A stretch of DNA of 64,000 nucleotides from an uncultured Gemmatimonadota bacterium. GTDB lineage: Bacteria > JAAXHH01. Position 1 is the stretch's first letter. Every line of letters begins with the position of its first letter. This document shows positions 1 to 64,000 of the stretch, one piece after another. The stretch lies in NCBI GenBank assembly GCA_951812955.1, contig OX638340.1, forward strand, positions 1,376,001 through 1,440,000, given 5' to 3'. Below the pieces are notes generated by a model. That model had not been told where the DNA came from and searched no databases. It was given only the letters and a program-made list of their open reading frames with translations. Both the position numbers and the translations under genes were made by a program.

Positions 1-528
1 CAATCGCACCAGTTCCGCACGCATGGCAAGTCTGCGCTGCTCCATGGTCACCCGCGTCTCCCGGAGGCGGTTCACCTCGCGGAAAAGCTCGGCCTCGCGC
101 TGCATGACGTTGAGTTGCAGGTTGGCGTTGGACAGGCGCAGGATGGGCGTGCCCTCCTCGATCTTCGAGCCCTCTTCGACGAAGACCTCTTCCACGCGGC
201 CGCCTTCCACGGCGTCCAGATAGATCGTCGTGAGCGGCATCACCTCGCCCTGCTCCACGATGTACTCGAGGAAGGGACCATGGGTGACCGGGGCCAGGGT
301 CAGCTTCTCGGCATCCACGTTCAGCGAGGAGGGGTTGATCGTGAGCAGTTGCCAGGCGGCAAAGACGATCACCAGGGCCGCCGCGCCGTAAATGGCGATC
401 CGCCGCGGCGTGAAGCGCTTCCGCTCGATCCTGCGGTCCATGGTGTTGTCCTGCTCACGCTGACGCTCAGCCGTGAACATCCCCACCAGGCCCTTGGGTT
501 CTTCGCCGTTTTTCTGTTTGTCGCTCAT
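1..528 (-). CDS. HlyD-family membrane-fusion / efflux adaptor protein. Only the N-terminal part is in the window; the gene runs off the window start.
   Basis: Reverse-strand translation from the ATG at 528-526 gives MSDKQKNGEEPKGLVGMFTAERQ..., then a TM helix (RIAIYGAAALVIVFAAW) and a coiled-coil/beta region typical of HlyD periplasmic adaptors. The forward ORF 115-693 is a shadow ORF. Confidence 0.55.
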   Translation of the reverse strand, partial: MSDKQKNGEEPKGLVGMFTAERQREQDNTMDRRIERKRFTPRRIAIYGAAALVIVFAAWQLLTINPSSLNVDAEKLTLAPVTHGPFLEYIVEQGEVMPLTTIYLDAVEGGRVEEVFVEEGSKIEEGTPILRLSNANLQLNVMQREAELFREVNRLRETRVTMEQRRLAMRAELVRL

Positions 529-532
529 ATGG

Positions 533-1564
533 TCAACCCAGCGTCGTCGCCATCACCCAGAATGGCTTATCGCCTACAGTATAATCCCGGATCGGATGCA
601 GGCTACCGTCTGACGGGTCCACGCGGTACGCCGTCATCACGCCCGCCGCCTCGCCGGCACAGTAGAGATACCGCCCGTCGGGGTCGATATTGAAGGACCG
701 CGGACTGGCGGGAACGGAAACGTGCCCGAAGGCGCTCAGCGCGCCGTCGGCCGCCACGTCATAGCCCACGATACTGTCGTGCCCCCGGTTGGAGGCGTAA
801 GCCCATTTTCCGTTCCGGTGCACCTCGACGTGGGCGGTGAATCCGCCCTCTTCGTAACCGTCGGGCAGTGTGGAGACGTTCTCGAAAATCGTAAGCGTTC
901 CGCTTTCGGCGTCAAAGCGGTGTGCGGTGACCGTATTTCCCTGTTCATTGACGATATAGGCCACGTCGCCAGCCGGCCTGAAACAGATATGCCGCGGTCC
1001 CGTTTCGTCGTCCGGGGGGCTCAGCACTGCGGGGTCATTGGGCGTCAGCCGTCCCGTTTCCGCGTCGAATCGAAACTGGCAGGTCTTGTTGGTTGGACAG
1101 ACATGGGGCACGATCACGAACCGGTCCTCGACCGTCAGGTAAACGGCATGGGCCTTCTCTCCGGTGTTGATGTACTGGAGGAGTTCGCCGATCGCGCCGT
1201 CTTCTCCCAGTCGGTGCACGGTGATGCCGCCGCCCCCGTAGTATACCGTCAGGAGGAACTTGCCGCGCCGATCTGTAACGAGGTGCGCAGGTATGTCGAT
1301 GCCGGTATCCACCTTGTTGATGAGGGAGAGTTCACCGGAACGCGAATCCAGCCCATAGGCCGCAAGCGTGGTGGATTCCACATGCGCGTTGTACATGAGG
1401 TTGCCCGCAGGATGCAGGCATAGCGCCCCGGACGGACCGTGGGCGTCGCTGGTGGACCGTAGGGTCAGGGAACCCGTCTCCCGGTCCTGGTCGTAAGCCT
1501 TTATTTGCTCGTCGCCGGTTAACGAAACGAATACCATGGTGCGCCCTGACGGGGAATCAGCCAT
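533..1564 (-). CDS. 7-bladed beta-propeller lactonase (6-phosphogluconolactonase / YbhE-like)
   Basis: 343-aa ORF with repeated propeller blades (…AHVESTTLAAYGLD…, …VTAHRFDAESGTL…, …MTAYRVDPSDGSL…) typical of Pgl/3-carboxymuconate cyclase-type lactonases. Its stop lies 4 nt before the HlyD start. Confidence 0.65.
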   Translation of the reverse strand: MADSPSGRTMVFVSLTGDEQIKAYDQDRETGSLTLRSTSDAHGPSGALCLHPAGNLMYNAHVESTTLAAYGLDSRSGELSLINKVDTGIDIPAHLVTDRRGKFLLTVYYGGGGITVHRLGEDGAIGELLQYINTGEKAHAVYLTVEDRFVIVPHVCPTNKTCQFRFDAETGRLTPNDPAVLSPPDDETGPRHICFRPAGDVAYIVNEQGNTVTAHRFDAESGTLTIFENVSTLPDGYEEGGFTAHVEVHRNGKWAYASNRGHDSIVGYDVAADGALSAFGHVSVPASPRSFNIDPDGRYLYCAGEAAGVMTAYRVDPSDGSLHPIRDYTVGDKPFWVMATTLG

Positions 1565-1902
1565 GCTTTTTCCGACCTCCTGTTTTACGTTTACGGCTTC
1601 CTTAATGAGTAAGACTCTAAAATAAACTCAGAGGTTGCGGCCTCAAAGTGTATTTTGGATTTTAGATTCCTCGTCCCTGTAATCATTCTGCACGGCCGGC
1701 ATGCAATGACGGCAGCGCTCATGGCGGGCCAGGCTCATTACAGGCCGCACTCAAGGCGGACAGCGCACATGTTTCTTCGACGGGGACAAATCCAAGACGG
1801 GACGAATCCGATACAGGAATACGTTTTTGGCATTTCCATCTGGAATTCGAATAAACGCCGTTCCGGACAGGCGGGCTGATACAAGCGAAGGAGTCGGGGC
1901 CG

Positions 1903-3102
1903 ATGCGGGTCATGATCATCGCCGGTGAAGCGTCGGGGGAAATGCATGGCGCGGGTGTTGTGGCCGCGCTCAAGGCCAGACGCCCCGGAATCGATATATT
2001 CGGAATCGGTGGGGACCGCATGCAACGGGCCGGCTGCGCGTTGATCTACCATATCGAAAAGTTCTCGGTAATGGGAATCACCGAGGTCATCCGGCATTTG
2101 CCCTTCATTCGCAGGGCATTACGGCGGATGGACGGTCTCCTCGAATCCAGGCGGCCCGACCTGATGATCCTCATCGACTATCCGGATTTCAATCTCCGGC
2201 TCGCCCGCAAGGCGCGTAAGCGGGGGATACCGGTTCTGTATTACATCAGTCCCCAGGTCTGGGCCTGGAGGGCGAGGCGTATTCACTCCATCGTCAGGCT
2301 CGTCGACTGCATGGCCGTGGTCTTTCCATTTGAAGTGGATCTGTACGAGAAAGCCGGAGGGAAGGTGGTCTTCGTCGGCCATCCCATGCTGGAAGCGCTC
2401 GAGAGCCGGCAGTCCAAAGCCGGATTCTGCGAAGGGGCCGGCCTCGATCCGGACCGGCCGATCATCGGGATGTTGCCGGGCAGCCGGGTCATGGAAGTTG
2501 AACGTATGCTCCCCGCGATGGCCGGTACCCTTAAAAAAGTGAAGCAGGACCTGCCCGCGGCCCAGGGTGTCATCGGACTGGCGCCCACCGTCGCGCGTGC
2601 CGGACTGGCAGGACATTTCGAGGGACATGCGAAAGAGATCCCCGTGGTGGAAAACAGCACCTACGAAGTCATGCGCCATGCCGACCTGTTGCTTGTCACG
2701 TCCGGAACGGCGACCCTGGAGTCTGCCTGTTTCGGCACGCCCCTGCTTGTCCTCTACCGTATGTCCCGGGTGTCCTGGTGGATCGCCCGGCGCCTGGTCA
2801 GCATTCCGGACATCGGTCTTGTGAATGTAGTCGCGGGACGGCGCATCGCACCGGAATTCCTTCAGGACGCGGTCGAGCCGAATACCCTCGCGCCCGTGGT
2901 ACTCGAGTTGCTCAGGGATCCGAAGAAACGGTTGGAGATGACGCACAGATTGAGCGAGGTAAAGGACCGCCTGGGCACGCCGGGCGCCTCGTCGCGAGTA
3001 GCCGATCTGGCCCTCGAACTGGCGGGCGGAAAGAGCAAGGATCCATTGGATGAAGAGGAAAGCGGGCGGCAGGGGAAGGGGGCGGCGGATGACGAGCAAT
3101 GA
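1903..3102 (+). CDS. lpxB: lipid-A-disaccharide synthase
   Basis: 399 aa. N-terminus MRVMIIAGEASGEMHGAGVVAAL…GIGGDRM matches the LpxB GT19 family. Preceded by an AAGGAG RBS. Confidence 0.9.
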   Translation: MRVMIIAGEASGEMHGAGVVAALKARRPGIDIFGIGGDRMQRAGCALIYHIEKFSVMGITEVIRHLPFIRRALRRMDGLLESRRPDLMILIDYPDFNLRLARKARKRGIPVLYYISPQVWAWRARRIHSIVRLVDCMAVVFPFEVDLYEKAGGKVVFVGHPMLEALESRQSKAGFCEGAGLDPDRPIIGMLPGSRVMEVERMLPAMAGTLKKVKQDLPAAQGVIGLAPTVARAGLAGHFEGHAKEIPVVENSTYEVMRHADLLLVTSGTATLESACFGTPLLVLYRMSRVSWWIARRLVSIPDIGLVNVVAGRRIAPEFLQDAVEPNTLAPVVLELLRDPKKRLEMTHRLSEVKDRLGTPGASSRVADLALELAGGKSKDPLDEEESGRQGKGAADDEQ

Positions 3103-3748
3103 AGGCCCCGCGTATACCCTGGTGAGTAAACTGAGCGCCGGCGCCATATGCCTGCTGGGGCGGACGCTTTCCATCCACCTGATAGGAGAGGAATACCTGG
3201 AACGGGCCCGGGAAGGCGGGCGGAAGGTATTATACGCCTTCTGGCACGAGGGGCTGCTGGTGGCCACTTACGCCTTTCGCCGTAAGGGGATTCAGGTGCT
3301 GGTCAGCCAGCACCGGGACGGCGAGTTGATTGCCCGGGCCATCGAGCGCATGGGATACGGGACCATACGCGGATCTTCCACCCGGGGAGGTACGCGCGCC
3401 TTGTTCCGCATGGCAGCGGCCGGCGCGGCCGGCGACGACCTGGGGGTAACCGTGGATGGACCACGGGGTCCCCGGCTCCAGGTCAAACCGGGAACGCTGT
3501 TCATCGCCGGGAGATCCGGCCTTCCCATCGTGCCCTTCGCAGTTGCGTCGTGCAAGCCTTGGGTGCTCTCGAGCTGGGACCGGTTCATGGTTCCACGCCC
3601 GTTTTCCCGCACGGCGATCGCCTTCGAAGAGCCGCTGACTGTACCCGGAGACGTACCGGTCGAAGGCCTTGAGCCCTTCCGGGCAGAACTTCAGCGACGC
3701 CTGCTTGATGCGCGGGAAACCGCGCGACTTAGCCTGGAGGCGTCCTGA
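3089..3748 (+). CDS. DUF374 / lysophospholipid acyltransferase-like protein, the family commonly found between lpxB and waaA
   Basis: The ORF-track start is 3050 (overlapping lpxB by 53 nt). An internal Met at 3089 is more plausible. …VLYAFWHEGLLVATYAFRRKGIQVLVSQHRDGELIA… is typical of DUF374. Confidence 0.6.
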   Translation: MTSNEGPAYTLVSKLSAGAICLLGRTLSIHLIGEEYLERAREGGRKVLYAFWHEGLLVATYAFRRKGIQVLVSQHRDGELIARAIERMGYGTIRGSSTRGGTRALFRMAAAGAAGDDLGVTVDGPRGPRLQVKPGTLFIAGRSGLPIVPFAVASCKPWVLSSWDRFMVPRPFSRTAIAFEEPLTVPGDVPVEGLEPFRAELQRRLLDARETARLSLEAS

Positions 3749-3809
3749 GCGCCGACGAAGAGAGCGACGTAGCCTGGCTGCGTCCTGATCATTCCAGCCG
3801 ATACCTGAC

Positions 3810-6293
3810 ATGACCTTTATCTACACCCTTTTGTTTTCCGCGCTGACCGTGCTGCTCTCGCCGATCCTGGTTTTCCTGTCCATCCTGGACCGCGTAGGGA
3901 TGCGCCAGCGGCTAAGCCAGCGGCCGCTCGTCCCCGACGGCGGGCATCGGCCGGTCGTCTGGTTCCACTGCGCGTCCGTGGGCGAAGCTACTGGCCTGTC
4001 GGCCGTGATCGGCGCATTCGTGAAACGCCATTCGGGCTTTTCAGTGCTGGTCACTACGATGACGGAAACCGGCCTGGCCTATGTCCGGAAGCACGTACCC
4101 CAGGCGCGGTTCTACGGACTGGCGCCCCTCGACGCGCCGTTCATCGTCGATCGTGTATTCGGGCGGGTACGCCCCCGCGCACTGATCCTGCTCGAGGGGG
4201 AACTCTGGCCCGCTATGCTCAATACGGCCGCCGCCCATGATTGCCCCGTGGCACTGGTCAACGGCCGCATGTCGGACCGCAGTCTCAAGCGAAACCGTTT
4301 CGTGAAGCCGCTCTTCAGGCGCATGCTGGGGCAACTGGCCGCCGTGGGTGTCCAGCACGCACTCGACGGTGAACGGCTCATCGCCTTCGGCGCGGATCCG
4401 GAACGGGTACGTGTGACAGGTAACGTCAAGTTCGACCTGGCCACCAAACAGGCCGGTTCTTCGCGGGAAGCGGCGCGCCGTTCGCTCGGCCTGTCCGCGA
4501 CCGTGCCGGTGATCATGGCGGGTTGCCCCCGGCCCGTGGAAGAGGAACGCGCCGTGCTGGCAGCCTTCTCCCGCGTACACGAACGGTATCCCGAGGTCAA
4601 ACTGATTTGGGCGCCCCGGCATCTCAACCGCATATCACGGGTCGAGCAGATGCTGAAGGAGGCGGACCTCAGGTTCGCCCATCGCACGCGGCTGGGCCGT
4701 ATGGATGGCGCGGGCCATACGGATGGTCCGGGCGGCGCGGATGATGCGGACCATGCAGGCGATGCGAGCGATCAGAGCGGCGCGGATGGTCCGGAATCTG
4801 AACAGTTCAACGTCATCATCCTGGATACCATGGGCGAACTGGCGTCCATGTATGCCGCCGCGGACATGGCCTTCGTCGGCGCCACGCTGGTTCCACTCGG
4901 CGGGCACAACCTGCTGGAGCCCGCGGCATGCGCCATACCGGTCCTGTTCGGCCCCCACACCGAAAACGTACGAGCAAGCGCCGCGGCCCTGCTACGAACC
5001 GGCGGAGGCATGGTCGTTCACGACGGCGACGAACTCGCAAGGAAGTGGCTCGAATTACTGGAAGACCCGCAAGAGCGCGCGCAGACCGGAGCGGCCGCCG
5101 TACGAGCCGTGCGCGAAAAATCAATGGCCGTGGACCGTACCCTGGACCTGCTCGACCGATGGATCCTGGATCCTGATCTGCACGGATCTGTGCCGTCGCG
5201 CCTCCCGCACGGCACGCCGTTCATAACACGATTGCTGGATCCCGGCGAACGCGCCCCGGCCATTCGTCTCGTACGCGGTGCGCTGCTTCCTCCGTCCCTG
5301 CTGCTGGGTATGGTGGTCAGGTTACGCAACGGGTTGTACGATAAGGGACTGCTGAATTCCGACCAGCTTCCGGTCCCGGTGATCAGCGTGGGCGGACTGA
5401 CCGCGGGCGGCGCGGGGAAGACGCCTGTCGTGCGGTATCTTGCCCGGAGGCTTGTTGACGCCGGTTACAGTCCCGCCGTGCTGAGCCGGGGTTACGGCAG
5501 AGATTCCCGCGCGACACGATCCGCTACGCCCGGCGCCACCTGGCAGGAGGTGGGCGACGAACCGGCCTTTCTGGCCTCGGCGCTTCCCGACGTACCGGTC
5601 GTCGTCGGCCCGAGTCGCACCGCGGCGGGACGGCTTGCCATAGATCGGTACGGCGCGAACGTGCTGCTGCTGGACGACGGATTCCAGCACAGGAGAACGG
5701 CCCGCGCGGTGGACATCGTCGTGCATGACGCCTCAAGCCGGTTAAGCCCGGGACGCCTGCTCCCCGCCGGCCCCTTCCGTGAACCGGTTTCCTCACTCGG
5801 CCGGGCACATGTACTGGTGTTGACCCGGACGGACCAGGCCGGTTCCGCGGATACCGACACGGAACGCATCAGAAGCAAGTTTCCCCACATGGCCATCATC
5901 GAAACCGCCTACGTCCCCTCCGGCCTGAGACGTATATCCGGTGGTGCGACGCTGCCGGTGGAGTGGCTGGCCGGCCGCCACGTCCTAGTCTTCTGCGGGA
6001 TCGCCAACCCCGCCTCCTTCGCGCGAACCGTCGCCGATGCCGGGGGAAGCGCGACGCGGATCCTGTCGTACCCGGATCACCACCCGTTCACTTCGTCCGA
6101 ACTGGACCGGGCGTTGTCCCTGGCGGAGGAAACCGGCGTGGACTGCATCGTCACGACAGAAAAGGACGCCGTGCGCATCCCGACTGACCACTCAATCAGA
6201 AAACACCTGGTCGCCCTGGATATCGAACTCCGGGTGATTTCGGGTGGGCACGCAGTTGACCATATTCTTTCTATGCTGGACGAAGGGTGTTGA
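3810..6293 (+). CDS. waaA-lpxK: Bifunctional Kdo transferase (WaaA/KdtA) fused to tetraacyldisaccharide 4'-kinase (LpxK)
   Basis: 827 aa. The N-terminal ~470 aa is WaaA-like (VWFHCASVGEA…, …ILDTMGEL…). The C-terminal ~330 aa is LpxK-like (P-loop VISVGGLTAGGAGKTP). An acidic low-complexity insert, GAGHTDGPGGADDADHAGDASDQSGADGPESEQ, sits inside the WaaA part. Confidence 0.85.
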   Translation: MTFIYTLLFSALTVLLSPILVFLSILDRVGMRQRLSQRPLVPDGGHRPVVWFHCASVGEATGLSAVIGAFVKRHSGFSVLVTTMTETGLAYVRKHVPQARFYGLAPLDAPFIVDRVFGRVRPRALILLEGELWPAMLNTAAAHDCPVALVNGRMSDRSLKRNRFVKPLFRRMLGQLAAVGVQHALDGERLIAFGADPERVRVTGNVKFDLATKQAGSSREAARRSLGLSATVPVIMAGCPRPVEEERAVLAAFSRVHERYPEVKLIWAPRHLNRISRVEQMLKEADLRFAHRTRLGRMDGAGHTDGPGGADDADHAGDASDQSGADGPESEQFNVIILDTMGELASMYAAADMAFVGATLVPLGGHNLLEPAACAIPVLFGPHTENVRASAAALLRTGGGMVVHDGDELARKWLELLEDPQERAQTGAAAVRAVREKSMAVDRTLDLLDRWILDPDLHGSVPSRLPHGTPFITRLLDPGERAPAIRLVRGALLPPSLLLGMVVRLRNGLYDKGLLNSDQLPVPVISVGGLTAGGAGKTPVVRYLARRLVDAGYSPAVLSRGYGRDSRATRSATPGATWQEVGDEPAFLASALPDVPVVVGPSRTAAGRLAIDRYGANVLLLDDGFQHRRTARAVDIVVHDASSRLSPGRLLPAGPFREPVSSLGRAHVLVLTRTDQAGSADTDTERIRSKFPHMAIIETAYVPSGLRRISGGATLPVEWLAGRHVLVFCGIANPASFARTVADAGGSATRILSYPDHHPFTSSELDRALSLAEETGVDCIVTTEKDAVRIPTDHSIRKHLVALDIELRVISGGHAVDHILSMLDEGC

Positions 6294-6363
6294 ACGGGCT
6301 ATATTGTACAACCTGTACCTTTATTTCACGACACCGGCGTTTTTTACCCCTGTAATCCATTAA

Positions 6364-7905
6364 ATGGCTGACTCGAACTGGATTGCCATCCTCGATTTCG
6401 GCGCGCAATACACGCAGCTTATTGCGCGGCGCATACGGGAAAGCCACGTCTACTGCGAGGTGTTGCCTTACGATACGCCGGCGTCCGAATTGTCGGCGCG
6501 CAACGTCAGCGGCATCATCCTTTCGGGCGGTCCGGCGAGCGTGTACGGGGAAGACGCGCCTCATCCCGATCCGGGCATCTTCGAGGTGGGCAGGCCGATC
6601 CTCGGGATTTGCTACGGCCTTCAATTGATGGGGCATTACCACGAAGGCGAGGTCGCCCACGCCGGAACCCGGGAATACGGCAATGCGCAGATTCGGACTA
6701 TAGGCGACACGCCCCTCTTCCGCGCCCTGCCCGAACGGATGACGGTCTGGATGAGTCACGGCGACGAACTCAAGTCGCCCCCGCCGGACTTCGAAGTCAT
6801 CGCCCGTTCGGACAACGGCCATATCGCCGCCGTCGAGCAGATCGATCGGCGGATCTACGGGGTGCAGTTCCACCCGGAAGTGGTGCACACGGTTCAGGGC
6901 CGCGAGATCCTGGAGAACTTCCTGTTCGCCATATGCGGATGCGAGGGAAACTGGACGCCGCGGACCTTCATCGACGAGGCCCTCGCCTCCATCCGGGAGA
7001 CCGTGGGCGAGCGGCGCGTGGCCTGCTTCGCCAGCGGCGGTGTGGATTCCTCGGTCGTGGCAGCGCTCATCGGCCGGGCCGTCGGGGACCGTCTTACGTG
7101 CGTCTTCGTGGATACGGGCATGCTCCGGAAGGACGAGGCCAGGCAGGTCGAAGAGACCTACCGCCGGACCATCAATGCCCGCTTCCGGTTCGTGGACGCG
7201 TCGGACCGTTTTCTCGGCCGGCTCAAAGGCGTGGAGGATCCTGAACAGAAACGCAAGGTCATCGGGGACGAGTTCATCCGGGTGCTCGAGCGCGAATTGA
7301 CCTCGCTGCGCGGCGTTCGTATCCTGGCCCAGGGCACGCTCTATCCCGACGTGATCGAAAGCGCCTCCGTAAAGGGTCCGGCAAGCGTCATCAAGACCCA
7401 CCACAACGTGGGCGGATTGCCGGACGACCTGGAACTGGAATTGCTTGAACCGGTCCGCAACCTGTTCAAGGACGAGGTGCGCACCGTGGGCCGGGAGCTT
7501 GGCCTGCCGGATGAGATCATCGACCGGCATCCCTTCCCCGGACCGGGCCTGGGCATCCGCGTGCTGGGAGAAGTGACCCCGGAACGGGTGGCCATGCTGC
7601 AGGACGCGGACATGATTTTCATCGACGAACTACGCAGGGCTGGCCTGTACGACGAGGTGTCCCAGGCGCTGGCCGTGCTGCTTCCGGTCAAGACCGTCGG
7701 CGTGATGGGCGATGCCCGTACCTACGAGCGCGTCATCGCCCTCCGCGCGGTGACCACGCTCGATTTCATGACGGCGGACTGGGCCCGCCTGCCCACCGAC
7801 TTCCTGGCGCACGTGTCGAACCGCATCATCAACGAAGTAAGGGGCGTGAATCGCGTGGTCTACGACCTTAGTTCGAAACCACCCGGCACCATCGAATGGG
7901 AATAA
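6364..7905 (+). CDS. guaA: GMP synthase (glutamine-hydrolysing)
   Basis: 513 aa. GATase N-domain ([18 protein letters not shown]…), ATP-PPase motif (SGGVDSSV) and C-terminal dimerisation domain ending …GTIEWE. Confidence 0.95.
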
Positions 7906-7909
7906 TCCT

Positions 7910-9937
7910 TTGATCCTACAGGAATACCTCGCCGCCCTGCCAATGGGCGACCTGAAATCCATCGCCTACACCCTTGGCGTACAGCCTGGCATGATCTCCC
8001 GCGCCCGATTGATCCGGGAGATCACGGACCAGACTTTCCAGCCGGGTTTCATTGACCAGATTGTGGACGATCTGACTGAGGAAGCGCGGGAGGTCCTGCT
8101 GGCCGTCCTTTCGGCGGGAGCCTCGGGACGCGTCTACGACACGAGAAAGCCCGAAAACAGCGGGTTGACCGAACAGCTGCACGGATTGCTTGCCAGGGGG
8201 CTCGTGATCGGACGGCGACCTGCTTACCGCACCGTCGATTTCGTCGTGCCGGAAGATATCCGCGACATGCTGATCCGTAACTTCACGGACCGGCTGGCAG
8301 GGGTCTTTTCGACGGAAGCGGCGGGATCGAAAGACGACGAAAGCCGGGATCTCACCGCCGTCAGGAACGTCTTCGCTCTCGTGAATGGCCTGCGCCACAA
8401 TCCGGCGCGGCTCACGGACCGGGGCCTGCCCTATAAACGGGCGTTCGATGCCATGGTGGAGCGACAGGAAACCGCGACGAACGGCATGCCGGATTCAGCG
8501 GAAGACATTACAGAACAGATGCGCTTCGTCATGGAATATGCGCAGTGGCGTGGATTGACGCGCGAAGAGGACGGACGCCTCCGTGCCGGCTTCGATTTCG
8601 AATCTTGGATGGAACTGCCAACATCCGAGAAACTGGCGGACCTGTTGTGCTTCTGGCACGCACGGGAACGGGCCCGATCCCCCGCAGTTACCGCGCTGCC
8701 CGGCATCCTTCAGCTGTGCGTGGGACTCGCGCAGGTGGACCTGGACCAGATCATGCGCTGCGCGCTGAACTGTTCCTCGCCCGATGTCCGCACGGATTCC
8801 ATCAGCGAACAGGAGAGAGCGGAGATTCTTGCCGCGCTACGCGAGCTCGAATGGATCGGCCTTCTGCGTAAGTATGACGGCAAGAACGGATCCGTCGGCG
8901 GACTGGTAATCACGCCGGCGGGAAGACACGTGTTCGGGGGGCAGGACTGGCCGGACGAACAGGCATGGAGCGCGCAGTTCATCGTCCAGCCGACTTTCGA
9001 GATCATCGCGCCCAGGGATCTGAACCTGACGATACGTGAAAAGCTCGAGCTGTTTGCCGACCTCGAAAAGGTCGATCTCACGCTGACCTATAGTGTAACG
9101 CGCAATACCATCTACCGGGCCGCCAACTCGGACATGTCCGGCGAGCAGGTCATCGGTTTCCTGGAGGAACATTCCGACAAGGACGTGCCCCAGAACGTCG
9201 CGTACTCAATTCAGTCGTGGGGCGATGCATACGGCCAGGTGTATTTCATGGACGCTTTTCTCCTGCGTACCGCCAGCGCCGAAATCGCCAGCCACATCAA
9301 GGCGCACGGTGAACTCGCCCCGTACATAAAGGGCGAGGTGGCGCCCGACGCGTTGATCGTGGAGCGCAAGAGGTACAGAGAACTGATGGACCTGCTCCAG
9401 AAACAGGGTTACATGCCGAAGTCCGGGATCGTCGGATCCACGGGGGCAGCTTCGGTTTCCAACTCCGGCCAAAGAGTCCGATCCGTCGAAGGAAACGGTC
9501 CGCGGGCAGGCCAGCGAGATCGAATCGGTCCACCTGTGACCGGTGAACAGCGTACGCCGCCTTCTTCCGAACAGAAGCCGGTGCTCGGATTCGGGGACTG
9601 CCTACCCGGTTTCCAACTGCACGGGGGATCGGGCGGCGCCGACCTGAACGCACCGCACATCGAGCAGGCCGCGAACATGCAGTACCTGTCTCCGGGGCAG
9701 ACGGAAGAACTCCTGGAAATCGCGGTGAAGAACAACCACCGTGCCGTCATCGAATACTACCTGGGCAACCGAAGCCGCAGCTTCCTGCACCGGATCAAGC
9801 CCATTCGCATCGAGCGGACCCGGGGCACGCCCTTCGTCGAGTCGCACCGCATGCCCGAGGGCGACGTGCACGCCTTCAAAATCGCCAATATCAGGGCGAT
9901 CCGGATCGTATACGAGAACGAAGAGGGCGATGACTAA
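7910..9937 (+). CDS. Hypothetical protein with an XPB-type helicase-associated domain (Helicase_C_3-like) and a WYL/SH3-like C-terminal segment
   Basis: 675 aa. The central segment …LTLTYSVTRNTIYRAANSDMSGEQVIGFLEEHSDKDVPQNVAYSIQSWGDAYGQVYF… matches the helicase-associated domain found N-terminal to bacterial XPB/Ssl2 helicases. The C-terminus (…AVIEYYLGNRSRSFLHRIKPIRIE…HAFKIANIRAIRIV) looks like a WYL-type beta-barrel. No helicase gene is adjacent. Confidence 0.45.
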   Translation: MILQEYLAALPMGDLKSIAYTLGVQPGMISRARLIREITDQTFQPGFIDQIVDDLTEEAREVLLAVLSAGASGRVYDTRKPENSGLTEQLHGLLARGLVIGRRPAYRTVDFVVPEDIRDMLIRNFTDRLAGVFSTEAAGSKDDESRDLTAVRNVFALVNGLRHNPARLTDRGLPYKRAFDAMVERQETATNGMPDSAEDITEQMRFVMEYAQWRGLTREEDGRLRAGFDFESWMELPTSEKLADLLCFWHARERARSPAVTALPGILQLCVGLAQVDLDQIMRCALNCSSPDVRTDSISEQERAEILAALRELEWIGLLRKYDGKNGSVGGLVITPAGRHVFGGQDWPDEQAWSAQFIVQPTFEIIAPRDLNLTIREKLELFADLEKVDLTLTYSVTRNTIYRAANSDMSGEQVIGFLEEHSDKDVPQNVAYSIQSWGDAYGQVYFMDAFLLRTASAEIASHIKAHGELAPYIKGEVAPDALIVERKRYRELMDLLQKQGYMPKSGIVGSTGAASVSNSGQRVRSVEGNGPRAGQRDRIGPPVTGEQRTPPSSEQKPVLGFGDCLPGFQLHGGSGGADLNAPHIEQAANMQYLSPGQTEELLEIAVKNNHRAVIEYYLGNRSRSFLHRIKPIRIERTRGTPFVESHRMPEGDVHAFKIANIRAIRIVYENEEGDD

Positions 9938-9979
9938 TTAGGTGAAACGGCAAAATGCAGACCGTCGGAATCGAGGGAA

Positions 9980-10837
9980 ATGTGCATGCATAGTACCCTG
10001 ATCGATGTCCATACGTTACACCGCCATTATCAGGACCCAGACTGGTGCGTGATCGACGCCCGATTCTCCCTGGCCGACGCGGGTCAGGGCGCACGGGAGT
10101 ACGGTGAAGGCCACGTGCCCGGTGCCGTGTACGCCCACCTGGACGATGACCTGTCCGGTCCCATCATTCGCGGTGAAACGGGCCGTCATCCGCTGCCGTC
10201 CGTGGAACGGGCCGCTACAGTCTTCTCGCGATTGGGGATCGACGAAAGCGTGCAGGTCGCGGTCTATGACGGCGCGGGAGGTTCCGTGGCCGCCAGGGTC
10301 TGGTGGATGCTACGCTGGCTGGGCCACGACGCCGTCGCCGTAGTGGACGGCGGTTGGCCGGCCTGGACTGGCGCGGGACTGCCGGTTACGCAGGATGTAC
10401 CTGAAGTGACTCCGCGCACCTTCGTGCCCAGCGTCCGCGCGCACCTGGCTACCGACGCGAACGGCGTCGATCGGCACCGGAACGATGCAGCCTGGGTGGT
10501 CCTGGATGCCCGCACTCCGGAGCGTTTCCGAGGCGAGACGGAGCCCATAGACCCCGTGGCCGGCCACATTCCCGGTGCACGGTGCGCGACATTCGATGCG
10601 AATCTGGGAGAAGACGGATGCTTTAGGGCGCCTGAGGAACTGCGGCAGAGATTCGAGGATTTGCTCGCCGGCGTCCCCGTGGAGCGCGCCGTAAACTACT
10701 GTGGCTCAGGGGTATCGGCCTGCCACAATCTCCTCGCCATCGCTCACGCGGGCCTGGGTGACGCCGTGCTGTACCCGGGGTCATGGAGCGAATGGATAAC
10801 GGATGAAAATCGGCCGATCGGGACGGGGGATGGGTGA
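9980..10837 (+). CDS. sseA: 3-mercaptopyruvate / thiosulfate sulfurtransferase with tandem rhodanese domains
   Basis: 285 aa, two rhodanese domains. The active-site loop CGSGVSA matches the MST-type CG[ST]GV[TS]A motif. Confidence 0.8.
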   Translation: MCMHSTLIDVHTLHRHYQDPDWCVIDARFSLADAGQGAREYGEGHVPGAVYAHLDDDLSGPIIRGETGRHPLPSVERAATVFSRLGIDESVQVAVYDGAGGSVAARVWWMLRWLGHDAVAVVDGGWPAWTGAGLPVTQDVPEVTPRTFVPSVRAHLATDANGVDRHRNDAAWVVLDARTPERFRGETEPIDPVAGHIPGARCATFDANLGEDGCFRAPEELRQRFEDLLAGVPVERAVNYCGSGVSACHNLLAIAHAGLGDAVLYPGSWSEWITDENRPIGTGDG

Positions 10838-11011
10838 AGAAAGAATCCACAGTCAATTGAAAATATAACTCAATGATATTATTCCACTTAAGTTACTTCC
10901 TTCGACCAAGGCATATTTAAACAAAATTATGCTGGCTTCGAGATGATATGCATTCACCAAAGATCCTTCCATTGTACTAATGTTTCTTAAACGTCAGCCT
11001 TGTTAACCTAT

Positions 11012-12721
11012 TTATCGTTGAGTCAGTTGATTAGCACCCTGAGGTCGGACAATTGTTACCAAGTTACGAGCTCTGGTAATCCCAACTCTGAGAAGCCGAC
11101 GGCTACGATTGTAAGGAGGATGTTCTCGCTTTTCGTCAAAAAAACGTGATTCAAACTTGCCTTCCACTATAACGACGCCGTCGAATTCTTTGCCCTTACA
11201 CTTGTGCAAATTCATAAGCACGCATCCTTGTGGGTCACGCTCCAGCGCAAGCAGTAGTTCATGATTTAATACCTTCCGTATTGTAGCGGTTGCTTCTATG
11301 TAACTTCCAGACTCTAACCACAATTCCGATAGTGCTTTAGAAAGTACATCTGTAGCTTGAAACAAACGCACCATACTTGCTGACCGGAATACATCATTTA
11401 TCACTTTGTGTACCCTTAGAATATCTCTTGCACTACGCCAATCGGAAACTGGGTCACCGCGATATTCAATACCGTTGGATGCAATTTCTACCATATTTCT
11501 TGCAGCCTGAATACGCGGGAGGCGGCCCATTATTACCGCCTCTGATGCCTCGGCGAATTGCCGAGTTAGTTTCGAAGCAACTTTCGAATGTTGCTCGGCG
11601 TTTTTTAAGCGAAAATACCTTGAAAGGCAGGCAAGTGTATCTGAGACGGTTCTTGCATCAAATTCAGTTCGCCACTCCAATATGGATCCTACGATTTCAG
11701 CCGAGGAGGCCGATAGATTGGCATCCCATACCACATCGTGAGGTATTGGTTTTATCTCACGCTTTTTATAAACATGAGTATCTTGAAGTATCGCTGAAAG
11801 TTGCGCGACATGCCGATTGCTTTTAGTTAAGACTGCGACACACGGATTGTGAATTCCCTTCTTACGTAACAAAGCGATGGTAAAGTGAACTGCTGCATGA
11901 AAAACTGAGTCAAATCCATTCGGCCAGTAGTATTGAACTATCTTAACATTGCTAGTTTTGGGTAGCTCTTCATTGTTTAAGACAGCGTCTGCGAATGATA
12001 GGATTCCGGCTTGTGGACTTCTGTGATTGACCTTACCAAGATCGAACTCAGCGAAGCCAAGTGTAACCCTAGCTGAGTTTATCCTTTGGAAGCTTACAGT
12101 TGGTCGATAGTCAAATATGCACTGTTCCGGATCGGCTAGACATACTACATCAGTTACACTTGCCAATGATTTAATAAGTCGCCACTGGTCTTCGTCGGTA
12201 TCCTGAAACTCATCAACAATGATTAGCGGAAATCGATCGCCATACATGGATCTTACTGCTTCGCTTTCCGCGACAATCATTGCAGCTCCCTTTGCAAATT
12301 GATCAAAACAGTAGATTCCTTCTACTTGCGCAAGACGAACCTGTTCAGCCTCCCAATCTCCTTCAAAAAAAGACTTCTTCAATCGCTCACCTTTGGGAGT
12401 TAAAATACGAGTAGGGAATCCACCCAAAAGCCGCCCATGTCCTCGCAATATTTCACGACAAAAGAGATGGTAAGTCTTTACCTGAATAAGTCGACGTTCT
12501 TCATTCTTCAATAGGTCCTGACTCCTGCCTAGTATCTGGCGTATCGCTGCTCGTGAGAAGCTTAAGAACAGTATACCTTGACCGGGTTCAAGTCCCTTAC
12601 AGCGAGCTTTGGCTTTCAACAGTGCAATAGTTGTCTTGCCAGATCCAGGGCCACCCTTAACGAGCATGTGGCCTGTTTGATTGATAATAGATTGGTGGAT
12701 TTCTTTTAAATCTAGATTCAT
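11012..12721 (-). CDS. gajB: Gabija GajB, a UvrD/PcrA-like superfamily-1 helicase
   Basis: 569 aa. Walker A VKGGPGSGKTT, motif II IIVDEFQDTD (the DEFQD signature of the UvrD family), and a C-terminal …GVVIVEGKFE…RVGITRARNLVTIV helicase C-domain. The start ATG overlaps the gajA stop (ATGA at 12718-12721). Confidence 0.8.
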   Translation of the reverse strand: MNLDLKEIHQSIINQTGHMLVKGGPGSGKTTIALLKAKARCKGLEPGQGILFLSFSRAAIRQILGRSQDLLKNEERRLIQVKTYHLFCREILRGHGRLLGGFPTRILTPKGERLKKSFFEGDWEAEQVRLAQVEGIYCFDQFAKGAAMIVAESEAVRSMYGDRFPLIIVDEFQDTDEDQWRLIKSLASVTDVVCLADPEQCIFDYRPTVSFQRINSARVTLGFAEFDLGKVNHRSPQAGILSFADAVLNNEELPKTSNVKIVQYYWPNGFDSVFHAAVHFTIALLRKKGIHNPCVAVLTKSNRHVAQLSAILQDTHVYKKREIKPIPHDVVWDANLSASSAEIVGSILEWRTEFDARTVSDTLACLSRYFRLKNAEQHSKVASKLTRQFAEASEAVIMGRLPRIQAARNMVEIASNGIEYRGDPVSDWRSARDILRVHKVINDVFRSASMVRLFQATDVLSKALSELWLESGSYIEATATIRKVLNHELLLALERDPQGCVLMNLHKCKGKEFDGVVIVEGKFESRFFDEKREHPPYNRSRRLLRVGITRARNLVTIVRPQGANQLTQR

Positions 12722-14604
12722 GAATTATCGCCATTATCAGACGCTGATGGCTGTTGGTTATCGCCATTACAATCGGCACCTTCTTCTGATGATTTAACAG
12801 GAGGATCCAATACCAAGTTTAATGCTTCCAATACTGTTCTTATGAAATCCGGTAGCATTTCTCTTTCTTTGCAGTGCTCAATCAAGTTTGCGGCATATCC
12901 ATGTGCTTCACCTTTTCGAGCCTTTAGAACTCTTTTACACAAATCTTTCACATTGTCGTCGGACATTTCCGGACTGTATTGCCGTTCCTGTGGGTAATCC
13001 GATCGATGCCTTGCCTCATTGAGAAAGCTTCTTTGAACTTCAACTGATAACTCGGTCACTAGGAGTTCTTCAATTGAATAGAAGGGGGATTCCCAACTCT
13101 CATCGTAGGATTCCATATTTCGAACATCGTCTACCGACCAAGTGTCGTTATTGGGCTTGTCATAAACTGCAAAGGCAGGTTTCCCAAGTGCTGCGAAAGC
13201 AGGTCCATATCTCGGTATGTCCCCATAGCCTCCAGCATTGAATAAAACTATACCTGCGAGATCGGGATGAGTATAGTCTTGAGTGGGTGACGTATTCTCA
13301 ATAACAGTTGCTGCTGCAGAGAAAACCGAGGCTTCGGTAGATCCTTCGACTACGAGTACTGCTCGACTCAGGACTGCTTCGGCAAACTGTCTTCTATTGG
13401 TTTTGTATGTCTTCTCTTTGATTTCTCCGATATTAACAGGATTTCCCTTTAGAATAGTCTGTTCACGCTCAAGTATAACAATATCAGCTAGCTCGAACTG
13501 CTCTATCACATAAGGAGAGTGTGAGGTTACAATTGCTTGTCCCATCTCCTGAAGCACGAATTTCGTAACCCGACGTTGTGTATGAGGAGGTAACGCTATT
13601 TCTGGTTCTTCCATCGCGAAAATAACAGAATGCCTATCCTTTAATTCAGCAATAAAAGTTAGTAGTGCGAACACAAGCACGTTTATTGTGCCAGTTCCAA
13701 GTTTTTGGAATGGAACTAAATGATCACTTTCCTTCGAAGCTAAAAAGAACTTTACCACATTTCTCAAGTCGTTTCGTGTAAGGTCCGATGCAAAAAAGCC
13801 CGTTGCGTTTTTATCATCAGCAAGTTGGACAAACCGTGCGATCCTGTCACGAACTTCAGATTGAATTTCATTAAGTTGTTGAATGTCGCCAATTGCAGGT
13901 TGAAGATTACGTAAACGATATAATGTTTCTCCCCACATCTGACTAAGACCGGTGCCACCCAATCGGATTATCGTATCGAGCAGTGATCCCCTCTGGAGGC
14001 TTAGTGCTCTGGAACCAGTACGAAGTGCCCGTAAGAACAAGAACCCACAGAAGCGCTTGTGACTCCAAGTAAAGCGTGTCCGACCACTTCCCAGGACATT
14101 CTGTTCTTCAATTTCCTGCTCATCATCATCGATCACTTCAGGGACAGGGTATGCAAAAAACGAATCACCTTCAAAATCGTCTCTTTCTAATTCGTAACGT
14201 CCAAAGAACACAACAGGTAGCGCCCAGACAACTTCAGGCCGATCCGTTACCAACGGACCTTCATCTCCTTCATCAGCATAACATTGTTCTTTTACATTCC
14301 AATGTCGCAGATGGTTCTCGCCAAACCGACGAATTGCCTCGTCTGTAAGATCAACAAGTATTGCTTCGATCTCAATTACAACAGCCTCACCGTCATTAGT
14401 GAGATAGCTGTCTCGATGAAAATCGTGTTCGTCAACTACTGGCCTGCGATTTAGTCTTTCTGGTCCGAGTACTAAGTCAAGTGCCTCGCATACAGTCGAT
14501 TTCCCGCTATTGTTACCACCTACAAGTAGAACGTTATCGCCAAAGTGGATTTCACCATGTTTTATACCGCGGAAGTTTGCCATACGAAGTCTTACTACAC
14601 GCAT
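12718..14604 (-). CDS. gajA: Gabija GajA, an OLD-family ABC ATPase with a C-terminal TOPRIM nuclease domain
   Basis: The ORF-track start is 14733. The Met at 14604 (MRVVRLRMANFRG…) is preceded by GGAGGA with 8-nt spacing, so it is the more likely start. P-loop LVGGNNSGKST, OLD Walker-B/H-loop block IFAMEEPEIALPPH and TOPRIM motif LVVEGSTEASVF. 628 aa. Confidence 0.8.
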   Translation of the reverse strand: MRVVRLRMANFRGIKHGEIHFGDNVLLVGGNNSGKSTVCEALDLVLGPERLNRRPVVDEHDFHRDSYLTNDGEAVVIEIEAILVDLTDEAIRRFGENHLRHWNVKEQCYADEGDEGPLVTDRPEVVWALPVVFFGRYELERDDFEGDSFFAYPVPEVIDDDEQEIEEQNVLGSGRTRFTWSHKRFCGFLFLRALRTGSRALSLQRGSLLDTIIRLGGTGLSQMWGETLYRLRNLQPAIGDIQQLNEIQSEVRDRIARFVQLADDKNATGFFASDLTRNDLRNVVKFFLASKESDHLVPFQKLGTGTINVLVFALLTFIAELKDRHSVIFAMEEPEIALPPHTQRRVTKFVLQEMGQAIVTSHSPYVIEQFELADIVILEREQTILKGNPVNIGEIKEKTYKTNRRQFAEAVLSRAVLVVEGSTEASVFSAAATVIENTSPTQDYTHPDLAGIVLFNAGGYGDIPRYGPAFAALGKPAFAVYDKPNNDTWSVDDVRNMESYDESWESPFYSIEELLVTELSVEVQRSFLNEARHRSDYPQERQYSPEMSDDNVKDLCKRVLKARKGEAHGYAANLIEHCKEREMLPDFIRTVLEALNLVLDPPVKSSEEGADCNGDNQQPSASDNGDNS

Positions 14605-14686
14605 GCTATAGTCCTCCAAATGCAGTTTAATTTGCTTCGATATGAATACATCTTGGTTGTATTTGTAAGAATAGAAACTACCTACA

Positions 14687-15424
14687 TTATACGACATGCT
14701 CAGGATTTGACGGTTTTCTACGCCCAAACGCATACCTGAAAGTCACCCAGAGTATCTTCACTCCCGCCCGGACCGCCCCGGACAGCGTTCCCGTGATCTT
14801 GGAAACCCCGACCCGCTTCCGGTACCGCACCGGGACGTCGAGGGTGCGGTACTTCCTTTGTGCTGCCTTGATCTGCATTTCGACGGTCCAGCCAAAGTTT
14901 TGATCCGCCATTTCGAGCTCGAGCAGCCTGTCGTAGCGTATGGCCCGGAACGGTCCCAGATCGGTATATCGATGTCCGTAGAGCCAACGGATGATCCTGG
15001 GAACGAGGACGTTGCCTATCACGGCCTGGACCGGCATGGCGCCCGGCGCGCGGTGTCCCAGCATCCGTGACCCGATCACCATGTCGTAACCCGCTTCCAC
15101 GACCGGGCGCACCAGGTCTGCCAAGTCTTCTGGGTAATCGCTGTAATCGCCGTCCAGGAACACGATGACGTCCGGATCGAACCGGGCGGCCTCGGCCATG
15201 CCGCGCAGGCAGGCGGCCCCGTACCCGCGCCGGGGTTCCTTCACGACGACCGCGCCACCCTCCGCGGCCACTGCCCCGGTCCGGTCCGTCGAACCGTTGT
15301 CCACGACGATTACGGCCGTGGCCATCCCCTCCGGAATGTGTGCCAGGACCAGTCCGATCGAATCCTCTTCGTTCAGGACCGGAATGATGACCACGATGGT
15401 CTGTTTGTCCGCTGATCTTGCCAT
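14687..15424 (-). CDS. Family-2 glycosyltransferase (dolichyl-phosphate mannosyltransferase-like)
   Basis: …IVVIIPVLNEEDSIGLVLAHIP…VVDNGSTDRTG…VIVFLDGDYSDYPED… is a GT2 fold with a DxD motif. Start chosen at MARSADKQ (15424); the ORF track extends to 15505. Confidence 0.75.
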   Translation of the reverse strand: MARSADKQTIVVIIPVLNEEDSIGLVLAHIPEGMATAVIVVDNGSTDRTGAVAAEGGAVVVKEPRRGYGAACLRGMAEAARFDPDVIVFLDGDYSDYPEDLADLVRPVVEAGYDMVIGSRMLGHRAPGAMPVQAVIGNVLVPRIIRWLYGHRYTDLGPFRAIRYDRLLELEMADQNFGWTVEMQIKAAQRKYRTLDVPVRYRKRVGVSKITGTLSGAVRAGVKILWVTFRYAFGRRKPSNPEHVV

Positions 15425-15611
15425 CTCGCTGTGTCGACCCCTGTTTGCCATCGGAGGAGGACCAGATACCCTGCGGTCGCCGGCAGGTTCCGCCGACCCC
15501 TCCATTTCAGGTTCTGTTCAGGTCCCGTTCCGGCCCCGCCAAATCCCTTACGATCCGTGTTTACAGTGGTTGCCGCCCGGCCAGGCCTGCCGTACATAGT
15601 GTATAAATCGC

Positions 15612-15639
15612 TTGACAAACCCCTACATATACTAATATA
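15612..15639 (+). promoter_or_regulatory. Sigma-70-like promoter candidate (TTGACA-N16-TAATAT) upstream of smc
   Basis: TTGACA at 15612-15617 and TAATAT at 15634-15639, in the AT-rich divergent intergenic region between GT2 and smc. Confidence 0.3.
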
Positions 15640-15731
15640 TCCACTTAATAGACTCCTGAAACCCATTTTCGATCCGATCACACTTTACCGTATTTCGAAT
15701 AGGCACTTTACGCCATCAGGATCCGTATCCG

Positions 15732-18700
15732 ATGCGTCTTTCCCATCTTGAAATGATCGGGTTCAAGTCCTTCTCCACCCGGCTGAAGGTGAAGTTCAGC
15801 GACGGCATCACGGCCGTGGTCGGCCCGAACGGCTGCGGGAAGTCAAATATCGTCGACGCCATACGCTGGGCGCTCGGGGAACACCGCGCGACTTCGCTGC
15901 GGGGCGACCGAATGGAAGACATCATCTTCAACGGGACGGCCGCCCGGAAACCGCTCGGTATGGCGGAGGTATCGCTGACGATCGACAACAGCGAGCAGAA
16001 GCTGCCCGTCGAATACAGCGAAGTCACGATCACGCGCCGTTATTTCAGATCCGGCGCGAGCGAGTACCAGATCAACAAGGTGCCCTGCCGCCTCAAGGAC
16101 ATCACCAATCTCCTGCTGGACACGGGCATGGGCGCCCACGCCTACTCGATCATCGAGCAGGGCATGGTGGAATCAGTGGTAAACGGCAGTCCATTGGAGC
16201 GGCGCCAGCTCATCGAGGAAGCTGCCGGCATCAACAAGTACAAGACCCGGCGGCGCCTGGCGCAGCGGAAGCTGGAAGGGACCGAGCACGACCTGGTACG
16301 TATAGCCGACCTCCTGGATGAAGTCGAACGCAGCGTGAGTTCGCTGCGGCGGCAGGTTCGCAAGTACGAACGGTACGACCGGCTGATGCAACAGATGAAG
16401 GACGTGGAGATCGTGGTCGCTTGTCACGCGTACCAGGATCTACGCGGACAGACCGAACCCGTCCGTGCCCGGATAAAGGAGTATGCGGACCGGAAAGAAG
16501 CCATTCAGACACGCATACGTACAGCCGAAGCCGAGGTCGAGAAGAATAAGGCCGTCCAACTGGAAAAGGCAGAAATACTGCAGAACCGGCAGGACGCGGT
16601 GAACCGGATCGACGACCAGATCAGGGCACTGGAAGAGGAACTCCTGGTTAGCAAGGAACGCCGGACCGGCCTGGAGCAGCGGGCCAGTTCCGCGTCGGGG
16701 GAGGCGGACCAGGCGGAGACCGAGCAGGAACGCATCCGGTCCCAGCTGGCACGGATCGTCGACGACCGGAAGACACTGGACACGGCGCTGGAACAGGCAC
16801 GCTCCGCGTTCGCGGAACGGGACGAAGCGTCCAGGACCTATGCCGGCCGGATCGCCGCACAGAAAGAGTCGACCCAGGCACTGCGGAACCGCAGCATGGC
16901 GTTGATTCAGAAGCACTCGGGCGAACTGGCGGAAATCAGTTCGCTCGAAGCCCGCGAAGCGTCCCATCGCAAAAGAAACGCCGATGTGGCAACCGCGCGA
17001 AAGAAACTCGCCGAAGAACTGGCATCGAAAACGGCGGCCTTCGAATCCGCGCAAAAGGAACTGCGCGGCGTCAGGCAGGTCGTGGAAGAAAACACGGCGC
17101 TGAATACGAACCTGACAGAGTCCGCCCAGGACGCGCGGGAATGCATCGAGTCGGCCCGTGACGAGTTGACCAGCCTCGAAACAACCATAACGACGGCCGA
17201 AAAGGAACACGCACTGCTCGATCGCATGCACCGGCAGTACGAAGGATACGGCCAGGGAGTCCGGACGCTGTTGACCAACGGAGCGGACATCGAAGGACTC
17301 CGCGGCGTGCTCGCGGATGGGATCACGATCGACAAGGCATACGAAAAGGTGATCGCGGCCTACCTGGACGACATGCTTCAGTACGTCGTGGCCGGACGCA
17401 CCGAAGACGCCGAGGCGGGCCTCCGCTATATTCGGGAACAGGAGGCCGGACGGGTTTCCTTCATTCTGCTGGACCGAATGAAGTCCCGCCCCGTGCCCGC
17501 GGACCTGCCGTTCGAGGATGACGGCATCATCGGCCGCGCGAGCACGATGGTCACCTCCGACAAGGCGCTGGATCCGGCGGTGACCCACCTGCTCTCCCGG
17601 GTCGTGCTCGTGAAGGACGTCGAAACGGCCTTTCGCCTGTCCCCGTTGTTCGATACCGACCAGGACTGGAGACTGTTGACTGCCGAGGGCGAAGTCGTGG
17701 ATCCGGCCGGATTGCTGACCGGTGGATCGTCCGAGACGAGCGAATCGGACCTGCTTAGTCGTGCGGAGCGGATCGCGGAGATCGAAGCGGAACTGGTAGA
17801 AAACCGCGCGGAACGCGAGAAGATCGCCGGTGAATTGGAAGGACTGGAGGCGGAACTGGCCTCGTTGACGGATCGGCAGGCTTCCGTCGAACAGGTACTC
17901 GGCGAATCCCGGCGCAAGTTGATGGAAACGGAGTCCCGGGACCGGCAGCTGGATTTCGAGCGCGCCAGGATGGCGGAACAGGACGAAGAACTCGCCCGGG
18001 AAGCGGATTCCCTGGCGGAGGAGGCGAAGGCCGCGGCCGTGGAGCGCGAGGAACGCAAAAAAGCGCTGGACTCCCTCGCGCACGACCGGACAGCGGCCGA
18101 AGAGGAAGAGCGGGGGAATCAGGATACCCTGGACGAGATGGAAGCGGAACGCCAGCGCCTGGCCGATGCGGCCAACGACGCCAGGGTCGCCCTCGTCTCC
18201 ATGGAAAGCCGGAGCAACGAACTGAGCACCACCGACGAATTCCTTACGCAGGAAAACGAGCGGCTGGCCACTCTCCTCGCGCAACGAAAAACCGAAGCGG
18301 TGGAGGCCGGCAGCCAATCGAAGGAACTGAAGAAGACCCAGGAAAGAAACGAGAAACAGCTGGAGGCGCACTATGCGTCCAGGCGGAAACGGGAGGTGGA
18401 CCGCAACGCCGTTCTCGAAGAGCACCAGAACCTGCAGGAAGAAGAACGTCAGATACAGCAGAACCTCGGCGAGAACCGGAACGCGCTGACCCAGGTGCAG
18501 GAACAGGTACACCAGGCGGAACTGGAAGACGCCGAACTGTACATGAAGAGCAACGAGATCCGGCGGCAGTTGATGGAGAAACACGGCACCGATCCCGAGG
18601 GCATGGACAAACTGCCGCAGATCGAGGAACTGGACGAATACACGCCCGACGCCGCACAGACCCTGCGGATGGGGCTCCAGCGCAAGGTGGACGAACTGGG

Positions 18701-19361
18701 TCCCATCAACATGGCCGCGGTGGAAGAGTACCGGGCGGGCAAGGAGCGGCTCGACTTCCTCCAGCAGCAGCAGAATGACCTCATTGAGGCCAAAGACAAC
18801 CTGGAGAAGACCATCGTCAAGATGAACAAGGCCGCCCGTTCCCGATTCATGACCACCTTCGAAGAGGTCCGGACCAATTTCATGACCACGTTCCAGGCGC
18901 TTTTTGAAGGCGGTGAGGCAGACCTAATGCTCGAAGAAGGGGACCCCCTCGAAACGGGTATAGAAATCATGGCGCGGCCCGAAGGAAAGCGGCTGCAGAG
19001 CCTGGCCCTGCTATCCGGCGGCGAGACGGCCCTCACGGCCATCGCCCTGCTCTTCGCTATCTATCTCGTGAAGCCCAGTCCCTTCTGCGTGTTCGACGAA
19101 GTGGACGCGCCGCTGGACGACGCAAACGTGAAACGATTCGCCGGCGCCCTGCGCCAGTTCACCAGCAACACACAGTTCCTGGTGGTCACCCACAACAAGC
19201 GGACCATGGAAGCCGCCGATTACCTCTACGGCATAACCATGGAAGAACCCGGCCTGTCCAAGATGGTCTCCGTGCGCCTCGAGGATGCCGAATCTGAAGT
19301 GCTGGAACCCGCGGCCACTCCGGGCGAACAGGCAAACGGCGCCGGTACGGTCGGGGTATAG
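15732..19361 (+). CDS. smc: Chromosome segregation protein SMC
   Basis: 1209 aa. N-terminal Walker A VVGPNGCGKSNIVDAIRWALGE, long coiled coils, hinge, and C-terminal signature LSGGETALTAIALLFAIY…FCVFDEVDAPLDD. Confidence 0.95.
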   Translation: MRLSHLEMIGFKSFSTRLKVKFSDGITAVVGPNGCGKSNIVDAIRWALGEHRATSLRGDRMEDIIFNGTAARKPLGMAEVSLTIDNSEQKLPVEYSEVTITRRYFRSGASEYQINKVPCRLKDITNLLLDTGMGAHAYSIIEQGMVESVVNGSPLERRQLIEEAAGINKYKTRRRLAQRKLEGTEHDLVRIADLLDEVERSVSSLRRQVRKYERYDRLMQQMKDVEIVVACHAYQDLRGQTEPVRARIKEYADRKEAIQTRIRTAEAEVEKNKAVQLEKAEILQNRQDAVNRIDDQIRALEEELLVSKERRTGLEQRASSASGEADQAETEQERIRSQLARIVDDRKTLDTALEQARSAFAERDEASRTYAGRIAAQKESTQALRNRSMALIQKHSGELAEISSLEAREASHRKRNADVATARKKLAEELASKTAAFESAQKELRGVRQVVEENTALNTNLTESAQDARECIESARDELTSLETTITTAEKEHALLDRMHRQYEGYGQGVRTLLTNGADIEGLRGVLADGITIDKAYEKVIAAYLDDMLQYVVAGRTEDAEAGLRYIREQEAGRVSFILLDRMKSRPVPADLPFEDDGIIGRASTMVTSDKALDPAVTHLLSRVVLVKDVETAFRLSPLFDTDQDWRLLTAEGEVVDPAGLLTGGSSETSESDLLSRAERIAEIEAELVENRAEREKIAGELEGLEAELASLTDRQASVEQVLGESRRKLMETESRDRQLDFERARMAEQDEELAREADSLAEEAKAAAVEREERKKALDSLAHDRTAAEEEERGNQDTLDEMEAERQRLADAANDARVALVSMESRSNELSTTDEFLTQENERLATLLAQRKTEAVEAGSQSKELKKTQERNEKQLEAHYASRRKREVDRNAVLEEHQNLQEEERQIQQNLGENRNALTQVQEQVHQAELEDAELYMKSNEIRRQLMEKHGTDPEGMDKLPQIEELDEYTPDAAQTLRMGLQRKVDELGPINMAAVEEYRAGKERLDFLQQQQNDLIEAKDNLEKTIVKMNKAARSRFMTTFEEVRTNFMTTFQALFEGGEADLMLEEGDPLETGIEIMARPEGKRLQSLALLSGGETALTAIALLFAIYLVKPSPFCVFDEVDAPLDDANVKRFAGALRQFTSNTQFLVVTHNKRTMEAADYLYGITMEEPGLSKMVSVRLEDAESEVLEPAATPGEQANGAGTVGV

Positions 19362-19368
19362 GTGAGAC

Positions 19369-19962
19369 TTGATCGTCATCGGAGTAGCCGGCGGCATTGC
19401 ATCGGGTAAGTCGACGGTAGCCCGGGTTTTCGAGCGACTCGGCGCCCGCATCCTGGACGCCGACGCCATCGGCCACGATCAGTTGCGAACCGAGAGGCTG
19501 CGCGAAGGCATCCGGGATGCCTTCGGCGAGGGTGCCCTGACGGCGGAGGGGGAGGTGGACCGGCGGGCCCTCGGCCGCCTGGTCTTCAGCGACGAGCGGG
19601 CCAGGCAGAGACTGAACCGCCTGGTCAGACCCGCCATCCGCGCAGAAATTCGACGTCGGATCGCCGAAATGCGCAGCGAAGGCTACGACGGAGTCGTCGT
19701 GGTCGACGCGCCTCTGCTGGTCGACACCGGTCCCACCGACCTTGCCGACAGGGTCATCCTGGTGACCGCGCCGGCCGACGCCAGGAAAGATCGGATCGTC
19801 CTTCGCAACGGCCTGACCGAGCACGAGGCCGAGCAGCGCATCGCCGCCCAGGTGTCCGACACGAAACAGGCGAGATGGGCGGATTTCGTTCTGGAAAACA
19901 ACGGGACCGAGGATGAGTTGACCAATTCTGCAGAAGCGCTCTGGAAACGGATCTTTTCCTGA
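19369..19962 (+). CDS. coaE: Dephospho-CoA kinase
   Basis: 197 aa. P-loop GVAGGIASGKST. TTG start as given in the ORF track. Confidence 0.85.
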   Translation: MIVIGVAGGIASGKSTVARVFERLGARILDADAIGHDQLRTERLREGIRDAFGEGALTAEGEVDRRALGRLVFSDERARQRLNRLVRPAIRAEIRRRIAEMRSEGYDGVVVVDAPLLVDTGPTDLADRVILVTAPADARKDRIVLRNGLTEHEAEQRIAAQVSDTKQARWADFVLENNGTEDELTNSAEALWKRIFS

Positions 19963-19991
19963 ATCTCAACTCGCTGCGCCGCCTGTGCCGC

Positions 19992-20603
19992 CTATTCCCC
20001 GCACGCCGCACGATCACTGTAGAGTCTATGTTCTTCGATGTAATCCGCCACTTCACCTGGAACCATGTGGGAAATGGGAAGTCCTATTCCCGCGCGACGG
20101 CGAATGTCCGTAGACGAGATATCGATCTCGGGGAGCTGGATGGTGACTACGTGGTCCCTCCAGCGCGGATCCACCCCGGCGAGGTCTTTGCCGGGCCTGG
20201 GAACCGTCACGACCGTTGCCAGTTCGAATAACCGTTCCGGCGCATGCCAGGTGTCGATTTCGAGCAGACTGTCCGCCCCGATGACGAGGTAGACTTCGCA
20301 CGTCGCACCGTATATCCTCCGCAGCGCATCCAGCGTGTCCACGGTGTAGGACAGCCCGGGTCGGTTTATCTCCAGGTCCGAAACCTCGAGCCGGGGATCC
20401 TGCCGTGCGGCCAACTGCGCCATGAGATACCGGTCATCCGCGGGGGCGATGGCATGCCCCTGCTTGTGTGGAGGGCGGGCGGACGGAACGAACAGGAGCC
20501 GGTCGAGGGCGCAATGATCGACAACGCCCCGGGCAATGACCAGATGGCCGGTGTGTATCGGGTCGAACGTTCCCCCGTAAACGCCAAGCCGATGGGTTTT
20601 CAC
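19992..20603 (-). CDS. nadD: Nicotinate-nucleotide adenylyltransferase
   Basis: 203 aa. GVYGGTFDPIHTGHL motif (the HxGH family of nucleotidyltransferases). Confidence 0.9.
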   Translation of the reverse strand: MKTHRLGVYGGTFDPIHTGHLVIARGVVDHCALDRLLFVPSARPPHKQGHAIAPADDRYLMAQLAARQDPRLEVSDLEINRPGLSYTVDTLDALRRIYGATCEVYLVIGADSLLEIDTWHAPERLFELATVVTVPRPGKDLAGVDPRWRDHVVTIQLPEIDISSTDIRRRAGIGLPISHMVPGEVADYIEEHRLYSDRAACGE

Positions 20604-21547
20604 GGTGAGTTGCCGCTCTTGGATTCGCCCTGCGAGGACTCGTCCGTGGCAGCCGGGCCGGGCCGGGCATTCCCGTAATCCACGGGCGGACCAGGCGGAC
20701 CAGGCGAGTCAGAGGGACCAGGCGGACCAGGCGAGTCAGAGGGACCAGGCGGACCAGGCGGACCGGAAAGCGCCTCGTATTCGGTTCTCAATTCCACAAG
20801 ACGCTTACCGGCCTCCGCCGACAGTTCGTTTGTCGGATAACTCTGGATGAAGATTTCGAACTGTTCGATGGCTTCGCTGTATTTCTCTTCCCTCGCATAG
20901 CTTTCAGCGATTTCGTATTGCGCCCGAGAGGCCCAGTTGCTCATGGGATACGTTTCCAGCAGTTCACCAAAGTAGAGACGGGCCGCTTCCCAGTCTTTCA
21001 TCTTGTAGTAGAGGTTGCCAATCCGATAATCCTTCTCGGCCACCTTGTCGAAACACTCCTGAAGCAATTCGTGGACCTGCATGGTCCATTCGCTATCGGG
21101 ATACACATCGAGAAAGTACTGGAGCTCGCGGATGGCTTCGAAGGTCTTGTCCTGCGTGAGATGGGGCGGATTGGACTGCAGAAACGTGGCATAGGCCAAC
21201 TGGTACTGGCTTTCATCGCTGTAAGGGCTTTGGGGGAAATCACTGATCAATCGGCGGAACACGAGTACAGCGAGCGGGTATTCCTTCAGCTCGATGTGCA
21301 TCTGGCCCTGGTGGTACAGGGCATCGTCCACGATGTCGTTGCCGGAATGACTGAGGGTGATGGCCCGGAATGCGTCCATGGCATCCAGCCAGTCTTCCTG
21401 TTCCAATCGCTCCATCCCGTAATCGTATAGTTCCTCCGCCGTCCAGTCCGGATCGAAATCGGGCGGGCTGCACGACGGAAGCACGAAAAGGGCGAGGAAG
21501 ATCCCCGTAATCGGGATCCTGTAGCGTGGAAGGCGAGGAATGATCAT
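20600..21547 (-). CDS. bamD: Outer-membrane protein assembly factor BamD (YfiO-like TPR lipoprotein) with a collagen-like C-terminal tail
   Basis: 315 aa. Lipoprotein signal peptide (…LFVLPSCSP), TPR repeats, and a C-terminal SGPPGPPGPSDSPGPPGPSDSPGPPGPP tail encoded by a DNA tandem repeat. Overlaps nadD by 4 nt. Confidence 0.7.
   Translation of the reverse strand: MIIPRLPRYRIPITGIFLALFVLPSCSPPDFDPDWTAEELYDYGMERLEQEDWLDAMDAFRAITLSHSGNDIVDDALYHQGQMHIELKEYPLAVLVFRRLISDFPQSPYSDESQYQLAYATFLQSNPPHLTQDKTFEAIRELQYFLDVYPDSEWTMQVHELLQECFDKVAEKDYRIGNLYYKMKDWEAARLYFGELLETYPMSNWASRAQYEIAESYAREEKYSEAIEQFEIFIQSYPTNELSAEAGKRLVELRTEYEALSGPPGPPGPSDSPGPPGPSDSPGPPGPPVDYGNARPGPAATDESSQGESKSGNSP
20689..20767. 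repeat. 27-nt tandem repeat (ggaccaggcggaccaggcgagtcagag, ~3 copies) inside the bamD 3' coding region
   Basis: Perfect copies at 20689-20715 and 20716-20742, and a partial third at 20743-20767. Encodes the PGPPGPSDS repeats. Confidence 0.85.
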
Positions 21548-22962
21548 GCCGGTGTTCCGAATAGCGCGGGAAACGTCTGCCGGTCCTGGCCGCCGGGCTG
21601 GGGAACTCCCGACGAAACCACGCCGACCAGGTCGTATTCCATGGCATCTGTGATGTCCACGGACACAATGTCTCCGGGCACCAGGTCGCCGCCGGAGACC
21701 AGCACCTCGTTGTCGACCTCCGGCGCATCCGCGGCGGTTCGCCCGGTGTAATTCCCTTCATCCGCCTCTTCGTCGATCAGTACGTCGATCGTCTTCCCCA
21801 CGAAGGCCTGGTTGCGGTCGAGGGAAATCTCGCGCTGGAGCGCCATGAGCCGGTTGTACCGCTCCTGCTTGACGGTATCGGGAACCTGCCCGTCGTACCT
21901 GGCTGCCGGCGTATGCTCTTCCCTCGAATACATGAAGACGCCCATGCGGTCGAATCGCGTTTCTTCCACGAAGTCGTAAAGCGATTCAAAGTCCGCATCG
22001 GTCTCTCCCGGAAAGCCCACAATGAAGGTGGTTCGCAGCGTCGCCTCCGGAATCCGGGCGCGGATCCGTTTCAGTAGCGCGCGTGTATCCTTCGAGGTCG
22101 TCTCGCGGTTCATGCACTCGAGCATGGGATCCGAAATGTGTTGCAGCGGCATATCGATGTAGTTGCAGACCTGTTCCAGGTCGGCGAAGGCGTCGATCAA
22201 CGTGTCGGTGAAACGCACGGGATGGTTGTACAGCGCGCGGATCCAGCGGACGCCCTCCACGGTGTTCAGCGCGGCAAGCAGGTCTTCCAGCCTGGCCGGT
22301 TCCGCCAGGTCCTTGCCGTACCAGGTGGTGTCCTGCGAGATCAGGTTCAATTCGACGGCGCCCTGGTCCGCAAGCGTCCGGGCCTCTTCCACCAGGGAGT
22401 CCACGGTGCGGCTACGCTGGCTGCCCCGTATGGCCGGGATGATGCAGAACGTGCATCTGCGGTCGCACCCCTCGGCGATCTTGAGGTATACCGAATGGCG
22501 GGGCGTGGTGATGACCCTGGGATAGGAAAAGTCGGTGGGCAGCGGCTGCCTGCGTATTTCCCGCAAGGTCTCGTGCCGGTCATTCAGGCGGTCCAGCAGT
22601 TGGACGATGTGCGGATATTGATGCACGCCGATGACGGCATCCACTTCGGGCATCCCGGCGACCACGTCGTGGGCGTACCGCTGCGCCATGCAACCCGTGA
22701 CTACGAGGGACGTGCACTGGCCGTCTTCCTTGAACCGCGCGAGGTCCAGTATGGTTTCGATGGACTCTTCCTTGGCGGGACCGATAAACGCGCAGGTGTT
22801 CACGACAATGACGTCCGCGTCCCCGTGGTCGTTCACCACGGTGTAGCCGGCCCGGGTGAGTTGGCCCAGCATGACTTCGGAATCCACCAGGTTCTTCGAG
22901 CAGCCCAGGCTGGCGAGACTGATATTGGGCAAGTCCTTACTCCATTTTCTAGCCGGCGTCAT
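21544..22962 (-). CDS. rimO: Ribosomal protein S12 methylthiotransferase
   Basis: 472 aa. N-terminal MTTase domain (ISLASLGCSKNLVDSE), a radical-SAM CxxxCxxC motif (CDRRCTFCIIP) and a C-terminal TRAM domain. Confidence 0.85.
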   Translation of the reverse strand: MTPARKWSKDLPNISLASLGCSKNLVDSEVMLGQLTRAGYTVVNDHGDADVIVVNTCAFIGPAKEESIETILDLARFKEDGQCTSLVVTGCMAQRYAHDVVAGMPEVDAVIGVHQYPHIVQLLDRLNDRHETLREIRRQPLPTDFSYPRVITTPRHSVYLKIAEGCDRRCTFCIIPAIRGSQRSRTVDSLVEEARTLADQGAVELNLISQDTTWYGKDLAEPARLEDLLAALNTVEGVRWIRALYNHPVRFTDTLIDAFADLEQVCNYIDMPLQHISDPMLECMNRETTSKDTRALLKRIRARIPEATLRTTFIVGFPGETDADFESLYDFVEETRFDRMGVFMYSREEHTPAARYDGQVPDTVKQERYNRLMALQREISLDRNQAFVGKTIDVLIDEEADEGNYTGRTAADAPEVDNEVLVSGGDLVPGDIVSVDITDAMEYDLVGVVSSGVPQPGGQDRQTFPALFGTPA

Positions 22963-23622
22963 TCAACGCAGGTCGACCCATTCGACGTCGTCGGGCGTCG
23001 TCATCCTGAACAGCCCGGGATCGAGCTTCGCGTTCAGCCGGTAATCCTTGAAACGCAGGGTGGTTTCGGATCCCATATCGTCAGCGTACTTCACTTTATT
23101 GGTAAGCCAGGTTTCCGCGTCCACCCATATGCGCAACTCGGGAATGGCTTCGGCCGAAGCGACGGCGGTAAGCCTGAGCAGGAAGCTTGGCGTGCCATCG
23201 ACCTGTTCCCTGCCTTCCAGCTCATACCGGTAACGGTTCGAGTAATTGAAAATAAAATCGTCTGGCCGGCCTTGCCGCGCGCCCGAAGCGTCTTCCCGCG
23301 CCGGCGACACGATCACCTGCCGGTTGCCGGGCACGTAGGTCCATAGAGACTCACCGTCGGATACAATGGTCTGACCGGCTTCTTCCAGGCGCAGGCGGTT
23401 CTCGTCTCTCTCCAGATAAAGTCTGCCCTCGGTTTCGTTTCGCTGGTCGAGCACAGCCGCATACGTCGAGACGGAATACCGGACCTCCAGGGACCTGACG
23501 CCGTCGAGATGCTGACGCATCTTGCCCGTGACTGTTTCGGTCGTATGAAGCGCATCTTGCGGTCCGTATCCCAGAAACGCCACCAGGCCGGTCAACACGC
23601 AGAAACTGAAATGCGCGGTCAA
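22963..23622 (-). CDS. LolA-like outer-membrane lipoprotein carrier protein
   Basis: 219 aa, signal peptide, LolA-like beta-barrel composition. Immediately upstream of rimO (adjacent stop and start). Confidence 0.55.
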   Translation of the reverse strand: MTAHFSFCVLTGLVAFLGYGPQDALHTTETVTGKMRQHLDGVRSLEVRYSVSTYAAVLDQRNETEGRLYLERDENRLRLEEAGQTIVSDGESLWTYVPGNRQVIVSPAREDASGARQGRPDDFIFNYSNRYRYELEGREQVDGTPSFLLRLTAVASAEAIPELRIWVDAETWLTNKVKYADDMGSETTLRFKDYRLNAKLDPGLFRMTTPDDVEWVDLR

Positions 23623-23833
23623 GTCTCCTCCCCTTGCGGATCACCCATGCGTACCACCGCGGTCGCAAGCCCCGAAATATGCACCGAAAATGGGCCTGCG
23701 TCAAGTTTTACCACCGGTAACGGGGCTGTGTACATCTGCTGAAATAGCTGCACTGATATAAAGAACGGGGAAAGCCCCCTTGGGTTCCCTCCCCGCTCCC
23801 TGCGCTGCTGGTTTTCCTTCGAGCAACCTTCCT

Positions 23834-25540
23834 TTACGGCATCGCGGCCCGCCCTCTTTCGTACCGCACTTTCCCGTCCACGATGGTATACAGGATTTCC
23901 GTATCCAGGATCTGGTTCTCGGGCACGGTCATGATGTCTTTGGACAGCACGGTGAAATCGGCGAGTTTGCCCGGCTCTATGGATCCGAGCAGGTCTTCGT
24001 GAAAGGAGCCGAACGCGGCGTCCAGGGTATAGGATCTCAGGGCTTCGTGGCGCGACATGCGCTGGTCGCCGAACATCCCGCCTTCGGGCGTCCCGTCCGG
24101 GCGCTCACGGGTCACGCTGGCGTAGAAGGACGCGATGGGGCTGATGTCTTCGACCGGCGCGTCGGTCCCGTTGATGATCTTCACGCCTTCCTTGAGCAGC
24201 TTCTGCCAGACATAGCCGCCTTCCTCCGTGCGGGCGTGGCCGAGACGATCCGGCGCCCAGGGTAGATCCGAGGTCGCGTGGATCCCCTGCATCGACGCGA
24301 TCACGCCCAGCCTGGCGAACCGGGGGATATCGGCCTCGTCCAGGATCTGGGTGTGCTCGTCGCGGAACCTGTGGTCCTTCACGTGGGGGAATTCCTTCAT
24401 CGCCTTCTCGTACATGTCGAGCATCATGCGGTTGCCGCGGTCACCGATGGCGTGGGTGCAGACTTGCCAGCCGTGCTCCAGGCCGTACCGCGCGGCCTCG
24501 TAGATCGAGTCGGGCGGCGTGGTATAAAATCCCGAATTGCCCGGGTCGTCATGGTAAGGTTCCAGCAGCCATGCGCCGCGAGACCCGAGCGCCCCGTCGC
24601 CGTACATCTTGACGGCGCGGACGCTCAGGAACCCATCGGCGTGTGACCATGGTTTTTGAAGGGCGCGCATGGTATGCAGATTCGAGGCCATCACGTAGAC
24701 CCGCATGTCCAGCTTGCCCTGGTCCGCGTATTCCTTGTACAGTTCAATGCCGTCCAGGCCGACCCCGGCGTCGTCGAACATGGTGATGCCGTTGGCCAGG
24801 CATTCCTGGATGCCGAGTTCAAGAGCCTGCCGCCGCTGGTTGTCGGTAAACGAAGGGACGTTGACCAGGCCCATGGCTTTGTCCACCAGTATGCCCGTGG
24901 GGTTGCCGTCGGCATCCTTGATGACGTCTCCGCCTTCCGGAGACTGCGTGTCCCGGTCGATCCCCATCAATTCCATGGTCCGGGCGTTGGCGAATGCGGC
25001 ATGGCCATCGGCCCTGCGCAGAAAGACCGGAATATCGGGCACGGCCTCGCTCAACCTGTGATGGGTCATGAACCCGCGGACCGTGAGCGAACTGCGGTCC
25101 GACCACTTCTCCTCGTGCCACCCCCGGCCGGTGATCCACTCCCCTTCCTCGATGCCCTCGGCCGCCGCCAGCACCCGTTCGATGAGTTCGTCGTAACCCG
25201 AAATACCGACCAGGTCGACCGTCATTTTCGCGACCCCTATGCCCATGAGGTGGCCATGGCTTTCCTTCAACCCGGGTACCATGGCCTGGCCTTCGAGATC
25301 GATCACCCGGGTATCGGGTCCGATGAACGGCTCCACGTCTTCATTGACCCCCACTACGGCGATCCGGTTTCCTATGACCGCCACGGCCTGCGCCTTGGGC
25401 CGGCTGCCGTCCATCGTGTATACCGTGCCGTTGATGAGCGCCAGGTCCGCCGATGACTTGCGCACCTGGGCCTCACCGCCGGCAAACCAAACCATTGTCA
25501 TGATTCCCGCAATGATCACCGCGAATACTGACTTCCGCAT
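23834..25540 (-). CDS. Secreted amidohydrolase-family metal-dependent hydrolase (amidohydrolase 3)
   Basis: 568 aa, signal peptide. …INGTVYTMDG…GLKESHGHLMGIG… is an HxH metal site typical of the amidohydrolase superfamily. Confidence 0.75.
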   Translation of the reverse strand: MRKSVFAVIIAGIMTMVWFAGGEAQVRKSSADLALINGTVYTMDGSRPKAQAVAVIGNRIAVVGVNEDVEPFIGPDTRVIDLEGQAMVPGLKESHGHLMGIGVAKMTVDLVGISGYDELIERVLAAAEGIEEGEWITGRGWHEEKWSDRSSLTVRGFMTHHRLSEAVPDIPVFLRRADGHAAFANARTMELMGIDRDTQSPEGGDVIKDADGNPTGILVDKAMGLVNVPSFTDNQRRQALELGIQECLANGITMFDDAGVGLDGIELYKEYADQGKLDMRVYVMASNLHTMRALQKPWSHADGFLSVRAVKMYGDGALGSRGAWLLEPYHDDPGNSGFYTTPPDSIYEAARYGLEHGWQVCTHAIGDRGNRMMLDMYEKAMKEFPHVKDHRFRDEHTQILDEADIPRFARLGVIASMQGIHATSDLPWAPDRLGHARTEEGGYVWQKLLKEGVKIINGTDAPVEDISPIASFYASVTRERPDGTPEGGMFGDQRMSRHEALRSYTLDAAFGSFHEDLLGSIEPGKLADFTVLSKDIMTVPENQILDTEILYTIVDGKVRYERGRAAMP

Positions 25541-25613
25541 GTACCCCTCCTGGTTTTATACTCGTACATCGCGACCGGATCTCCGGGACAGTCCGCCCCG
25601 TGACCGGCGCGGG

Positions 25614-26030
25614 CTAAATCTCATCCGCCACGCGTCGGCGGGCCACTTCCTCGTTAATGTAGGCGATGATGTCCCGCGTCGACGTACCTGGGCCGAACAG
25701 TTTGCCCACGCCCAGCTTCGCGAGTTCATCCCCATCGGATTTCGGGATGATTCCTCCGCCGGTGAGGAGCATGTGGTCGACGCCTCTTTCCCGCAGCAGG
25801 TCCATTACGCGGGGGAAGATAGTCATGTGGGCGCCCGAAAGGATGCTCAGAGCGACCACGTCCACGTCTTCCTGTACGGCCGCTTCCGCGATCATTTCCG
25901 GCGTCTGGCGCAGCCCGGTGTAGATCACTTCCATACCGGCATCGCGCAAGGCGCCGGCCACCACCTTGGCGCCCCGATCATGTCCGTCGAGACCCGGTTT
26001 GGCTACGAGAACACGTATGTTGTCTGTCAT
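25614..26030 (-). CDS. Cobalamin-binding small subunit / B12-binding domain of a methylmalonyl-CoA-mutase-like enzyme
   Basis: 138 aa. …[31 protein letters not shown]… carries the DxHxxG B12-binding motif. Confidence 0.8.
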
Positions 26031-26124
26031 GATCGACCTTGCTCTCTCAATCAGCGCAGCCGAAGCCGCGGCGGCGGGACAGGCACCAGCCGCGAGGGCG
26101 GAACCGCCGCTTCAGACCGTCGCG

Positions 26125-27063
26125 TCAGACCGAAAGTTCGTCCATCAACTCGCCGGCGGCCGCAAGGGGATGGATCTCCCTGCGGGCGACGCGTTCGGAC
26201 AGGCGGTCCATGGTGCAGTCGGCGTCCCGGAGTTTCGTCAGCCTGCCGCGCCACATTTCACCGAGCGCTTTTTCGATCGCCGAACGGCCCTGGCGCATCC
26301 GGCGCCTCCGCAGCCTTCCTTCTCCGGCGAGGTAGTCTCCGTGCGCGTCGAGTTTTTCGTATAGTCCGTCCATACCGGTGTTATCACGCGCGCTGACACT
26401 GAGGACGGGCGGTTTCCAGCCTTCCTCCCACCGTCCCAGGTCCACGATCGTCCTCAGTTCCGCGGCGAACCGGTCAGCGCCTTCCCGGTCGGCCTTATTG
26501 ACGACCAGGACGTCGGCGATCTCCATCAGACCGGCCTTCATGGCCTGTATGCTGTCGCCCGACTCCGGCGTGAGCAGGACAACGGTGGTATCGCTGACGT
26601 CGGAAACGTCGAGCGTGGACTGGCCTACGCCCACGGTCTCCACAATGATAACATCTTTACCGAAGGCGTCAAGAGCCGTCATCGCGTGGGGAGTCGCCTC
26701 CGACAGTCCGCCGGTATGGCTTCGGTCGGCCAGGCTGCGCAGGAAGACCTGCGGGTCGTCCCAGGATCCCTGCATGCGTAGCCGGTCACCGAGTAAAGCT
26801 CCTCCGGTAAAGGGGCTGGTCGGATCCACCGCGATGATGCCTACCGTGCGTCCGCTGATTCTCAACTGTTTGGTGAGGCGGTCCGTGAGGGTACTCTTGC
26901 CTGAGCCGGGCGGCCCCGTAATACCGATGCGACGGGCATTTCCTGAACGGGGATACAGCCGGTCCAATATCGCGGATCTCCGGTTCCGGTCGTTTTCCAG
27001 CAGCGTAATCACGCGGGACAGGGCAATCCGGTCGCCGTCAAGAAAACGGTCGAGTAGTTTCAT
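26125..27063 (-). CDS. meaB: Methylmalonyl-CoA mutase-associated GTPase MeaB/ArgK
   Basis: Start chosen at MKLLDRF (27063); the ORF-track 5' extension is GC-rich shadow. P-loop GITGPPGSGKST and NKAD G4 motif. 312 aa. Confidence 0.85.
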   Translation of the reverse strand: MKLLDRFLDGDRIALSRVITLLENDRNRRSAILDRLYPRSGNARRIGITGPPGSGKSTLTDRLTKQLRISGRTVGIIAVDPTSPFTGGALLGDRLRMQGSWDDPQVFLRSLADRSHTGGLSEATPHAMTALDAFGKDVIIVETVGVGQSTLDVSDVSDTTVVLLTPESGDSIQAMKAGLMEIADVLVVNKADREGADRFAAELRTIVDLGRWEEGWKPPVLSVSARDNTGMDGLYEKLDAHGDYLAGEGRLRRRRMRQGRSAIEKALGEMWRGRLTKLRDADCTMDRLSERVARREIHPLAAAGELMDELSV

Positions 27064-27077
27064 AACGTGCTCGGAGG

Positions 27078-28787
27078 CTAAACCGTACCGGGTTTTATGT
27101 CTTTTATTCTCAATTGGAGGCTGGTCTCGCCCCGAAAGGTGTTTTCCTCGAGGTTGTAAGCCAGGTCCAGGCGGTCCCGGCTGTCGTTCAGTTGATCGGC
27201 GAAGTGCGCCATTCCGAAACCGATCGCATCCATGACGCGGCCATTCTGCTTTACCCGGAATCTCAGGTGATTTTTGCCCTTCCCAATGATCCTGGGTTTT
27301 CCGACGACGCTCAGGTCGCGCGACACGAGCACGGGGTGGTGGTTCGCCGGTCCAAAAGGCCCAAGCATTTTCATCAGCTGGACCATGCGCGGGGTCATCT
27401 CGTCGAGTTCGATTTCCGCGTCTATTTCGAGCCTGGGTATGAAATCGGCCGGTGTCGCGCGCGCCGCGACCACCTCGTGAAACTTCTGCGTGAACGCCTC
27501 GATGCGGCCCTTTTCGATGGAAAGGCCCGCCGCGTGGTGATGGCCGCCGAATTGAATGAGCAGGTCGGAGCATTCCTTGATGGCGTTATACAGGTGGAAA
27601 TCGCCCACGGTGCGCGCCGAGCCCCGTCCGTTCTCTCCCTTGGTCGAGATCATCACGACCGGGCGGTTGAAGGCTTCCACCATGCGGGAAGCGACAATGC
27701 CGATGATGCCGGGATGCCAGGAGTCCGAAGCGAGAACGAGACCCTTTGCCTCCCGGAGGAACGGGTCATTCTCGACGATTTCCCTGGCCGCTTCGAACGT
27801 GAGCTTATCCTCTTTGCGCCGTCTCTGGTTCTCCTCGTCCAATTCTTCGGCCAGTTGCGCCGCTTCCTGCTGGTCTTCCGTGATCAGCAGATCGACCACG
27901 CGTGTGGCGTCGCCCATACGGCCGGCGGCATTGATGCGGGGCGCGAGCATGAAGAGCATGTGTCCCGTCGACAGTTCCTTCTCCCTCAGGCCCGCCACTT
28001 CGAGCAGCGCCTGCAGACCCGACTTGTCCGTCTGCTGCATCATGTCCAGTCCGTACTTGGTCAGCACCCGGTTCTCGTCGCGCAGGGGGACGATATCCGC
28101 CGTCGTGCCCAGGGCCACGAGGTCCATGTGCGTGTACACCGCGTTCTCCGGCAGTCCCACGTGCTCGGCCAGCGCCTGCGCCACCTTGTACGCCAGTCCG
28201 ACGCCGCAAAGCTCCTTGAACGGGTATTCGCAGTCTGCCCGCTTCGGATTCAGAATGGCGACGCTGTTCGGCAGAATATCGCCCGGAACATGGTGATCGA
28301 TGATGACGACATCGATGCCCATTTCGCGGGCCTGGTCCACTTCCACATTGGCCGTTATCCCGCAGTCGACGGCAAGAATCAGCGTTACCCCGCGGCTTCT
28401 GGCTTCCTGCAGGCCTTCGATGGACAGTCCGTAACCATCGGTCATCCGGTTGGGTATGTAGGAGGAAATCCGTTCCGTCAGCAACTTGATCGTGAGGTAC
28501 AGCAACGTGGTAGCTGTAGTCCCGTCCACATCGTAGTCGCCGAAGACCATGATGTGTTCCTTGCTTTCGATGGCGGCGGCGATCCGTTCCACGGCCAGAT
28601 CCATGTCCGCCATGAGGAACGGACTGTGCAGATCGTCCAGCGTGGGCTTCAGGAAATACCTTGCGTCGTCGAAGGTCGAAACGCCCCTGTTGAGCAGAAT
28701 CTGCGCGATCACGCGCGGTACGTTGATCTGCTCCATCATCTGGGGAACCTGGGGATGTTCGTCGTGTAGGACCCAGCGGCTGTTCAT
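27078..28787 (-). CDS. recJ: Single-stranded-DNA-specific exonuclease RecJ
   Basis: DHH motifs (IMVFGDYDVDGTTAT…, …VIIDHH…) and a DHHA1 domain. Start placed at MNSRW (28787), because the longer ORF-track start (28871) would overlap the 3' end of rnpB. Confidence 0.85.
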   Translation of the reverse strand: MNSRWVLHDEHPQVPQMMEQINVPRVIAQILLNRGVSTFDDARYFLKPTLDDLHSPFLMADMDLAVERIAAAIESKEHIMVFGDYDVDGTTATTLLYLTIKLLTERISSYIPNRMTDGYGLSIEGLQEARSRGVTLILAVDCGITANVEVDQAREMGIDVVIIDHHVPGDILPNSVAILNPKRADCEYPFKELCGVGLAYKVAQALAEHVGLPENAVYTHMDLVALGTTADIVPLRDENRVLTKYGLDMMQQTDKSGLQALLEVAGLREKELSTGHMLFMLAPRINAAGRMGDATRVVDLLITEDQQEAAQLAEELDEENQRRRKEDKLTFEAAREIVENDPFLREAKGLVLASDSWHPGIIGIVASRMVEAFNRPVVMISTKGENGRGSARTVGDFHLYNAIKECSDLLIQFGGHHHAAGLSIEKGRIEAFTQKFHEVVAARATPADFIPRLEIDAEIELDEMTPRMVQLMKMLGPFGPANHHPVLVSRDLSVVGKPRIIGKGKNHLRFRVKQNGRVMDAIGFGMAHFADQLNDSRDRLDLAYNLEENTFRGETSLQLRIKDIKPGTV

Positions 28788-28857
28788 GCAATCATTCGTA
28801 TGTTGAGGGTGATCGTGCGCAGAAGATGGAGGAAAGGCCGTGCAAAATCCAAGGTAC

Positions 28858-29252
28858 CGTAAAACGTCCAAGCCGACCGTAAGCCGAGTTCTGTACCTTC
28901 GCGGTGAAGGTGGCGATCATCTATCTGGGACGGCTGTCGCCAGCCGCCTCGTGCGACCTAACCCGAGAGTCTCCGGTTTCCCGGCGGTCGAGACGGGCCG
29001 TCTCTCCTCTCCTATTCGGTCTTGCACCGGATGGGGTTTGTCCTGCCGGACCGGTTACCCGGACCGCGGTGAGCTCTTACCTCGCCTTTTCACCTTTGCC
29101 TCCCCGAAGGGATCGGCCGTGTGTTTTCTGTGACACTTTCCGTGGCATCACTGCCCCCTGCCGTTAGCAGGCATCCCGCCCTGTGGTGCTCGGACTTTCC
29201 TCGTCCGCGCGATGGCGAACGCGATCGCCTGGACGACTTGTGACGTTTTACA
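28858..29252 (-). ncRNA. rnpB: RNase P RNA, bacterial type A (M1 RNA)
   Basis: The minus-strand sequence carries the universally conserved blocks AGGAAAGTCCGAGCACCACAGGGC (CR-I), …AAAGGTGAAAAGGCGAGGTAAGAGCTCACC… and ACAGAACTCGGCTTACGG (P4 3' strand). The P1 stem forms between AAAACGTC at the 5' end (~29249) and GACGTTTT at the 3' end (~28861). Length ~395 nt. Confidence 0.85.
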
Positions 29253-29296
29253 TCCGTTAATATACTACACTACTCGGCCAGGTTCAACCCCGTTGG

Positions 29297-29437
29297 TTAC
29301 GGAATCGCGCGTCGGGCTGCGCGCGTCGGCCGGACTGCGCGTTGTGGCCGGGCTGCGCGTTGCGGCCGGGTTGCGCGTTGCGGCCGGGTTGCGCGTTGCG
29401 GCCGGGTTGCGCGTTGCGGCCGGGTTGCGCGTTGCGG
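29297..29437. repeat. 18-nt GC-rich tandem minisatellite (gcgcgttgcggccgggtt, ~7 copies)
   Basis: Four perfect copies at 29347-29418, plus degenerate copies on both sides. Intergenic, between the stop of the Zn-ribbon gene (29449) and the rnpB 5' end (29252). Confidence 0.9.
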
Positions 29438-29448
29438 CCGGGCGGATC

Positions 29449-30165
29449 TCAGTGCTCCAGGCCTTCTTCCACGACCAGGATCCTGCCGCAGCTTTCACAG
29501 GACACCAGTCTCCGCCCCTGGCGGATCTGCAGCATGATTTGCAGTGGTATAATATGGAAACAGCCGGAGCAGGCCCCTTTCTTCACCGGTACGACGGTCA
29601 TCCCATGCAGGTTCCGCCGAATACGGTTGTATACCTTCAGGACCGGGTTCTCCACGCGCATGGCCATTCTCTTGCGCTCGTCCATTTTGACGGCGACGTC
29701 TTCGTCTACTGCCGAAAGCCTGGACTCGAGCGCCTTGCGCTCTTCGCTCAGGCGCTCGACGAGTGATTCGGTTTCACCGCGCATGGTCTCCAGCGCCTCT
29801 TGCTCGGACTCGGACTCGGAGATCAACTGCAGAATCGCGTCTTCGAGTTCGGAGATGAGGTTCTTCTGAGCCTGGATCTCGGTCTGAAGGGCGTCGTATT
29901 CCTTATTGGTTTTTACGCTGTAGAGCTGGCCCTGGTATTTTTGGACCCGTTCCTGCGCGATCTGCAGGTCCTGTTCGCGCTGACGCCTGTTTTTCTCGAT
30001 TTCCGCGACCTTCGTTACCTGGTCTGCGAGCCTGGTCTCCGCCTCGGACTGGACGGTTTCCATATCCTCCAGCTTATTGGGTATGTCTACCTTGTACTGT
30101 TCAAGGTCGTGCAGGCCCCGATCCGTTTCTTGTAATTCCAAAAGCGCTCTCAAGCTTTCCTGCAT
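29449..30165 (-). CDS. Coiled-coil C4 zinc-ribbon protein (COG1579/DUF164 family)
   Basis: 238 aa. Long heptad-repeat coiled coil (MQESLRALLELQETDRGL…) and a C-terminal CSGC…CESCGRIL zinc ribbon. Confidence 0.7.
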   Translation of the reverse strand: MQESLRALLELQETDRGLHDLEQYKVDIPNKLEDMETVQSEAETRLADQVTKVAEIEKNRRQREQDLQIAQERVQKYQGQLYSVKTNKEYDALQTEIQAQKNLISELEDAILQLISESESEQEALETMRGETESLVERLSEERKALESRLSAVDEDVAVKMDERKRMAMRVENPVLKVYNRIRRNLHGMTVVPVKKGACSGCFHIIPLQIMLQIRQGRRLVSCESCGRILVVEEGLEH

Positions 30166-30201
30166 GCGACCAAAGCCCTCCCTGGAGATGAAAAGGCGGA
30201 C

Positions 30202-30235
30202 AAAAAAAAATGCACGCTAATCGTGCATTTTTCTT
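30202..30235. terminator. Bidirectional rho-independent terminator hairpin (A-run / TGCACG-ctaat-CGTGCA / T-run)
   Basis: caaaaaaaaaTGCACGctaatCGTGCAtttttctt, a perfect 6-bp stem flanked by an A-run and a T-run. Located between two divergent gene starts. Confidence 0.4.
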
Positions 30236-30483
30236 AGTCTCAATCTGGTTTTGCCGTGCCCCGGGTCCGAAGAGGCAACTGAAGTCGGACCTTCAAGACA
30301 ATCGGGCACATAGACATATCCATCCTTTTCCCAATACTACTTGATTTATTCGATCATAGGACATAAAGATACTGCCTGAGGCATGTTGTGTCAACCAAAA
30401 TCAGGGAGGTTATCATGGGCTCGACCATACCGACCATACGATTCAGGGGCGGTAGAAAAGAAGAAGGTTTCGAACTGAACATC

Positions 30484-30942
30484 ATGGTTTCCAAATGGCT
30501 GTTCGCCGGCTTCGCAGCGCTGGTCGTCGCCGCCATGTCGCTGGGTTACGCCGTGCTGCCCGCCCAATCGCAGGACGACCGGGGCCGCAAGGCCATCGCA
30601 CCCGGCCAGAACTACAGCGAGGCCATCGAGGCGGGAGACTTCGTGTTCCTTTCTGGTAAGATCGCGGCAGTTCGGGGCCGCATCATCCCGGGAGGCATTC
30701 AGGCGGAAACCAAGATGGTCATGGACAACCTGCAAGCGGCTCTGGCCAAGTCAGGGCTGACGATGGATGACGTCGTCAAGGCCACGGTGTTTCTTGGTGA
30801 CCTGGAGGACTTTTCCGCCATGAATGAAGTGTACCGATCCTACTACACGGGCGATCCGCCTGCCCGTTCTACCATCCAGTCGGGTGTCGTCCTCAACGCC
30901 GGCATCGAGATCGACCTGATCGCCTACCGTGGCGGACAATAG
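30484..30942 (+). CDS. RidA/YjgF/TdcF-family protein with an N-terminal signal peptide
   Basis: Start chosen at MVSKWLFAGFAALVVAAMSLGYAVLPAQSQ (signal peptide); the ORF track starts at 30388. Endoribonuclease L-PSP/RidA fold motifs …FVFLSGKIA…KATVFLGDLEDFSAMNEVY…. Confidence 0.7.
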   Translation: MVSKWLFAGFAALVVAAMSLGYAVLPAQSQDDRGRKAIAPGQNYSEAIEAGDFVFLSGKIAAVRGRIIPGGIQAETKMVMDNLQAALAKSGLTMDDVVKATVFLGDLEDFSAMNEVYRSYYTGDPPARSTIQSGVVLNAGIEIDLIAYRGGQ

Positions 30943-30967
30943 AAGTCGGACCTGCCGGGAAAGGCGA

Positions 30968-31987
30968 ATGAAAGAAAAAACGACCGTCGGCGTGATCGGC
31001 CTGGGGCTGGGACAGGCCCATCTCGCCGGCTATCTGAAGGACGAGCGGACCGAGGTCATCGGACTGGCCGACCTCGATGCCGGGTTGGTCGAGGATACCG
31101 CATTGCGGCACGGCGTGCCCCACGCGTTCACCGACTACCGGGACCTGGCCGCCCTGGGACCCGATCTGGTCAGCGTCTGCCTCCCAAATTTTCTCCACGC
31201 TCCCGTGACCATCGACGTGCTTGACGCCGGCGCTCACGTACTGTGCGAAAAGCCCATGGCGCTGAACGCGGGTCAGGCGCGGGACATGGCCTTCGCCGCC
31301 CGGCGCAACGGCCGGTACCTGATGATCGCCCTGAACAACCGGTTCCGCGCGGAGACCCGGATCCTGAAGAAGCTCATCGAGCAGGAAGTGCTGGGCGAGA
31401 TCTACTATGCCAGGACCGGCTGGTTGAGGCGGAGCGGCATTCCGGGACCCGGGACCTGGTTTACACGCAAGTCCCAGGCCGGCGGCGGTCCACTGATCGA
31501 TCTCGGCGTCCACATGATCGATCTCACGCGCTGGCTGATGGGCAACCCCCGGCCCGTTTCCGTGGTGGGCGCTACCTATTCCCGGCTCAGCGACTCGGTG
31601 GAAGGCGTTTTCGACGTGGAAGATCTCGGTGCCGCCTTCATCCGGTTCGAGGGCGACGCCACGCTCGTCGCGGAGACGAGCTGGGCCTCCCACGTGCCCT
31701 CCGAGGGATCGTACGTCAAGCTGATGGGTACCCGGGGCGGCGCCGAGATCACCGGGAACGACCTGACCGTCTATACCGACCTGCACGGCGAGCAGGTGAA
31801 TATCACGCCCGCCTACGCTCCGCGGGAATGGTCGGAATGCGTCGCCGCCGAGATCGCCCATTTCGTGGACTGCATCCAGGCCGGCCGCACGCCCATGTCA
31901 ACGGGCGAGCAGGGCGTCGAAATCATGCAGATCCTGGATGGCATCTACGAATCGGCCGCGGGCAATCGGATGGTCCACATCGATTAG
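30968..31987 (+). CDS. Gfo/Idh/MocA-family NAD(P)-dependent oxidoreductase
   Basis: Start at MKEKTTVGVIGLGLGQAHL (Rossmann GxGxxG), followed by the …EKPMAL… catalytic motif. The ORF-track start at 30929 is an upstream extension. Confidence 0.8.
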   Translation: MKEKTTVGVIGLGLGQAHLAGYLKDERTEVIGLADLDAGLVEDTALRHGVPHAFTDYRDLAALGPDLVSVCLPNFLHAPVTIDVLDAGAHVLCEKPMALNAGQARDMAFAARRNGRYLMIALNNRFRAETRILKKLIEQEVLGEIYYARTGWLRRSGIPGPGTWFTRKSQAGGGPLIDLGVHMIDLTRWLMGNPRPVSVVGATYSRLSDSVEGVFDVEDLGAAFIRFEGDATLVAETSWASHVPSEGSYVKLMGTRGGAEITGNDLTVYTDLHGEQVNITPAYAPREWSECVAAEIAHFVDCIQAGRTPMSTGEQGVEIMQILDGIYESAAGNRMVHID

Positions 31988-32088
31988 CGCGCCGCGGGGA
32001 GTCGCGGCTGTTTGCCCACGGACAGGGAGTTACGCGGGGAGTCGCGGCTGTACACGCACAGAGCGCTACGTGGGGAGTCTTTCCCGGC

Positions 32089-33102
32089 TCACCGGGCTGT
32101 CCCTCCGGCGGCGGAGGGCCCGAATGCCCGGATGTTGAACTGGATCGTCCGGTCGCCCGGATCGGACGAGAGCGCGCTCCGGTAGGCGTCCGCGGCATCC
32201 GACAGCCGGCCTGACCGTTCATACGCGACCGCCAGGTTGTTCCAGGCCGCCGCGTCGTTCGGGTCCGCGTCCACGACGCCTTCCCAGATCGCCACCGCCC
32301 GGGACCAGTGCCCTTCTATTGCCGCCGAGACTGCCCGGCGGTCACCTGCAAAAACCAGTCGCCGCGTCACCTGGACCTGTTCCGGGACCAGGGCCGCCAT
32401 CAGGCGGTCCACGATGCGCCTGGACAGGACCTCGGCCAGCACCGGCGAGACGATCTCGACGGAGACCGCCCCCTCCGGCGGCGATTCAACGGGATCGGGC
32501 AGCACCGTGCGGTAGGATTCGGATTCCGTAATGGAATAACGGCCGATCAGTTCGTTCGATCCGACCTTGTAGGCCCTGAGCGTAACCGTCATGACCGCCG
32601 TCTGATCGATATGCGGCAGGATGTAGGACTTGTTGAGAAACCGGACATCGCTTCGGCCCGGTCCCACCCCGATGGCCTCCTCCTCCCGAAAGACTTTGAC
32701 CTCCCCGTATTCTTCCGTGTAGGTCCTTTCGAGATCGCCGACGAGTGTGATGTCGGCGTTGATTTCCCTTCCGACGAGCAGCGCGAGAGAATCGGAGACC
32801 TGTCCGGCGTCGTGCGGATGGCGTGACAGCGTCCGAAGCACCGGTCTCATTTCAATGGCCGACAGCGTGGAATCCGACACGAGGGCACGGGCGAACAGGA
32901 ACCCGGCCAGATTGTTGAGGGCCAGATCGGTACCGTTGAAACCCAGGAGGGCAATCGTCCCTTCTCCGCCGGGGAGACCAAGCAGGGGCGACCGGTAAAC
33001 GTCAAACCGGACGGAGAGCGAAGAAGCGGCGCATCCGGGAAGATGCGACAGGGTTGCCGCGGCCAGGAGCGACAGGACCGTCCTGTAGTATGAAGCGGTC
33101 AT
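32089..33102 (-). CDS. Hypothetical lipoprotein with C-terminal TPR repeats
   Basis: Start at MTASYY (33102). Lipobox LSHLPGC. C-terminal …AAAWNNLAVAYERSGRLSDAADAYRSAL… TPR. Confidence 0.45.
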   Translation of the reverse strand: MTASYYRTVLSLLAAATLSHLPGCAASSLSVRFDVYRSPLLGLPGGEGTIALLGFNGTDLALNNLAGFLFARALVSDSTLSAIEMRPVLRTLSRHPHDAGQVSDSLALLVGREINADITLVGDLERTYTEEYGEVKVFREEEAIGVGPGRSDVRFLNKSYILPHIDQTAVMTVTLRAYKVGSNELIGRYSITESESYRTVLPDPVESPPEGAVSVEIVSPVLAEVLSRRIVDRLMAALVPEQVQVTRRLVFAGDRRAVSAAIEGHWSRAVAIWEGVVDADPNDAAAWNNLAVAYERSGRLSDAADAYRSALSSDPGDRTIQFNIRAFGPSAAGGTAR

Positions 33103-33211
33103 GGTCCTGAATAGGTACGCCTTTTTCTCTCGGTGTGTCAAGCCGATTTAAGGCGTGCGCGTACGGCCAAGCCGACGTACAGGTACGCGCGTTGGAACCC
33201 CCCGAAAGAGG

Positions 33212-33240
33212 TTGACAATCCGGCCGTCCCCCGTTAATCT
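33212..33240 (+). promoter_or_regulatory. Sigma-70-like promoter candidate (TTGACA-N17-TAATCT) upstream of the Rieske / cytochrome b operon
   Basis: TTGACA at 33212-33217 and TAATCT at 33235-33240, ~40 nt upstream of the Rieske start. Confidence 0.3.
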
Positions 33241-33279
33241 GTCCATGACCAGAAACCTTGACAGAACGGGTTATCGTAT

Positions 33280-33774
33280 ATGTCCTCCACACCGAAACCA
33301 CCCGGTACCGACGTACCCCCTGGGAAACCACGAAAGTCGCCCGGCAAGACGCGGCCCGACCCTGTTCGCCGCCGCCGATTCCTGCGTAAATGCCTCGGCG
33401 CACTGGGCGGTGTCGGTTTTCTGATGGCTGTCTATCCGCTCATCCGGTACATCGAACCGCCCCCCGAAGCCGAGGGCGCCAACCGGGTCGAAATCGACAA
33501 GGCCTCCCTTCCCCCAGGCACGTCCAGGACAGTGATCTACCGGGGCCGGCCGACCATCGTGGTCAACACGTCCGATGGTTACATCGCCTACAACGCCGTA
33601 TGCCCCCACCTGGGTTGCGTCGTCAAGTGGGAGGGCGGAACGCAAAGCCTGATCTGTCCCTGTCACGGCGGTAAGTTCGGCACGGACGGCAGCGTCCAGG
33701 GCGGGCCGATTCCCGGTCCCCTGACCGCTGTCGAACTGTCCGTCAGCGACGACAAGATCATCATCGGGGCGTAA
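33280..33774 (+). CDS. Rieske [2Fe-2S] iron-sulfur subunit of a cytochrome bc-type complex
   Basis: 164 aa. Tat-like RRRFLRK signal; Rieske boxes CPHLGC and CPCHGG. Confidence 0.85.
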   Translation: MSSTPKPPGTDVPPGKPRKSPGKTRPDPVRRRRFLRKCLGALGGVGFLMAVYPLIRYIEPPPEAEGANRVEIDKASLPPGTSRTVIYRGRPTIVVNTSDGYIAYNAVCPHLGCVVKWEGGTQSLICPCHGGKFGTDGSVQGGPIPGPLTAVELSVSDDKIIIGA

Positions 33775-33819
33775 CCGTACCCGGGAAGTTCTTACTACGC
33801 GGAGCACAAACCTGTCACC

Positions 33820-35019
33820 ATGATAAGACGCCTGTCCAACGCGTTGTACCACTGGCTCGACGACCGCGTGGAAATATCTATCGTCATCGATTTCTGCCAC
33901 CGCCAGTTGACCAAGCCCGTGCCCCGCCATCTCAACTGGCTTTTTTCCTTCGGGACGGTCACCCTCGCCTTCTTTCTGTCCCAGGCCGTCTCGGGCGTCT
34001 TCCTGATGATCTATTACGAGGCCTCCGCCGATACGGCCTACGAAAGCGTCAGATACATCATGGAGCAAGTCCGCTTCGGCTGGCTCATGCGACAGGTGCA
34101 TTCCTACGGCGCCAACTTCATGATCGCCTTCCTGCTGCTGCACTCGGTCCGTGTTTTCTTCTACGGTGGATACAAGAAACCCAGGGAGCTTACCTGGCTC
34201 TTCGGATTCGCCCTGCTGTGCGTGACCCTGGCCTTCGGTTTTACGGGTTATCTCCTTCCCTGGGACCAGTTGTCCTACTGGGGCACCACCGTGGGTACGG
34301 AGATTGCCGCCGCGACCCCGGTCATCGGGGAGTATCTCCTGATCCTCATGCGGGGCGGCGAGATCATCTCCGACGTGACGCTCACCCGATTCTTCATGGC
34401 ACACGTGGTTCTGCTGCCCTGGGTATTCATCGGACTGGTAGCCGTACACCTGGTCCTCATCCGGTACAAGGGCATTTCGCCTCTGGAGGGCACCGACGTG
34501 CCGGAGAAGACGCCGGAAGAATTGAAGAAAGCCGGAGGCAAGCCTTTCTACCCCCAGCACGTGATGAAAGAAGCCATCGTGGTATTGCTCGTGCTTGCAT
34601 CGATGATATTCATGATCATCTACTACCCCCTGCCGCTGCACGAAAAGGCCGATCCCTTCAACACGCCCGTCGGGGTCAGGCCTGAATGGTATTTTCTCTC
34701 CTCGTACCAGGCATTGAAATACCTCCCGAAAACCATCGGCATCATCGGATCCGGCCTGGTCGTCCTGGCCATCTGCCTCCTGCCCTTCTGGGACAGGACG
34801 CCCGCCCGCAGACCGTCCCGCCGCCCGGTCGCCACCTCTCTCGGCATCATGTTCATCGTACTGAACATCGTTCTCGCGCTGCTCGGGAAGATCTCCGAAA
34901 CGGAAATGACCATCATGGGCACGAGGTATCATTTCGATATCTATGGCTGGCCCCATGCCATCGCGACGGTCGAGGAACCGGCGGCCGAACCGGACACGGG
35001 CGACGGGGGGACCGAATGA
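33820..35019 (+). CDS. Cytochrome b (b6 with fused subunit IV)
   Basis: 399 aa, 8 or more TM helices, conserved heme-ligand His residues (…GANFMIAFLLLHSVRVFF…, …RFFMAHVVLLP…) and a PEWY motif. Confidence 0.9.
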   Translation: MIRRLSNALYHWLDDRVEISIVIDFCHRQLTKPVPRHLNWLFSFGTVTLAFFLSQAVSGVFLMIYYEASADTAYESVRYIMEQVRFGWLMRQVHSYGANFMIAFLLLHSVRVFFYGGYKKPRELTWLFGFALLCVTLAFGFTGYLLPWDQLSYWGTTVGTEIAAATPVIGEYLLILMRGGEIISDVTLTRFFMAHVVLLPWVFIGLVAVHLVLIRYKGISPLEGTDVPEKTPEELKKAGGKPFYPQHVMKEAIVVLLVLASMIFMIIYYPLPLHEKADPFNTPVGVRPEWYFLSSYQALKYLPKTIGIIGSGLVVLAICLLPFWDRTPARRPSRRPVATSLGIMFIVLNIVLALLGKISETEMTIMGTRYHFDIYGWPHAIATVEEPAAEPDTGDGGTE

Positions 35020-35906
35020 GCGAGCTGACTCACGCCGGGTATCGACCCGGTGCCGGCGCGTGGAATGCCCTGTCGGCCCGGACGGCGGAATACACTGCGC
35101 GGTCGGCCGTCATCCTGCTGCTGTTACTCGTCTGGACGCCTGCCGGTTCAGCAACGGCGCAACAGGCCGTGACGACGAACACCTGCGTCAGTTGTCACGC
35201 CGACCTGGACGATGAGGACATGAGCCTGCCTGTGGCCGAATGGCAGCGGAGCGCGCACCGCCCCGCGGACATCGCCTGCCAGGACTGCCACGGCGGGAAT
35301 CCCGCCTCAATGGTGGAGGACGAAGCGCACGACGTCGAAAGAGATTTCGTGGGCCTGCCCGACCCCTATGTCGTTCATGAACTGTGCGGCGAGTGCCACC
35401 AGGTCCAGATGGAAAACTACGTGCCCAGTCCTCATGGCCTGGAGGGTGACTTCTGGCCCAACTGCGTCGACTGTCACGAGAACCATGAAGTCGTCTTCCC
35501 ACGGGCCTCGCTGATATCCATACCCGACAACTGCGAAGACTGTCACGAACAGGAAATCATGGACGACTTCATCGCCCTTACCGACCGGGGCCTTGAACCC
35601 GTTAACGAATTCCGGCGGGCGGCGGAGGAGATCCGTTCGGCGGGCGTACCGGTCGACCTGATCCTGGCCCAGGCGTCCCTGGCGCGGGATGCATACATCC
35701 AGCAGGCCTCTCACGTATTCGTTCTCGATAAAATGACCGCCGTCGTCGATTCGCTCGAACAAGTCTATCCGCGCATACAAAAGGAAGTGAATACCGCACG
35801 CACCGAAGTCGATACCCGGCGCAGATTCGGTTGGATGTTCATCGGCCTGTTCCTCGTGCTGGCGGGCGTTATCTGGCTGTACCGCCGGGCGCTTCCGGAA
35901 GACTGA
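35016..35906 (+). CDS. Pentaheme c-type cytochrome, membrane anchored
   Basis: Start at MSELTHAGYR overlaps the cytochrome b stop (ATGA). Five CxxCH motifs (CVSCH, CQDCH, CGECH, CVDCH, CEDCH), an N-terminal signal/anchor and a C-terminal TM helix. Confidence 0.8.
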   Translation: MSELTHAGYRPGAGAWNALSARTAEYTARSAVILLLLLVWTPAGSATAQQAVTTNTCVSCHADLDDEDMSLPVAEWQRSAHRPADIACQDCHGGNPASMVEDEAHDVERDFVGLPDPYVVHELCGECHQVQMENYVPSPHGLEGDFWPNCVDCHENHEVVFPRASLISIPDNCEDCHEQEIMDDFIALTDRGLEPVNEFRRAAEEIRSAGVPVDLILAQASLARDAYIQQASHVFVLDKMTAVVDSLEQVYPRIQKEVNTARTEVDTRRRFGWMFIGLFLVLAGVIWLYRRALPED

Positions 35907-35960
35907 ACCGATTGAATTCCTCAGCCGGCCAGGGTGTCTCTGTAGCGTCGGCCTTCGCTA

Positions 35961-36059
35961 CCTGAGCGCCTGCGCACCCACTAACAGGGGTGCCCGGCCT
36001 GTGCACTGGCCGGGGTACCGACGCACCCACTGACCTGAGCGCCTACGCACCCACTAACC
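35961..36059. repeat. 26-nt imperfect direct repeat (cctgagcgcctgcgcacccactaaca / cctgagcgcctacgcacccactaacc), with a third cgcacccactgac copy between
   Basis: Copies at 35961-35986 and 36034-36059, immediately upstream of the PIG-L deacetylase start (36071). Confidence 0.8.
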
Positions 36060-36070
36060 GGGGGCAGACC

Positions 36071-38737
36071 ATGCAAACGCGTCTGATTCTGTGTATCCCG
36101 ATCGCCTTACTTTTGCTCGCAGTTTCTGCCACCCGCGGCGCTGCCGGACCCATCCGGCCCGTGCCCGACGGCAAGGGAACGGCCACGCTGGCGCAGTCGG
36201 TCCTCCGCCTGCCGGTCGTCGCCAGCATGCTGCACACCGGCGCCCATCCCGATGACGAGAACAGCGCCCTGGTCGCCTATGTCAGCCGCGGGCTGCATGC
36301 CCGAACTGCCTACCTTTCGCTCAATCGCGGTGAAGGTGGCCAGAACCTGATCGGACCCGAACTGTACGACGCCATCGGCGTGATCCGGTCAGAAGAACTG
36401 TTGAGCGCTCGCCGTTTCGACGGGGCGGAACAGTTTTTCACCCGGGCATACGATTTCGGGTTCTCAAAGTCCGCCGAGGAAACCCTGGACTACTGGAACG
36501 GGGATGAAATGCTCCTGTCGGACGTGGTGCGCGTCATACGCCGTTTTCGTCCCGACGTGATCGTATCCGTCTTCGCCGATTCGCCCCGCGACGGCCACGG
36601 CCATCACCAGGCATCGGGGAGAATCACACGGGAAGCATTCCACGCCGCGGCCGACCCGGATCGATTCCCGGTACAACTGCGGGAAGGATTGCGTCCCTGG
36701 CAGGCGCGAAAGCTGTATATCAACAACACCCGGGCGTCCTTCGACAGCATCGATTCCCTCGTAGTCGACGTGGGAACCTACAGCCCCGTGCTTGATCGAT
36801 CGTACCGCGAACTCGGTCTGGCGGGCCGCAGCATGCACCGCTCCCAGGACATGGGGACCCTGCAGCCCAAGGGCCCGGCGACCTCCATGATCAAGCTGGT
36901 GGCGCGCGCGGGCATGGCGGATGCGGACGGAGACGCCCACCTGTTCGATGGCCTCGACACGACGTTCATGAGGCTCTATGCCATGGCCGGTCCGGATGCC
37001 GGAAAGGTACCTGGATTCACCGGTCGGCTCGGCCGCCTGGACGCGCTGGCCCGCGAGGCCGTGGACGCGTACCGTCCGCTGGAGCCGCTCGCCCTGCTGG
37101 ATCCCGTGCTGGAAGGCCTTCGGACCATCAGGACGCTTCGGGAAGATCTTGTGGAGAGTGCTCCACCGGCCGGCGTGCTAGACGACCTCCTGTTTCTTCT
37201 CGATCGGAAGGAACAGGACTTCTCCGATGTCGCGGTCCTCGCCCTCGGCATGGCATTCGAAGTGCTGACCGGCGACGACCGGGTGGTTCCGGGCGATACG
37301 CTCGGAGTGAGCCTGGCGTTGCTGAACCGCAGCACGAAGCCCGTCCGGGTCACTCGCATCGGACTGGACGTCCCGGATGGATGGACCGCGGAATCCGGTC
37401 CGGTTTCGGCCGAACCGGGGACGGACATCGGCTACAATGAAAGCCTTAAGGGGGATTGGCGGGTTTTCGTTCCTCCCGACGCCCGTCTCACCCGGCCCTA
37501 CTGGCATCGCCGCTCCCTGAACGACCGGCGGGTCGTGGTTGACGACACGGTGTTGATCGGGCTCCCCTGGCGTCCGCAGCCCGTGACTGGACGGGCAAAT
37601 GTGCTCGTGGACGGCGTAGAGATCGAAATCCGCCAACCTGCCCAGTACCGCTATGCCGACCGGGCCTTCGGTGAGATCCGGCGAGAACTGAAGGTGGTTC
37701 CCGCGCTGACGGTCGCCCTGGAACCTCGGATCGTGGTCGCCGGGGCCGGACAGGAGAGTTCTCTGCGCTTCAGTGTATCCGTGATCAGCAACGAAAACGG
37801 CGGGGTCTCCGGCGGGCTGTCACTCGAGGTACCCAAAGGCTGGGAAGTCACGCCCCGGGAATCGGCCTTGTCGTTCTCCGGGAAGGGACAGACCGCGACG
37901 TTCAACTTCAGGATACTCCCTGCCGGCGACGCGCCGGAGGGCGCTCACGAGGTACGGGCGGTGGCAAGGGCCGGCGGGAACGAGTATCGAGAGGGATACG
38001 ATGTAATAGCCTATCCCCATACCGAACCCAGGCACCTGTACCGCCAGGCGGCGTCCACCGTACAGGTCACCCCGGTCAGGCTGACGGAAGGGCTGAAGGT
38101 TGGCTACATCATGGGCTCCGGCGACCAGGTGCCGATCGTGCTGGAGCAGATGGGCGTGCAGGTGCGACTGCTGAACCGGGAGGATCTCTCAGCGACGGAT
38201 CTGGGGGCCTACGACCTGATCATCGCCGGGATCCGCGCCTACGAAGTCCGGCCGGATCTCGTCGCCGTAAACCGGCGCCTGCTGGATTACGTGGAGGCCG
38301 GGGGCGTCTATATCGTCCAGTACAACAAATACGCCTTCAACCGGAACCAGTACGGCCCATATCCATTCCGGATAAACCGTCCCCACGACCGGGTCACACG
38401 GGAAGACGCGCCGGTAAACATCCTGGTACCGGATCATCCCGTTTTTAACTGGCCCAACCGGATAACTGAAGTGGATTTCGAGGGATGGGTGCAGGAACGC
38501 GGCCTGTATTTCCTGGGAGAATGGGATCCCCGTTACAAGCCGCTCATGGCTTCGCAGGACCCGGGAGAGACGCCCAGGGCCGGCGGTCTCGTCGAAGCCC
38601 GCTACGGCAAGGGACGCTATATCTACACAGGTTACGCCTGGTTCCGCCAATTGCCCGCGGGCGTTCCCGGAGCGGTGAGACTGTTTGCCAACCTGATCAG
38701 CCTGGCGAAGCCGACCGCCGAAAACGGGAACCCGTAA
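36071..38737 (+). CDS. Large secreted PIG-L/LmbE-family N-acetylglucosaminyl deacetylase with a C-terminal GATase1/ThuA-like domain
   Basis: Start at MQTRLILCIPIALLLLAVSA (signal peptide). LmbE motif …MLHTGAHPDDENSAL…. C-terminal …GYIMGSGDQVPIVLEQMGVQVRLL…YDLIIAGIRAYE… is a ThuA-like fold. Confidence 0.7.
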   Translation: MQTRLILCIPIALLLLAVSATRGAAGPIRPVPDGKGTATLAQSVLRLPVVASMLHTGAHPDDENSALVAYVSRGLHARTAYLSLNRGEGGQNLIGPELYDAIGVIRSEELLSARRFDGAEQFFTRAYDFGFSKSAEETLDYWNGDEMLLSDVVRVIRRFRPDVIVSVFADSPRDGHGHHQASGRITREAFHAAADPDRFPVQLREGLRPWQARKLYINNTRASFDSIDSLVVDVGTYSPVLDRSYRELGLAGRSMHRSQDMGTLQPKGPATSMIKLVARAGMADADGDAHLFDGLDTTFMRLYAMAGPDAGKVPGFTGRLGRLDALAREAVDAYRPLEPLALLDPVLEGLRTIRTLREDLVESAPPAGVLDDLLFLLDRKEQDFSDVAVLALGMAFEVLTGDDRVVPGDTLGVSLALLNRSTKPVRVTRIGLDVPDGWTAESGPVSAEPGTDIGYNESLKGDWRVFVPPDARLTRPYWHRRSLNDRRVVVDDTVLIGLPWRPQPVTGRANVLVDGVEIEIRQPAQYRYADRAFGEIRRELKVVPALTVALEPRIVVAGAGQESSLRFSVSVISNENGGVSGGLSLEVPKGWEVTPRESALSFSGKGQTATFNFRILPAGDAPEGAHEVRAVARAGGNEYREGYDVIAYPHTEPRHLYRQAASTVQVTPVRLTEGLKVGYIMGSGDQVPIVLEQMGVQVRLLNREDLSATDLGAYDLIIAGIRAYEVRPDLVAVNRRLLDYVEAGGVYIVQYNKYAFNRNQYGPYPFRINRPHDRVTREDAPVNILVPDHPVFNWPNRITEVDFEGWVQERGLYFLGEWDPRYKPLMASQDPGETPRAGGLVEARYGKGRYIYTGYAWFRQLPAGVPGAVRLFANLISLAKPTAENGNP

Positions 38738-38746
38738 GCCGTTTTG

Positions 38747-39691
38747 CTAGATGGGTATCTCGGTGCGCCATTCGGGAAAGCGGTCGTCGTTCCCCCGGAT
38801 GAGATCGTTGTAGGCAACGCGGAACTGCTGCGTAGCCGGACCGATGGAACCGTTCCCGATGTCGTAGTTGTCGATCGAAGCCACCGGCGTAACCTCTGCG
38901 CCGGTACCGCACAGAAACACCTCGTCTGCCGTATAAAGCTCCGTACGGTCGACTTCTCTTTCCACGACCGGCATCTCGAGGATGTCACGCCCGATCTTCA
39001 AAATCGTATCCCGGGTGACGCTCACCAGGATATCGGCCGTGACCGGCGGGGTGATTAGGACGCCGTCCTGGATCATCACCAGGCAGGCCCCCGGCGCCTC
39101 GCAGACCTTGCCGCGGTTGTTTAGCATGATCGCTTCGTCGAAACCCTTGAGCGTGGCGTCCGTCCACGCGATGGCGCTGTTGCGGTAGTTGGCCCAGCAC
39201 TTGATGCGGGCCGGGAGCGTATTGTCCGAAATACGCGTCCAGGAACTTACCGAACACCGGGCGCCGTCTTTTCTGCGCAGGTTGGAACTGTAGGGAAAGG
39301 TGTGGACGTAGACGTGGGCCGGACCCGCCATCTTGTTGAGATATACGTCGGGGGAGAAATACACGGTCGGGAATATGTAGACGTCCTCCCGGTAACCGTG
39401 GACCCGGCATAGCTCGAGGGAGCCGTTCCAGACTTCCTCCAGCGTGTACGGCGTTTCCATCCGCATCAGCTTGATCGACCGGTACAGGCGTTTCAGATGA
39501 TCTTCGAATCGGAAGACGAAGAGTTTCTCGCGGTCGTCGTTCCAGTAGGCCCGAATTCCCTCGAAGATAGCGTGAGCGAAAATGTGACCCTGCGTGACGT
39601 GCACCGTACCCTGGTCCCACGGGATCTGCTCCCCATCCAACCAGATGTACTTCGAATGTTCCTCACCCCACATCGTCTTCTTCGTGCCCAT
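38747..39691 (-). CDS. ilvE: Branched-chain-amino-acid aminotransferase (class IV PLP)
   Basis: 314 aa. Class IV aminotransferase motifs (…FEGIRAY…, …EVFLCGTGAEVTPV…). Confidence 0.85.
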   Translation of the reverse strand: MGTKKTMWGEEHSKYIWLDGEQIPWDQGTVHVTQGHIFAHAIFEGIRAYWNDDREKLFVFRFEDHLKRLYRSIKLMRMETPYTLEEVWNGSLELCRVHGYREDVYIFPTVYFSPDVYLNKMAGPAHVYVHTFPYSSNLRRKDGARCSVSSWTRISDNTLPARIKCWANYRNSAIAWTDATLKGFDEAIMLNNRGKVCEAPGACLVMIQDGVLITPPVTADILVSVTRDTILKIGRDILEMPVVEREVDRTELYTADEVFLCGTGAEVTPVASIDNYDIGNGSIGPATQQFRVAYNDLIRGNDDRFPEWRTEIPI

Positions 39692-39744
39692 GCCCGCGCT
39701 CCTTCAATTGGTTGATACGTGATTACCGGTCTATCGATACTTAC

Positions 39745-39903
39745 AGTCCGGGCGATTCCGTCTACGCCAGGTCCGGTTCCCGCCAGTCCGGGCAGTCCGG
39801 GCGATTCCGTCTACGCCAGGTCCGGTTCCCGCCAATCCGGGCGGTCCGGGCGGTCCGTCTACGCCAGGTCCGGTTCCCGCCAGTCCGGGCGGTCCGGGCG
39901 GTC
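39745..39903. repeat. ~49-nt GC-rich tandem repeat (gtccgggcgattccgtctacgccaggtccggttcccgccagtccgggc[ag]), ~3.3 copies
   Basis: Copies at 39745-39793 and 39794-39842, a shortened copy at 39843-39888, and a partial one after. It lies upstream of ilvE and overlaps the 3' end of ORF 39859-40167. Confidence 0.85.
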
Positions 39904-40167
39904 CAGGACATCGTCCCTCTGCAGCTCCTCCAGACGCGCGCGCCATTCGTATGCTTCCCGACTGAGTACCTCCACCCTGCGGCACGACATGCACCACTGG
40001 AGGAACAGCGGTTCGCCATCCCTCGAAACCGTGCGTATCGCTACCCAGAACTCCACGCCGTGCGGACAGCCCGCCTGGGTCCGCTGGAACTCGGGCAGGA
40101 TGTGATGGACCTTGTCTTCCGCCGGCGTCAGGCCGACAATGGTTTCTTCATAGGGCCTGATGGGCAT
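39859..40167 (-). CDS. Hypothetical small Cys/His-rich, zinc-binding-like protein. The 3' end is encoded by the tandem repeat.
   Basis: 102 aa. CPHG…CMSC ligand pattern. The C-terminal DRPDRPDWREPDLA tail is read from the repeat array. No family assignment. Confidence 0.3.
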   Translation of the reverse strand: MPIRPYEETIVGLTPAEDKVHHILPEFQRTQAGCPHGVEFWVAIRTVSRDGEPLFLQWCMSCRRVEVLSREAYEWRARLEELQRDDVLDRPDRPDWREPDLA

Positions 40168-40481
40168 ACTTTGCGATCCTGGCGAGAGACGAAGCGAACC
40201 TGGTAAGAGATCAGAAAACAGACTTGAAATCCAGTGTACTTAATAGACCGAACCCGCGTTCGTGTCAAGAGATATCCCATGAGGACCAACGGTCCCGTTC
40301 CGTGACGCATAGCACACTTTCGAGGTCTCGCTAAACCGTGGAACGACTCCGCTGCGCAACGCTTCGCCCGGCGCCGGTACCACCGGATTCGTCTTGACCG
40401 TTCGCGCCGTGCCGGGTTATTCTAACCGGCGTAAGCAAGTCCCTCTCCGTGCTTATTCAAAAATGAAATACAGGAGTGACT

Positions 40482-41450
40482 ATGGTCCACCATTTCGAAC
40501 CTACCCGATATTACACCAACATGGGTACCCATGAACCCGTCCTGCGCGTGAAGGACGGGGATACCGTCGTCACGTCGACGGTCGACGCCAGGGGAAAGGA
40601 CCGCACCGACACGCCCGTGACGCCCCCCGGCAACCCACAGACGGGACCCTTTCACGTCGACGGCGCCGAACCCGGGGACACGCTCGCCGTGCACCTGGAC
40701 ATGCTGACGCCCAACCGCCGATTCGGCTGGACGCGGCCTCTCGTGGCGCCTAATGTGCTCGATCCCGATTATGTGCGCGAGACCGCGGGGGAAATCGACA
40801 GCCGGGATGATTTGTGCCGCTGGGAAGTGGACCCGGACCATCGGACCGTCACGCTGGTCGAACCGGACGACACCCGACTCGGCCGGCTGGCCCTGCCCAT
40901 GGCGCCCATGACGGGATGCTTCGGCGTGGCACCGGATAAGGGACAGGCGATCTCAACCGCCACTTCCGCCAGCCACGGCGGCAATATGGACTACAGGGGA
41001 TTCGTGGAAGGCGTCACCGCCTATTTCCCCGTGTTTGCGTCCGGTGCGCTGTTTCACATCGGCGACGGCCACGCCGTGCAGGGAGACGGCGAGATCGTCG
41101 GCACCGGTGTCGAGATCTCCTTCGACGTACAGTTCACCTTCCGGGTGTTAAAGGGCAAGCGAAGCGCCTGGCCCCGCGGCGAAAATGCGGAGTACCTATT
41201 CACGGCGGGCAACGCCCGGCCCCTCGACCAGTGCGTTCAGCACGCGACCACCGAAATGTTGCGGTGGCTGCAGGCCGACTACGGCCTCGACCCCCGGGCC
41301 GCCCACACGCTGCTCGGTCAATGCGTCGAGTACGACATGGGCAACGTCTTCGATCCGGCATATACCATGGTGTGCAAGATCAGGAAAGACCTGCTCCGCG
41401 GACTGGGAATCGACACCCGGTCGGTGCATGACGAACTGGCGGGGACCTGA
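40482..41450 (+). CDS. Acetamidase/formamidase-family amidohydrolase (FmdA/AmdA)
   Basis: Start at MVHHFEPTRYY after a CAGGAG RBS. Strongly FmdA_AmdA-like throughout (…TVVTSTVDARGKD…, …GGNMDYRGF…, …IGDGHAVQGDGEI…). Confidence 0.8.
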   Translation: MVHHFEPTRYYTNMGTHEPVLRVKDGDTVVTSTVDARGKDRTDTPVTPPGNPQTGPFHVDGAEPGDTLAVHLDMLTPNRRFGWTRPLVAPNVLDPDYVRETAGEIDSRDDLCRWEVDPDHRTVTLVEPDDTRLGRLALPMAPMTGCFGVAPDKGQAISTATSASHGGNMDYRGFVEGVTAYFPVFASGALFHIGDGHAVQGDGEIVGTGVEISFDVQFTFRVLKGKRSAWPRGENAEYLFTAGNARPLDQCVQHATTEMLRWLQADYGLDPRAAHTLLGQCVEYDMGNVFDPAYTMVCKIRKDLLRGLGIDTRSVHDELAGT

Positions 41451-41592
41451 TCGACAGAAACACAATGGACCTGACTGGCAGATTCGAAGGAGTCCTGGCC
41501 GGCAGGTACAAAAGAAGCCGGCAGGCAGGCACAAGAGATACCTGACCGGCAGGCACAATGGGCATTCCAAATCATACAGAACGGAGCTTGTC

Positions 41593-42342
41593 ATGCATAG
41601 ACTCGAGGGACAGGTGGCCTGGGTCACCGGCGCGGGTACCGGCATCGGACGTGGAATCGCGATGGCCCTGGCGCGGGAAGGGGCGGACGTGATACTCTCC
41701 AGCAGGCGGCGCGAGCCGCTTGCAGAGGTTGCCGGACAGGTGGAGGCCGCAGGACGGCGCGCAGCCGTGGCCCCCATGGACGTGACCGACAGGGACCAGG
41801 TCCGCGAAGCGGTCGCCGCGGCGGAGGAACGGCTGGGCCCCGTGTCGGTCCTGGTGAACAACGCCGGCGTCAATACGCCCCTTCGCACCGCCACCGAGAT
41901 GGCGGTGGAGGACTGGGACCTGGTCGTGGACATCAACCTGACGGGTGCGTTTAACTGTTTTCGCGCGGTTTACGAACAGATGAAGGCCCGCGGCGAAGGC
42001 AACATAATCAACGTGGCGTCCATGGCCGGACGCCAGGTTTCCCTCCTAGGAGGAGCCGCTTACTGCGCGTCCAAGCACGGCATGGTCTCGCTGACCCATT
42101 CGATCAACCTGGAAGCCGCAGAATTCGGTCTCCGAGCCTGCGCCATCCTGCCGGGCGAAGTGAAAACACCCATCCTGAAAAACCGGCCCCAGCCCGTATC
42201 GGAAAAGCGTCTGACCTTGATGCTCACGCCCGATGACATCGCGAATACGGTCGTATTCGTCCTTTGCCAGCCCGCCCACGTGGTCATACCCGAGATGTGG
42301 GTCATGCCCGCCTACCAGGTATCGGCGCAGCCCCTTCCATGA
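41593..42342 (+). CDS. SDR-family short-chain dehydrogenase/reductase
   Basis: Start at MHRLEGQ after an [19 protein letters not shown] Rossmann motif, NNAG, and the YCASK catalytic motif. Confidence 0.85.
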
Positions 42343-42440
42343 CACCCTTCCTAAGCGCGGCATCGGGTCTCTCCCAGGATCCTGGAAGGCCTGTTTGCGA
42401 TTGACAGCGACCCGGCGTTGGCGTAATTTCGAGAGGGCAC

Positions 42441-42545
42441 TGAAGCCGTGTCCGGGCCTGAAGCCGTGTCCGGGCCTGAAGCCGTGTCCGGGCCTGAAGC
42501 CGCGGCCGGGCCTGAAGCCGCGTCCGGGCCTGAAGCCGCGTCGAC
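42441..42545. repeat. 18-nt tandem repeat (tgaagccgtgtccgggcc, ~6 copies) immediately upstream of, and in frame with, the sigma-54 regulator gene
   Basis: Three perfect copies at 42441-42494, then gcggcc/gcgtcc variants. Would encode (PEAVSG)n if translated. Confidence 0.9.
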
Positions 42546-42573
42546 CTTTCCCTTGCCATCCACACCTTATACC

Positions 42574-44229
42574 ATGAACGGTCCGACAGAATCCGTCATC
42601 CTGCTGGTTGAAGGTTCCTCCCGCGGTCGGGACGAAAAACACTACGGCCTGACTCAGCGCGGTTACCAGGTGATCGCCGTGGAGAGCAGCGACCATGCGC
42701 TCAATGTCCTTGCCGCGGAATCCCCGGATGTCATCATATCGGACCTCAACGCACCGGGCATAGACGGTCTGCGCCTGATGGGCGTCGCACTCGGCAGGAA
42801 TCCGGAGGTCGGCGTAATCCTGACGACGGAACCCGGTTCCATGGGCCTGGCCGTCGCCGCCATGAAGGAGGGAGCATACGACGTACTGGAAACACCCGTG
42901 TACGTTGAAAAGCTCGCGGCCGAGATCGAAAAGATCCTGGACCGGCAGCGCATCGTTCAGGAAAACCGGAAACTTCTGCACCAGTTGGACAACCGGTATG
43001 GGTTCGAGAACATCGTGGGACGGTCCGCGTCCATGCAGCGCATACGAGAGCAGATTCTGCAGATCGCCGATACCCAGTCCACGGTGTTGATCTTCGGTGA
43101 GAGCGGCACTGGCAAGGAACTGGTGGCCCATGCCCTGCACCACGGCAGTTCCCGCCGGAACAAGTCCTTTGTGCCCGTATTCTGCAACGCCCTCTCGGAA
43201 GGGGTGATCGAAAGCGAACTGTTCGGCCACGAAAGAGGCGCTTTCACGAATGCGGTCAAGACGTACAAGGGACGGTTTGAACTGGCTGACGGCGGCTCGC
43301 TTTTTCTCGACGAGGTGGGTGAACTTGCGCCGTCCACGCAGGTGAAGCTGCTGAGGGTCCTGCAGGAACGCAAGTTCCAGCGGGTGGGCAACGGGAACTG
43401 GCTCAGGACGGACACGCGGGTCATCGCGGCGACGAACCGGGACCTGGAAGCCGAAATCGAAAACGGGCGCTTCCGGGAAGACCTCTATTACCGACTGAGA
43501 GTCGTGACCATCTCTCTCCCTCCCCTGCGAGAGCGTAAAGAAGACCTGCCCCTGCTGATCGATCACTGCATTCGACGCTTCAGCGAACGGGAGAACAAAC
43601 CTATCGAGCGTATCGACCCGCAGGCCCTGGAACTGCTGTCGACCTACCACTGGCCGGGAAACGTGCGGCAACTGGAGAACTGCATCGAGGGCATGATCGT
43701 CATGGGCACCGGGAAAACACTGACCGTGGAGGACGTCCCGGAATTCATACGGCATACACGGTCGGAATCTCCAGCGGTCCCGTTGAACGACGACCCGGAG
43801 CGCCGGGACGACATCTCGCCGGACTTCATCCGCTACCTGGCCGGTAAAATCGCCGAACAGCGCAATGTGCCCGTGCGAAGCCTCACCGACGGAGCCCTGG
43901 CCGTACTTTCCGCGATCGACTGGTCGGAGGACGGCGGATCGCTGCGCCGCTGTCTGGAAACCATGGTTTTGCTCGCCGACGGGGCCGCCCTGGACGTGGA
44001 GGACATCCCGGTGGAGTTTCTGCTCGTCCGTTCCGGCCGTCCTGATGAGGGTGGAGAGGACGCAGACGGGGTGGACATCAGGGTGGGCATGTCGATGAAG
44101 GAAAGCGAACGGCGGCTGATCGCTGCGACCCTGGCCGCATGCGGCCGGAACAAGGCGCGGACCGCGCGGGTACTGCAGATCGGCCAGCGCACCCTCTTTC
44201 GGAAAATAAAGGCCTATCACCTGGAATAG
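42574..44229 (+). CDS. Sigma-54-dependent Fis-family response regulator (NtrC-type enhancer-binding protein)
   Basis: Start chosen at [14 protein letters not shown]; the ORF track extends into the repeat at 42448. Receiver domain with phospho-Asp context ([11 protein letters not shown]); AAA+ sigma54-interaction motifs ([31 protein letters not shown]); C-terminal Fis HTH. Confidence 0.8.
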
Positions 44230-44250
44230 TGTTTGCCGAGGAGTCCCGCA

Positions 44251-45816
44251 TTGGAAGGTCGGACGATACTTGTCGTCGACGGCGAAGAAGACAGCCGGCG
44301 CCACGCGGCGCGCATCCTGCGGGATGGGGGGTACGACGTGCAGGAGACCGGCGCCGCGGCCGAGGCGCTGAGCACGATGAGGAAGGACCCGCCGGATGCC
44401 GTCCTCATCGATCTCGCCTTGAGCGACGCCGATCCGGAACGATTGATACGCACCATTTCGGGGAAATACCCCGATATCGATATCGTTCTCACCACGCGGC
44501 AGCGCAAGGCGCCCGGCCAGTACCGCCGGCTCGACGTCAGCGACTATATCGAGAAACCGGCCGATGCCGGGGAACTGTTGACCAAGATGCGCATGCTGGA
44601 CCTGCGCCGTGAGTTTCACCGGCGGTTCCAGCTCGTTGGCAGGGACGAGCGCTTCATCGCTGCCATGGAATCGGTGCTCCAGGTGGCGCCCACGGGAATC
44701 CAGGTCCTGCTCACCGGAGAAAGCGGCACCGGCAAGGAGGGATTCGCCCGGGCGATACACCACTACAGCGATCGACGGGACGGGCCCTTCATTCCTATAA
44801 ACTGCGGCGCCATTGCCGAAGGCGTGTTGGAAAGCGAGCTGTTCGGCCACGAAAAAGGCGCGTTTACAGACGCCAAGGGCCAGCGTAAGGGATACTTCGA
44901 ACAGGCCGACGGCGGCACGCTGCTTCTCGACGAAATCGGCGATATGCCCCGTTCCACACAGGTGAAGCTGCTGCGCGTCCTGGAGCAGCAGGAATTCATC
45001 CGGGTCGGCGGCTCGACACCGGTGAAGACCGACGTCCGCCTGGTCGCCTCGACCAATCGGGATCTCGCGGAGGACATCAGGGACGGGACGTTTCGTCAGG
45101 ATCTATACTACCGGCTCAACGCGGTGAACATCCACTTGCCCGCGCTGCGTGAACGCCGCGAGGACATTCCCAGGCTGATTCACCACTTCATCCACGCGGC
45201 ACAGGAAAAGCACGGCGTGTCACCTCCCGTTTTCACGGAGGAAGCCCTGGCGACCCTCAAGGACTACGAATGGCCGGGCAACATCCGGGAACTGCGGCAC
45301 CTGGTCGAGTCCCTCGTGGTCACGTCGGGCAAATCCAGGATCGAAGCGGAAGACCTGCCGGATGCGATCTACACGCCGCCCATGGATAACCGCGCCCTGC
45401 CCGTCCCGCAGCACCGGAACCCGGATGACATGGACCGGGAGATGTTCTACAAGATCCTCTGGCAGATCCTGACCGCCATCCACGAGCTCCCCGCCAAGAT
45501 CTCCGCGGCCATTGGCGGCCGAGGCCCCGATGTGCTTCCCGATCGATTTCAACTGCCGCCCCCGGGAGAAGCGGAGCAGGACGACGGACCGCCCTCAGGG
45601 GAAGCTGGACCTGGCTTGGAACGGCCGGCCGTGGTGGTTTCGAGCGATGACGAACTGGACCGGCTGCGCTCGATGGAAGACTGGGAGCGGGAGGCCATCC
45701 GGCGGGCGCTAGAGCGCAATGGCGGGCACAGGGGCCGGGCCGCCCGGGAACTCGGCATCAGCGAGCGGTCAATCTACCGCAAGATCCGGGACTACGGCCT
45801 GGACGAATACGCCTGA
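44251..45816 (+). CDS. Sigma-54-dependent Fis-family response regulator, a second NtrC-type enhancer-binding protein in tandem
   Basis: A TTG start at 44251 has a GAGGAG RBS 7 nt upstream; the ORF-track start is 44233. Receiver (ILVVDGEED…VLIDLALSD), [23 protein letters not shown]-terminal HTH (…ARELGISERSIYRKI). Confidence 0.8.
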   Translation: MEGRTILVVDGEEDSRRHAARILRDGGYDVQETGAAAEALSTMRKDPPDAVLIDLALSDADPERLIRTISGKYPDIDIVLTTRQRKAPGQYRRLDVSDYIEKPADAGELLTKMRMLDLRREFHRRFQLVGRDERFIAAMESVLQVAPTGIQVLLTGESGTGKEGFARAIHHYSDRRDGPFIPINCGAIAEGVLESELFGHEKGAFTDAKGQRKGYFEQADGGTLLLDEIGDMPRSTQVKLLRVLEQQEFIRVGGSTPVKTDVRLVASTNRDLAEDIRDGTFRQDLYYRLNAVNIHLPALRERREDIPRLIHHFIHAAQEKHGVSPPVFTEEALATLKDYEWPGNIRELRHLVESLVVTSGKSRIEAEDLPDAIYTPPMDNRALPVPQHRNPDDMDREMFYKILWQILTAIHELPAKISAAIGGRGPDVLPDRFQLPPPGEAEQDDGPPSGEAGPGLERPAVVVSSDDELDRLRSMEDWEREAIRRALERNGGHRGRAARELGISERSIYRKIRDYGLDEYA

Positions 45817-45922
45817 TCCTTTCAGCCGATGCGCCCGGCGAAAATGCTTGACAAATCGCCCGTAAAGTACCGAATTTGGCTGGAAGCATTTTAAACTCAT
45901 TACCGCGAAAGGAGCAGCGAAA

Positions 45923-46246
45923 GTGGGAAATCCAACAGCGATCACAGACGACCAATTCGAGACCGAAGTAATCAACAGCAGCACGCCTGTACTGGTCGAT
46001 TTCTGGGCGGAATGGTGCGGGCCCTGCAAGGCCGTCGCCCCCACGCTTGTCGAGCTGGCGGGCGACTATGACGGACGCTTGAAAATCGTCAAGGTCGACG
46101 TGGACGAAAACCGGGAAGCAGCCACCCGTTTCGGTATCCGGAGTATTCCGAGCCTGTTGATATTCAAGGACGGGGCCGAAGTGGACCGGATTATCGGCGC
46201 GCTCCCCAAGCAGCAACTCGCCGAAAAGATCGACGGTCATCTGTAG
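45923..46246 (+). CDS. trxA: Thioredoxin
   Basis: 107 aa. WAEWCGPCK active site. GTG start with GGAG RBS. Confidence 0.9.
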   Translation: MGNPTAITDDQFETEVINSSTPVLVDFWAEWCGPCKAVAPTLVELAGDYDGRLKIVKVDVDENREAATRFGIRSIPSLLIFKDGAEVDRIIGALPKQQLAEKIDGHL

Positions 46247-47099
46247 CAATTATGTGTCAGTAGTGTTTTTTTTGTCCTCTTGCTTTGAGATGCGTGACCA
46301 TAGGCTACTTACATAACACCCAAAGATACTAATCTATCGTAATTGATGTATCTTAGGAGTTGTGGTGTAACCAATTGATATTTTTATATTTAAGTTAAAA
46401 ACCCATTTGAGTTCTGCCTTTGCGAGAGGCTATGTATAACTTAGGTCTAGTAATCAATTTATATAAACTCCATCAGACTACTCCAAACAGTCCATCCACA
46501 CACCCCCGTAACCATACCCTCCAGTTTTTCCGTTTCTAGCCCCACGACGCAATAAACACTCCATATAAAATCTAACGACTATTCTGTCTTCGTACCGCGG
46601 CAATGTGATCTATATCCAAGTATTGGCTATATCGGTACTGTTCTATAGATCCTTACATTTGATTCAATGGCCTAAGCACTAGCTTCTACACCGTACCATA
46701 ATACCAGATGGCGTAATATTGCGCGTCAGACTGAGTTATCGATTTGCCGTTTTAAAGACAGTATGGGGTTTTACCTGTGGTGGCGAAAATAACAACCAAT
46801 GCCTACCAGCTTGTTATTTCTACTTGATTGCAATCGTTTAAATTAAGTTTGGCTATTTATGGCGAATAAAAGTGGATATTGTCTCAAAATGATATATTAG
46901 GTAAAAATAATCAACTTTAAATTATGACAGTATAAACTGTATAAATTATTGTAATTAGATTCTATTAGTGTTGTTAATTGATTTATTCTGTATGCAGGTG
47001 ATGATATTTTGATCTTGACTTAAGATTATGGATCATTTTATTTAGTGCAGTCATAGTTGGAAATATCACATTGACCGATCATCCAGGGAGGATTACATC

Positions 47100-47522
47100 A
47101 TGGAAGGGTCAGATAGGAGAAGAGATGAGGATTATGTTAATATGCAACGCTTCGTTAAACTTGAACAAAGAGTTGAGAAGCTGGAGCTGTTATTCAACGA
47201 TAAACCATCGGTGCCAATTAAGCCAAAGAAGGAAACATTGCGTGAGTTTATTAAAGGAAAACAGCCACGAAATGATGTAGAAAGAACTATATGCATCCTT
47301 TACTACCGTGAGTTGACAGAAGGCATGGGCGAAACAACTTCCACTGACTTGAAAAATGGATTTAGGCACGCGCGGGAAAAGGTGCCAGCAAATGTATCCG
47401 CTAAACTGGGATTATGCGCTAAGAGAGGGTTCATTGACAGCGTTAGGGAAGAAAAAGGAAAGATCTACTGGTCGATAACAAATACTGGTATTGATTTTGT
47501 GGATGGGCTTAAAACGGAGTGA
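47100..47522 (+). CDS. Hypothetical protein A of a three-gene island cassette. It has a coiled-coil N-terminus and a C-terminal winged-helix-like domain.
   Basis: 140 aa. GGGAGG RBS 8 nt upstream of the ATG. The C-terminal KGKQPRNDVERTICILYY…GFIDSV…IYWSITNTG segment is paralogous to protein B. Confidence 0.5.
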   Translation: MEGSDRRRDEDYVNMQRFVKLEQRVEKLELLFNDKPSVPIKPKKETLREFIKGKQPRNDVERTICILYYRELTEGMGETTSTDLKNGFRHAREKVPANVSAKLGLCAKRGFIDSVREEKGKIYWSITNTGIDFVDGLKTE

Positions 47523-47529
47523 TGAACCT

Positions 47530-48057
47530 ATGAACCTTGTAGATATTGTTAAACAATCTGAAAATGTTGTGGAAGAAAGCAAGGTTAGTGAGGAATATCG
47601 GGCCACTGCCTTTAAAACTGTATTGGAGTTTCTATTAAGTAACAATGATCCATCGATGGACGCACATTCTTCAAACAACATTATTGTAGACCGGACTCAA
47701 GTAACTGTAGTTGAAAACGGTGATTATGAGGAACTTATAGCTGTTAAACAGCCAAAAAACGATTATGAAATCGTAGCCTGCATCGTATATCACTTAACTG
47801 GTGGGATTGTATCAAATTCAGTTACTAGAGTTGAGTTGCTAGATTACATACATCAGAACCCGGGAAACCTTAAAGGTCTTAAGAATCTGAGTGGCGTTAT
47901 TAAGCATACAAGAAGTAATCCATATTATGGATACATAGAAAATGTTAAAGATGCTGAAGAATCCAGTTTTCGACTTTCTGCTCGAGGAAAACAGTTGATA
48001 GATCGATTGCCTGGTAGAGAAGATAAAAAACGTGTAAGATCTACTACTAAAAACTGA
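47530..48057 (+). CDS. Hypothetical protein B of the three-gene cassette, with a C-terminal winged-helix-like domain paralogous to protein A
   Basis: Start at MNLVDIV (GGAG RBS); the ORF track starts at 47491. It shares the KQPxNDxE…CI[LV]Y…T…[DE]L… block with protein A. Confidence 0.5.
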   Translation: MNLVDIVKQSENVVEESKVSEEYRATAFKTVLEFLLSNNDPSMDAHSSNNIIVDRTQVTVVENGDYEELIAVKQPKNDYEIVACIVYHLTGGIVSNSVTRVELLDYIHQNPGNLKGLKNLSGVIKHTRSNPYYGYIENVKDAEESSFRLSARGKQLIDRLPGREDKKRVRSTTKN

Positions 48058-48074
48058 GTCTACTGGAGTTCTTA

Positions 48075-48863
48075 ATGGATTTAATGGTCAAAGATGTAGA
48101 AACTATACTTGTCTCGACTTTTAAGCGAAATTATGTCCATTCCGTGTTAAATCATTATACAAAAGCAGTTGAAGGTTTTGTCTGTAGAAACTGGGATTCT
48201 GCACTGACTAATGCTGGAAAATTCGTGGAAGCATCATTGAAAGTACTATGTTCATTTACAGGGAGCGAAGTACCCGGAGGTCCGAAGTTTAAAGTTGATA
48301 AGGCTATCGTTTCTCTTGAGCAAACTAATGCAGATACTGATCGATCTGTAAGACTAACTATACCACGAGCTTGTCGGTTTCTTTTTGATATAGTCAGTAA
48401 TCGTGGCGCTCGACATGACTCCGACGAATTTACCCCATCTAAAGCAGATGCAAGTGTAGTATTACCAACTATTTCATGGATTCTTGCGGAAATGTTACGT
48501 CTAGCTAGCAGGAACGTATCTGATAGTGGTAAGGTCGAAGAATTGATTGATCAAATCACAGCAAAAAAGAACCCAATCTACGAAACTATCGACGGCAGGA
48601 CGTATGTAAACCACCCTGGACTTTCTTTAAACAAAATAGCAATGTTATTACTGTATAAAGCCTATCCTAGAAGGATTCTTAGGAGAGACCTAGCAGAACA
48701 ACTCAAACTTAATAATAGCAGTTCCAAAAAACCTGCGATCAGAATGGCTTTGACACGTCTTAAAGACATTGTGGATGAAAACGATAGTGGAATGGTTATA
48801 CGTCAAAATGGCAGAGAACAAGCTGAAACATTGATCTCCTTTATAAGTACAGACGGTCATTAA
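48075..48863 (+). CDS. Hypothetical protein C of the three-gene cassette: an N-terminal alpha-helical domain with an RNRGARHDSDEF segment, and a C-terminal winged-helix
   Basis: 262 aa, GGAG RBS. The C-terminus …LNKIAMLLLYKAYPRRILRRDLAEQLKL…AIRMALTRLKD… is a classic wHTH. The N-terminal domain has no confident family match. Confidence 0.5.
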   Translation: MDLMVKDVETILVSTFKRNYVHSVLNHYTKAVEGFVCRNWDSALTNAGKFVEASLKVLCSFTGSEVPGGPKFKVDKAIVSLEQTNADTDRSVRLTIPRACRFLFDIVSNRGARHDSDEFTPSKADASVVLPTISWILAEMLRLASRNVSDSGKVEELIDQITAKKNPIYETIDGRTYVNHPGLSLNKIAMLLLYKAYPRRILRRDLAEQLKLNNSSSKKPAIRMALTRLKDIVDENDSGMVIRQNGREQAETLISFISTDGH

Positions 48864-48997
48864 ATCGCGAAACTGCGTTAGTGGCTGTTATGTGATACGA
48901 TAATAGTCAGTTGGAGACGGGAATGTAGCTACCTGCTCTCCCGGCTTTTGTATATGATCCGGTCTGAAGGATCGAACAGCATGCGGAGACCAGGGAC

Positions 48998-49909
48998 ATG
49001 CAGGGCGTCGTACGCAGACTGAAAGACGGTTTGGCCAGAACGCGGGACGGACTGGTACGAAGGATCGACCAGGCCGTGGGACGGTATGACCGCATCGACG
49101 AAGACCTGCTGGAGGAAATCGAATCCATCCTGCTGCAGACCGACGTGGGCATGGAAACGACCATGCGGATCATCGACGGACTGCGCGACCGCGCGGTCGA
49201 CAGCCGGACCCGGAATCCCGAAGACCTCATGAGGCTGCTCCGCGAGGAAATGGCGGGTATCCTGAGCGATCCGGCACCTGCTGAATCAGACCGCAGTCCC
49301 CATGTCATCATGGTCGTGGGCGTCAACGGGTCGGGCAAAACGACGACCGCGGGGAAGATGGCGGCGCGTTATGTCCGGGAAGGGAAGAAGGTTCTGCTGG
49401 CCGCGGCGGATACTTTCCGCGCGGCGGCCATCGATCAGCTGGAAGTCTGGGCGCGCCGGGCGGAGGCGGACCTCATCCGTCACCAGCACGGTTCCGATCC
49501 GTCGGCCGTGGCCTTCGACGCGATGCAGGCCGCCCTGTCCCGGAATGCGGACGTCCTCATCATCGACACGGCGGGCAGGTTGCACACCAAGGACAACCTG
49601 ATGGAGGAACTGAAGAAGATCAAGCGTACCCTCGGCAGGCAACTGGACGGCGCCCCCCACGAGGTGCTGCTCGTTCTCGACGGCACGACGGGACAGAATG
49701 CGCTATCCCAGGCCCGCGTCTTCAGCGAAGCCCTGGGCGGACTGACTGGCATCGCGCTTACGAAGCTGGACGGGACCGCCCGAGGCGGCATCGTGTTCGC
49801 CATCGGCGAGCAACTGGCCGTTCCCGTCAAACTCATCGGCGTGGGTGAAAGCATCGAGGATCTGCAGGATTTCGACGCCCCAGCCTTCGTGGAAGCCCTC
49901 TTCGACTGA
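48998..49909 (+). CDS. ftsY: Signal-recognition-particle receptor FtsY (NG domain only)
   Basis: 303 aa. SRP54-type GTPase motifs VVGVNGSGKTTT, DTAGR and TKLDG. Confidence 0.9.
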   Translation: MQGVVRRLKDGLARTRDGLVRRIDQAVGRYDRIDEDLLEEIESILLQTDVGMETTMRIIDGLRDRAVDSRTRNPEDLMRLLREEMAGILSDPAPAESDRSPHVIMVVGVNGSGKTTTAGKMAARYVREGKKVLLAAADTFRAAAIDQLEVWARRAEADLIRHQHGSDPSAVAFDAMQAALSRNADVLIIDTAGRLHTKDNLMEELKKIKRTLGRQLDGAPHEVLLVLDGTTGQNALSQARVFSEALGGLTGIALTKLDGTARGGIVFAIGEQLAVPVKLIGVGESIEDLQDFDAPAFVEALFD

Positions 49910-49951
49910 TACCTTCGACTGACACATTCGACTGACACACTGGAGTATCAC

Positions 49952-51187
49952 ATGCCCCAGCTGGCCATAAACGGAGCGGCGCCGGTACGGACAAAACCCT
50001 TTCCCGCCTGGCCCATGAACCTCGACGAGAGCGCTCAGGCCGCCGCCGAAACCGTGCGCTCGGGCCGGTGGGGTAGCATCCAGGGCGAGCAGGTGCGCAG
50101 CTTGGAACAGCGCTTCGCAGCTTTTCAGCAGGCCGCCCACGGCATCGCCGTCAGCAACGGAACTACGGCGCTCTGCCTCGCGCTGCAGGCGGTCGGCATC
50201 GAACCCGGCGACGAAGTCATCGTATCGGCCTATACGTTTATTGCATCAGCCAGTTCGATCGTGATGTCGAACGCCGTTCCCGTGTTCGTCGACATTGATC
50301 CACATACCTACAATCTGGATCCCGACCGGGTCGAACAGGCGGTCACCTCGCGGACCCGGGCCGTGATGGCGGTGCATTTCGCGGGTCTGCCAGCGGATAT
50401 GGATCGGCTGGGCGAGATCGCCGGCCGACACGGCCTGGCTGTGATCGAAGACGCTGCCCAGGCCCACGGCGCACGTTGGGGAGGACGGAGCGTGGGCGGC
50501 ATCGGCGCGATCGGTGCCTTCAGCTTCCAGTCCTCCAAGAACCTCAACGCCGGCGAGGGGGGCATCATGCTCACCGACGACGACGATCTGGCGGAGGCGG
50601 CGCGGTCCCTAGCGGACTGCGGGCACGTCGCGCCGGGCCCCCGGTACAACCACTACCGCATGGCCGGCAACAACCGGATGACCGAGATACAGGGCGCCGT
50701 GCTCCTGGCCCAGATGGCGCACCTGGAGACCCAGACCGACCTGCGGCACGCGAACGGCGATTACCTGACCGAACGCCTCGGAGCGGTCCCCGGCATCGTC
50801 CCGGTGTCCCGGCCCGCGAAGTGCGACCGGCACGCGCGCCACATCTACATGTTCAAGTACAGCGCGAACGCCTTCGGAGGGATCTCGAAAACACGTTTCA
50901 TCGAGGCCCTGCGCGCCGAAGGGATCCCCGCCAGTCCCGGCTATTCCATTCCGCTATACAAACAGCCGGTGTTCAGGAACCGGAACTATGGTATCTACCA
51001 GAGTCCGGCGCTGTCGGACGTCGACTACGATGCGTTATATATGCCGGTAACGGAAAGGGCGTGCAGCTCTGAGGCGGTCTGGTTCACGCAGTCTGTGTTG
51101 CTGGGCAGCCGGGACGACATGGACGACATCGTCCGGGCGGTCGCGAAGATTGGGAATCACCGCGACGAATTGGGGGAAACCGGTTAG
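49952..51187 (+). CDS. DegT/DnrJ/EryC1/StrS-family PLP-dependent (sugar) aminotransferase
   Basis: 411 aa. …AVSNGTTALCLAL… and …FSFQSSKNLNAGEGG… (PLP-lysine region) are typical of the family. Confidence 0.85.
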   Translation: MPQLAINGAAPVRTKPFPAWPMNLDESAQAAAETVRSGRWGSIQGEQVRSLEQRFAAFQQAAHGIAVSNGTTALCLALQAVGIEPGDEVIVSAYTFIASASSIVMSNAVPVFVDIDPHTYNLDPDRVEQAVTSRTRAVMAVHFAGLPADMDRLGEIAGRHGLAVIEDAAQAHGARWGGRSVGGIGAIGAFSFQSSKNLNAGEGGIMLTDDDDLAEAARSLADCGHVAPGPRYNHYRMAGNNRMTEIQGAVLLAQMAHLETQTDLRHANGDYLTERLGAVPGIVPVSRPAKCDRHARHIYMFKYSANAFGGISKTRFIEALRAEGIPASPGYSIPLYKQPVFRNRNYGIYQSPALSDVDYDALYMPVTERACSSEAVWFTQSVLLGSRDDMDDIVRAVAKIGNHRDELGETG

Positions 51188-51283
51188 CACGCGGCGCTTG
51201 TTGCAGTGCGGGGCACCTGTGTCGCGGGCCTGTTTCAGAGAAGGCCGCCTGAGTCGCGAGGCGCTTGTTGCAGTGCGGCCGCT

Positions 51284-52396
51284 TTAACGGCGAAGGCCGC
51301 CGGTTCCAGCCGATTCCTTCACCGTGGAGAGCAAGTGGGCGGGCTTTCCGCCGGACCGCCGAAACTCGATCAATTCGGCCATGATGCTGACCGCGATTTC
51401 CTCCGGCGTATCGGCGCCTATTTCCATGCCGATCGGCGCATGTACCCTTTCCAGCAGGTGCCGGGGCACGCCTTTCTCTTCCAGATTCTTCCACATCAGG
51501 GCGATCTTGCGCCGGCTACCGATCATTCCGATGTACGCGGCGTCGGTCCACACCGCCTGCTCGATGACGGGCTGGTCCCACTGGTGACCGCGGGTGACCG
51601 CGACCAGGTAGGATGAACCGTCTATGGGCAGCTTGCCGACGACCTCGTCGAATGCGTCCACGACCACCTCGTCGGCCTCGGGAAACCGTTCATGGTTCGC
51701 GAAGGCCGGACGATCGTCTACCACGATGATGCGGAATCCCACGGTATCCGCCAACCGGGCTATGGCTTTGGCGACGTGGCCCCCGCCGAAAAGGAAAAGC
51801 TGCGGCGCAGGCCATATGGACTCTATGAAGACCCGGGTCTCCGCGCCTTCGTGTTCCAGCGTTACTACCCGAAGCAGGTTCTCGGTGATTTCGATGTCCG
51901 TGTCCAGCCTGATCCGGTCGTCCAGGACGGGGTCTCCCAGGGATCCGACAGTCTCGCCCCCGGCCGTAACGAGCAGTTTGCCGCCTTCGGTGCCGGCCGG
52001 TCCCGATACCAGCGTGGCCAGCAGTCCGATGCCCCGCGTTTCGTGAAGACGGCGGATCGCTTCGAAGACCTCCTGCATCGGTCCCGTCTTGACCGGCTCC
52101 GTGAATATCTCCACATTGCCGCCGCAGTTCAGACCCTCGTCACCTGCGTGCTTCTCCGTCAGAATGAAACGCTGAAGCCGGGGGGAAGCCAGCTCCATCA
52201 CCTCCCGGGCCTCGGCCCAGACATCGGCTTCCAGGCATCCTCCACCCACCGTTCCGGTGAACGTACCGTCTCGCTTGACGAGCATTTTCGCCTTCTTGCT
52301 CATCGGAAGTGATCCCTTGCTCGATACGATGGTGGAAAGGGCCGCCTTTTCACCCCGCGACAGGACTTCCACGACCTCGTCGAATACCTCTTTCAT
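51284..52396 (-). CDS. XdhC/CoxI-family molybdo-enzyme maturation factor
   Basis: 370 aa. N-terminal XdhC_CoxI domain (…GTVGGGCLEADV…) and a C-terminal Rossmann-like XdhC_C domain (…LFLFGGGHVAKAIARLA…). Confidence 0.75.
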   Translation of the reverse strand: MKEVFDEVVEVLSRGEKAALSTIVSSKGSLPMSKKAKMLVKRDGTFTGTVGGGCLEADVWAEAREVMELASPRLQRFILTEKHAGDEGLNCGGNVEIFTEPVKTGPMQEVFEAIRRLHETRGIGLLATLVSGPAGTEGGKLLVTAGGETVGSLGDPVLDDRIRLDTDIEITENLLRVVTLEHEGAETRVFIESIWPAPQLFLFGGGHVAKAIARLADTVGFRIIVVDDRPAFANHERFPEADEVVVDAFDEVVGKLPIDGSSYLVAVTRGHQWDQPVIEQAVWTDAAYIGMIGSRRKIALMWKNLEEKGVPRHLLERVHAPIGMEIGADTPEEIAVSIMAELIEFRRSGGKPAHLLSTVKESAGTGGLRR

Positions 52397-52417
52397 AGGC
52401 CTTTCCCCGCTTGAGCG

Positions 52418-52879
52418 TCAGCCCCGTTCAACGGGCGACTCCTCGAAACCGGTCTCTTCGTCCACCCACCGGAACATCCTGATTTCGCTTACGGCGTCTC
52501 GCTTGACGGCAAGTACCAGATAGCCGGGTTCCGGGTCCATCCAGCCGGTCAGGGCTTCCATCCGGTCCTTCTCCGAGAAATACGCCGGGGCGTCCGGATG
52601 GGAATGATAGAACGCCAGGACCTGCGCGCCCGGCGGGTCGAACTTCCCAAAGAACAGCCGCTCCATGTCCGTCCGGCTGAACGCGTAGGCGGTCCGGGCG
52701 TCCCTGGGATGTTGCACCGGATCTTTCGCGTGCAACTCGTTTTGAATGTTCGTGCACCGGTGCACCCGCCAGGATTCCGGTTCGTTCGTCCCGGTCAGGA
52801 ACCCGCAGCACTCCCGGGGATACTCAGCCACGGCATGGGCGACCATATCGTCGTAGACCGGCCGGGGAACCCACAGCAT
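52418..52879 (-). CDS. JAMM/MPN+ (Mov34) family metalloprotease
   Basis: Start at MLWVPRPVYDD (52879); the ORF-track extension is GC-rich shadow. E…HSHPDAPAYFSEKD is the JAMM H-x-H-x7-S-x2-D motif. Overlaps the mrp stop (TGATG). Confidence 0.7.
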   Translation of the reverse strand: MLWVPRPVYDDMVAHAVAEYPRECCGFLTGTNEPESWRVHRCTNIQNELHAKDPVQHPRDARTAYAFSRTDMERLFFGKFDPPGAQVLAFYHSHPDAPAYFSEKDRMEALTGWMDPEPGYLVLAVKRDAVSEIRMFRWVDEETGFEESPVERG

Positions 52880-53703
52880 CAGGAGCGTTCCGGGACGGTG
52901 ACGGGCGCCGGCAGGCGCTCGATTTCGGCCTCCACGGCCGTCCTGATCCCGTCGAAGGCCGCTTTCTCCACAGTACCCACCGGATCGAGGAAGATCGGTT
53001 CGCCGGCGTCTCCCGCCGCGCAAACCGCCGGCGACAGGGGGATTTCGCCCAGGAGAGGAAGGCCCAGTTCTTCGCTCAGCGCCTTGCCCCCGCCCCGGCC
53101 GAAAACATAGGTCCGATCGCCCGTTCCCGGATTCGCGTAGTAACTCATGTTTTCAACAATACCCAGCACGGGAACCCGCAAGCGCTCGAACATGGTGATA
53201 GACTTGCGCACGTCCGACAGCGCGACCTGCTGGGGCGTCGTGACGATAACAGCACCGGTGAGTTGAACAGACTGGGCCAGGGTCAGCGAAGCGTCGCCGG
53301 TTCCGGGCGGCAGGTCGACCACCAGACTGTCCAGTTCGCCCCAGGCTACGTTGCCAAGAAACCCCTTCACCATCTTTCCGACCAGGGGGCCCCGATAGAT
53401 CACGGCGTCCGACGGACCCGCGACGAAGCCGACGGAGACCACCCGGATACCATGCTTCACAATAGGTTGAATTCTGCCTGAAGGATCTTTCTCGAGGGAC
53501 CCGGAGACGCCCATCATCTGGGGGACGTTCGGGCCATACACGTCCGCGTCGAGCAGACCGACCGCCTGGCCTGTTTCCACGAGAGCGAGGGCCAGATTGA
53601 CGCTTACCGTCGACTTGCCCACGCCGCCTTTGCCGCTGGCCACGGCGATAACACGGCGTATGCCGGTCAGGGGCGCACTGGGATTTTCGGATTCCGAAGC
53701 CAA
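52879..53703 (-). CDS. apbC: Mrp/NBP35 (ApbC) family Fe-S cluster carrier ATPase
   Basis: 274 aa. Deviant Walker A SGKGGVGKSTVS, and CxxC (…AVCAAGD…) in the C-terminal region. Confidence 0.9.
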   Translation of the reverse strand: MASESENPSAPLTGIRRVIAVASGKGGVGKSTVSVNLALALVETGQAVGLLDADVYGPNVPQMMGVSGSLEKDPSGRIQPIVKHGIRVVSVGFVAGPSDAVIYRGPLVGKMVKGFLGNVAWGELDSLVVDLPPGTGDASLTLAQSVQLTGAVIVTTPQQVALSDVRKSITMFERLRVPVLGIVENMSYYANPGTGDRTYVFGRGGGKALSEELGLPLLGEIPLSPAVCAAGDAGEPIFLDPVGTVEKAAFDGIRTAVEAEIERLPAPVTVPERS

Positions 53704-53757
53704 GGTGTTCGATCCGCGGTTACTGGATGCCTGGTTCCGTTCACTCGCCTTTCAGGC

Positions 53758-54081
53758 TTATACGTGAAAGGACTCGCCGCAACCGCAGGTACCCTTGGCA
53801 TTCGGATTACTGACCTTGAATCCCGCGCCCATCAGACCTTCTACGTAATCCAGTTCCGCACCCATCAGGTAGATGGCGCTCTTGCTGTCGACGTAAACCC
53901 TGATGCCGTTCTGCTCGATGATCTGGTCGTTCTCGGTAGACTGCTTGTCGAAGGCGAGACGGTACTGAAAACCGGAACAGCCTCCTCCGGCGATCATCAC
54001 GCGCAACCCGAGATCCGGACTGCCCTGATCCTCGATCATGGTTTTAATCTTGTCGGCGGCGATATCCGTCACGGTGACCAT
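53758..54081 (-). CDS. erpA: Iron-sulfur cluster insertion protein ErpA/IscA (HesB family)
   Basis: Start at MVTVTDIAADKIK. Cys ligands in …GGGCSGF… and C-terminal GTCGCGESF. 107 aa. Confidence 0.85.
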   Translation of the reverse strand: MVTVTDIAADKIKTMIEDQGSPDLGLRVMIAGGGCSGFQYRLAFDKQSTENDQIIEQNGIRVYVDSKSAIYLMGAELDYVEGLMGAGFKVSNPNAKGTCGCGESFHV

Positions 54082-54272
54082 GAAGACAACCCCCTTGCAG
54101 AGACCGAAAGTGGTGCGATTAGCAAAATTCTGCATCAACCGGAATACCACACTGATTGCTGTCAGGTAAAAAACCACACTCCCGCTGCAAAGTCAACCTC
54201 TTTATCGAAGGCGTTCCGGCTCCTGTTCCACCGCTTGCGAAACGACGCGAAACCACATGCCGGGGCATGCGG

Positions 54273-56357
54273 TCAAGGCGCGCCCGCGCGCAGAAGGAGC
54301 ATTTTGCCACGGTCCTCGACGGCGCCGGCGGCCATATGGTATAAATACACTCCGCTGGGCAAGGCGCGGCCACCATCGTCCATGCCGTTCCAAGTCCGGA
54401 CGTAACGGCCTGGTCCGTACATCCGATCCGTCAGAATCCGCACGCGCCTTCCGAGCAAATCGTAGATCGTCAGGGTTACCCGGGCCGGCTCCGTCAATTC
54501 GAAGCGTATATCCGTACTGTTGGCGAATGGATTCGGCGCATTCGGGTAGAGGACCGCAGCCGGTCCGCCGGACGGGCCTGGCACGTGATCGACGCGCAAC
54601 GTCGCGGGTTCCGCCGTCAGCGTCCGTCCCGGGCGGCCCATGGGCCGCAGACGGTACTCGTAGGCGCTGCCCGGTACTACGGCCGTATCATTGTAGGAAT
54701 AGGCATTCGAGGCGGGACGATCGACTCCAGACCGGTTCACCGGCACGGAGTCCAGCAATTCATACGATCCATTGGGGAAGTCTCTTCGTTCGATTCGGTA
54801 GGAAAGCAGGTTGATCTCCAACCCCGCGGTCCAGGAGAGGTACACGCCGCTCGGTCCGCTCTCGGCGGTGAACGACCGCACGGTCCCCCTCGACTCGGAC
54901 ATCAGGGCGTCGGCCGCCTGAACGATGCCGTACCCGTTGAGCGTATCCGGCGATGCGGCCTGTCCGGCCGTCTGGCGGAGAACCCTTCGCACCTTGTCCG
55001 GCGTCCAATGCGGATAAGCTTCCAGCAGCAACGCGGCTACGCCTGCCACAAGAGGCGCGGAGAAAGAGGTGCCATCGACGCGCATGTACCCGTCCATGGT
55101 GAACGGATCCACCGTGTAGACGCCTTCCCCCATGGCCATAACGTCCGGCTTGATGCGGCCGTCGTAGGTGGGGCCGATGGAGGAGAACTCGGCACGCCTG
55201 CCAGAGGCATCGACAGCTCCAACGGAAATCACCCCTTCCGCGTCGGCGGGCGCCACCATCTTTTCATAGGGGGCGCCGCCCTCGTTTCCCATGCTGTTCA
55301 CGACCACGATGCCACGGTCCGACGCCATGGAAGCCGCCCGGGTGATCATGGCGGTTTCGCCGTCCATGTCTTCATAGGAATACCAGTCGATGTATCCGAG
55401 TGAACTGCTGATCACGTCAGCGCCCAGACTGTCGGCCCATTCCATGGCGGCCACCCAGAAGTCTTCTTCGATCTCGTTCTCGAAGGCGACGACCTCCGTG
55501 CTCGCGAGGAGGTAGCGGGCGCCGAAAGCGGGACCGACCAGATGACCCGGCGCGTATCCGCCGATGGTGCCGAGTACCGACGTACCATGACTGGAGGACT
55601 CCAGTTCGGTGAACCCGGTTTCGTCCCGAAGGAAGTTGCGGTGGGCGTCCACACGGGTTCTGAGACTGTCGAAAGTCACGTGATCCAGGTTGAATCCGGT
55701 GTCGAAGAGCGCTACGAGCACGCCGCTTCCAGTAAGCCCCAGATCATGGAGTTCCGGTACGTGCAACTGGTTCAACTGAACGAAGGAAGGACCGTAATCG
55801 AGACCGGTAGTCTGGACCGCACGGGGACTGGCGTCCGTTTCAACCTGGCCGGTGATTTCTGGTGGGACGGGGCGCGGACGACCCAGTCTGGCGACCGCGT
55901 CGACGCTCAGCACGAATTGCTGGCTTGCCAGATCCTCAACGTCCCCGGCCAGGATGGACACGCTCGCCGCGTTAAACCAGCGGGACACCTGGAGGACCCT
56001 GCCTCCCAACTCCTCTATGCGCTCCAAGTAGGGCGCGTGGACGGGAATGTCCTCCCACCCCGCGAGCCGGTCGCCTCTTGTCGACAGCCGCCGGCGGGCA
56101 CGGGTTGAAAGGCGGTCTTCAGCGGCCGCCAGCGCGGCGTCGTATCCCGCCCCCGGGACTTGCCCCTTGTCCGCCAGGTAAACCCATACTTTCAGCCGCT
56201 CGTCGGACGGCCGTGTGGCGAGGTCGTTCCGAAGGCGGGTGGATATCTTGGATTCTATGCCGGAGACGGTTCCCCTTGCCGGCTGCTGATCTTGCGGTGG
56301 GTTGCCGTAGGCGTGGCACGCTATGAGGGCGAGCAGTAACGCTGCGCATCGCTTCAT
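54273..56357 (-). CDS. Secreted S8-family (subtilisin-like) serine peptidase with a T9SS C-terminal sorting domain
   Basis: Start at MKRCAALLLALIACHAYG (signal peptide). Catalytic D/H/S blocks (ALFDTGF, HGTSVLG, GTSFSAPLVAG). C-terminal …LYPNAPNPFANSTDIRFELTEPARVTLTIYDLLGRRV… matches the Por/T9SS secretion-tail signature. Confidence 0.8.
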   Translation of the reverse strand: MKRCAALLLALIACHAYGNPPQDQQPARGTVSGIESKISTRLRNDLATRPSDERLKVWVYLADKGQVPGAGYDAALAAAEDRLSTRARRRLSTRGDRLAGWEDIPVHAPYLERIEELGGRVLQVSRWFNAASVSILAGDVEDLASQQFVLSVDAVARLGRPRPVPPEITGQVETDASPRAVQTTGLDYGPSFVQLNQLHVPELHDLGLTGSGVLVALFDTGFNLDHVTFDSLRTRVDAHRNFLRDETGFTELESSSHGTSVLGTIGGYAPGHLVGPAFGARYLLASTEVVAFENEIEEDFWVAAMEWADSLGADVISSSLGYIDWYSYEDMDGETAMITRAASMASDRGIVVVNSMGNEGGAPYEKMVAPADAEGVISVGAVDASGRRAEFSSIGPTYDGRIKPDVMAMGEGVYTVDPFTMDGYMRVDGTSFSAPLVAGVAALLLEAYPHWTPDKVRRVLRQTAGQAASPDTLNGYGIVQAADALMSESRGTVRSFTAESGPSGVYLSWTAGLEINLLSYRIERRDFPNGSYELLDSVPVNRSGVDRPASNAYSYNDTAVVPGSAYEYRLRPMGRPGRTLTAEPATLRVDHVPGPSGGPAAVLYPNAPNPFANSTDIRFELTEPARVTLTIYDLLGRRVRILTDRMYGPGRYVRTWNGMDDGGRALPSGVYLYHMAAGAVEDRGKMLLLRAGAP

Positions 56358-56409
56358 TGCCGGCTCTCCGGGTTGGGACGGGCAGGACAGCGGCCTTGGC
56401 CGGCCGGAT

Positions 56410-56955
56410 TCAAGGTCCGGCCGCGTCCGGGCGGCGTGTGCGGTCTCTTGCGATCCAGCGCAGCATGAAACCCAGGACGGCCAGGAAGACGACGACACCC
56501 AGCGCCAACGACAAGCTCACCCCCAGGAGGCCGGCCATCTCTCCGCCCAGATAGAAACCCAGCACACCGCCGATCCTGAACCGGACATACTCGGGGAATA
56601 TGGGGATCAGGCTTCCTGTCGCTGTACCAATGGTCATGAGGGCGAGGAGCCAGCCGGCCTGGACGAGCACGATCCCGGAATGCCGGGCCTGGATGCGGTT
56701 CCAGGCGAGCAGGCCGATGATTAACGGCAGTACAAATCCCCCGTATCCAAGGACGAGCGTCACGCCGTAGGACAACAGGGCGCCGGGGCGTCCACCCAGG
56801 TTGGCTACTTCACCGGGGCTCCGGCTCGAGTTGGGGTAGTCGGTTTCCGCGTGGGTTGCGAGGCTGAGCAGAACGAAGAGCGCGACGGGGATCAGAAGGA
56901 CCCCGATCGCGTGCATGCGGCGTTCGATGGCTCGGTTGAACGGAGGGAAGCTCAA
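56410..56955 (-). CDS. Standalone FtsK_4TM-like membrane protein (N-terminal domain of DNA translocase FtsK without the motor)
   Basis: 181 aa, 4 TM helices. …DYPNSSRSPGEVANLGGRPGALLSYGVTLVLGYGGFVLPLIIGLLAW… parallels the E. coli FtsK N-terminus (…[29 protein letters not shown]…). Lies 22 nt downstream of purQ. Confidence 0.5.
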   Translation of the reverse strand: MSFPPFNRAIERRMHAIGVLLIPVALFVLLSLATHAETDYPNSSRSPGEVANLGGRPGALLSYGVTLVLGYGGFVLPLIIGLLAWNRIQARHSGIVLVQAGWLLALMTIGTATGSLIPIFPEYVRFRIGGVLGFYLGGEMAGLLGVSLSLALGVVVFLAVLGFMLRWIARDRTRRPDAAGP

Positions 56956-56976
56956 TCCGCGCGCTCCCTTCGGAAC

Positions 56977-57777
56977 CTACCGGATCCCTCGGGCATATTC
57001 CACGGCGTTACGGAAGATATGCAGACCGTCGGGTTCCTTGCATCCCTCCCGGGTCCACCGAGGATGGTGGGTCGGATGCGTGTAGCGTTCCGGATGTGGC
57101 ATGAGGCCGAAAATCCGACCAGTGGCGTCGCAGATCCCGGCGATGGCGTCGATCGAACCGTTCGGACTCCAGGGATACTCGGCCGCTCCACCGCCCACCC
57201 AAGGCGGATTGACATACCGCAGCGCAACGTGACCGCCCGAGCCCAGCCTCTCCCGCACGTCCTCGGACGCCAGCATGACCTTGCCTTCCCCGTTCGCGAC
57301 CGGAATGTAGATGGTCTCCGGCATGTCGCGGGTAAAGACGCAGGGGCTGTCGGGGTTCCTGCGCAGGTGGACCCACCGGCACTCGAACTTCCCGGAGTCG
57401 TTGTAGAATACCGTCGCTTCCTGCCGTCTTCCGCCCGGTTTCGTCTGGGGCAGCAGTCCCATCTTGACCAGCACCTGGAATCCATTGCAGATGCCAAGAA
57501 TCAGTTTTCCTTCCCCGATGAACGATTCCACGTCGTCCATCAACTTGCACTGCATCTCGTTGGCGAGCACCTTGCCGCCCGAGAGATCGTCGCCATAGGA
57601 GAAGCCGCCGGACAGGACCAGCACGTCGTACTCTGACAGGCTGCGGCGTCCTTGGATGAACGCATTGATGTGCACGGGATCCACCCGCGCGGCGCCGGCG
57701 AGACGGAACGCGTGGGCCGTTTCCTCGTCGCAGTTGATTCCCGCTGCGCGCAGAATCAGGACCGAGGCGGTGGACAT
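56977..57777 (-). CDS. purQ: Phosphoribosylformylglycinamidine synthase, glutaminase subunit
   Basis: 266 aa. Class I GATase with catalytic Cys in LILGICNGFQVL and a C-terminal HPER motif. Confidence 0.9.
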   Translation of the reverse strand: MSTASVLILRAAGINCDEETAHAFRLAGAARVDPVHINAFIQGRRSLSEYDVLVLSGGFSYGDDLSGGKVLANEMQCKLMDDVESFIGEGKLILGICNGFQVLVKMGLLPQTKPGGRRQEATVFYNDSGKFECRWVHLRRNPDSPCVFTRDMPETIYIPVANGEGKVMLASEDVRERLGSGGHVALRYVNPPWVGGGAAEYPWSPNGSIDAIAGICDATGRIFGLMPHPERYTHPTHHPRWTREGCKEPDGLHIFRNAVEYARGIR

Positions 57778-57868
57778 GGATGCTCCCTGGTTGGGAAGTC
57801 TGTGTAATACGAAACGCTCGTACTGTTCGGACGGATCGTACCGTTCGGACCGACCGGGCCGCGCTGCG

Positions 57869-60298
57869 TCACCATCTCAGGGGTTGTTGCCATGCTTCTT
57901 TCAGGGTTGTCAGGTCCGTCGACACGATTTCAGCGCCCCGCAGCCCGCGCACGAGAAAACGGTCGTCCCCGCTGACGGTCCCAGCGCGTCCGAAGGGGCT
58001 TCCTTCCATCTGTGCTTCGAAGTCGGCCTCCCGGCCCACGGGAACCTCCACCACGAAGCGGCTGTTCGATTCGGAGAACAGGACGGTGTCGTCGCGGTCC
58101 GCGTCCGGGTCCCGCGGGACGGCATCGAGATCCAGGGACATGCCGAATCCGCCCGCGAAGGCCATTTCCGCCGCGGCCACGGCAAGGCCGCCCTCGGAGC
58201 AGTCGTGACAGGAGGCCACGAGTCCCCGCGATATGGCCCCGTGCAGCCGGCTCATGTTCCCGCTCCCGGCGGCCGCGTCCACGGTCGGCACGTTCCGTCC
58301 GATGAATCCGAGCATGCGGTAGTACCGGGAACCGCCCAGTTCATCGCGCGTGCGCCCGACGATGTAGACGCTGTTTCCCGGCGCCTTGGCATCCATGCTC
58401 ACCGCCCGGCGCACGTCGTCCATCACGCAGATGGCCGAAATGAGCAGCGTGGGCGGTATGGCGATGGTCCGTTCGCCGTCGGAGAATTCGTTGTAGAAGC
58501 TGTCCTTCCCCGAGATGAAAGGCGTGCCGTAGGCGACCGCGAAGTCGTAACAGGCCCGTGCCGCGCGGACCAGCGCGGCGAGCCGGTCCGGCTTGTCCGG
58601 ATTCCCCCAGCAGAAGTTGTCCAGCAGCACGGTTTGTTCGATACTGCCCCCGACGCTGGTGATCTGCCGGAGCGCTTCGTCGATGGCGGAAGCCGCCATC
58701 CAGTACGGATCGATGTCGGCATAGGAGGGATTGATGCCGTTGGCCACGGCGACGCCCTTGTCCGATGTCAGCACGGGACGCACGACCGCCGCGTCCCCTG
58801 GTCCATCGTTCCGGACGCCCTGCAGGGGCTTGAGCACGCTTCCGCCCTGTACCTCGTGGTCGTATTGCCGGACGACCCATTCCTTGCTCGCCACATTCCA
58901 GGACGACAGCAGACGGGTCAGGCTGGTCGCGGGATCGGGACGGTCCGTTTCAGATGGTTCGGGATGTGCGGACGGGTCCCAACGGGCCTGCCGGACGATG
59001 CGCGGCACCCCCCCGTGCAGGAATTCCATGTCCAGGTCTGCGACGGTGGACCGCTCCGCCTCCGGACCGGGCCTATGTGTGACGCTCAACCGCCCGTCGC
59101 CGGTGAATTTGCCGATCTCGGAGACTTCCACGTCCTCTTCGGCGCAGAGCGCGCGCAGGGCTTCCATGTGCTCGGGCGGGACGGCCAGGATCATGCGTTC
59201 CTGGGATTCCGAGAGAAAGATCTCCCACGGTTTCAACCCGCCGTATTTCAGGGGCGCCTTTTCCAGGTGCACTTCCGCGCCCGTGGCCTGTCCCATTTCA
59301 CCGATGGCCGACGAGAACCCGCCCGCGCCGCAGTCGGTGATGTTCCGGTAGAGCTTGCGGTCCCGTGCCTGCACCAGGACGTCGAGGATCTTCTTCTCCT
59401 CGATGGGGTTGCCGATTTGTACGGCCTGGGTGGCGGTGGATTCCGAGGACTCGTTCAGCTCGACGGACGAAAACGTTGCCCCGTGGATCCCGTCTCGGCC
59501 CGTCCTTCCGCCGATGGTGACGATGAAATCCCCCGGTTCGACCGATTTCTCGCACCGATCGACCGGGATCACGGCCGCCGTGCCGCAGTAAACCAGGGGA
59601 TTCCCCAGATACCGCTCGTCGAACAGGATGGCCCCGTTGACGGTCGGTATGCCCATGCGGTTGCCGTAGTCCCGGACACCGGCCACGACGCCCTTGAAGA
59701 CGCGCTTCGGATGCAATACGCCTTCTGGCAGTTCACTGTAGGGGAAGTCGGGCGGCGCGAAGCAGAATACGTCCGTATTGAAAATGGGCTTTCCGCCCAG
59801 GCCCGTCCCGAGCGGATCGCGAATGACCCCGCCGATACCCGTATTCGCGCCGCCGTAAGGGTCCAGCGCGGAAGGGTGGTTATGTGTCTCCACCTTGAAA
59901 ACGAGATGAAAATCGTCGTCGAACTCGATGATCCCCGCATTGTCGACGAACACGGACACGCACTGGTCGCGCGCGCCCTTGGCGCGGCGGATATCCTCGG
60001 TCGCCTTCCTGATGGAGCGGGCGAAGAGGTTGTCGATGCGCTCAGTCTTCCTGCCCGAGACGTAATCTATGACCCCGTTGAAGACCTTGTGCTTGCAGTG
60101 CTCGGACCAGGTCTGGGCCAGCGTCTCCAATTCGACGTCCGTCGGGTCGCGGCCGATCGCGTTGAAATGGCGCCGGATCGACCTCATCTCCTCCAGATTG
60201 AGGGCCAGCATGCCATCGCGGCTCAGCCGCATCATTTCATCGTCGGTCGCCTTCAGCAGGGGAAGAGTCTCTACCTTGTCGTCGGCCTCGAAGGTCAT
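57869..60298 (-). CDS. purL: Phosphoribosylformylglycinamidine synthase subunit II
   Basis: Start at MTFEADDKVETL (60298). AIRS/PurM-like domain repeats (…VETHNHPSALDPYGGANTGIGG…). The ORF-track 5' extension to 60520 is shadow. Overlaps the purS stop by 4 nt. Confidence 0.9.
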   Translation of the reverse strand: MTFEADDKVETLPLLKATDDEMMRLSRDGMLALNLEEMRSIRRHFNAIGRDPTDVELETLAQTWSEHCKHKVFNGVIDYVSGRKTERIDNLFARSIRKATEDIRRAKGARDQCVSVFVDNAGIIEFDDDFHLVFKVETHNHPSALDPYGGANTGIGGVIRDPLGTGLGGKPIFNTDVFCFAPPDFPYSELPEGVLHPKRVFKGVVAGVRDYGNRMGIPTVNGAILFDERYLGNPLVYCGTAAVIPVDRCEKSVEPGDFIVTIGGRTGRDGIHGATFSSVELNESSESTATQAVQIGNPIEEKKILDVLVQARDRKLYRNITDCGAGGFSSAIGEMGQATGAEVHLEKAPLKYGGLKPWEIFLSESQERMILAVPPEHMEALRALCAEEDVEVSEIGKFTGDGRLSVTHRPGPEAERSTVADLDMEFLHGGVPRIVRQARWDPSAHPEPSETDRPDPATSLTRLLSSWNVASKEWVVRQYDHEVQGGSVLKPLQGVRNDGPGDAAVVRPVLTSDKGVAVANGINPSYADIDPYWMAASAIDEALRQITSVGGSIEQTVLLDNFCWGNPDKPDRLAALVRAARACYDFAVAYGTPFISGKDSFYNEFSDGERTIAIPPTLLISAICVMDDVRRAVSMDAKAPGNSVYIVGRTRDELGGSRYYRMLGFIGRNVPTVDAAAGSGNMSRLHGAISRGLVASCHDCSEGGLAVAAAEMAFAGGFGMSLDLDAVPRDPDADRDDTVLFSESNSRFVVEVPVGREADFEAQMEGSPFGRAGTVSGDDRFLVRGLRGAEIVSTDLTTLKEAWQQPLRW

Positions 60299-60783
60299 TT
60301 GCCCCCTTCGTAGCATGCGTATCTTTCGATCACGTCGTTGGCCAGCAACCGCCGGCATATGGTGTCGATCTGCGACCGGACGAGCTGGCCCGCCAGGATA
60401 TACCCCCGTCCCGTTTCCACCGATTCTATCCCCGCGACGCCCAGGTCGCGGCTGCCCTTCAGGGCCGTTTCGCCCACGGCGTCGGTTACCCCCCGCCGGA
60501 ACCATACTTCCACGCCCCATTCTCCCGGGACGGCAGGAAGGCCCTCGGCGGCCATTTCAAGATGGTCCTGTGTGACTGGGTCGGCAAGCAGTCCCGTGGT
60601 GATCCGGTCCAGTTCGTCGCTTGACAACGCGCCGCGGAGCGCGTATAGCCGGACGTGCCGAACGCGCTCGATCCCGTTGATGCCCAGGTCGAGGATATCG
60701 CCGCGGAGACCTTCGCCCACCGCGTCCACCACGTCTGCCTTATTCACGACGGCAATGCGCCATGTCTTCGAGTCCGCCGCCAT
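60295..60783 (-). CDS. purS: Tandem-duplicated PurS (PurS-PurS fusion), FGAM synthase PurS component
   Basis: Start at MAADSKTWRIAVV. Two ~80-aa PurS-like repeats, each ending in an LLA[DN]xV motif (…GLLADPVTQDH…, …RLLANDVIERY). Confidence 0.6.
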   Translation of the reverse strand: MAADSKTWRIAVVNKADVVDAVGEGLRGDILDLGINGIERVRHVRLYALRGALSSDELDRITTGLLADPVTQDHLEMAAEGLPAVPGEWGVEVWFRRGVTDAVGETALKGSRDLGVAGIESVETGRGYILAGQLVRSQIDTICRRLLANDVIERYACYEGGK

Positions 60784-61314
60784 CCGCTGTTTCCTTCGCG
60801 GAGAAGGATCTCCTGTCAAAGGGTCCACGTCCGATTTCGAGAGTGCCAATTTATCCACGGGGCCTTCCCCTGTCAATCCTAAAGGGAAAACACTTGACTC
60901 GACGGGCTTTTCGGTATATTTTGATTACACTGGGAACAGATACCCGGGCAGAGCCATGTCGTCGGCCCGTGCATGTTGGATTCCGGCTGGACGAGATGAT
61001 ATTCCTACCCGGTTCCCGCTGTCTCAGCAACGACGCAATTCCAGTCTTTTAGAACGCGCACCGGAATGTCCTTTCCATCTGTCCGAACGATGTTGTCTTT
61101 GCTGCTCGCACATTCTCGACAGGGTCCTGTATGGCACGCATCGTTTGGCTCACCGTTCATACCACTATGGATCGATTTGCAACGGGAACCGGATCCGCAT
61201 AGACCGGGCGGAGGGGAAATGACGCGTGTTGCGTATGGCGCGGAGGGGAGGTGAGGCAAGATCGGCACATCTTATAAAGAGTCCTATGGCAACGGGGCGA
61301 GATACGAACAGGCG

Positions 61315-62136
61315 TTGTACCGCTACCTGGCCGAGATGTCCAAGTATCCGCTGATTACGGCCGATGAGGAAGTACGGCTGGCACGCCTGATCAAGCAGGG
61401 CGACCAGGATGCCCTGGACAAGCTGGTGAAGGCCAATCTCAGGTTCGTTGTCAGCGTGGCCCGGCAGTACCAGAACTACGGCCTGCCCCTGCTGGACATG
61501 ATCAACGAAGGCAACATGGGCCTGATGCGGGCCGCCAAGAAGTTCGACGAGACCAGGGGATACAAGTTTATCTCCTATGCCGTCTGGTGGATACGCCAGG
61601 CCATCATTCAGTCCATAGCCAATCAGTCGAGGACCGTACGCGTTCCCGTCAACCGTTCCGAGGAACTACGCCGAATCAAGCAGACCTCCAAGCATTTGCA
61701 GCACGAACTCGGCCGCAAACCCGAAATCGATGAAATCGCCCAGGAAATGGATATCTCGGTCGAGGAAATCAACGAGGCCCTCAGTTCATTCAGTCACTGC
61801 GTATCCCTCGACGTTCCCTTCAATCACGACGACGACCGCAGCCTCCTCGACCTCCTGCCCGATGAAATGCAGACGGCGCCGGACGAGAACACCATGCTGC
61901 AGTTCCTGAAATCGGACGTCGGCAAGGTACTGGACACCCTTCCGGACCGCGAGTCGGAAGTAATCCGCCTGTACTTCGGCGTAGGGTCGGAAAGAGCCCA
62001 CACGCTCGAGGAAATCGGCATTCGTTTCGGCCTGACGCGGGAACGTATACGCCAGATCAAGGAACGGGCGCTGCAACGCCTGCGCCACGCGACCCGCAGC
62101 GGAAAGCTCAGTCCCTACCTTCGGGACGACGACTGA
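61315..62136 (+). CDS. rpoD: Primary-type sigma-70 factor (RpoD/SigA), short form lacking region 1.1
   Basis: 273 aa with a TTG start. Regions 2-4 are present (…FVVSVARQYQNYGLPLLDMINEGNMGLMRAAKKFDETRGYKFISYAVWWIRQAI…, region 4.2 …TLEEIGIRFGLTRERIRQIKERAL…). Confidence 0.85.
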   Translation: MYRYLAEMSKYPLITADEEVRLARLIKQGDQDALDKLVKANLRFVVSVARQYQNYGLPLLDMINEGNMGLMRAAKKFDETRGYKFISYAVWWIRQAIIQSIANQSRTVRVPVNRSEELRRIKQTSKHLQHELGRKPEIDEIAQEMDISVEEINEALSSFSHCVSLDVPFNHDDDRSLLDLLPDEMQTAPDENTMLQFLKSDVGKVLDTLPDRESEVIRLYFGVGSERAHTLEEIGIRFGLTRERIRQIKERALQRLRHATRSGKLSPYLRDDD

Positions 62137-62163
62137 GCGTGCGTTGCGCTTTGCATACAACAA

Positions 62164-62196
62164 CCCCGGTGCGCCTTCGCATGCCGGGGTTTTTTC
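62164..62196 (+). terminator. Rho-independent terminator downstream of rpoD
   Basis: CCCCGGTGCG-cctt-CGCATGCCGGGG stem-loop followed by TTTTTTC. Confidence 0.6.
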
Positions 62197-62335
62197 ATGA
62201 GATACGGGACCTGAACCCGGCCGTTCCGGCGCCAAGAAAAGAGTTGTTCCAGACCGGTAACGTCCTTAAGTTTCATGGTTGGAATATAACCGGAACGAGT
62301 GCGCCCCCAAGGCGCCGAACGAAGGATCAGAGACC

Positions 62336-64000
62336 ATGTTCACCCGGATCAAGAACCTGATCGCCAGTTCTTTCGGGACCAAGCACGACCGGGACGTCAA
62401 GCGGATGGAACCGGTCGTCGAGGCCGTCAATGAATGGGCCGACGAATACCGGACGCTCGACGAGGACCAATTCCCCGAGAAGACGCACGAATTCCGGTCC
62501 AGGTGGGAGGACGGCGAAACGCTGGACGAAATCCTGCCCGAAGCCTTTGGGCTGGTTAAGGAAGCCTGCAGGCGCATGATCGGCAAGTCGTGGGTCGTCC
62601 CCGGCCAGGGTGAGATGGTGTGGGACATGACGCCCTACGACGTGCAGATCATTGGCGGGATCGTGCTCCACGAGGGCAAAATCGCCGAGATGGCGACGGG
62701 AGAGGGCAAGACGCTCGTGGCCCTCTTTCCCATGTATCTCAACGGTCTGACCGGACGCGGCGCCCACCTGGTGACGCACAACGAGTTCCTTGCCAATCGC
62801 GACCGGGCCTGGATGGGACCGGTCTTCGAGTTCCTGGGGCTCACGGTCGAATGTCTCGAGAACAACGATCCCGACATGGACCGCAAGAAGTCCGGCTACC
62901 TGGCGGACGTGACTTACGGGACCACCAATGAGTTCGGTTTCGACTACCTCCGGGACAACATGAAATGGCGCATTGAGGACCGCGTGCAGCGCGGGCACTC
63001 TTACGCGATCGTGGACGAGGTGGATTCCATCCTGATCGACGAAGCGCGCACACCCCTCATCATCGCGGGCCAGGTGAGCGAATCGAACAGCGGGAAATAC
63101 GCCGAATCGCTGCCGGACGTGCAGAAGCTCATACGCGCCCAGACCCGCTTCGCGGCGAAGATCATCGCGGAGGCGGAAGCGCTGCTGGATAACGAGGAAG
63201 ACGACTACAGCGCCGGAATCAGGCTGCTGCAGGCGCAGCGTGGCATGCCGAAGAACAAGAAACTCCTGAAGCTGCAGCAGGAACCCGGCATCAAGAAGCT
63301 CATCCAGCAGGTGGAGGGGGATTATATCCGGGAAAAGCGCATGCCGCAACTGGACGACGATCTTTTCTTCACGGTCGATGAAAAGACCCGCCACACCGAG
63401 GTCAACGAGAAGGGCCGGGAGCTCCTGTCTCCGGGTGAACAGGAACTCTTCATCATACCCGATCTCAGCGAAGGCATCGTGGAAATCGATTCGGACGCGG
63501 ACCTGACCGAACAGCAGAAAATCGACAAGAAGACCGAGCTGGAGAAACTCTACTCCGAGCGCAGCGAACGCATCCACAACATGCACCAGCTGCTCCAGGC
63601 CTACGCGATCTACGAGAAAGACATCGATTACGTCATCGAGAACGGGAAGGTAGTACTGGTCGACACGTTCACAGGCCGTCTGATGTACGGAAGAAGACTG
63701 GCCGAAGGCCTTCACCAGGCTATCGAGGCCAAGGAAGGCGTGAAGATCGAGCAGGAGACGCGCACCGTCGCCTCCATCACCATCCAGAATTACTTCAGAA
63801 TGTACGAGAAGCTGGCGGGGATGACCGGAACGGCCGTCACGGAAGCGAGCGAGTTCTTCGCGATCTACAAGATGGACGTGGTGGAAATTCCGACCAACAA
63901 GCCGGTGCAGCGAACGGACTACCAGGATGTCGTCTTCCGTACCCGTCGGGAAAAGTATAACGCGGTCCTGGACGAAATCGAAGAACTGAACGAGCAACGC
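62336..64000 (+). CDS. secA: Preprotein translocase ATPase SecA, 5' partial; it continues beyond the window end
   Basis: ATG at 62336 after an AAGGA RBS. Translation MFTRIKNLIASSFGTKHDRDVKRMEP…DVQIIGGIVLHEGKIAEMATGEGKTLVA… is the canonical SecA DEAD-motor N-terminus. There is no stop, so it is absent from the ORF track; the antisense ORF 62327-63997 is its shadow. Confidence 0.9.
   Translation, partial: MFTRIKNLIASSFGTKHDRDVKRMEPVVEAVNEWADEYRTLDEDQFPEKTHEFRSRWEDGETLDEILPEAFGLVKEACRRMIGKSWVVPGQGEMVWDMTPYDVQIIGGIVLHEGKIAEMATGEGKTLVALFPMYLNGLTGRGAHLVTHNEFLANRDRAWMGPVFEFLGLTVECLENNDPDMDRKKSGYLADVTYGTTNEFGFDYLRDNMKWRIEDRVQRGHSYAIVDEVDSILIDEARTPLIIAGQVSESNSGKYAESLPDVQKLIRAQTRFAAKIIAEAEALLDNEEDDYSAGIRLLQAQRGMPKNKKLLKLQQEPGIKKLIQQVEGDYIREKRMPQLDDDLFFTVDEKTRHTEVNEKGRELLSPGEQELFIIPDLSEGIVEIDSDADLTEQQKIDKKTELEKLYSERSERIHNMHQLLQAYAIYEKDIDYVIENGKVVLVDTFTGRLMYGRRLAEGLHQAIEAKEGVKIEQETRTVASITIQNYFRMYEKLAGMTGTAVTEASEFFAIYKMDVVEIPTNKPVQRTDYQDVVFRTRREKYNAVLDEIEELNEQR

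Follow-up and report, generated by a model that had tools for sequence, protein, structure and literature searches.

Gene content and layout of the inserted block

Between an sseA-like gene and a GT2 glycosyltransferase gene lies a low-GC block whose gene content is gajA and gajB only, both on the minus strand. All positions are counted in the window, by which we mean the whole 64,000-nt stretch of DNA that was analysed. The features are as follows:

10838–14722, no strand: low-GC inserted block carrying the Gabija operon (GC and alignment to empty-site relatives)
10838–11011, no strand: AT-rich non-coding stretch from the sseA stop to the gajB stop, at the operon 3' end (sequence)
11012–12721, minus: gajB, UvrD/PcrA/Rep-like SF1A helicase, 569 aa (PADLOC, Pfam, AF2 model)
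12200–12214, minus: GajB motif II, DEFQD, residues 170–174 (translation; invariant in homologues)
12629–12655, minus: GajB Walker A, G23–T31, GGPGSGKTT (translation; invariant in 40 homologues)
12718–12721, minus: ATGA overlap of the gajA stop codon and the gajB start codon (direct sequence reading)
12718–14604, minus: gajA, class 2 OLD-family protein, 628 aa (PADLOC, Pfam, AF2 model)
12721–12804, minus: predicted disordered acidic C-terminal tail of GajA, residues 601–628, PPVKSSEEGADCNGDNQQPSASDNGDNS (pLDDT 30–33)
12808–13074, minus: GajA helical domain following the Toprim core, residues about 511–599 (AF2 helices, invariant columns)
13090–13368, minus: GajA Toprim core, residues about 413–505, with E420, E424 and D482 (Pfam OLD-like_TOPRIM, alignments)
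14494–14520, minus: GajA Walker A, G29–T37, GGNNSGKST, with K35 (translation; near-invariant in 49 homologues)
14605–14722, minus: leader upstream of gajA, overlapping the 3' end of the GT2 gene (final 11 codons and stop, 14687–14722)
14613–14617, minus: GGAGG ribosome-binding site with an 8-nt spacer to the gajA ATG at 14602–14604 (direct sequence reading)

Both minus-strand reading frames and their overlap (...AAT TCA TGA / ATG AAT CTA...) were read directly, and they agree with the preliminary description of two coupled genes sharing ATGA at 12718–12721. Through this overlap, gajB is predicted to be translationally coupled to gajA, and the same 4-nt overlap is also present in the homologues of L001, a related genome, and of Afipia. 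The longest possible gajA reading frame extends to 14733; the homologues and the PADLOC profile begin at the 14604 ATG. A scan of the minus strand upstream of gajA, limited to sigma-70-type promoter sites, found none, and no terminator-like site was found in the scan of 10838–11011. The latter stretch resembled neither its counterpart in L001 nor any other locus.

The GC content was 0.42–0.46 over about 10838–14720 (3.9 kb) and 0.60–0.67 in the flanks. The sharp contrast first described was thus real, but its figures (about 40% versus about 65%) were slightly exaggerated. In the alignment to relatives with an empty site, homology ended just past the sseA stop (10837) and resumed at about 14723. 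The 3' ends of the two flanking genes, encoding a two-domain rhodanese (sseA-like) and the GT2 glycosyltransferase, converge on the block. The GT2 gene reads into the insert, so that it ends in ...RYAFGRRKPSNPEHVV here and in ...RYAFGK in the empty-site genome L010. No tRNA was found in a search of the whole window and no integrase among the annotated neighbouring genes, in keeping with the preliminary description of an island between sseA and GT2 that lacks both.

Profiles, folds and motifs of the two proteins

The preliminary description had proposed a complete GajA and GajB module and a profile search as its check. Overall, full-length PADLOC matches, Pfam domains and predicted folds agree on this identity, and both proteins match Gabija profiles over their full length. 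GajA matched the PADLOC profile PDLC00086 with E=4.3e-221 and 733.8 bits over profile positions 1–589 of 600, and GajB matched PDLC00104 with E=1.1e-183 and 610.1 bits over positions 3–568 of 574. The PADLOC rule for Gabija asks for GajA and GajB both present and adjacent, as they are here; likewise, the adjacent, co-oriented gene for a UvrD/PcrA/Rep-like SF1 helicase that Gabija requires is in place.

The product of gajA has, in order, an N-terminal ABC ATPase, a dimerisation insert, a C-terminal Toprim plus helical domain and a disordered tail. Its Pfam matches were AAA_15 (83 bits), AAA_21, DUF2813 and OLD-like_TOPRIM (29.4 bits; cut-off 23.2). The best PDB matches of its AF2 model were 8sm3_A (BcGajA; E=3.1e-17) and 6p74 (TsOLD; E=5.2e-17), with 8x5i_B also among the best. 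The feature that sets class 2 apart from class 1 is a helical domain or insert tied to the Toprim domain. Behind the Toprim strands, the model has a confident all-helical region at 511–599, in which the helices at 511–518, 521–531, 549–562, 570–576 and 586–599 reached pLDDT 79–96; however, the fold search gave TsOLD (class 1) and BcGajA (class 2) equal scores and does not separate the classes. The dimerisation insert (about 190–306) is a low-confidence part of the model, with pLDDT below 50.

All motifs quoted in the preliminary description are present in the translations: LVGGNNSGKST, EEPEIALPPH and LVVEGSTEASVF in GajA, IIVDEFQDTD and the Walker A sequence listed above in GajB. In GajA, residues E420 (aligned with the catalytic E379 of BcGajA), E424, D482, E512 and K564 are invariant in 49 of 49 homologues, and K35, EEPE and H362 are, like them, intact and invariant in the subfamily. 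Among the invariant positions of the helical domain are E512 and R563-K564-G565. Judging from position and conservation, E512 and K564 are likely the counterparts of BpOLD E508 and K562 (PMC6755086).

For GajB, Pfam returned UvrD-helicase (96.5 bits), AAA_19, UvrD_C and UvrD_C_2. Its model matched Rep/UvrD/PcrA with E=1e-19 to 1e-17 and BcGajB (8sm3_B) with 1.5e-14. Besides Walker A and motif II, we recognised the helicase motifs ADPEQ (196–200), NHRS (232–235), HKCKGKE (506–512) and VGITRAR (546–552). GxxGxGKT, DEFQD, Q200 of motif III, R234, and R545 and R550 of motif VI are invariant in the 40 homologues.

The junction in related genomes and the alternative identities

The rhodanese/GT2 junction is a variable hotspot in this lineage. 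It is empty in five relatives (L006, L007, L010, L015 and L017), and other low-GC cargo fills it in some others: SspBCD with an NsnA-like/REase-like gene in L004, an NsnA-like gene and an SspC homologue in the scanned parts of L014 and L016, Mokosh MkoA/MkoB in L011, DndB-like cargo in L003 and L013, an Ig-like surface protein in L009 and L018, and unknown cargo in L005 and L012. The same Gabija stands at the junction in one relative only, L001, whose GajA is 85% identical. The low GC and the absence of the pair from the same site in sister genomes uphold the earlier proposal of horizontal acquisition. Between the window and L001, the dS of gajA and gajB was 0.52–0.70, similar to the flanking genes, and dN/dS was 0.15 for GajA and 0.14 for GajB; by this comparison, both genes are under purifying selection. 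We assign a probability of about 0.9 to the reading that the block is a two-gene Gabija operon, horizontally acquired at the rhodanese/GT2 hotspot and kept under purifying selection.

Could the two genes instead be a core-genome repair pair, namely a RecF/SbcC/Rad50-like ATPase with a housekeeping UvrD/Rep/PcrA helicase? The N-terminal region of GajA is weakly similar to RecF/Rad50/SMC P-loops, and the helicase fold is nearest to Rep/UvrD/PcrA. However, RecF models reached only 18–20 bits against cut-offs of 172–386 (recF 19.7 against 172), Rad50 reached 16.7 against 700, and the alignment covered the P-loop region only. The NCBIfam equivalogs of the helicase gave 65–77 bits against cut-offs of 911–1144 (pcrA 77 against 911, uvrD 68 against 1144, rep 65 against 951). 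The pair is also missing from the same junction in close relatives, with the site empty in five of them, its GC3 is 0.35–0.37 versus 0.73–0.78 in the flanking genes, and GajA has a Toprim domain. Equivalog scores, absence in relatives, GC3 and the Toprim domain effectively refute this reading. The preliminary description had itself named a RecF/SbcC-family protein beside a housekeeping helicase as the outcome that would speak against Gabija; what we found were scores far below the cut-offs and a pair absent in sister genomes.

A different defence system built on an OLD or ABC ATPase (PARIS AriA/AriB, Septu PtuA/PtuB, the retron-Eco8 OLD effector or MADS MAD3) is highly improbable as well. GajA does have secondary PADLOC and NCBIfam matches to AriA, Old, mad3, PtuA and the retron Eco8 effector, and structural matches to retron Eco8 and PtuA. 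These matches are partial, though, at 83 bits or less compared with 734 bits, about 10-fold lower and far under the NCBIfam cut-offs; the partner present is a full-length GajB match, and the block holds no AriB, PtuB, reverse transcriptase, ncRNA or methyltransferase partner. For PARIS in particular, the AriA profiles cover only GajA residues about 242–411, with 61–81 bits, the Toprim domain is fused within GajA, and the block has no AriB-like gene. As for class 1 OLDs (Thermus scotoductus OLD, 6P74; phage P2 Old), they share the ATPase-Toprim architecture, and TsOLD 6P74 is the top PDB sequence match of GajA (E=3e-9 and 7e-11), with a fold match about equal to that of BcGajA. Class 1 OLDs stand alone, and it is the coupled GajB helicase that defines class 2/Gabija (PMC10568477). 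The coupled gajB gene found here therefore rules out a stand-alone class 1 OLD.

Relation to known systems and the Toprim D-K-P variant

The Gabija operon identified here resembles that of Bacillus cereus VD045, the archetype known from structures and biochemistry (PDB 8SM3, 8J4T, 8JQB, 8U7I), in its two-gene order of gajA then gajB. As in BcGajA, its top structural match, GajA joins an ABC ATPase with a dimerisation insert to a Toprim and helical domain, and GajB, like BcGajB, is an SF1A helicase with a Walker A and a DEXQD box. Identity to BcGajA and BcGajB is 12–16% in structural alignments. Both proteins are longer than their archetypes (GajA 628 versus 578 aa, GajB 569 versus 494 aa). Superposed on full Rep/UvrD/PcrA, the GajB model reaches a TMq of 0.57, compared with 0.36 on BcGajB, and the better fit suggests a fuller accessory (2B-like) helical region. 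Two further differences from BcGajA are the disordered acidic tail and the Toprim motif, D-K-P here and D432-x-D434 there.

The PADLOC subfamily PDLC00086/PDLC00104 is much closer, with 53–63% identity to hundreds of members, full-length profile matches and the same lengths. GajA matches to PDLC00086 include Acidobacterium capsulatum, Afipia carboxidovorans OM5, Xanthobacter, Devosia and Inquilinus, and GajB matches to PDLC00104 include Pseudomonas aeruginosa, Delftia and Achromobacter. Members share the 4-nt overlap, defence-island location, the D-K-P motif and a variable C-terminal tail. In Afipia carboxidovorans the pair has a type II R-M system on one side and Lamassu-like genes on the other; on an Arthrobacter plasmid a pair with the same 4-nt overlap adjoins a toxin-antitoxin pair. 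The differences are confined to the insertion site and the host lineage, uncultured bacteria with relatives labelled Latescibacterota or Gemmatimonadota, and no functional difference is apparent. The operon is an intact, ordinary Gabija of a common, already catalogued kind.

The preliminary description had raised a divergent subtype from a GajA tail of about 60 aa and an unusually long GajB. The tail measures 28 aa (6 acidic residues and 1 basic), with a 12-nt direct repeat in its region that encodes NGDN twice, and it is unaligned in most homologues, which have variable tails of their own. GajB is indeed longer than that of Bacillus cereus (494 aa), but not longer than is typical of the subfamily, whose median lengths are 616 aa for GajA and 568 aa for GajB. 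Because the tail is shorter than proposed, tails vary in all members and both lengths are typical of a large profiled subfamily, the claim is unsupported on these grounds.

The class 2 OLDs of Burkholderia pseudomallei and Xanthomonas campestris (PMC6755086) also place an OLD protein beside a UvrD-like helicase; sequence searches with GajA gave no significant hit to the PDB entries of these proteins. Like the class 2 OLDs of Schiltz et al. 2019, GajA has its Toprim Glu followed at +4 by another Glu (EGSTE), keeps the DxD motif's first Asp, opens its helical domain with an acidic residue and has an invariant Lys (K564) in that domain. It differs from them in that no TxE motif can be made out as such (S510-I-E512, against G-I-E in the consensus) and in lacking the second DxD Asp, the counterpart of BcGajA D434 and BpOLD D457, which Schiltz et al. 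described as absolutely conserved in class 2 OLDs (PMC6755086). The motif reads D482-K483-P484, so that the second Asp is replaced by Pro, and the profile alignment places the GajA 'ydkp' on the TsOLD 'hded'. D-K-P is common to relatives down to about 33% identity, and more distant relatives keep DxD; by these alignments the variant marks the whole clade rather than this locus alone.

One might ask whether the substitution has left a Gabija-derived pair with an impaired or repurposed nuclease, in which GajA is only a nickase or a non-catalytic sensor. Its spread among relatives down to about 33% identity and the finding that processive full cleavage by BpOLD requires both metal sites intact (PMC6755086) would fit such a change. 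In BpOLD, on the other hand, the second Asp reaches metal A via water molecules only, and single substitutions had no discernible effect (PMC6755086). Every other catalytic position of GajA is invariant, both genes are under purifying selection, and the large clade is associated with defence islands. We regard an impaired or repurposed nuclease as very unlikely. It is also doubtful, if somewhat less so, that the D-K-P GajA clade with its longer, UvrD/Rep-like-fold GajB is a mechanistically distinct Gabija subtype. If true, such a subtype might, for instance, pair one-metal nicking with a helicase that truly translocates, unlike the Bacillus cereus mode.

For the operon as an ordinary Gabija, a predicted anti-phage role is supported indirectly by the defence-island context of its homologues, the hotspot context and the purifying selection; our literature search found no report of phage defence by any member of this GajA/GajB subfamily. 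Homology to the systems of Bacillus cereus and Pseudomonas aeruginosa (PMC10781630, PMC8136825, 10.1101/2023.05.02.539174, PMC12407980) suggests a mechanism in which a GajA tetramer would dock four GajB subunits (GajA4:GajB4). Nicking or cleavage of invading DNA would fall to the Toprim site of GajA, with nucleotide binding to the ATPase domain restraining it; the expected activities of GajB are engagement of DNA ends and hydrolysis of (d)ATP/(d)GTP. A drop in nucleotide pools, or linear DNA ends that lack RecBCD protection, would then lead the complex to destroy phage DNA. The two published mechanisms, abortive nucleotide depletion and non-abortive end targeting, conflict with each other.

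As an instance of Gabija, the locus matters little, as standard tools would call it automatically. Gabija has been reported in roughly 13–15% of sequenced prokaryotic genomes. In the rhodanese/GT2 junction, by contrast, an uncultured lineage has a clean hotspot free of integrases. Since the junction is empty or variously loaded among genomes, it would be a good site in which to search for new defence genes and to follow cargo exchange by flanking homology. Our literature search found no experimental study of any member of the D-K-P GajA clade, so the mechanism of the archetype may not transfer to it. With D-K-P and a longer GajB throughout the subfamily, this is a large Gabija clade whose biochemistry may differ from that of the Bacillus archetype.

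The gene pair and its assignment to Gabija

The block from 10838 to about 14722 has a GC content of 42-46%, compared with 60-67% for the backbone in the composition of the window, and it carries two minus-strand genes.

Features of the gene pair
14602-14604, minus strand: gajA start codon ATG, with GGAGG 8 nt upstream
12718-14604, minus strand: gajA, upstream gene, 628 aa
12718-12721, minus strand: ATGA overlap of the gajA stop and the gajB start
11012-12721, minus strand: gajB, downstream gene, 569 aa

The longest possible gajA ORF extends to 14733 and would run over the adjoining GT2 gene. We took the ATG at 14602-14604 as the real start of gajA, in agreement with the GGAGG, with the PADLOC GajA profile, whose match to the long ORF starts at residue 44, and with P0001, a database entry for this 628-aa protein whose start matches this ATG. 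The ATGA overlap reported in the preliminary description is borne out in the sequence, and all of the GajA and GajB motifs quoted there are found in the translations. A scan for promoters and terminators, uninformative for this lineage, gave no sigma-70-like sites ahead of gajA on the minus strand and nothing convincing as a terminator after gajB.

Both proteins matched curated defence profiles over their full length: GajA matched PDLC00086 of PADLOC (E=4.3e-221, positions 1-589 of 600) and GajB matched PDLC00104 (E=1.1e-183, positions 3-568 of 574), while the remaining PADLOC defence families scored about ten-fold lower or worse for both. The Pfam domains were AAA_15, AAA_21, DUF2813 and OLD-like_TOPRIM in GajA, and UvrD-helicase, AAA_19, UvrD_C and UvrD_C_2 in GajB. 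In the accepted usage, class 2 OLD and GajA are synonyms, and a UvrD-like partner is the defining criterion (PMC10568477). By this definition and by the curated profiles, the gene pair is a Gabija system. The observation and the main reading of the preliminary description were right. A housekeeping role in repair is out, because the NCBIfam scores lay far below the cut-offs: for GajA, RecF reached 20 (cut-off 172), and for GajB, PcrA reached 77 (911), UvrD 68 (1144) and Rep 65 (951). Assignments to PARIS, Septu, retron-OLD, MADS and class 1 OLD were rejected as well, each being without some defining feature.

Sequence similarity to solved structures was weak (E=3e-9 to TsOLD, the class 1 OLD in 6P74; 4.5e-6 to BcGajA and about 1e-9 to BcGajB, the Gabija proteins of Bacillus cereus), with somewhat better E-values when subfamily profiles were used. 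The AlphaFold2 model of GajA (mean pLDDT 74) is confident in the ATPase and Toprim domains but not in the dimerisation insert. Its top folds in the PDB were BcGajA (8sm3_A, E=3.1e-17) and TsOLD (6p74, E=5.2e-17), followed by the retron-Eco8 OLD effectors. The GajB model (pLDDT 81) was matched best by full-length Rep, UvrD and PcrA (E=1e-19 to 1e-17, TMq about 0.57), whereas its superposition on BcGajB was poorer (E=1.5e-14, TMq 0.36). The difference in TMq is consistent with a larger helical accessory region (about residues 334-494) in the subfamily of the 569-aa GajB.

Conserved residues, tail and the Toprim variant

Across 49 homologues of GajA, the Walker A lysine K35, the Walker B EEPE block, the H-loop H362 and the Toprim E420, which aligns with the catalytic E379 of BcGajA, were invariant or nearly so, as were E424, D482, E512 and the block R563-K564-G565. 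For GajB, Walker A, DEFQD and the key residues of motifs III-VI were unchanged in 40 homologues.

The second Asp of the Toprim DxD motif was the only one of the defining Gabija features tested that the pair lacks, and it is absent from the whole GajA clade. The motif reads D482-K483-P484, the profile alignment placing 'ydkp' on 'hded' of TsOLD; D482 is the last residue of 480-482, whose codons lie at 13159-13167, and after P484 the GajA of the window has one residue more than the consensus (PNND versus P-NA). In BcGajA, D432 and D434 belong to the active site according to Antine et al. (PMC10781630). The equivalents of the DxD residues in BpOLD, a class 2 OLD, were described as absolutely conserved in class 2 OLDs by Schiltz et al. 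(PMC6755086), where D457 of BpOLD touches metal A solely via water and single substitutions had no discernible effect (PMC6755086). Among the 50%-identity cluster representatives, relatives lack the second Asp as far out as about 33% identity, and only more distant ones have it again; D-K-P therefore characterises a large clade rather than this locus.

The preliminary description had also proposed a divergent subtype from an acidic GajA tail of about 60 aa and a long GajB. Past the last conserved helix the tail actually has 28 residues (601-628; 6 acidic and 1 basic), predicted to be disordered, and every GajA homologue has its own version of a low-complexity tail, of about 15-50 residues. Among the 120 closest homologues, GajA was 592-651 aa long (median 616) and GajB 566-579 aa (median 568), and the matching PADLOC profiles have 600 and 574 positions. 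With a tail of 28 residues and lengths typical of the homologues, the proposed subtype was rejected. Relatives of GajA at E<=1e-10 numbered more than 5000; named matches included Acidobacterium capsulatum, Afipia carboxidovorans, Xanthobacter, Devosia and Inquilinus for GajA, and Pseudomonas aeruginosa, Delftia and Achromobacter for GajB, among others. The GajA/GajB pair of the window is a typical member of this large subfamily.

Within the tail-coding part of gajA, a perfect 12-nt direct repeat (TTATCGCCATTA) occurs at 12725-12736 and 12758-12769, each copy encoding NGDN. It resembles a minor slippage-type duplication within the disordered tail.

A variable junction between the rhodanese and GT2 genes

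The flanks of the island are housekeeping in character: GMP synthase, a WaaA-LpxK fusion, a Helicase_C_3-domain protein, a two-domain rhodanese, GT2, SMC, a cytidylyltransferase and BamD. With the rhodanese gene as anchor, we collected 80 loci from other genomes; the closest of them, with rhodanese 82-89% identical, belong to MAGs that carry the label Latescibacterota or Gemmatimonadota. Where the junction is occupied in these loci, its cargo is low in GC.

Contents of the rhodanese-GT2 junction in loci of related genomes (L handles)
L006, L007, L010, L015 and the more distant L017: empty, rhodanese and GT2 abutting end to end
L004 (10853-20852): SspBCD and an NsnA-like/REase-like gene
L014 and L016, in the parts scanned: NsnA-like or SspC genes
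L011 (10850-20849): Mokosh MkoA/MkoB and other defence-like genes (PLD-, MzaB- and PbeA-like)
L003 and L013: DndB-like genes
L009 and L018: Ig-like surface protein
L005 (10850-12627) and L012 (10850-12955): ORFs without family match

GajA and GajB were absent from all 80 rhodanese-anchored loci. Beyond the window, Gabija at the same site was found only on one metagenome scaffold (L001, with its fragment L002), with GajA 85% and GajB 83% identical. The junction is a variable hotspot in this lineage, and the unannotated cargo of L005, L012 and L003 supplies candidate new defence genes.

When aligned to the empty sites, the insert begins directly past the rhodanese stop (10837), and homology is regained only at about 14723, in the final codons of GT2. 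The GT2 reading frame thus continues for 11 extra codons within the insert.

Feature at the GT2 end
14687-14722: last 11 codons and stop of GT2, inside the low-GC insert, ending …RYAFGRRKPSNPEHVV*

In the empty-site relative L010, GT2 ends …RYAFGK*. The insertion has thus given the gene a new 3' end in place of its native one. A search of the island ends for target-site duplications and inverted repeats gave none at the boundaries, only short chance-like repeat pairs. The non-coding ends had no match anywhere, L001 included, so no conserved att-like site was found. The reported lack of an integrase or tRNA holds, with no tRNA in the window and no integrase or transposase among the annotated neighbours.

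Between the window (11012-14604) and L001 (10001-13590), the Gabija genes showed dS of 0.52-0.70 and dN/dS of 0.14-0.15; the values for the flanking genes were comparable (0.40-0.87 and 0.09-0.15). In both genomes GC3 was 0.35-0.41 in the Gabija genes versus 0.73-0.86 in the flanks, with no visible shift towards the host. On these comparisons, a single, fairly old acquisition of Gabija under purifying selection fits. So would an alternative in which relatives have exchanged hotspot cargo repeatedly. No relative was found in phage records, and only 16 plasmid records carried relatives, every one below 60% identity.

A second low-GC island lies at 46250-48900 (GC 0.29-0.43, versus 0.62-0.69 in its flanks), between a thioredoxin-like ORF (45923-46246) and an ftsY-like ORF (48998-49909). 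It has about 850 bp without an ORF of at least 60 aa, and its three ORFs matched nothing in Pfam or PADLOC at E<=0.1. The island may represent uncharacterised cargo with an accessory or defence role. At the gathering threshold, Rfam matched the window only once, to an RNase P RNA.

Other features in the window
47100-47522, 47491-48057 and 48075-48863, all on the same strand: ORFs of the second island
28865-29240, minus strand: bacterial RNase P class A RNA gene (Rfam, 274.8 bits)

Related systems and expected mode of action

Homologous pairs occur in classic defence surroundings. The homologous locus of Afipia carboxidovorans OM5 (L083:2510-13734, CP002826.1) has a coupled GajA/GajB pair, 57% and 55% identical, in a defence island. 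One flank has an HTH gene and a type II R-M system, made up of a methylase and a BsuBI/PstI-type restriction enzyme, and the other has CTD7, MC3 and LmuB_C (Lamassu-like) genes. On an Arthrobacter plasmid, a coupled homologous pair adjoins a toxin-antitoxin pair and an ImmA/IrrE protease gene.

In B. cereus, a GajA tetramer docks four GajB, and the complex is needed for defence (PMC10781630). GajA acts as a nicking endonuclease through its Toprim domain, and nucleotide concentration regulates this activity (PMC8136825); GajB senses the DNA termini that GajA produces and hydrolyses (d)ATP and (d)GTP (10.1101/2023.05.02.539174). A study in P. aeruginosa PA14 argued instead for non-abortive targeting of linear DNA ends unprotected by RecBCD (PMC12407980). 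By analogy, the pair in the window would be expected to act in the B. cereus or the PA14 mode. The PA14 GajB motif was reported as DESQ (PMC12407980), and all 120 close GajB homologues, those of P. aeruginosa included, have DEFQD; the tested PA14 Gabija probably represents a different subfamily.

Two features stand out slightly in an otherwise ordinary Gabija locus: the clean rhodanese-GT2 hotspot and the clade-level Toprim variant. Together with the longer GajB, the D-K-P motif leaves room for mechanistic differences from characterised Gabija.

Follow-up and report, generated by a model that had tools for sequence, protein, structure and literature searches.

A full-length class A RNase P RNA gene predicted directly upstream of recJ in an uncultured bacterium

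The window analyzed here, a whole stretch of 64 kb from contig OX638340.1, carried on its minus strand a CT398-like gene and recJ, separated by a region in which a gene for the RNA component of RNase P (rnpB) was predicted. In the order of transcription, the locus comprised the following features.

29449..30165, minus: gene for a CT398-like protein of 238 aa with a coiled coil and a C4 zinc ribbon (PF24481, E 3.3e-14; PF02591, E 1.3e-08)
29259..29287, minus: predicted sigma-70-type promoter of rnpB, with TTGAAC (29287..29282), a 17-nt spacer and TATATT (29264..29259)
29251..28859, minus: predicted rnpB, 393 nt
28788..28858, minus: non-coding rnpB-recJ spacer of 71 nt, with a conserved island, CACGATCACCCTCAA, at 28817..28803
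27078..28787, minus: recJ coding sequence, predicted ATG at 28787, 569 aa, with DHH, DHHA1 and RecJ_OB domains

Rfam 15 was scanned across the whole 64-kb window with cmscan, and the sole match above the gathering score (GA) was to RF00010 (RNaseP_bact_a), at 29240..28865 on the minus strand, with a score of 274.8 bits against a GA of 100 and an E-value of 1.2e-88. The match was not truncated, covering model positions 1–367 of 367, and class A stayed the best model for the locus in the Rfam clan competition. This bore out the original prediction of an rnpB gene on the minus strand, for which a covariance-model search had been suggested as a check; the score lay far above threshold, and the P4 helix formed as described below. 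The interval first proposed, 28858..29252, was within 1 nt of the footprint ends on either side, and the three blocks that had been taken as diagnostic all lay on the minus strand, each occurring exactly once in the 64-kb window.

29201..29178, minus: block AGGAAAGTCCGAGCACCACAGGGC, single occurrence in the window
29081..29068, minus: block GGTAAGAGCTCACC, single occurrence in the window
28894..28877, minus: block ACAGAACTCGGCTTACGG, single occurrence in the window

Based on the model match and on the structural and comparative analyses, the minus-strand segment 29251..28859 is almost certainly a full-length rnpB gene of 393 nt, encoding a class A bacterial RNase P RNA. RNase P RNA is a ribozyme that, together with the small RnpA protein, removes the 5′ leader from precursor tRNAs, and the product of this rnpB is presumed to be the ribozyme for that cleavage. 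No tRNA genes were found in the 64-kb window.

For comparison, 55 loci encoding RecJ relatives were taken from species-representative genomes, 20 of which were close relatives with RecJ identities of 81–99%. In all 20, this RNA gene lay directly upstream of recJ, on the same strand. In the 21-way alignment, conservation set in abruptly at GTAAAACGTC (29251) and was lost as abruptly after GACGTTTTAC (28859), and these sharp boundaries of the footprint give a functional RNA of 393 nt. When identity to the window was calculated over 18 relatives, leaving out two near-identical ones, the rnpB segment reached 96%, while the segment upstream of the -35 box had 33%, the promoter region 58% and the rnpB-recJ spacer 46%. 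A decayed rnpB pseudogene is unlikely given the 96% conservation between variable flanks and the full-length match to the model.

Scanning of the region for promoters returned two sites against 0.3 expected, of which TTGAAC-17-TATATT was the only one on the minus strand. Both hexamers were kept in the relatives, while the sequence of the spacer between them varied. G29251 lies 8 nt past the -10 box, a distance that is 7 nt in most relatives. Since a conserved promoter places its -10 box 8 nt before G29251, transcription is inferred to begin with the RNA’s first base, and rnpB would be driven by its own sigma-70-type promoter with a start at G29251 or within a base or two of it. A start at this position implies that the mature RNA retains the extended terminal helix and has a 5′ end that needs no processing. 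For the 3′ end, a position of about 28859–28861 would be expected, produced either by processing or by termination at the UUUU run with which the long terminal helix closes.

Between the stop codon of the CT398-like gene (29449) and the -35 box (29287), an 18-bp tandem repeat of about 6.4 copies with 95% matches was present at 29313..29442. The gap between the CT398-like gene and rnpB was a hotspot of repeats in relatives as well (L001, L002, L004, L009, and L012), with differing repeat content: about two repeat copies were present in L002 and a different unit of about 20 bp in L004, while the repeats of L009 and L012 duplicated the -35 box (GGGGTTGAACCGC) three or four times. Relatives of the L005 type had no gap at all, and the upstream stop codon overlapped the -35 box.

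The secondary structure was drawn by hand on the window sequence from the Rfam alignment and the known class A architecture. The pseudoknots P4 and P6 are not representable in a covariance model and were added by hand. All helices, P1–P5 and P7–P19, and both pseudoknots formed in the window sequence. The elements that bear most on the assignment were as follows.

29240..29231 with 28878..28869, minus: canonical P1, CAAGUCGUCC/GGUCGGCUUG
29189..29197, minus: 5′ strand of P4, AAG-U-CCGAG, inside the GAGGAAAGUCCG block, in which U29194 is the bulged, universally conserved base
28881..28888, minus: 3′ strand of P4, CUCGGCUU (CUCGG-CUU), inside ACAGAACUCGGCUUA
29004..28990, minus: P17 hairpin, GAGAC-GGCCC-GUCUC, whose loop GCCC (28998..28995) forms P6
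28896..28910, minus: P19 hairpin, CCUUC-ACCGC-GAAGG, between the 3′ strands of P2 and P4
28961..28963, minus: GGU motif of L15, read directly from the sequence, CUCUCGGGUUAGGUC

Base pairing was evaluated in an alignment of 36 homologues, comprising the window, the 20 close relatives, 13 Eisenbacteria-like loci and two from Neomarinimicrobiota. Standard pairs filled 93.0% of the pair cells, compared to 33–46% when the 3′ partners were slid by 1–3 columns, and changes on both sides were found in 67 of the 124 pairs; none of 500 shuffles reached the observed pairing values. P4, built from the GGAAAGUCCG and ACAGAANNCGGCUUA blocks with the bulged U included, formed all eight of its pairs; pairing was complete (100%) in 35 distinct homologues, and both sides had changed in two of the pairs. 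The P1–P4 fold singled out for scrutiny in the original prediction was thus found intact. The covariation of P4 extended across lineages, with CCGAG/CUCGG in the window and Eisenbacteria, CCGGA/UCCGG in Neomarinimicrobiota, and CCGGG/CCCGG in the Rfam consensus. P6, in which GGGC (29181..29178) pairs with GCCC of the P17 loop (28998..28995), was likewise 100% paired, and one pair changed on both sides. The Rfam alignment treated this P17 hairpin as an insertion and placed the P17 of the model on a neighboring extra hairpin, yet the true P17 is probably the hairpin at 29004..28990, because its loop forms P6. The P19 hairpin was found in 36 of 36 homologues, and four of its five pairs changed on both sides.

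The specificity helices typical of class A, P13 (29086..29068) and P14 (29066..29047), were present, the latter capped by a GUAA loop; class B RNAs have P5.1, P10.1, and P15.1 instead. GNRA-type loops were found in L9 (GUGA), L14 (GUAA), and L18 (GCGA). The GNRA loops of L9 and L18 make interdomain contacts with P1 and P8, respectively (PMC8457005, PMC9945441), and the GGU of L15 is the binding site for the 3′-CCA end of tRNA (PMC9945441). Three non-canonical appositions occurred in the helices of the window, a U-U in P1, a C-A in P13, and a U-U in P14. Some relatives had standard pairs at these three sites, and the P1 site was mismatched in many relatives. To judge from these sequences, the three appositions look like lineage variation rather than decay.

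Two further elements were confined to the approximately 21 close relatives found, a 10-bp extension of P1 and a hairpin beside P17.

29242..29251, minus: 5′ strand of the P1 extension, GUAAAACGUC, pairing with 28868..28859
28859..28868, minus: 3′ strand of the P1 extension, GACGUUUUAC, with conservation ending after C28859
28971..28986, minus: extra hairpin with a GNRA tetraloop, C-G-CCGG-GAAA-CCGG-A-G, situated after P17 and before the 3′ strand of P16

The P1 extension is AU-rich and stacks past the canonical P1 across a one-nucleotide bulge. The P1 helix of the original prediction, AAAACGTC (29249..29242) with GACGTTTT (28868..28861), falls within this extension; the two strands were complementary as claimed, but they do not constitute the canonical P1 and belong to the clade-specific addition. 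The extension was near-invariant in the 20 close relatives: L018 had an A-to-G substitution and L011 and L019 a C-to-U substitution, all wobble-compatible, and L007 had a C-to-G mismatch at the pair adjoining the bulge. It was mostly unpaired in Eisenbacteria and Neomarinimicrobiota, distant homologues with only about four extra pairs. Given its invariance in the clade, the predicted pairing of the extension is backed by complementarity and by wobble-compatible changes, with no changes on both sides. The extra hairpin was a 13-nt insertion relative to Eisenbacteria (alignment A2). Most relatives had GAAA as its loop, while L012 had GCAA and L016 had GUAA, so that the GNRA character was kept; the outer pair of the hairpin was C-G in the window and U-A in L014.

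Compared to the class A RNAs of RF00010, such as the M1 RNA of E. coli and the P RNA of Thermotoga maritima, the window RNA had the same core helices and the same pseudoknots P4 and P6. It contained the conserved blocks GAGGAAAGUCCG, GGUAAGAGC, and ACAGAANNCGGCUUA together with the bulged U in P4, and also shared the two-nucleotide interruption of P10/P11, P13/P14, the GGU of L15 and the GNRA-type loops L9, L14, and L18. It differed from them in a P1 that was 10 bp longer (GUAAAACGUC/GACGUUUUAC) beyond a one-base bulge, in short P3 and P12 helices, and in the 13-nt insertion next to P17, which forms the extra hairpin with its GNRA cap. P19 is an optional element found in many class A RNAs (PMC9945441). 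Expansions of the P15/P16/P17 region, P16.1 and related helices, have been described for class A RNAs of the PVC superphylum, e.g., Methylacidiphilum infernorum (PMC9945441). An extra helix in the P16/P17 arm, P19 and a retained L15 GGU were common to these and the window RNA (PMC9945441). Nevertheless, the window RNA had neither P18.1 nor an extended P9, and its lineage is a different one, consisting of MAGs labeled Gemmatimonadetes or Candidatus Latescibacterota. With the RNAs of Eisenbacteria and Neomarinimicrobiota MAGs (L020–L037) it shared the gene order and P19, and with Eisenbacteria also the P4 variant CCGAG/CUCGG. Those RNAs had neither the 10-bp P1 extension, with about four extra pairs in its place, nor the hairpin beside P17. 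The Neomarinimicrobiota RNAs had a large expansion of P12 instead, along with the P4 variant CCGGA/UCCGG; that of L037 (1210..1703), listed alongside L034, was 494 nt long. The P1 extension, the extra hairpin and P19 are variations within the class A family and not departures from it, since both P19 and additional helices of the P15/P16/P17 arm are established optional elements of class A.

A protein-coding reading of the region would require that one of the overlapping ORFs is real, or that recJ begins at TTG 28871. Five mechanically called ORFs overlapped rnpB.

28840..29133, plus: ORF of 97 aa
28904..29167, plus: ORF of 87 aa
29121..29243, plus: ORF of 40 aa
29212..29766, plus: ORF of 184 aa
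28792..28920, minus: ORF of 42 aa

Four of the five, the plus-strand ORFs at 28840..29133, 28904..29167, and 29212..29766 and the minus-strand ORF at 28792..28920, were scanned against Pfam, and none of these four matched a family. An ORF in the upstream repeat had a sub-threshold Pfam match only, to the repeat family DUF1388 (22.5 bits against a cut-off of 25.9). Some public gene calls do extend RecJ upstream (P0017, P0021, and P0030), in line with a coding region, but the extended N-termini were dissimilar to one another and that of P0030 was the P4 3′ strand in translation. Moreover, substitutions in the region tracked RNA base-pairing rather than codon structure, indels in the spacer were not multiples of three, and 11 of the 20 relatives had no in-frame start upstream. 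The coding reading was rejected on the Pfam nulls for the four ORFs scanned and on the pattern of substitutions, and its probability is close to nil.

The longest recJ ORF opened at TTG 28871, inside the 3′ strand of P1, and would encode 597 aa, overlapping the 3′ end of rnpB just as had been pointed out at the outset. The start favored in its place, at Met 28787, agreed with the lengths of orthologues, the protein alignment, DNA conservation, the in-frame starts of relatives, and solved structures. Almost all close RecJ orthologues were 569 aa long, which is the length obtained from ATG 28787. In the alignment of RecJ N-termini, which the original prediction had put forward as a check, M29 and W33 of the long ORF were nearly invariant and fitted the start at 28787; the M-x-x-R-W motif to which they belong reached Latescibacteria, KSB1, and Eisenbacteria, the start there being a TTG after GGAGAG. 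No alternative in-frame start existed upstream of the recJ ATG in 11 of the 20 relatives. DNA conservation resumed at ATG 28787 after the indel-rich spacer, with 94% identity over the first 27 nt compared to 46% in the spacer, and the N-termini of solved RecJ structures mapped within about five residues of Met 28787. The 569-aa protein matched PF01368 (E 4e-25), PF02272 (E 2.3e-15), and PF17768 (E 3.8e-31). The over-extended public models, P0017 (579 aa), P0021 (619 aa), P0030 (606 aa), and P0085, had mutually unrelated extensions, and P0030 opened with MKVQNSAYGRLG, a literal translation of the P4 3′ strand of rnpB.

Another candidate start lies further downstream, at the Met-Met pair beginning with ATG 28739 (‘MMEQINVPR...’), where six gene calls of 552–553 aa begin (P0022–P0026 and P0028); neither ATG, 28787 or 28739, is preceded by a Shine-Dalgarno sequence. 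However, the 16 codons between 28787 and 28739 were conserved in protein well outside the clade, as M-x-x-R-W-x-L/F in Latescibacteria, KSB1, and Eisenbacteria, and the codons from 28787 were conserved in DNA too, with the first 27 nt far above the spacer in identity (94% vs. 46%). The majority of gene calls (569 aa) start at 28787 and not at 28739, and the N-termini of the solved structures map near M29 of the long ORF. The downstream start is thus very improbable, and recJ is predicted to begin at ATG 28787, 71 nt downstream of the rnpB 3′ end, and not at TTG 28871.

The order CT398-like gene, rnpB, recJ was kept in the clade, in 15 Eisenbacteria-like loci and in both Neomarinimicrobiota loci; the loci with this order outside the close relatives were L020–L034, L036, L037, and L052. 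It was not kept in the fetched loci of Longimicrobium, Gemmatimonadaceae, Rhodothermales, Nitrospirae, Myxococcaceae, and Verrucomicrobia. In L039, a Gemmatimonadaceae MAG, recJ directly followed the CT398-like gene, and no rnpB was detected in the interval. Immediately downstream of recJ, at 25614..26030 and 26125..26988 on the minus strand, were a gene for a MeaB-type GTPase (PF03308, E 1.2e-81) and a second ORF that, by eye only, looks like a small methylmalonyl-CoA mutase subunit of the B12-binding type. For MeaB, the longest ORF (482 aa, start at 27573) overlapped the end of recJ, and its predicted N-terminus is probably over-long.

The MAGs of the close relatives (L001–L019 and L053) are titled either ‘Gemmatimonadetes bacterium’ or ‘Candidatus Latescibacterota bacterium’, and their RecJ proteins were 88–99% identical to that of the window, with near-identical rnpB. 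The similarity of the window RecJ was 64% to Latescibacteria entries and about 42% to Longimicrobium and Gemmatimonadaceae. RecJ similarity and the rnpB synteny appear to fit a Latescibacterota-like placement better.

The spacer between rnpB and recJ was variable, measuring 42–84 nt in the close relatives with indels that were not in multiples of three, and 42 to about 130 nt when the clade, Eisenbacteria and Neomarinimicrobiota were taken together. Its sole conserved island was CACGATCACCCTCAA, fixed about 15 nt before the recJ ATG in nearly all relatives, which looks like the 3′ terminus of 16S rRNA and not like a Shine-Dalgarno sequence. The spacer motif GATCACCCTCAA was rejected as a genome-wide upstream element, as seven matches with up to two mismatches were found in the window against 5.2 expected, and only the recJ copy was exact. 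A conserved RNA fold in the spacer was also rejected, with single-sequence folds of 10 relatives sharing no common structure. Crude consensus scans of the minus strand detected neither an intrinsic terminator nor a sigma-70-like promoter between rnpB and recJ; the single terminator-like match was on the plus strand, inside rnpB, and within chance expectation.

The lack of a detected terminator between the genes suggests that recJ may be transcribed, in part at least, by read-through from the rnpB promoter. More broadly, rnpB and recJ, perhaps together with the CT398-like gene, could share a conserved transcription unit, in which the terminal helix of about 20 bp (P1 and its extension) would serve as a signal for processing or partial termination that frees the ribozyme and sets recJ expression. 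The gene order and orientation kept across the clade, Eisenbacteria, and Neomarinimicrobiota are consistent with such a unit, as are the scans that detected no intrinsic terminator or sigma-70-like promoter between the two genes, the 42-nt spacers of the shortest-spacer relatives, which leave little room for a separate recJ promoter, and the GACGUUUU end of the terminal helix, where a U run follows a stem. On the other hand, rnpB has its own conserved promoter, from which transcription would begin with base 1 of the RNA, so that at least its 5′ end needs no excision. The U run is base-paired within the terminal helix, unlike the tail of a canonical terminator, the consensus scans are crude and the consensus may not be this lineage’s promoter type, and synteny alone does not demonstrate co-transcription. 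A search of the literature for linkage of rnpB and recJ returned nothing relevant, the papers with both words concerning a TM6 bacterium.

Weighing these points, a shared transcription unit is possible but on balance unlikely, and expression of recJ by read-through, with the terminal helix perhaps acting as a processing or leaky termination signal, is a tentative suggestion from synteny and the crude scans, of similarly low probability. A fuller scheme can be imagined, in which several FCB-related candidate phyla (this Latescibacterota-like clade, Eisenbacteria, and Neomarinimicrobiota) have rnpB and recJ as one conserved expression unit, recJ expression is coupled to rnpB transcription by the clade’s unusually long terminal helix ending in UUUU, acting as a leaky terminator or a processing site, the GNRA hairpin by P17 is a lineage-specific structural brace, and the spacer motif CACGAUCACCCUCAA is a leader element of the read-through mRNA. 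That combination is doubtful.

The identification of this rnpB is routine, adding a member to a thoroughly known RNA family that is detectable by the standard Rfam model, and it leaves knowledge of RNase P itself unchanged. The catalogue of expansion elements in class A RNAs, of interest to RNase P specialists, gains two minor entries in the P1 extension and the P17-adjacent hairpin. The chief gain is in annotation: several spurious ORFs disappear once rnpB is placed at 28859..29251, and the start of recJ is set at 28787. The mis-annotation that had been feared is already in public protein sets, where RecJ models of related genomes run into rnpB. Finally, the conserved order of the CT398-like gene, rnpB, and recJ raises a small, testable question of whether these genes are co-transcribed.

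Follow-up and report, generated by a model that had tools for sequence, protein, structure and literature searches.

The low-GC block at positions 46250 to 48990 of the window (i.e., the whole 64,000-nt stretch of DNA analyzed) is a self-contained three-gene operon. Comparison with related loci shows that this operon is, in its gene composition, a rare form of a widespread cassette, unnamed in databases, which consists of one to four small winged-helix genes followed by a gene encoding a HEPN domain fused to a winged helix-turn-helix (wHTH). From this comparative analysis we infer, with moderate confidence, that the module most resembles a toxin-antitoxin (TA) or abortive-infection system in which an RNase would be restrained by its winged-helix partners. 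The block has a GC content of 38.1%, compared with 62.4% and 63.3% for the two flanking 5-kb stretches; it is thus the low-GC island that had been predicted, although the figure of ~35% given for it was inexact. It lies exactly between a thioredoxin ORF (trxA; 45923 to 46246, with a WCGPC motif) and an FtsY-type GTPase ORF (ftsY; 48998 to 49909), and these two ORFs bear out the borders originally proposed. Its only ORFs (A, B, and C) are co-directional and tightly packed, and GGGAGG or GGAG lies ahead of each start, so that each gene has its own RBS. This agrees with the arrangement described beforehand except for the gaps, which measure 7 nt (A-B) and 17 nt (B-C) rather than 8 and 18 nt. The features are as follows.

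46250 to 47099, no strand: AT-rich upstream spacer, 35% GC, without a conserved ORF or RNA (from the ORF list)
47100 to 47522, plus strand: gene A, 140 aa, winged helix by structure
47530 to 48057, plus strand: gene B, 175 aa from ATG, paralogous to A by BLASTP and hhalign
48075 to 48863, plus strand: gene C, 262 aa (ORF)
48075 to 48539, plus strand: N-terminal HEPN-fold domain of gene C (residues 1 to ~155; by structure), a predicted metal-independent RNase
48228 to 48242, plus strand: E52-x3-K56, the Ex3[KR] hallmark of HEPN domains (alignment of 215 members)
48396 to 48419, plus strand: S108-N-R110-G-A-R113-H114-D115, predicted active-site motif, non-canonical (alignment of 215 members)
48567 to 48863, plus strand: C-terminal part of gene C
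48864 to 48997, no strand: short intergenic region from the C stop codon to the start of ftsY, forming the island's right edge (by composition)

Gene C joins a HEPN fold to a C-terminal winged helix and is predicted to encode a HEPN-type RNase with a DNA- or RNA-binding winged helix. Its N-terminal domain adopts the four/five-helix up-down bundle of HEPN domains; the original prediction, which had seen no recognizable enzymatic domain in the island, was right for sequence libraries but not for structure. The Ex3[KR] motif, defined for HEPN domains in PMC3710099, provides the second conserved acidic residue and reads E52-A-S-L-K56 in gene C; among the 215 aligned members, E is kept in 213 and K or R in 193. 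H114 (210/215) and R110 (207/215), together with E52 and D125, are near-invariant. The motif of gene C itself, SNR110GAR113H114, is of the form Rx3H/RH, and the absence of a literal Rx4-6H, which in HEPN domains sits between core helices three and four with a polar residue following the R, counts against the RNase reading. At the columns aligned to this motif, 72 of the 215 members carry the canonical R[NS]xR[GDN]xxH (i.e., Rx6H), which, with the fold, bears out an early hunch of a HEPN domain. The two candidate arginines are mutually exclusive: R113 alone is found in 140 members, including gene C, R107 alone in 72, both in none, and neither in 3. In gene C, the arginine has thus shifted with respect to the histidine, from position -7 to -1. 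The segment had been spelled RNRGARHDSDEF; the sequence actually reads SNRGARHDSDEF.

Gene A encodes a low-confidence N-terminal helix (residues 15 to 33) and, after it, a PadR/MarR/RosR-like winged helix-turn-helix (residues ~45 to 140), and belongs to an unannotated A/U superfamily. The PadR/MarR-like fold extends by homology to gene B, the C-terminal ~100 residues of which are paralogous to the A winged helix (BLASTP E of 3e-6 over the KQPxND...CI.Y block; 92-94% over ~100 residues in profile-profile comparison by hhalign, with values of 92.5% and 94%). A homologous C-terminal block in A and B had been recognized at the outset, and the proposal that all three proteins are paralogous is upheld for this pair but not for C, which gave BLASTP E values of >2 and hhalign probabilities of <=15% against A/B. 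The winged helix of C was accordingly rejected as an A/B paralog at the profile level, and C has only the generic wHTH fold in common with them. The N-terminal helical region of B resembles the N termini of some partner proteins of family X, and an HMM of the B family matches one such protein (L090_2). In most other operons, the slot occupied by B directly upstream of C is taken by family Y. B orthologs of 175 to 184 aa are present at loci L085, L086, L001, and L087.

Across related loci, one to four small winged-helix genes from shuffled families lie directly upstream of C in 67 of 69 cases, the same order as in the island and as the small upstream DNA-binding-type gene plus toxin gene of generic type II TA operons. 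The partners belong to at least three families (i.e., A/U/B, X/Z/V, and Y), and an independent look-up of A/U-type partner genes found them once more at the head of such operons. Exactly A-B-C is a rare composition, seen only in the island's own lineage and one other (L001/L087), with partners of other families elsewhere; the expected synteny therefore stands for small winged-helix genes preceding C but not for an exact A-B-C order in unrelated genomes. In the operon at L092, the third position is occupied by another gene, which has an RNxxxH motif; this suggests that effectors are exchangeable. The C family comprises 955 clusters at 50% identity from many bacterial phyla, with members in Acidobacteriota, Patescibacteria, Proteobacteria, Nitrospira, Omnitrophota, Bdellovibrionales, and others.

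Searches with Pfam, NCBIfam, PADLOC, and PHROGs profiles yielded no match for A, B, or C, which, given the recurrence of small winged-helix genes before C, agrees with the uncharacterized conserved multigene system first proposed. In PADLOC-DB v2.0.0, none of the three proteins had a match at E<=1, and relatives of C and representatives of the U, X, Y, and V partners gave chance-level matches only (E>=0.008). Pfam likewise gave no match, and in particular none to NTP_transf_2, for A, for B, or for proteins representing the X, Y, Z, V, and U partner families. Sequence searches of the PDB, run with profiles of C and A and with B and the L092 effector, returned nothing meaningful, and literature searches returned no description of the operon. 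Homology to phage structural or plasmid replication proteins, named beforehand as the finding that would speak against a new system, did not appear: profiles were silent, no relatives were found by a pattern scan of IMG/VR (2.9 million viral contigs), by tblastn against INPHARED (50,697 phage records), or by Foldseek against BFVD, and PLSDB gave a single distant plasmid match (archaeal Natronomonas PL131). A phage or plasmid origin was rejected on these grounds.

The 139 nearest large neighbor genes (~75 loci) matched 118 different Pfam families, and type I RM, ResIII, integrase, and resolvase genes were found at two loci each, so there is no defense-island signal among the nearest neighbors sampled. 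Co-localization with defense genes, which had been anticipated, proved occasional rather than systematic (e.g., L001 adjoins RM and PIN genes, whereas its relative L087 does not). The nearest neighbors also included no enzyme gene that regularly accompanies the operon, and no conserved regulated target genes lie beside it. The absence of both a PADLOC match and a defense-island signal counts against a defense reading. The missing defense-island context would also suit a purely regulatory cassette, in which C would be a transcription factor with its HEPN fold as a non-catalytic sensor or dimerization module (like the mannitol repressor MtlR, which has a HEPN fold), A and B would be co-regulators, and nothing would be cleaved. 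All three proteins have winged-helix domains, which are typical of PadR/MarR-type regulators, some HEPN domains are non-catalytic (e.g., MtlR and nucleotidyltransferase fusions; PMC3710099), and gene C departs from canonical Rx4-6H spacing. However, non-catalytic HEPN domains typically lose the Arg/His motif (PMC3710099), whereas here its residues are near-invariant and the second arginine has been relocated, not lost, and the operon has no conserved regulated targets beside it. We therefore consider a regulatory cassette unlikely.

Less probable again is a specific RNA-binding or RNA-processing factor, in which HEPN and winged helix would recognize, cut, or merely bind structured RNAs in a physiological role, like the HEPN and ROQ domains of Roquin, with A and B as adaptors. 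The topology differs in Roquin, where ROQ forms an insertion in the HEPN domain; the Roquin HEPN is moreover non-catalytic, split around ROQ, eukaryotic, and without a partner operon. The patchy phylum distribution of the family, an operon GC below that of the host (46 of 48 loci), and the combinatorial shuffling of partner families are signatures of mobile conflict modules and not of conserved RNA metabolism.

In the TA or abortive-infection reading, which we prefer, C would act as an RNase, either a toxin or an effector. A and B, whose genes come first on the shared transcript and would be translated before C, would bind C and/or the operon DNA and keep the RNase silent, in the manner of the antitoxin and regulator of a tripartite type II TA system or of the WH protein in type IX retrons. 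Loss or titration of a partner (e.g., when a phage infects, under stress, or when the element is lost) would release C, which would then cut cellular or invader RNA and bring about growth arrest. The winged helix of C would anchor it to nucleic acid or guide it there. The operon logic of the TA reading derives from the short gaps, the separate RBSs, and the small genes upstream of a predicted toxin, and in type II TA dyads a small gene likewise lies upstream of the toxin (PMC3710099). Three or more DNA-binding-type proteins are an unusual number, which counts against a simple TA system. A broader joint reading is more tentative, and we rate it as possible but somewhat doubtful: the cassette may represent an unnamed, widespread anti-phage or addiction system (~1000 clusters at 50% identity, mostly from soil Acidobacteriota and CPR) in which a HEPN-wHTH ribonuclease would be under shuffled A/U/B, X/Z/V, and Y partners acting as interchangeable sensors or inhibitors, with a swappable effector (L092) and one large clade having a relocated catalytic arginine.

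Several known systems resemble the operon in part. HEPN-MNT systems of TA types II and VII (e.g., SO_3166/SO_3165 and the Aphanizomenon HEPN-MNT) have an adjacent MNT gene, whereas the island partners are winged-helix proteins; in addition, C has its own C-terminal winged helix, its motif is RH/Rx3H rather than Rx4H, and it has no detectable sequence similarity to PF05168-type HEPN domains. Tripartite type II TA systems (e.g., paaR-paaA-parE and HipBST) comprise a regulator, an antitoxin, and a toxin. The island is like them in having three co-transcribed genes, of which two encode small upstream proteins with DNA-binding folds and the downstream one a predicted enzymatic toxin, a likeness of architecture alone, without homology. 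The comparison draws on general background and on PMC9325769. AbiJ/AbiV/AbiD-F-type proteins are HEPN RNase effectors of phage defense, some with HTH-type N-terminal domains, whereas in C the HEPN domain is N-terminal and the wHTH C-terminal, and no PADLOC or Pfam model matches C. The type IX retron is similar by description, in that it combines a non-canonical HEPN nuclease with a separately encoded winged-helix protein: in Retron-Kva2, a WH protein encircles the active site of the HEPN protein and keeps the latter inactive until infection releases it, leading to abortive infection by RNA cleavage (10.64898/2026.07.14.738597). The island differs in having neither an RT gene nor an msr/msd RNA (three ORFs only, no RVT match, no Rfam match, and a spacer evolving near neutrality), in a winged helix carried by the HEPN protein itself, and in two small partners (one to four elsewhere).

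The operon family has spread by horizontal transfer across many phyla, with the operon lower in GC than its flanks at 46 of 48 loci, and is kept under purifying selection. The island had been taken for a fresh acquisition, but orthologous islands occupy the same site between trxA and ftsY in two diverged relatives, at dS values of 0.65 to >1.3. The dN/dS ratio is 0.08-0.20 for the three genes (0.10-0.20 for B). Retention of one chromosomal site through substantial divergence fits addiction or housekeeping as well as defense.

The spacer accounts for ~850 nt of the block without a conserved ORF. Only its last ~100 nt are common to the orthologous islands, with a promoter-proximal block, TTTGaTCTTGAC, at ~47003 to 47022, and its identity to L085 (0.49-0.62) is close to the neutral expectation (pS of 0.44-0.53). 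Remnants of the system's protein families, a cross-species conserved peptide, and Rfam or tRNA matches were all sought in the spacer and not found, and no Rfam match lies in or near the island; a hidden gene or RNA was rejected on this evidence. Such a long upstream spacer is not general in the family (median, 225 nt). At the right edge, GC climbs back to the host level, and the DNA can be aligned with L085 and L086 through to ftsY; a simple scan found no terminator-like site there. A promoter and terminator scan of the island gave nothing above shuffle expectation, and no convincing att sites or flanking repeats were found at it.

A low-GC island with a long gene-free stretch could also be what is left of a prophage, plasmid, or integrative element after decay, with genes (e.g., for repressors or replication initiators) that no longer make up a functional unit, and a few related loci do adjoin serine recombinases or integrases. 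This explanation is highly improbable: no relatives were found in the viral and phage collections and only the one distant match among plasmids, the island has no integrase, att repeat, or tRNA, A, B, and C are intact and under the selection noted above, and the same compact arrangement, free of mobile-element genes, is seen again at 67 of 69 loci.

If the mechanism inferred for the TA or abortive-infection reading is right, the cassette would represent a new and abundant class of HEPN conflict module, regulated by winged-helix proteins and not by nucleotidyltransferases, CARF domains, or retron DNA, and the small low-GC islets of this genome would be compact conflict cassettes. The family is concentrated in Acidobacteriota, Patescibacteria, and Nitrospira, in which defense and TA biology is almost untried. 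The either/or placement of the arginine (Rx6H or RH) offers a naturally occurring test of how catalytic geometry works in HEPN RNases. Since families C, A/U/B, X/Z/V, and Y all lack a Pfam model, defining them would annotate thousands of "hypothetical proteins." In line with the islets being conflict cassettes, the other low-GC islet in the window is a Gabija system.

The low-GC island at 46250-48990 has a GC content of 38.1%, compared with 62.4% and 63.3% in the 5 kb on either side, and its left edge lies directly after a thioredoxin stop codon. It contains three co-directional genes (A, B, and C), separated by gaps of 7 nt (A/B) and 17 nt (B/C) and each preceded by GGGAGG or GGAG at the start.

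45923-46246: thioredoxin ORF with a WCGPC motif
46250-47099: upstream spacer (~850 nt)
47100-47522: gene A, 140 aa
47530-48057: gene B, 175 aa
48075-48863: gene C, 262 aa
48998-49909: FtsY-type GTPase ORF, with 134 nt between gene C and its start

The longest ORF in the spacer has at most 41 codons, and searches of this region found no tRNA, Rfam family, remnant of the system's protein families, or flanking repeats suggestive of att sites. None of the three proteins had a match with a meaningful E value in Pfam, NCBIfam, PADLOC, or PHROGs, and relatedness of C to the paralogous winged-helix proteins A and B was undetectable by BLASTP or profiles.

The predicted structure of C is very confident (pLDDT 92.5). 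A 2013 census gave two hallmarks of the HEPN superfamily, namely, an Rx4-6H motif in which a polar residue follows the arginine and a further conserved acidic residue within an Ex3[KR] motif; the Arg/His motif is typically lost from noncatalytic HEPN domains (PMC3710099). C belongs to this superfamily by its fold and Ex3K motif, the literal Rx4-6H being replaced in its clade. In an alignment of 215 full-length family members, the Ex3[KR] motif is represented by E52 (213 members) and K/R56 (193 members), and H114, R110, and D125 are present in 210, 207, and 213 members, respectively. The canonical Rx6H form, R107-[N/S]-x-R110-[G/D/N]-x-x-H114, occurs in 72 of the 215; another 140, including C of the window ([A/V]-S-N-R-G-A-R113-H114), lack R107 and carry an arginine directly before H114. 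No member has both R107 and R113, and three have neither. Such a strict either/or pattern would be expected if function demands one arginine next to the histidine and this residue was relocated in one clade, and we regard it as the strongest sequence-level argument that the HEPN domain of C, a predicted RNase, is catalytic. The invariance of the Arg/His/Glu set in the family also argues against a purely regulatory, MtlR-like transcription factor with a HEPN fold.

A word-indexed search recovered 254 relatives of C, and HMMER, run exhaustively against 1.84 billion cluster representatives, recovered 955 at E ≤ 1e-3 (678 at E ≤ 1e-10). Almost every full-length relative is 250 to 265 aa long, indicating a fixed architecture. 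Scanning one genome per species with motif patterns characteristic of R113-type proteins, by which Rx6H-type operons are under-sampled, yielded 80 loci, all in metagenome-assembled genomes (MAGs). Acidobacteriota form the majority; the others include Patescibacteria/CPR, Alpha- and other Proteobacteria, Nitrospira, Omnitrophota, Gemmatimonadota, Verrucomicrobiia, and Bdellovibrionales. In about 7 of the 80 loci (L075, L078, L079, L080, L081, L083, and L084), mostly from long-read MFD MAGs, C is split into two adjacent ORFs, reflecting either assembly frameshifts (possibly errors in nanopore-derived MAGs) or true pseudogenization of a potentially toxic gene. Searches of IMG/VR viral contigs (pattern-based scan), phage GenBank records, and BFVD structures turned up no relatives. 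The sole archaeal or plasmid relative found is a distant homolog on Natronomonas pharaonis plasmid PL131 (WP_011324391.1; 290 aa; L088 4980-5852), which has a canonical RNNRDSVH motif and adjoins an ISH6-like transposase. It lacks an abutting small co-directional gene, and the closest gene upstream lies 524 nt away on the opposite strand.

To define partner families, ORFs upstream of C were clustered by BLAST and used to build HMMs; ORFs in related loci were simple longest-ORF calls, which in high-GC loci include spurious antisense ORFs. Among the 69 loci for which 1.6 kb or more of upstream sequence was available, 67 have one to four small genes directly upstream of C, all in the same direction as C and drawn from a few families.

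Gene orders in related operons (U, V, X, Y, and Z are partner families)
X-Y-C: 17 of 69 loci, the commonest arrangement
X-X-Y-C: 5 of 69 loci
A-B-C: 2 of 69 loci (the window and L001), with further cases in L085 to L087, outside the census
L090: U-X-C
L089: U-A-C, with a canonical RNRRDVGH in C
L092, 5001-7174: U-V-(244-aa protein)-X

Profile comparison placed the partners in three groups, namely, A/U/B, X/Z/V, and Y, the last standing apart with weak similarity to A/U across the winged-helix region. The N-terminal helix of B resembles the N termini of some X members, indicating that domains have been shuffled among partner families. The A/U superfamily profile matched 840 proteins, all about 150 aa long and unannotated, and the three on long contigs that we looked up (L089, L090, and L092) each head such an operon. 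The 244-aa protein of L092 is not homologous to C; it carries the precomputed Pfam label PF27235 (AF_1680) and an RNSCGH motif near its C terminus, and it might serve as a different HEPN-type effector for the same partner families. This locus tentatively suggests that the effector is exchangeable while the partners are retained. In two V-A-X-X-C loci (L030 and L043), about 350 nt lying some 400 to 1,200 nt upstream of the operon's first gene are flanked by an inverted repeat of ~46 nt that is 96% identical between the loci.

Two short metagenomic contigs (L085 and L086) carry orthologous islands at the same trxA-ftsY junction, with C proteins 80% and 69% identical to that of the window, respectively. 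DNA identity to the window is 86 to 87% in the flanks and 72 to 77% in the island coding part, and the spacer is barely alignable except for its last ~100 nt. For A, B, and C, dS ranges from 0.65 to 2.9 and dN/dS from 0.08 to 0.20. The island is thus functional and older than the divergence of these organisms, and the original prediction that it was freshly acquired does not hold, although its GC content is still 24 points below that of the host. Selection on the genes, together with the lack of phage or plasmid relatives (the distant PL131 homolog aside), argues strongly against a decayed mobile-element remnant. Operon GC is below flank GC in 46 of 48 family loci (mean, 6.7 points), which, with the patchy phyletic spread, points to recurrent horizontal transfer. 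These mobility signatures argue against a Roquin-like factor that binds a specific RNA.

The analysis shows the folds (that of B by homology to A), the motifs, the A/B paralogy, the operon structure, the conserved association of small winged-helix genes with the HEPN-wHTH gene, purifying selection, and signatures of mobility. In the mechanism that we propose, C would be an RNase effector or toxin held inactive by A and B, which would be translated first from the shared mRNA and would probably autoregulate the operon promoter; freed C would cleave RNA and cause growth arrest. The gene order mirrors that of type II and tripartite toxin-antitoxin (TA) systems (PMC3710099). The closest worked-out precedent is the type IX retron Kva2, in which a separately encoded winged-helix protein (together with msDNA) encircles a HEPN nuclease without the canonical motif until a phage nuclease triggers the HEPN protein (10.64898/2026.07.14.738597). 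Unlike a retron, the operon has no reverse transcriptase or noncoding RNA. It also differs from HEPN-MNT modules (no nucleotidyltransferase), CRISPR ancillary nucleases (no CARF domain), and all PADLOC-listed systems, and our literature search found no published description of the operon. We read it as a putative HEPN-based TA/abortive-infection-type module with novel winged-helix partners and a predicted relocation of a catalytic arginine.

The 139 nearest large neighbors of the operons fall into 118 different Pfam families, with nothing conserved beyond the operon; type I restriction-modification (RM), ResIII, tyrosine integrase, and serine recombinase genes occur at two loci each. The module may act as an addiction element or in abortive-infection defense. 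The lack of defense-island context and the long stay at one site tilt toward TA-like behavior; the shuffling of the partners and the Gabija system found in a similar islet of the window are compatible with defense. In the L001/L087 lineage, A'-B'-C' follows an EPSP synthase gene (L001 9163-14650; L087 from 8889), and A' (307 to 319 aa) has an additional N-terminal domain. Immediately downstream in L001, but not in L087, are a type I/IIG RM specificity/methylase pair, a PIN gene, and a YopA-like gene; the locus acts like a hotspot of conflict genes. An RVT_1 reverse transcriptase gene in L087 (13313-14872; 519 aa), ~4.5 kb downstream on the opposite strand, is probably unrelated to the operon (group II intron or retron) but is of interest in view of the parallel with type IX retrons.

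Other features of the window are as follows.

11012-14733 (-): complete Gabija system in the other low-GC islet (about 11000-14750; 43 to 48% GC)
28865-29240 (-): bacterial RNase P RNA class A (274.8 bits), the sole Rfam match in the window
42448-45816 (+): two tandem response-regulator/sigma-54-activator-type ORFs (593 and 527 aa) with a GESGTGKE Walker motif, just upstream of trxA

The Gabija proteins matched PADLOC profiles for GajB (569 aa; E = 1e-183) and GajA (671 aa; E = 4e-221), and this islet, like the HEPN operon, is compact and set in housekeeping surroundings. A 934-aa antisense ORF over the sigma-54-activator-type genes is probably spurious; the first of these genes (593 aa) opens with a short tandem peptide repeat (five copies of a 12-letter unit; about 42450-42540).
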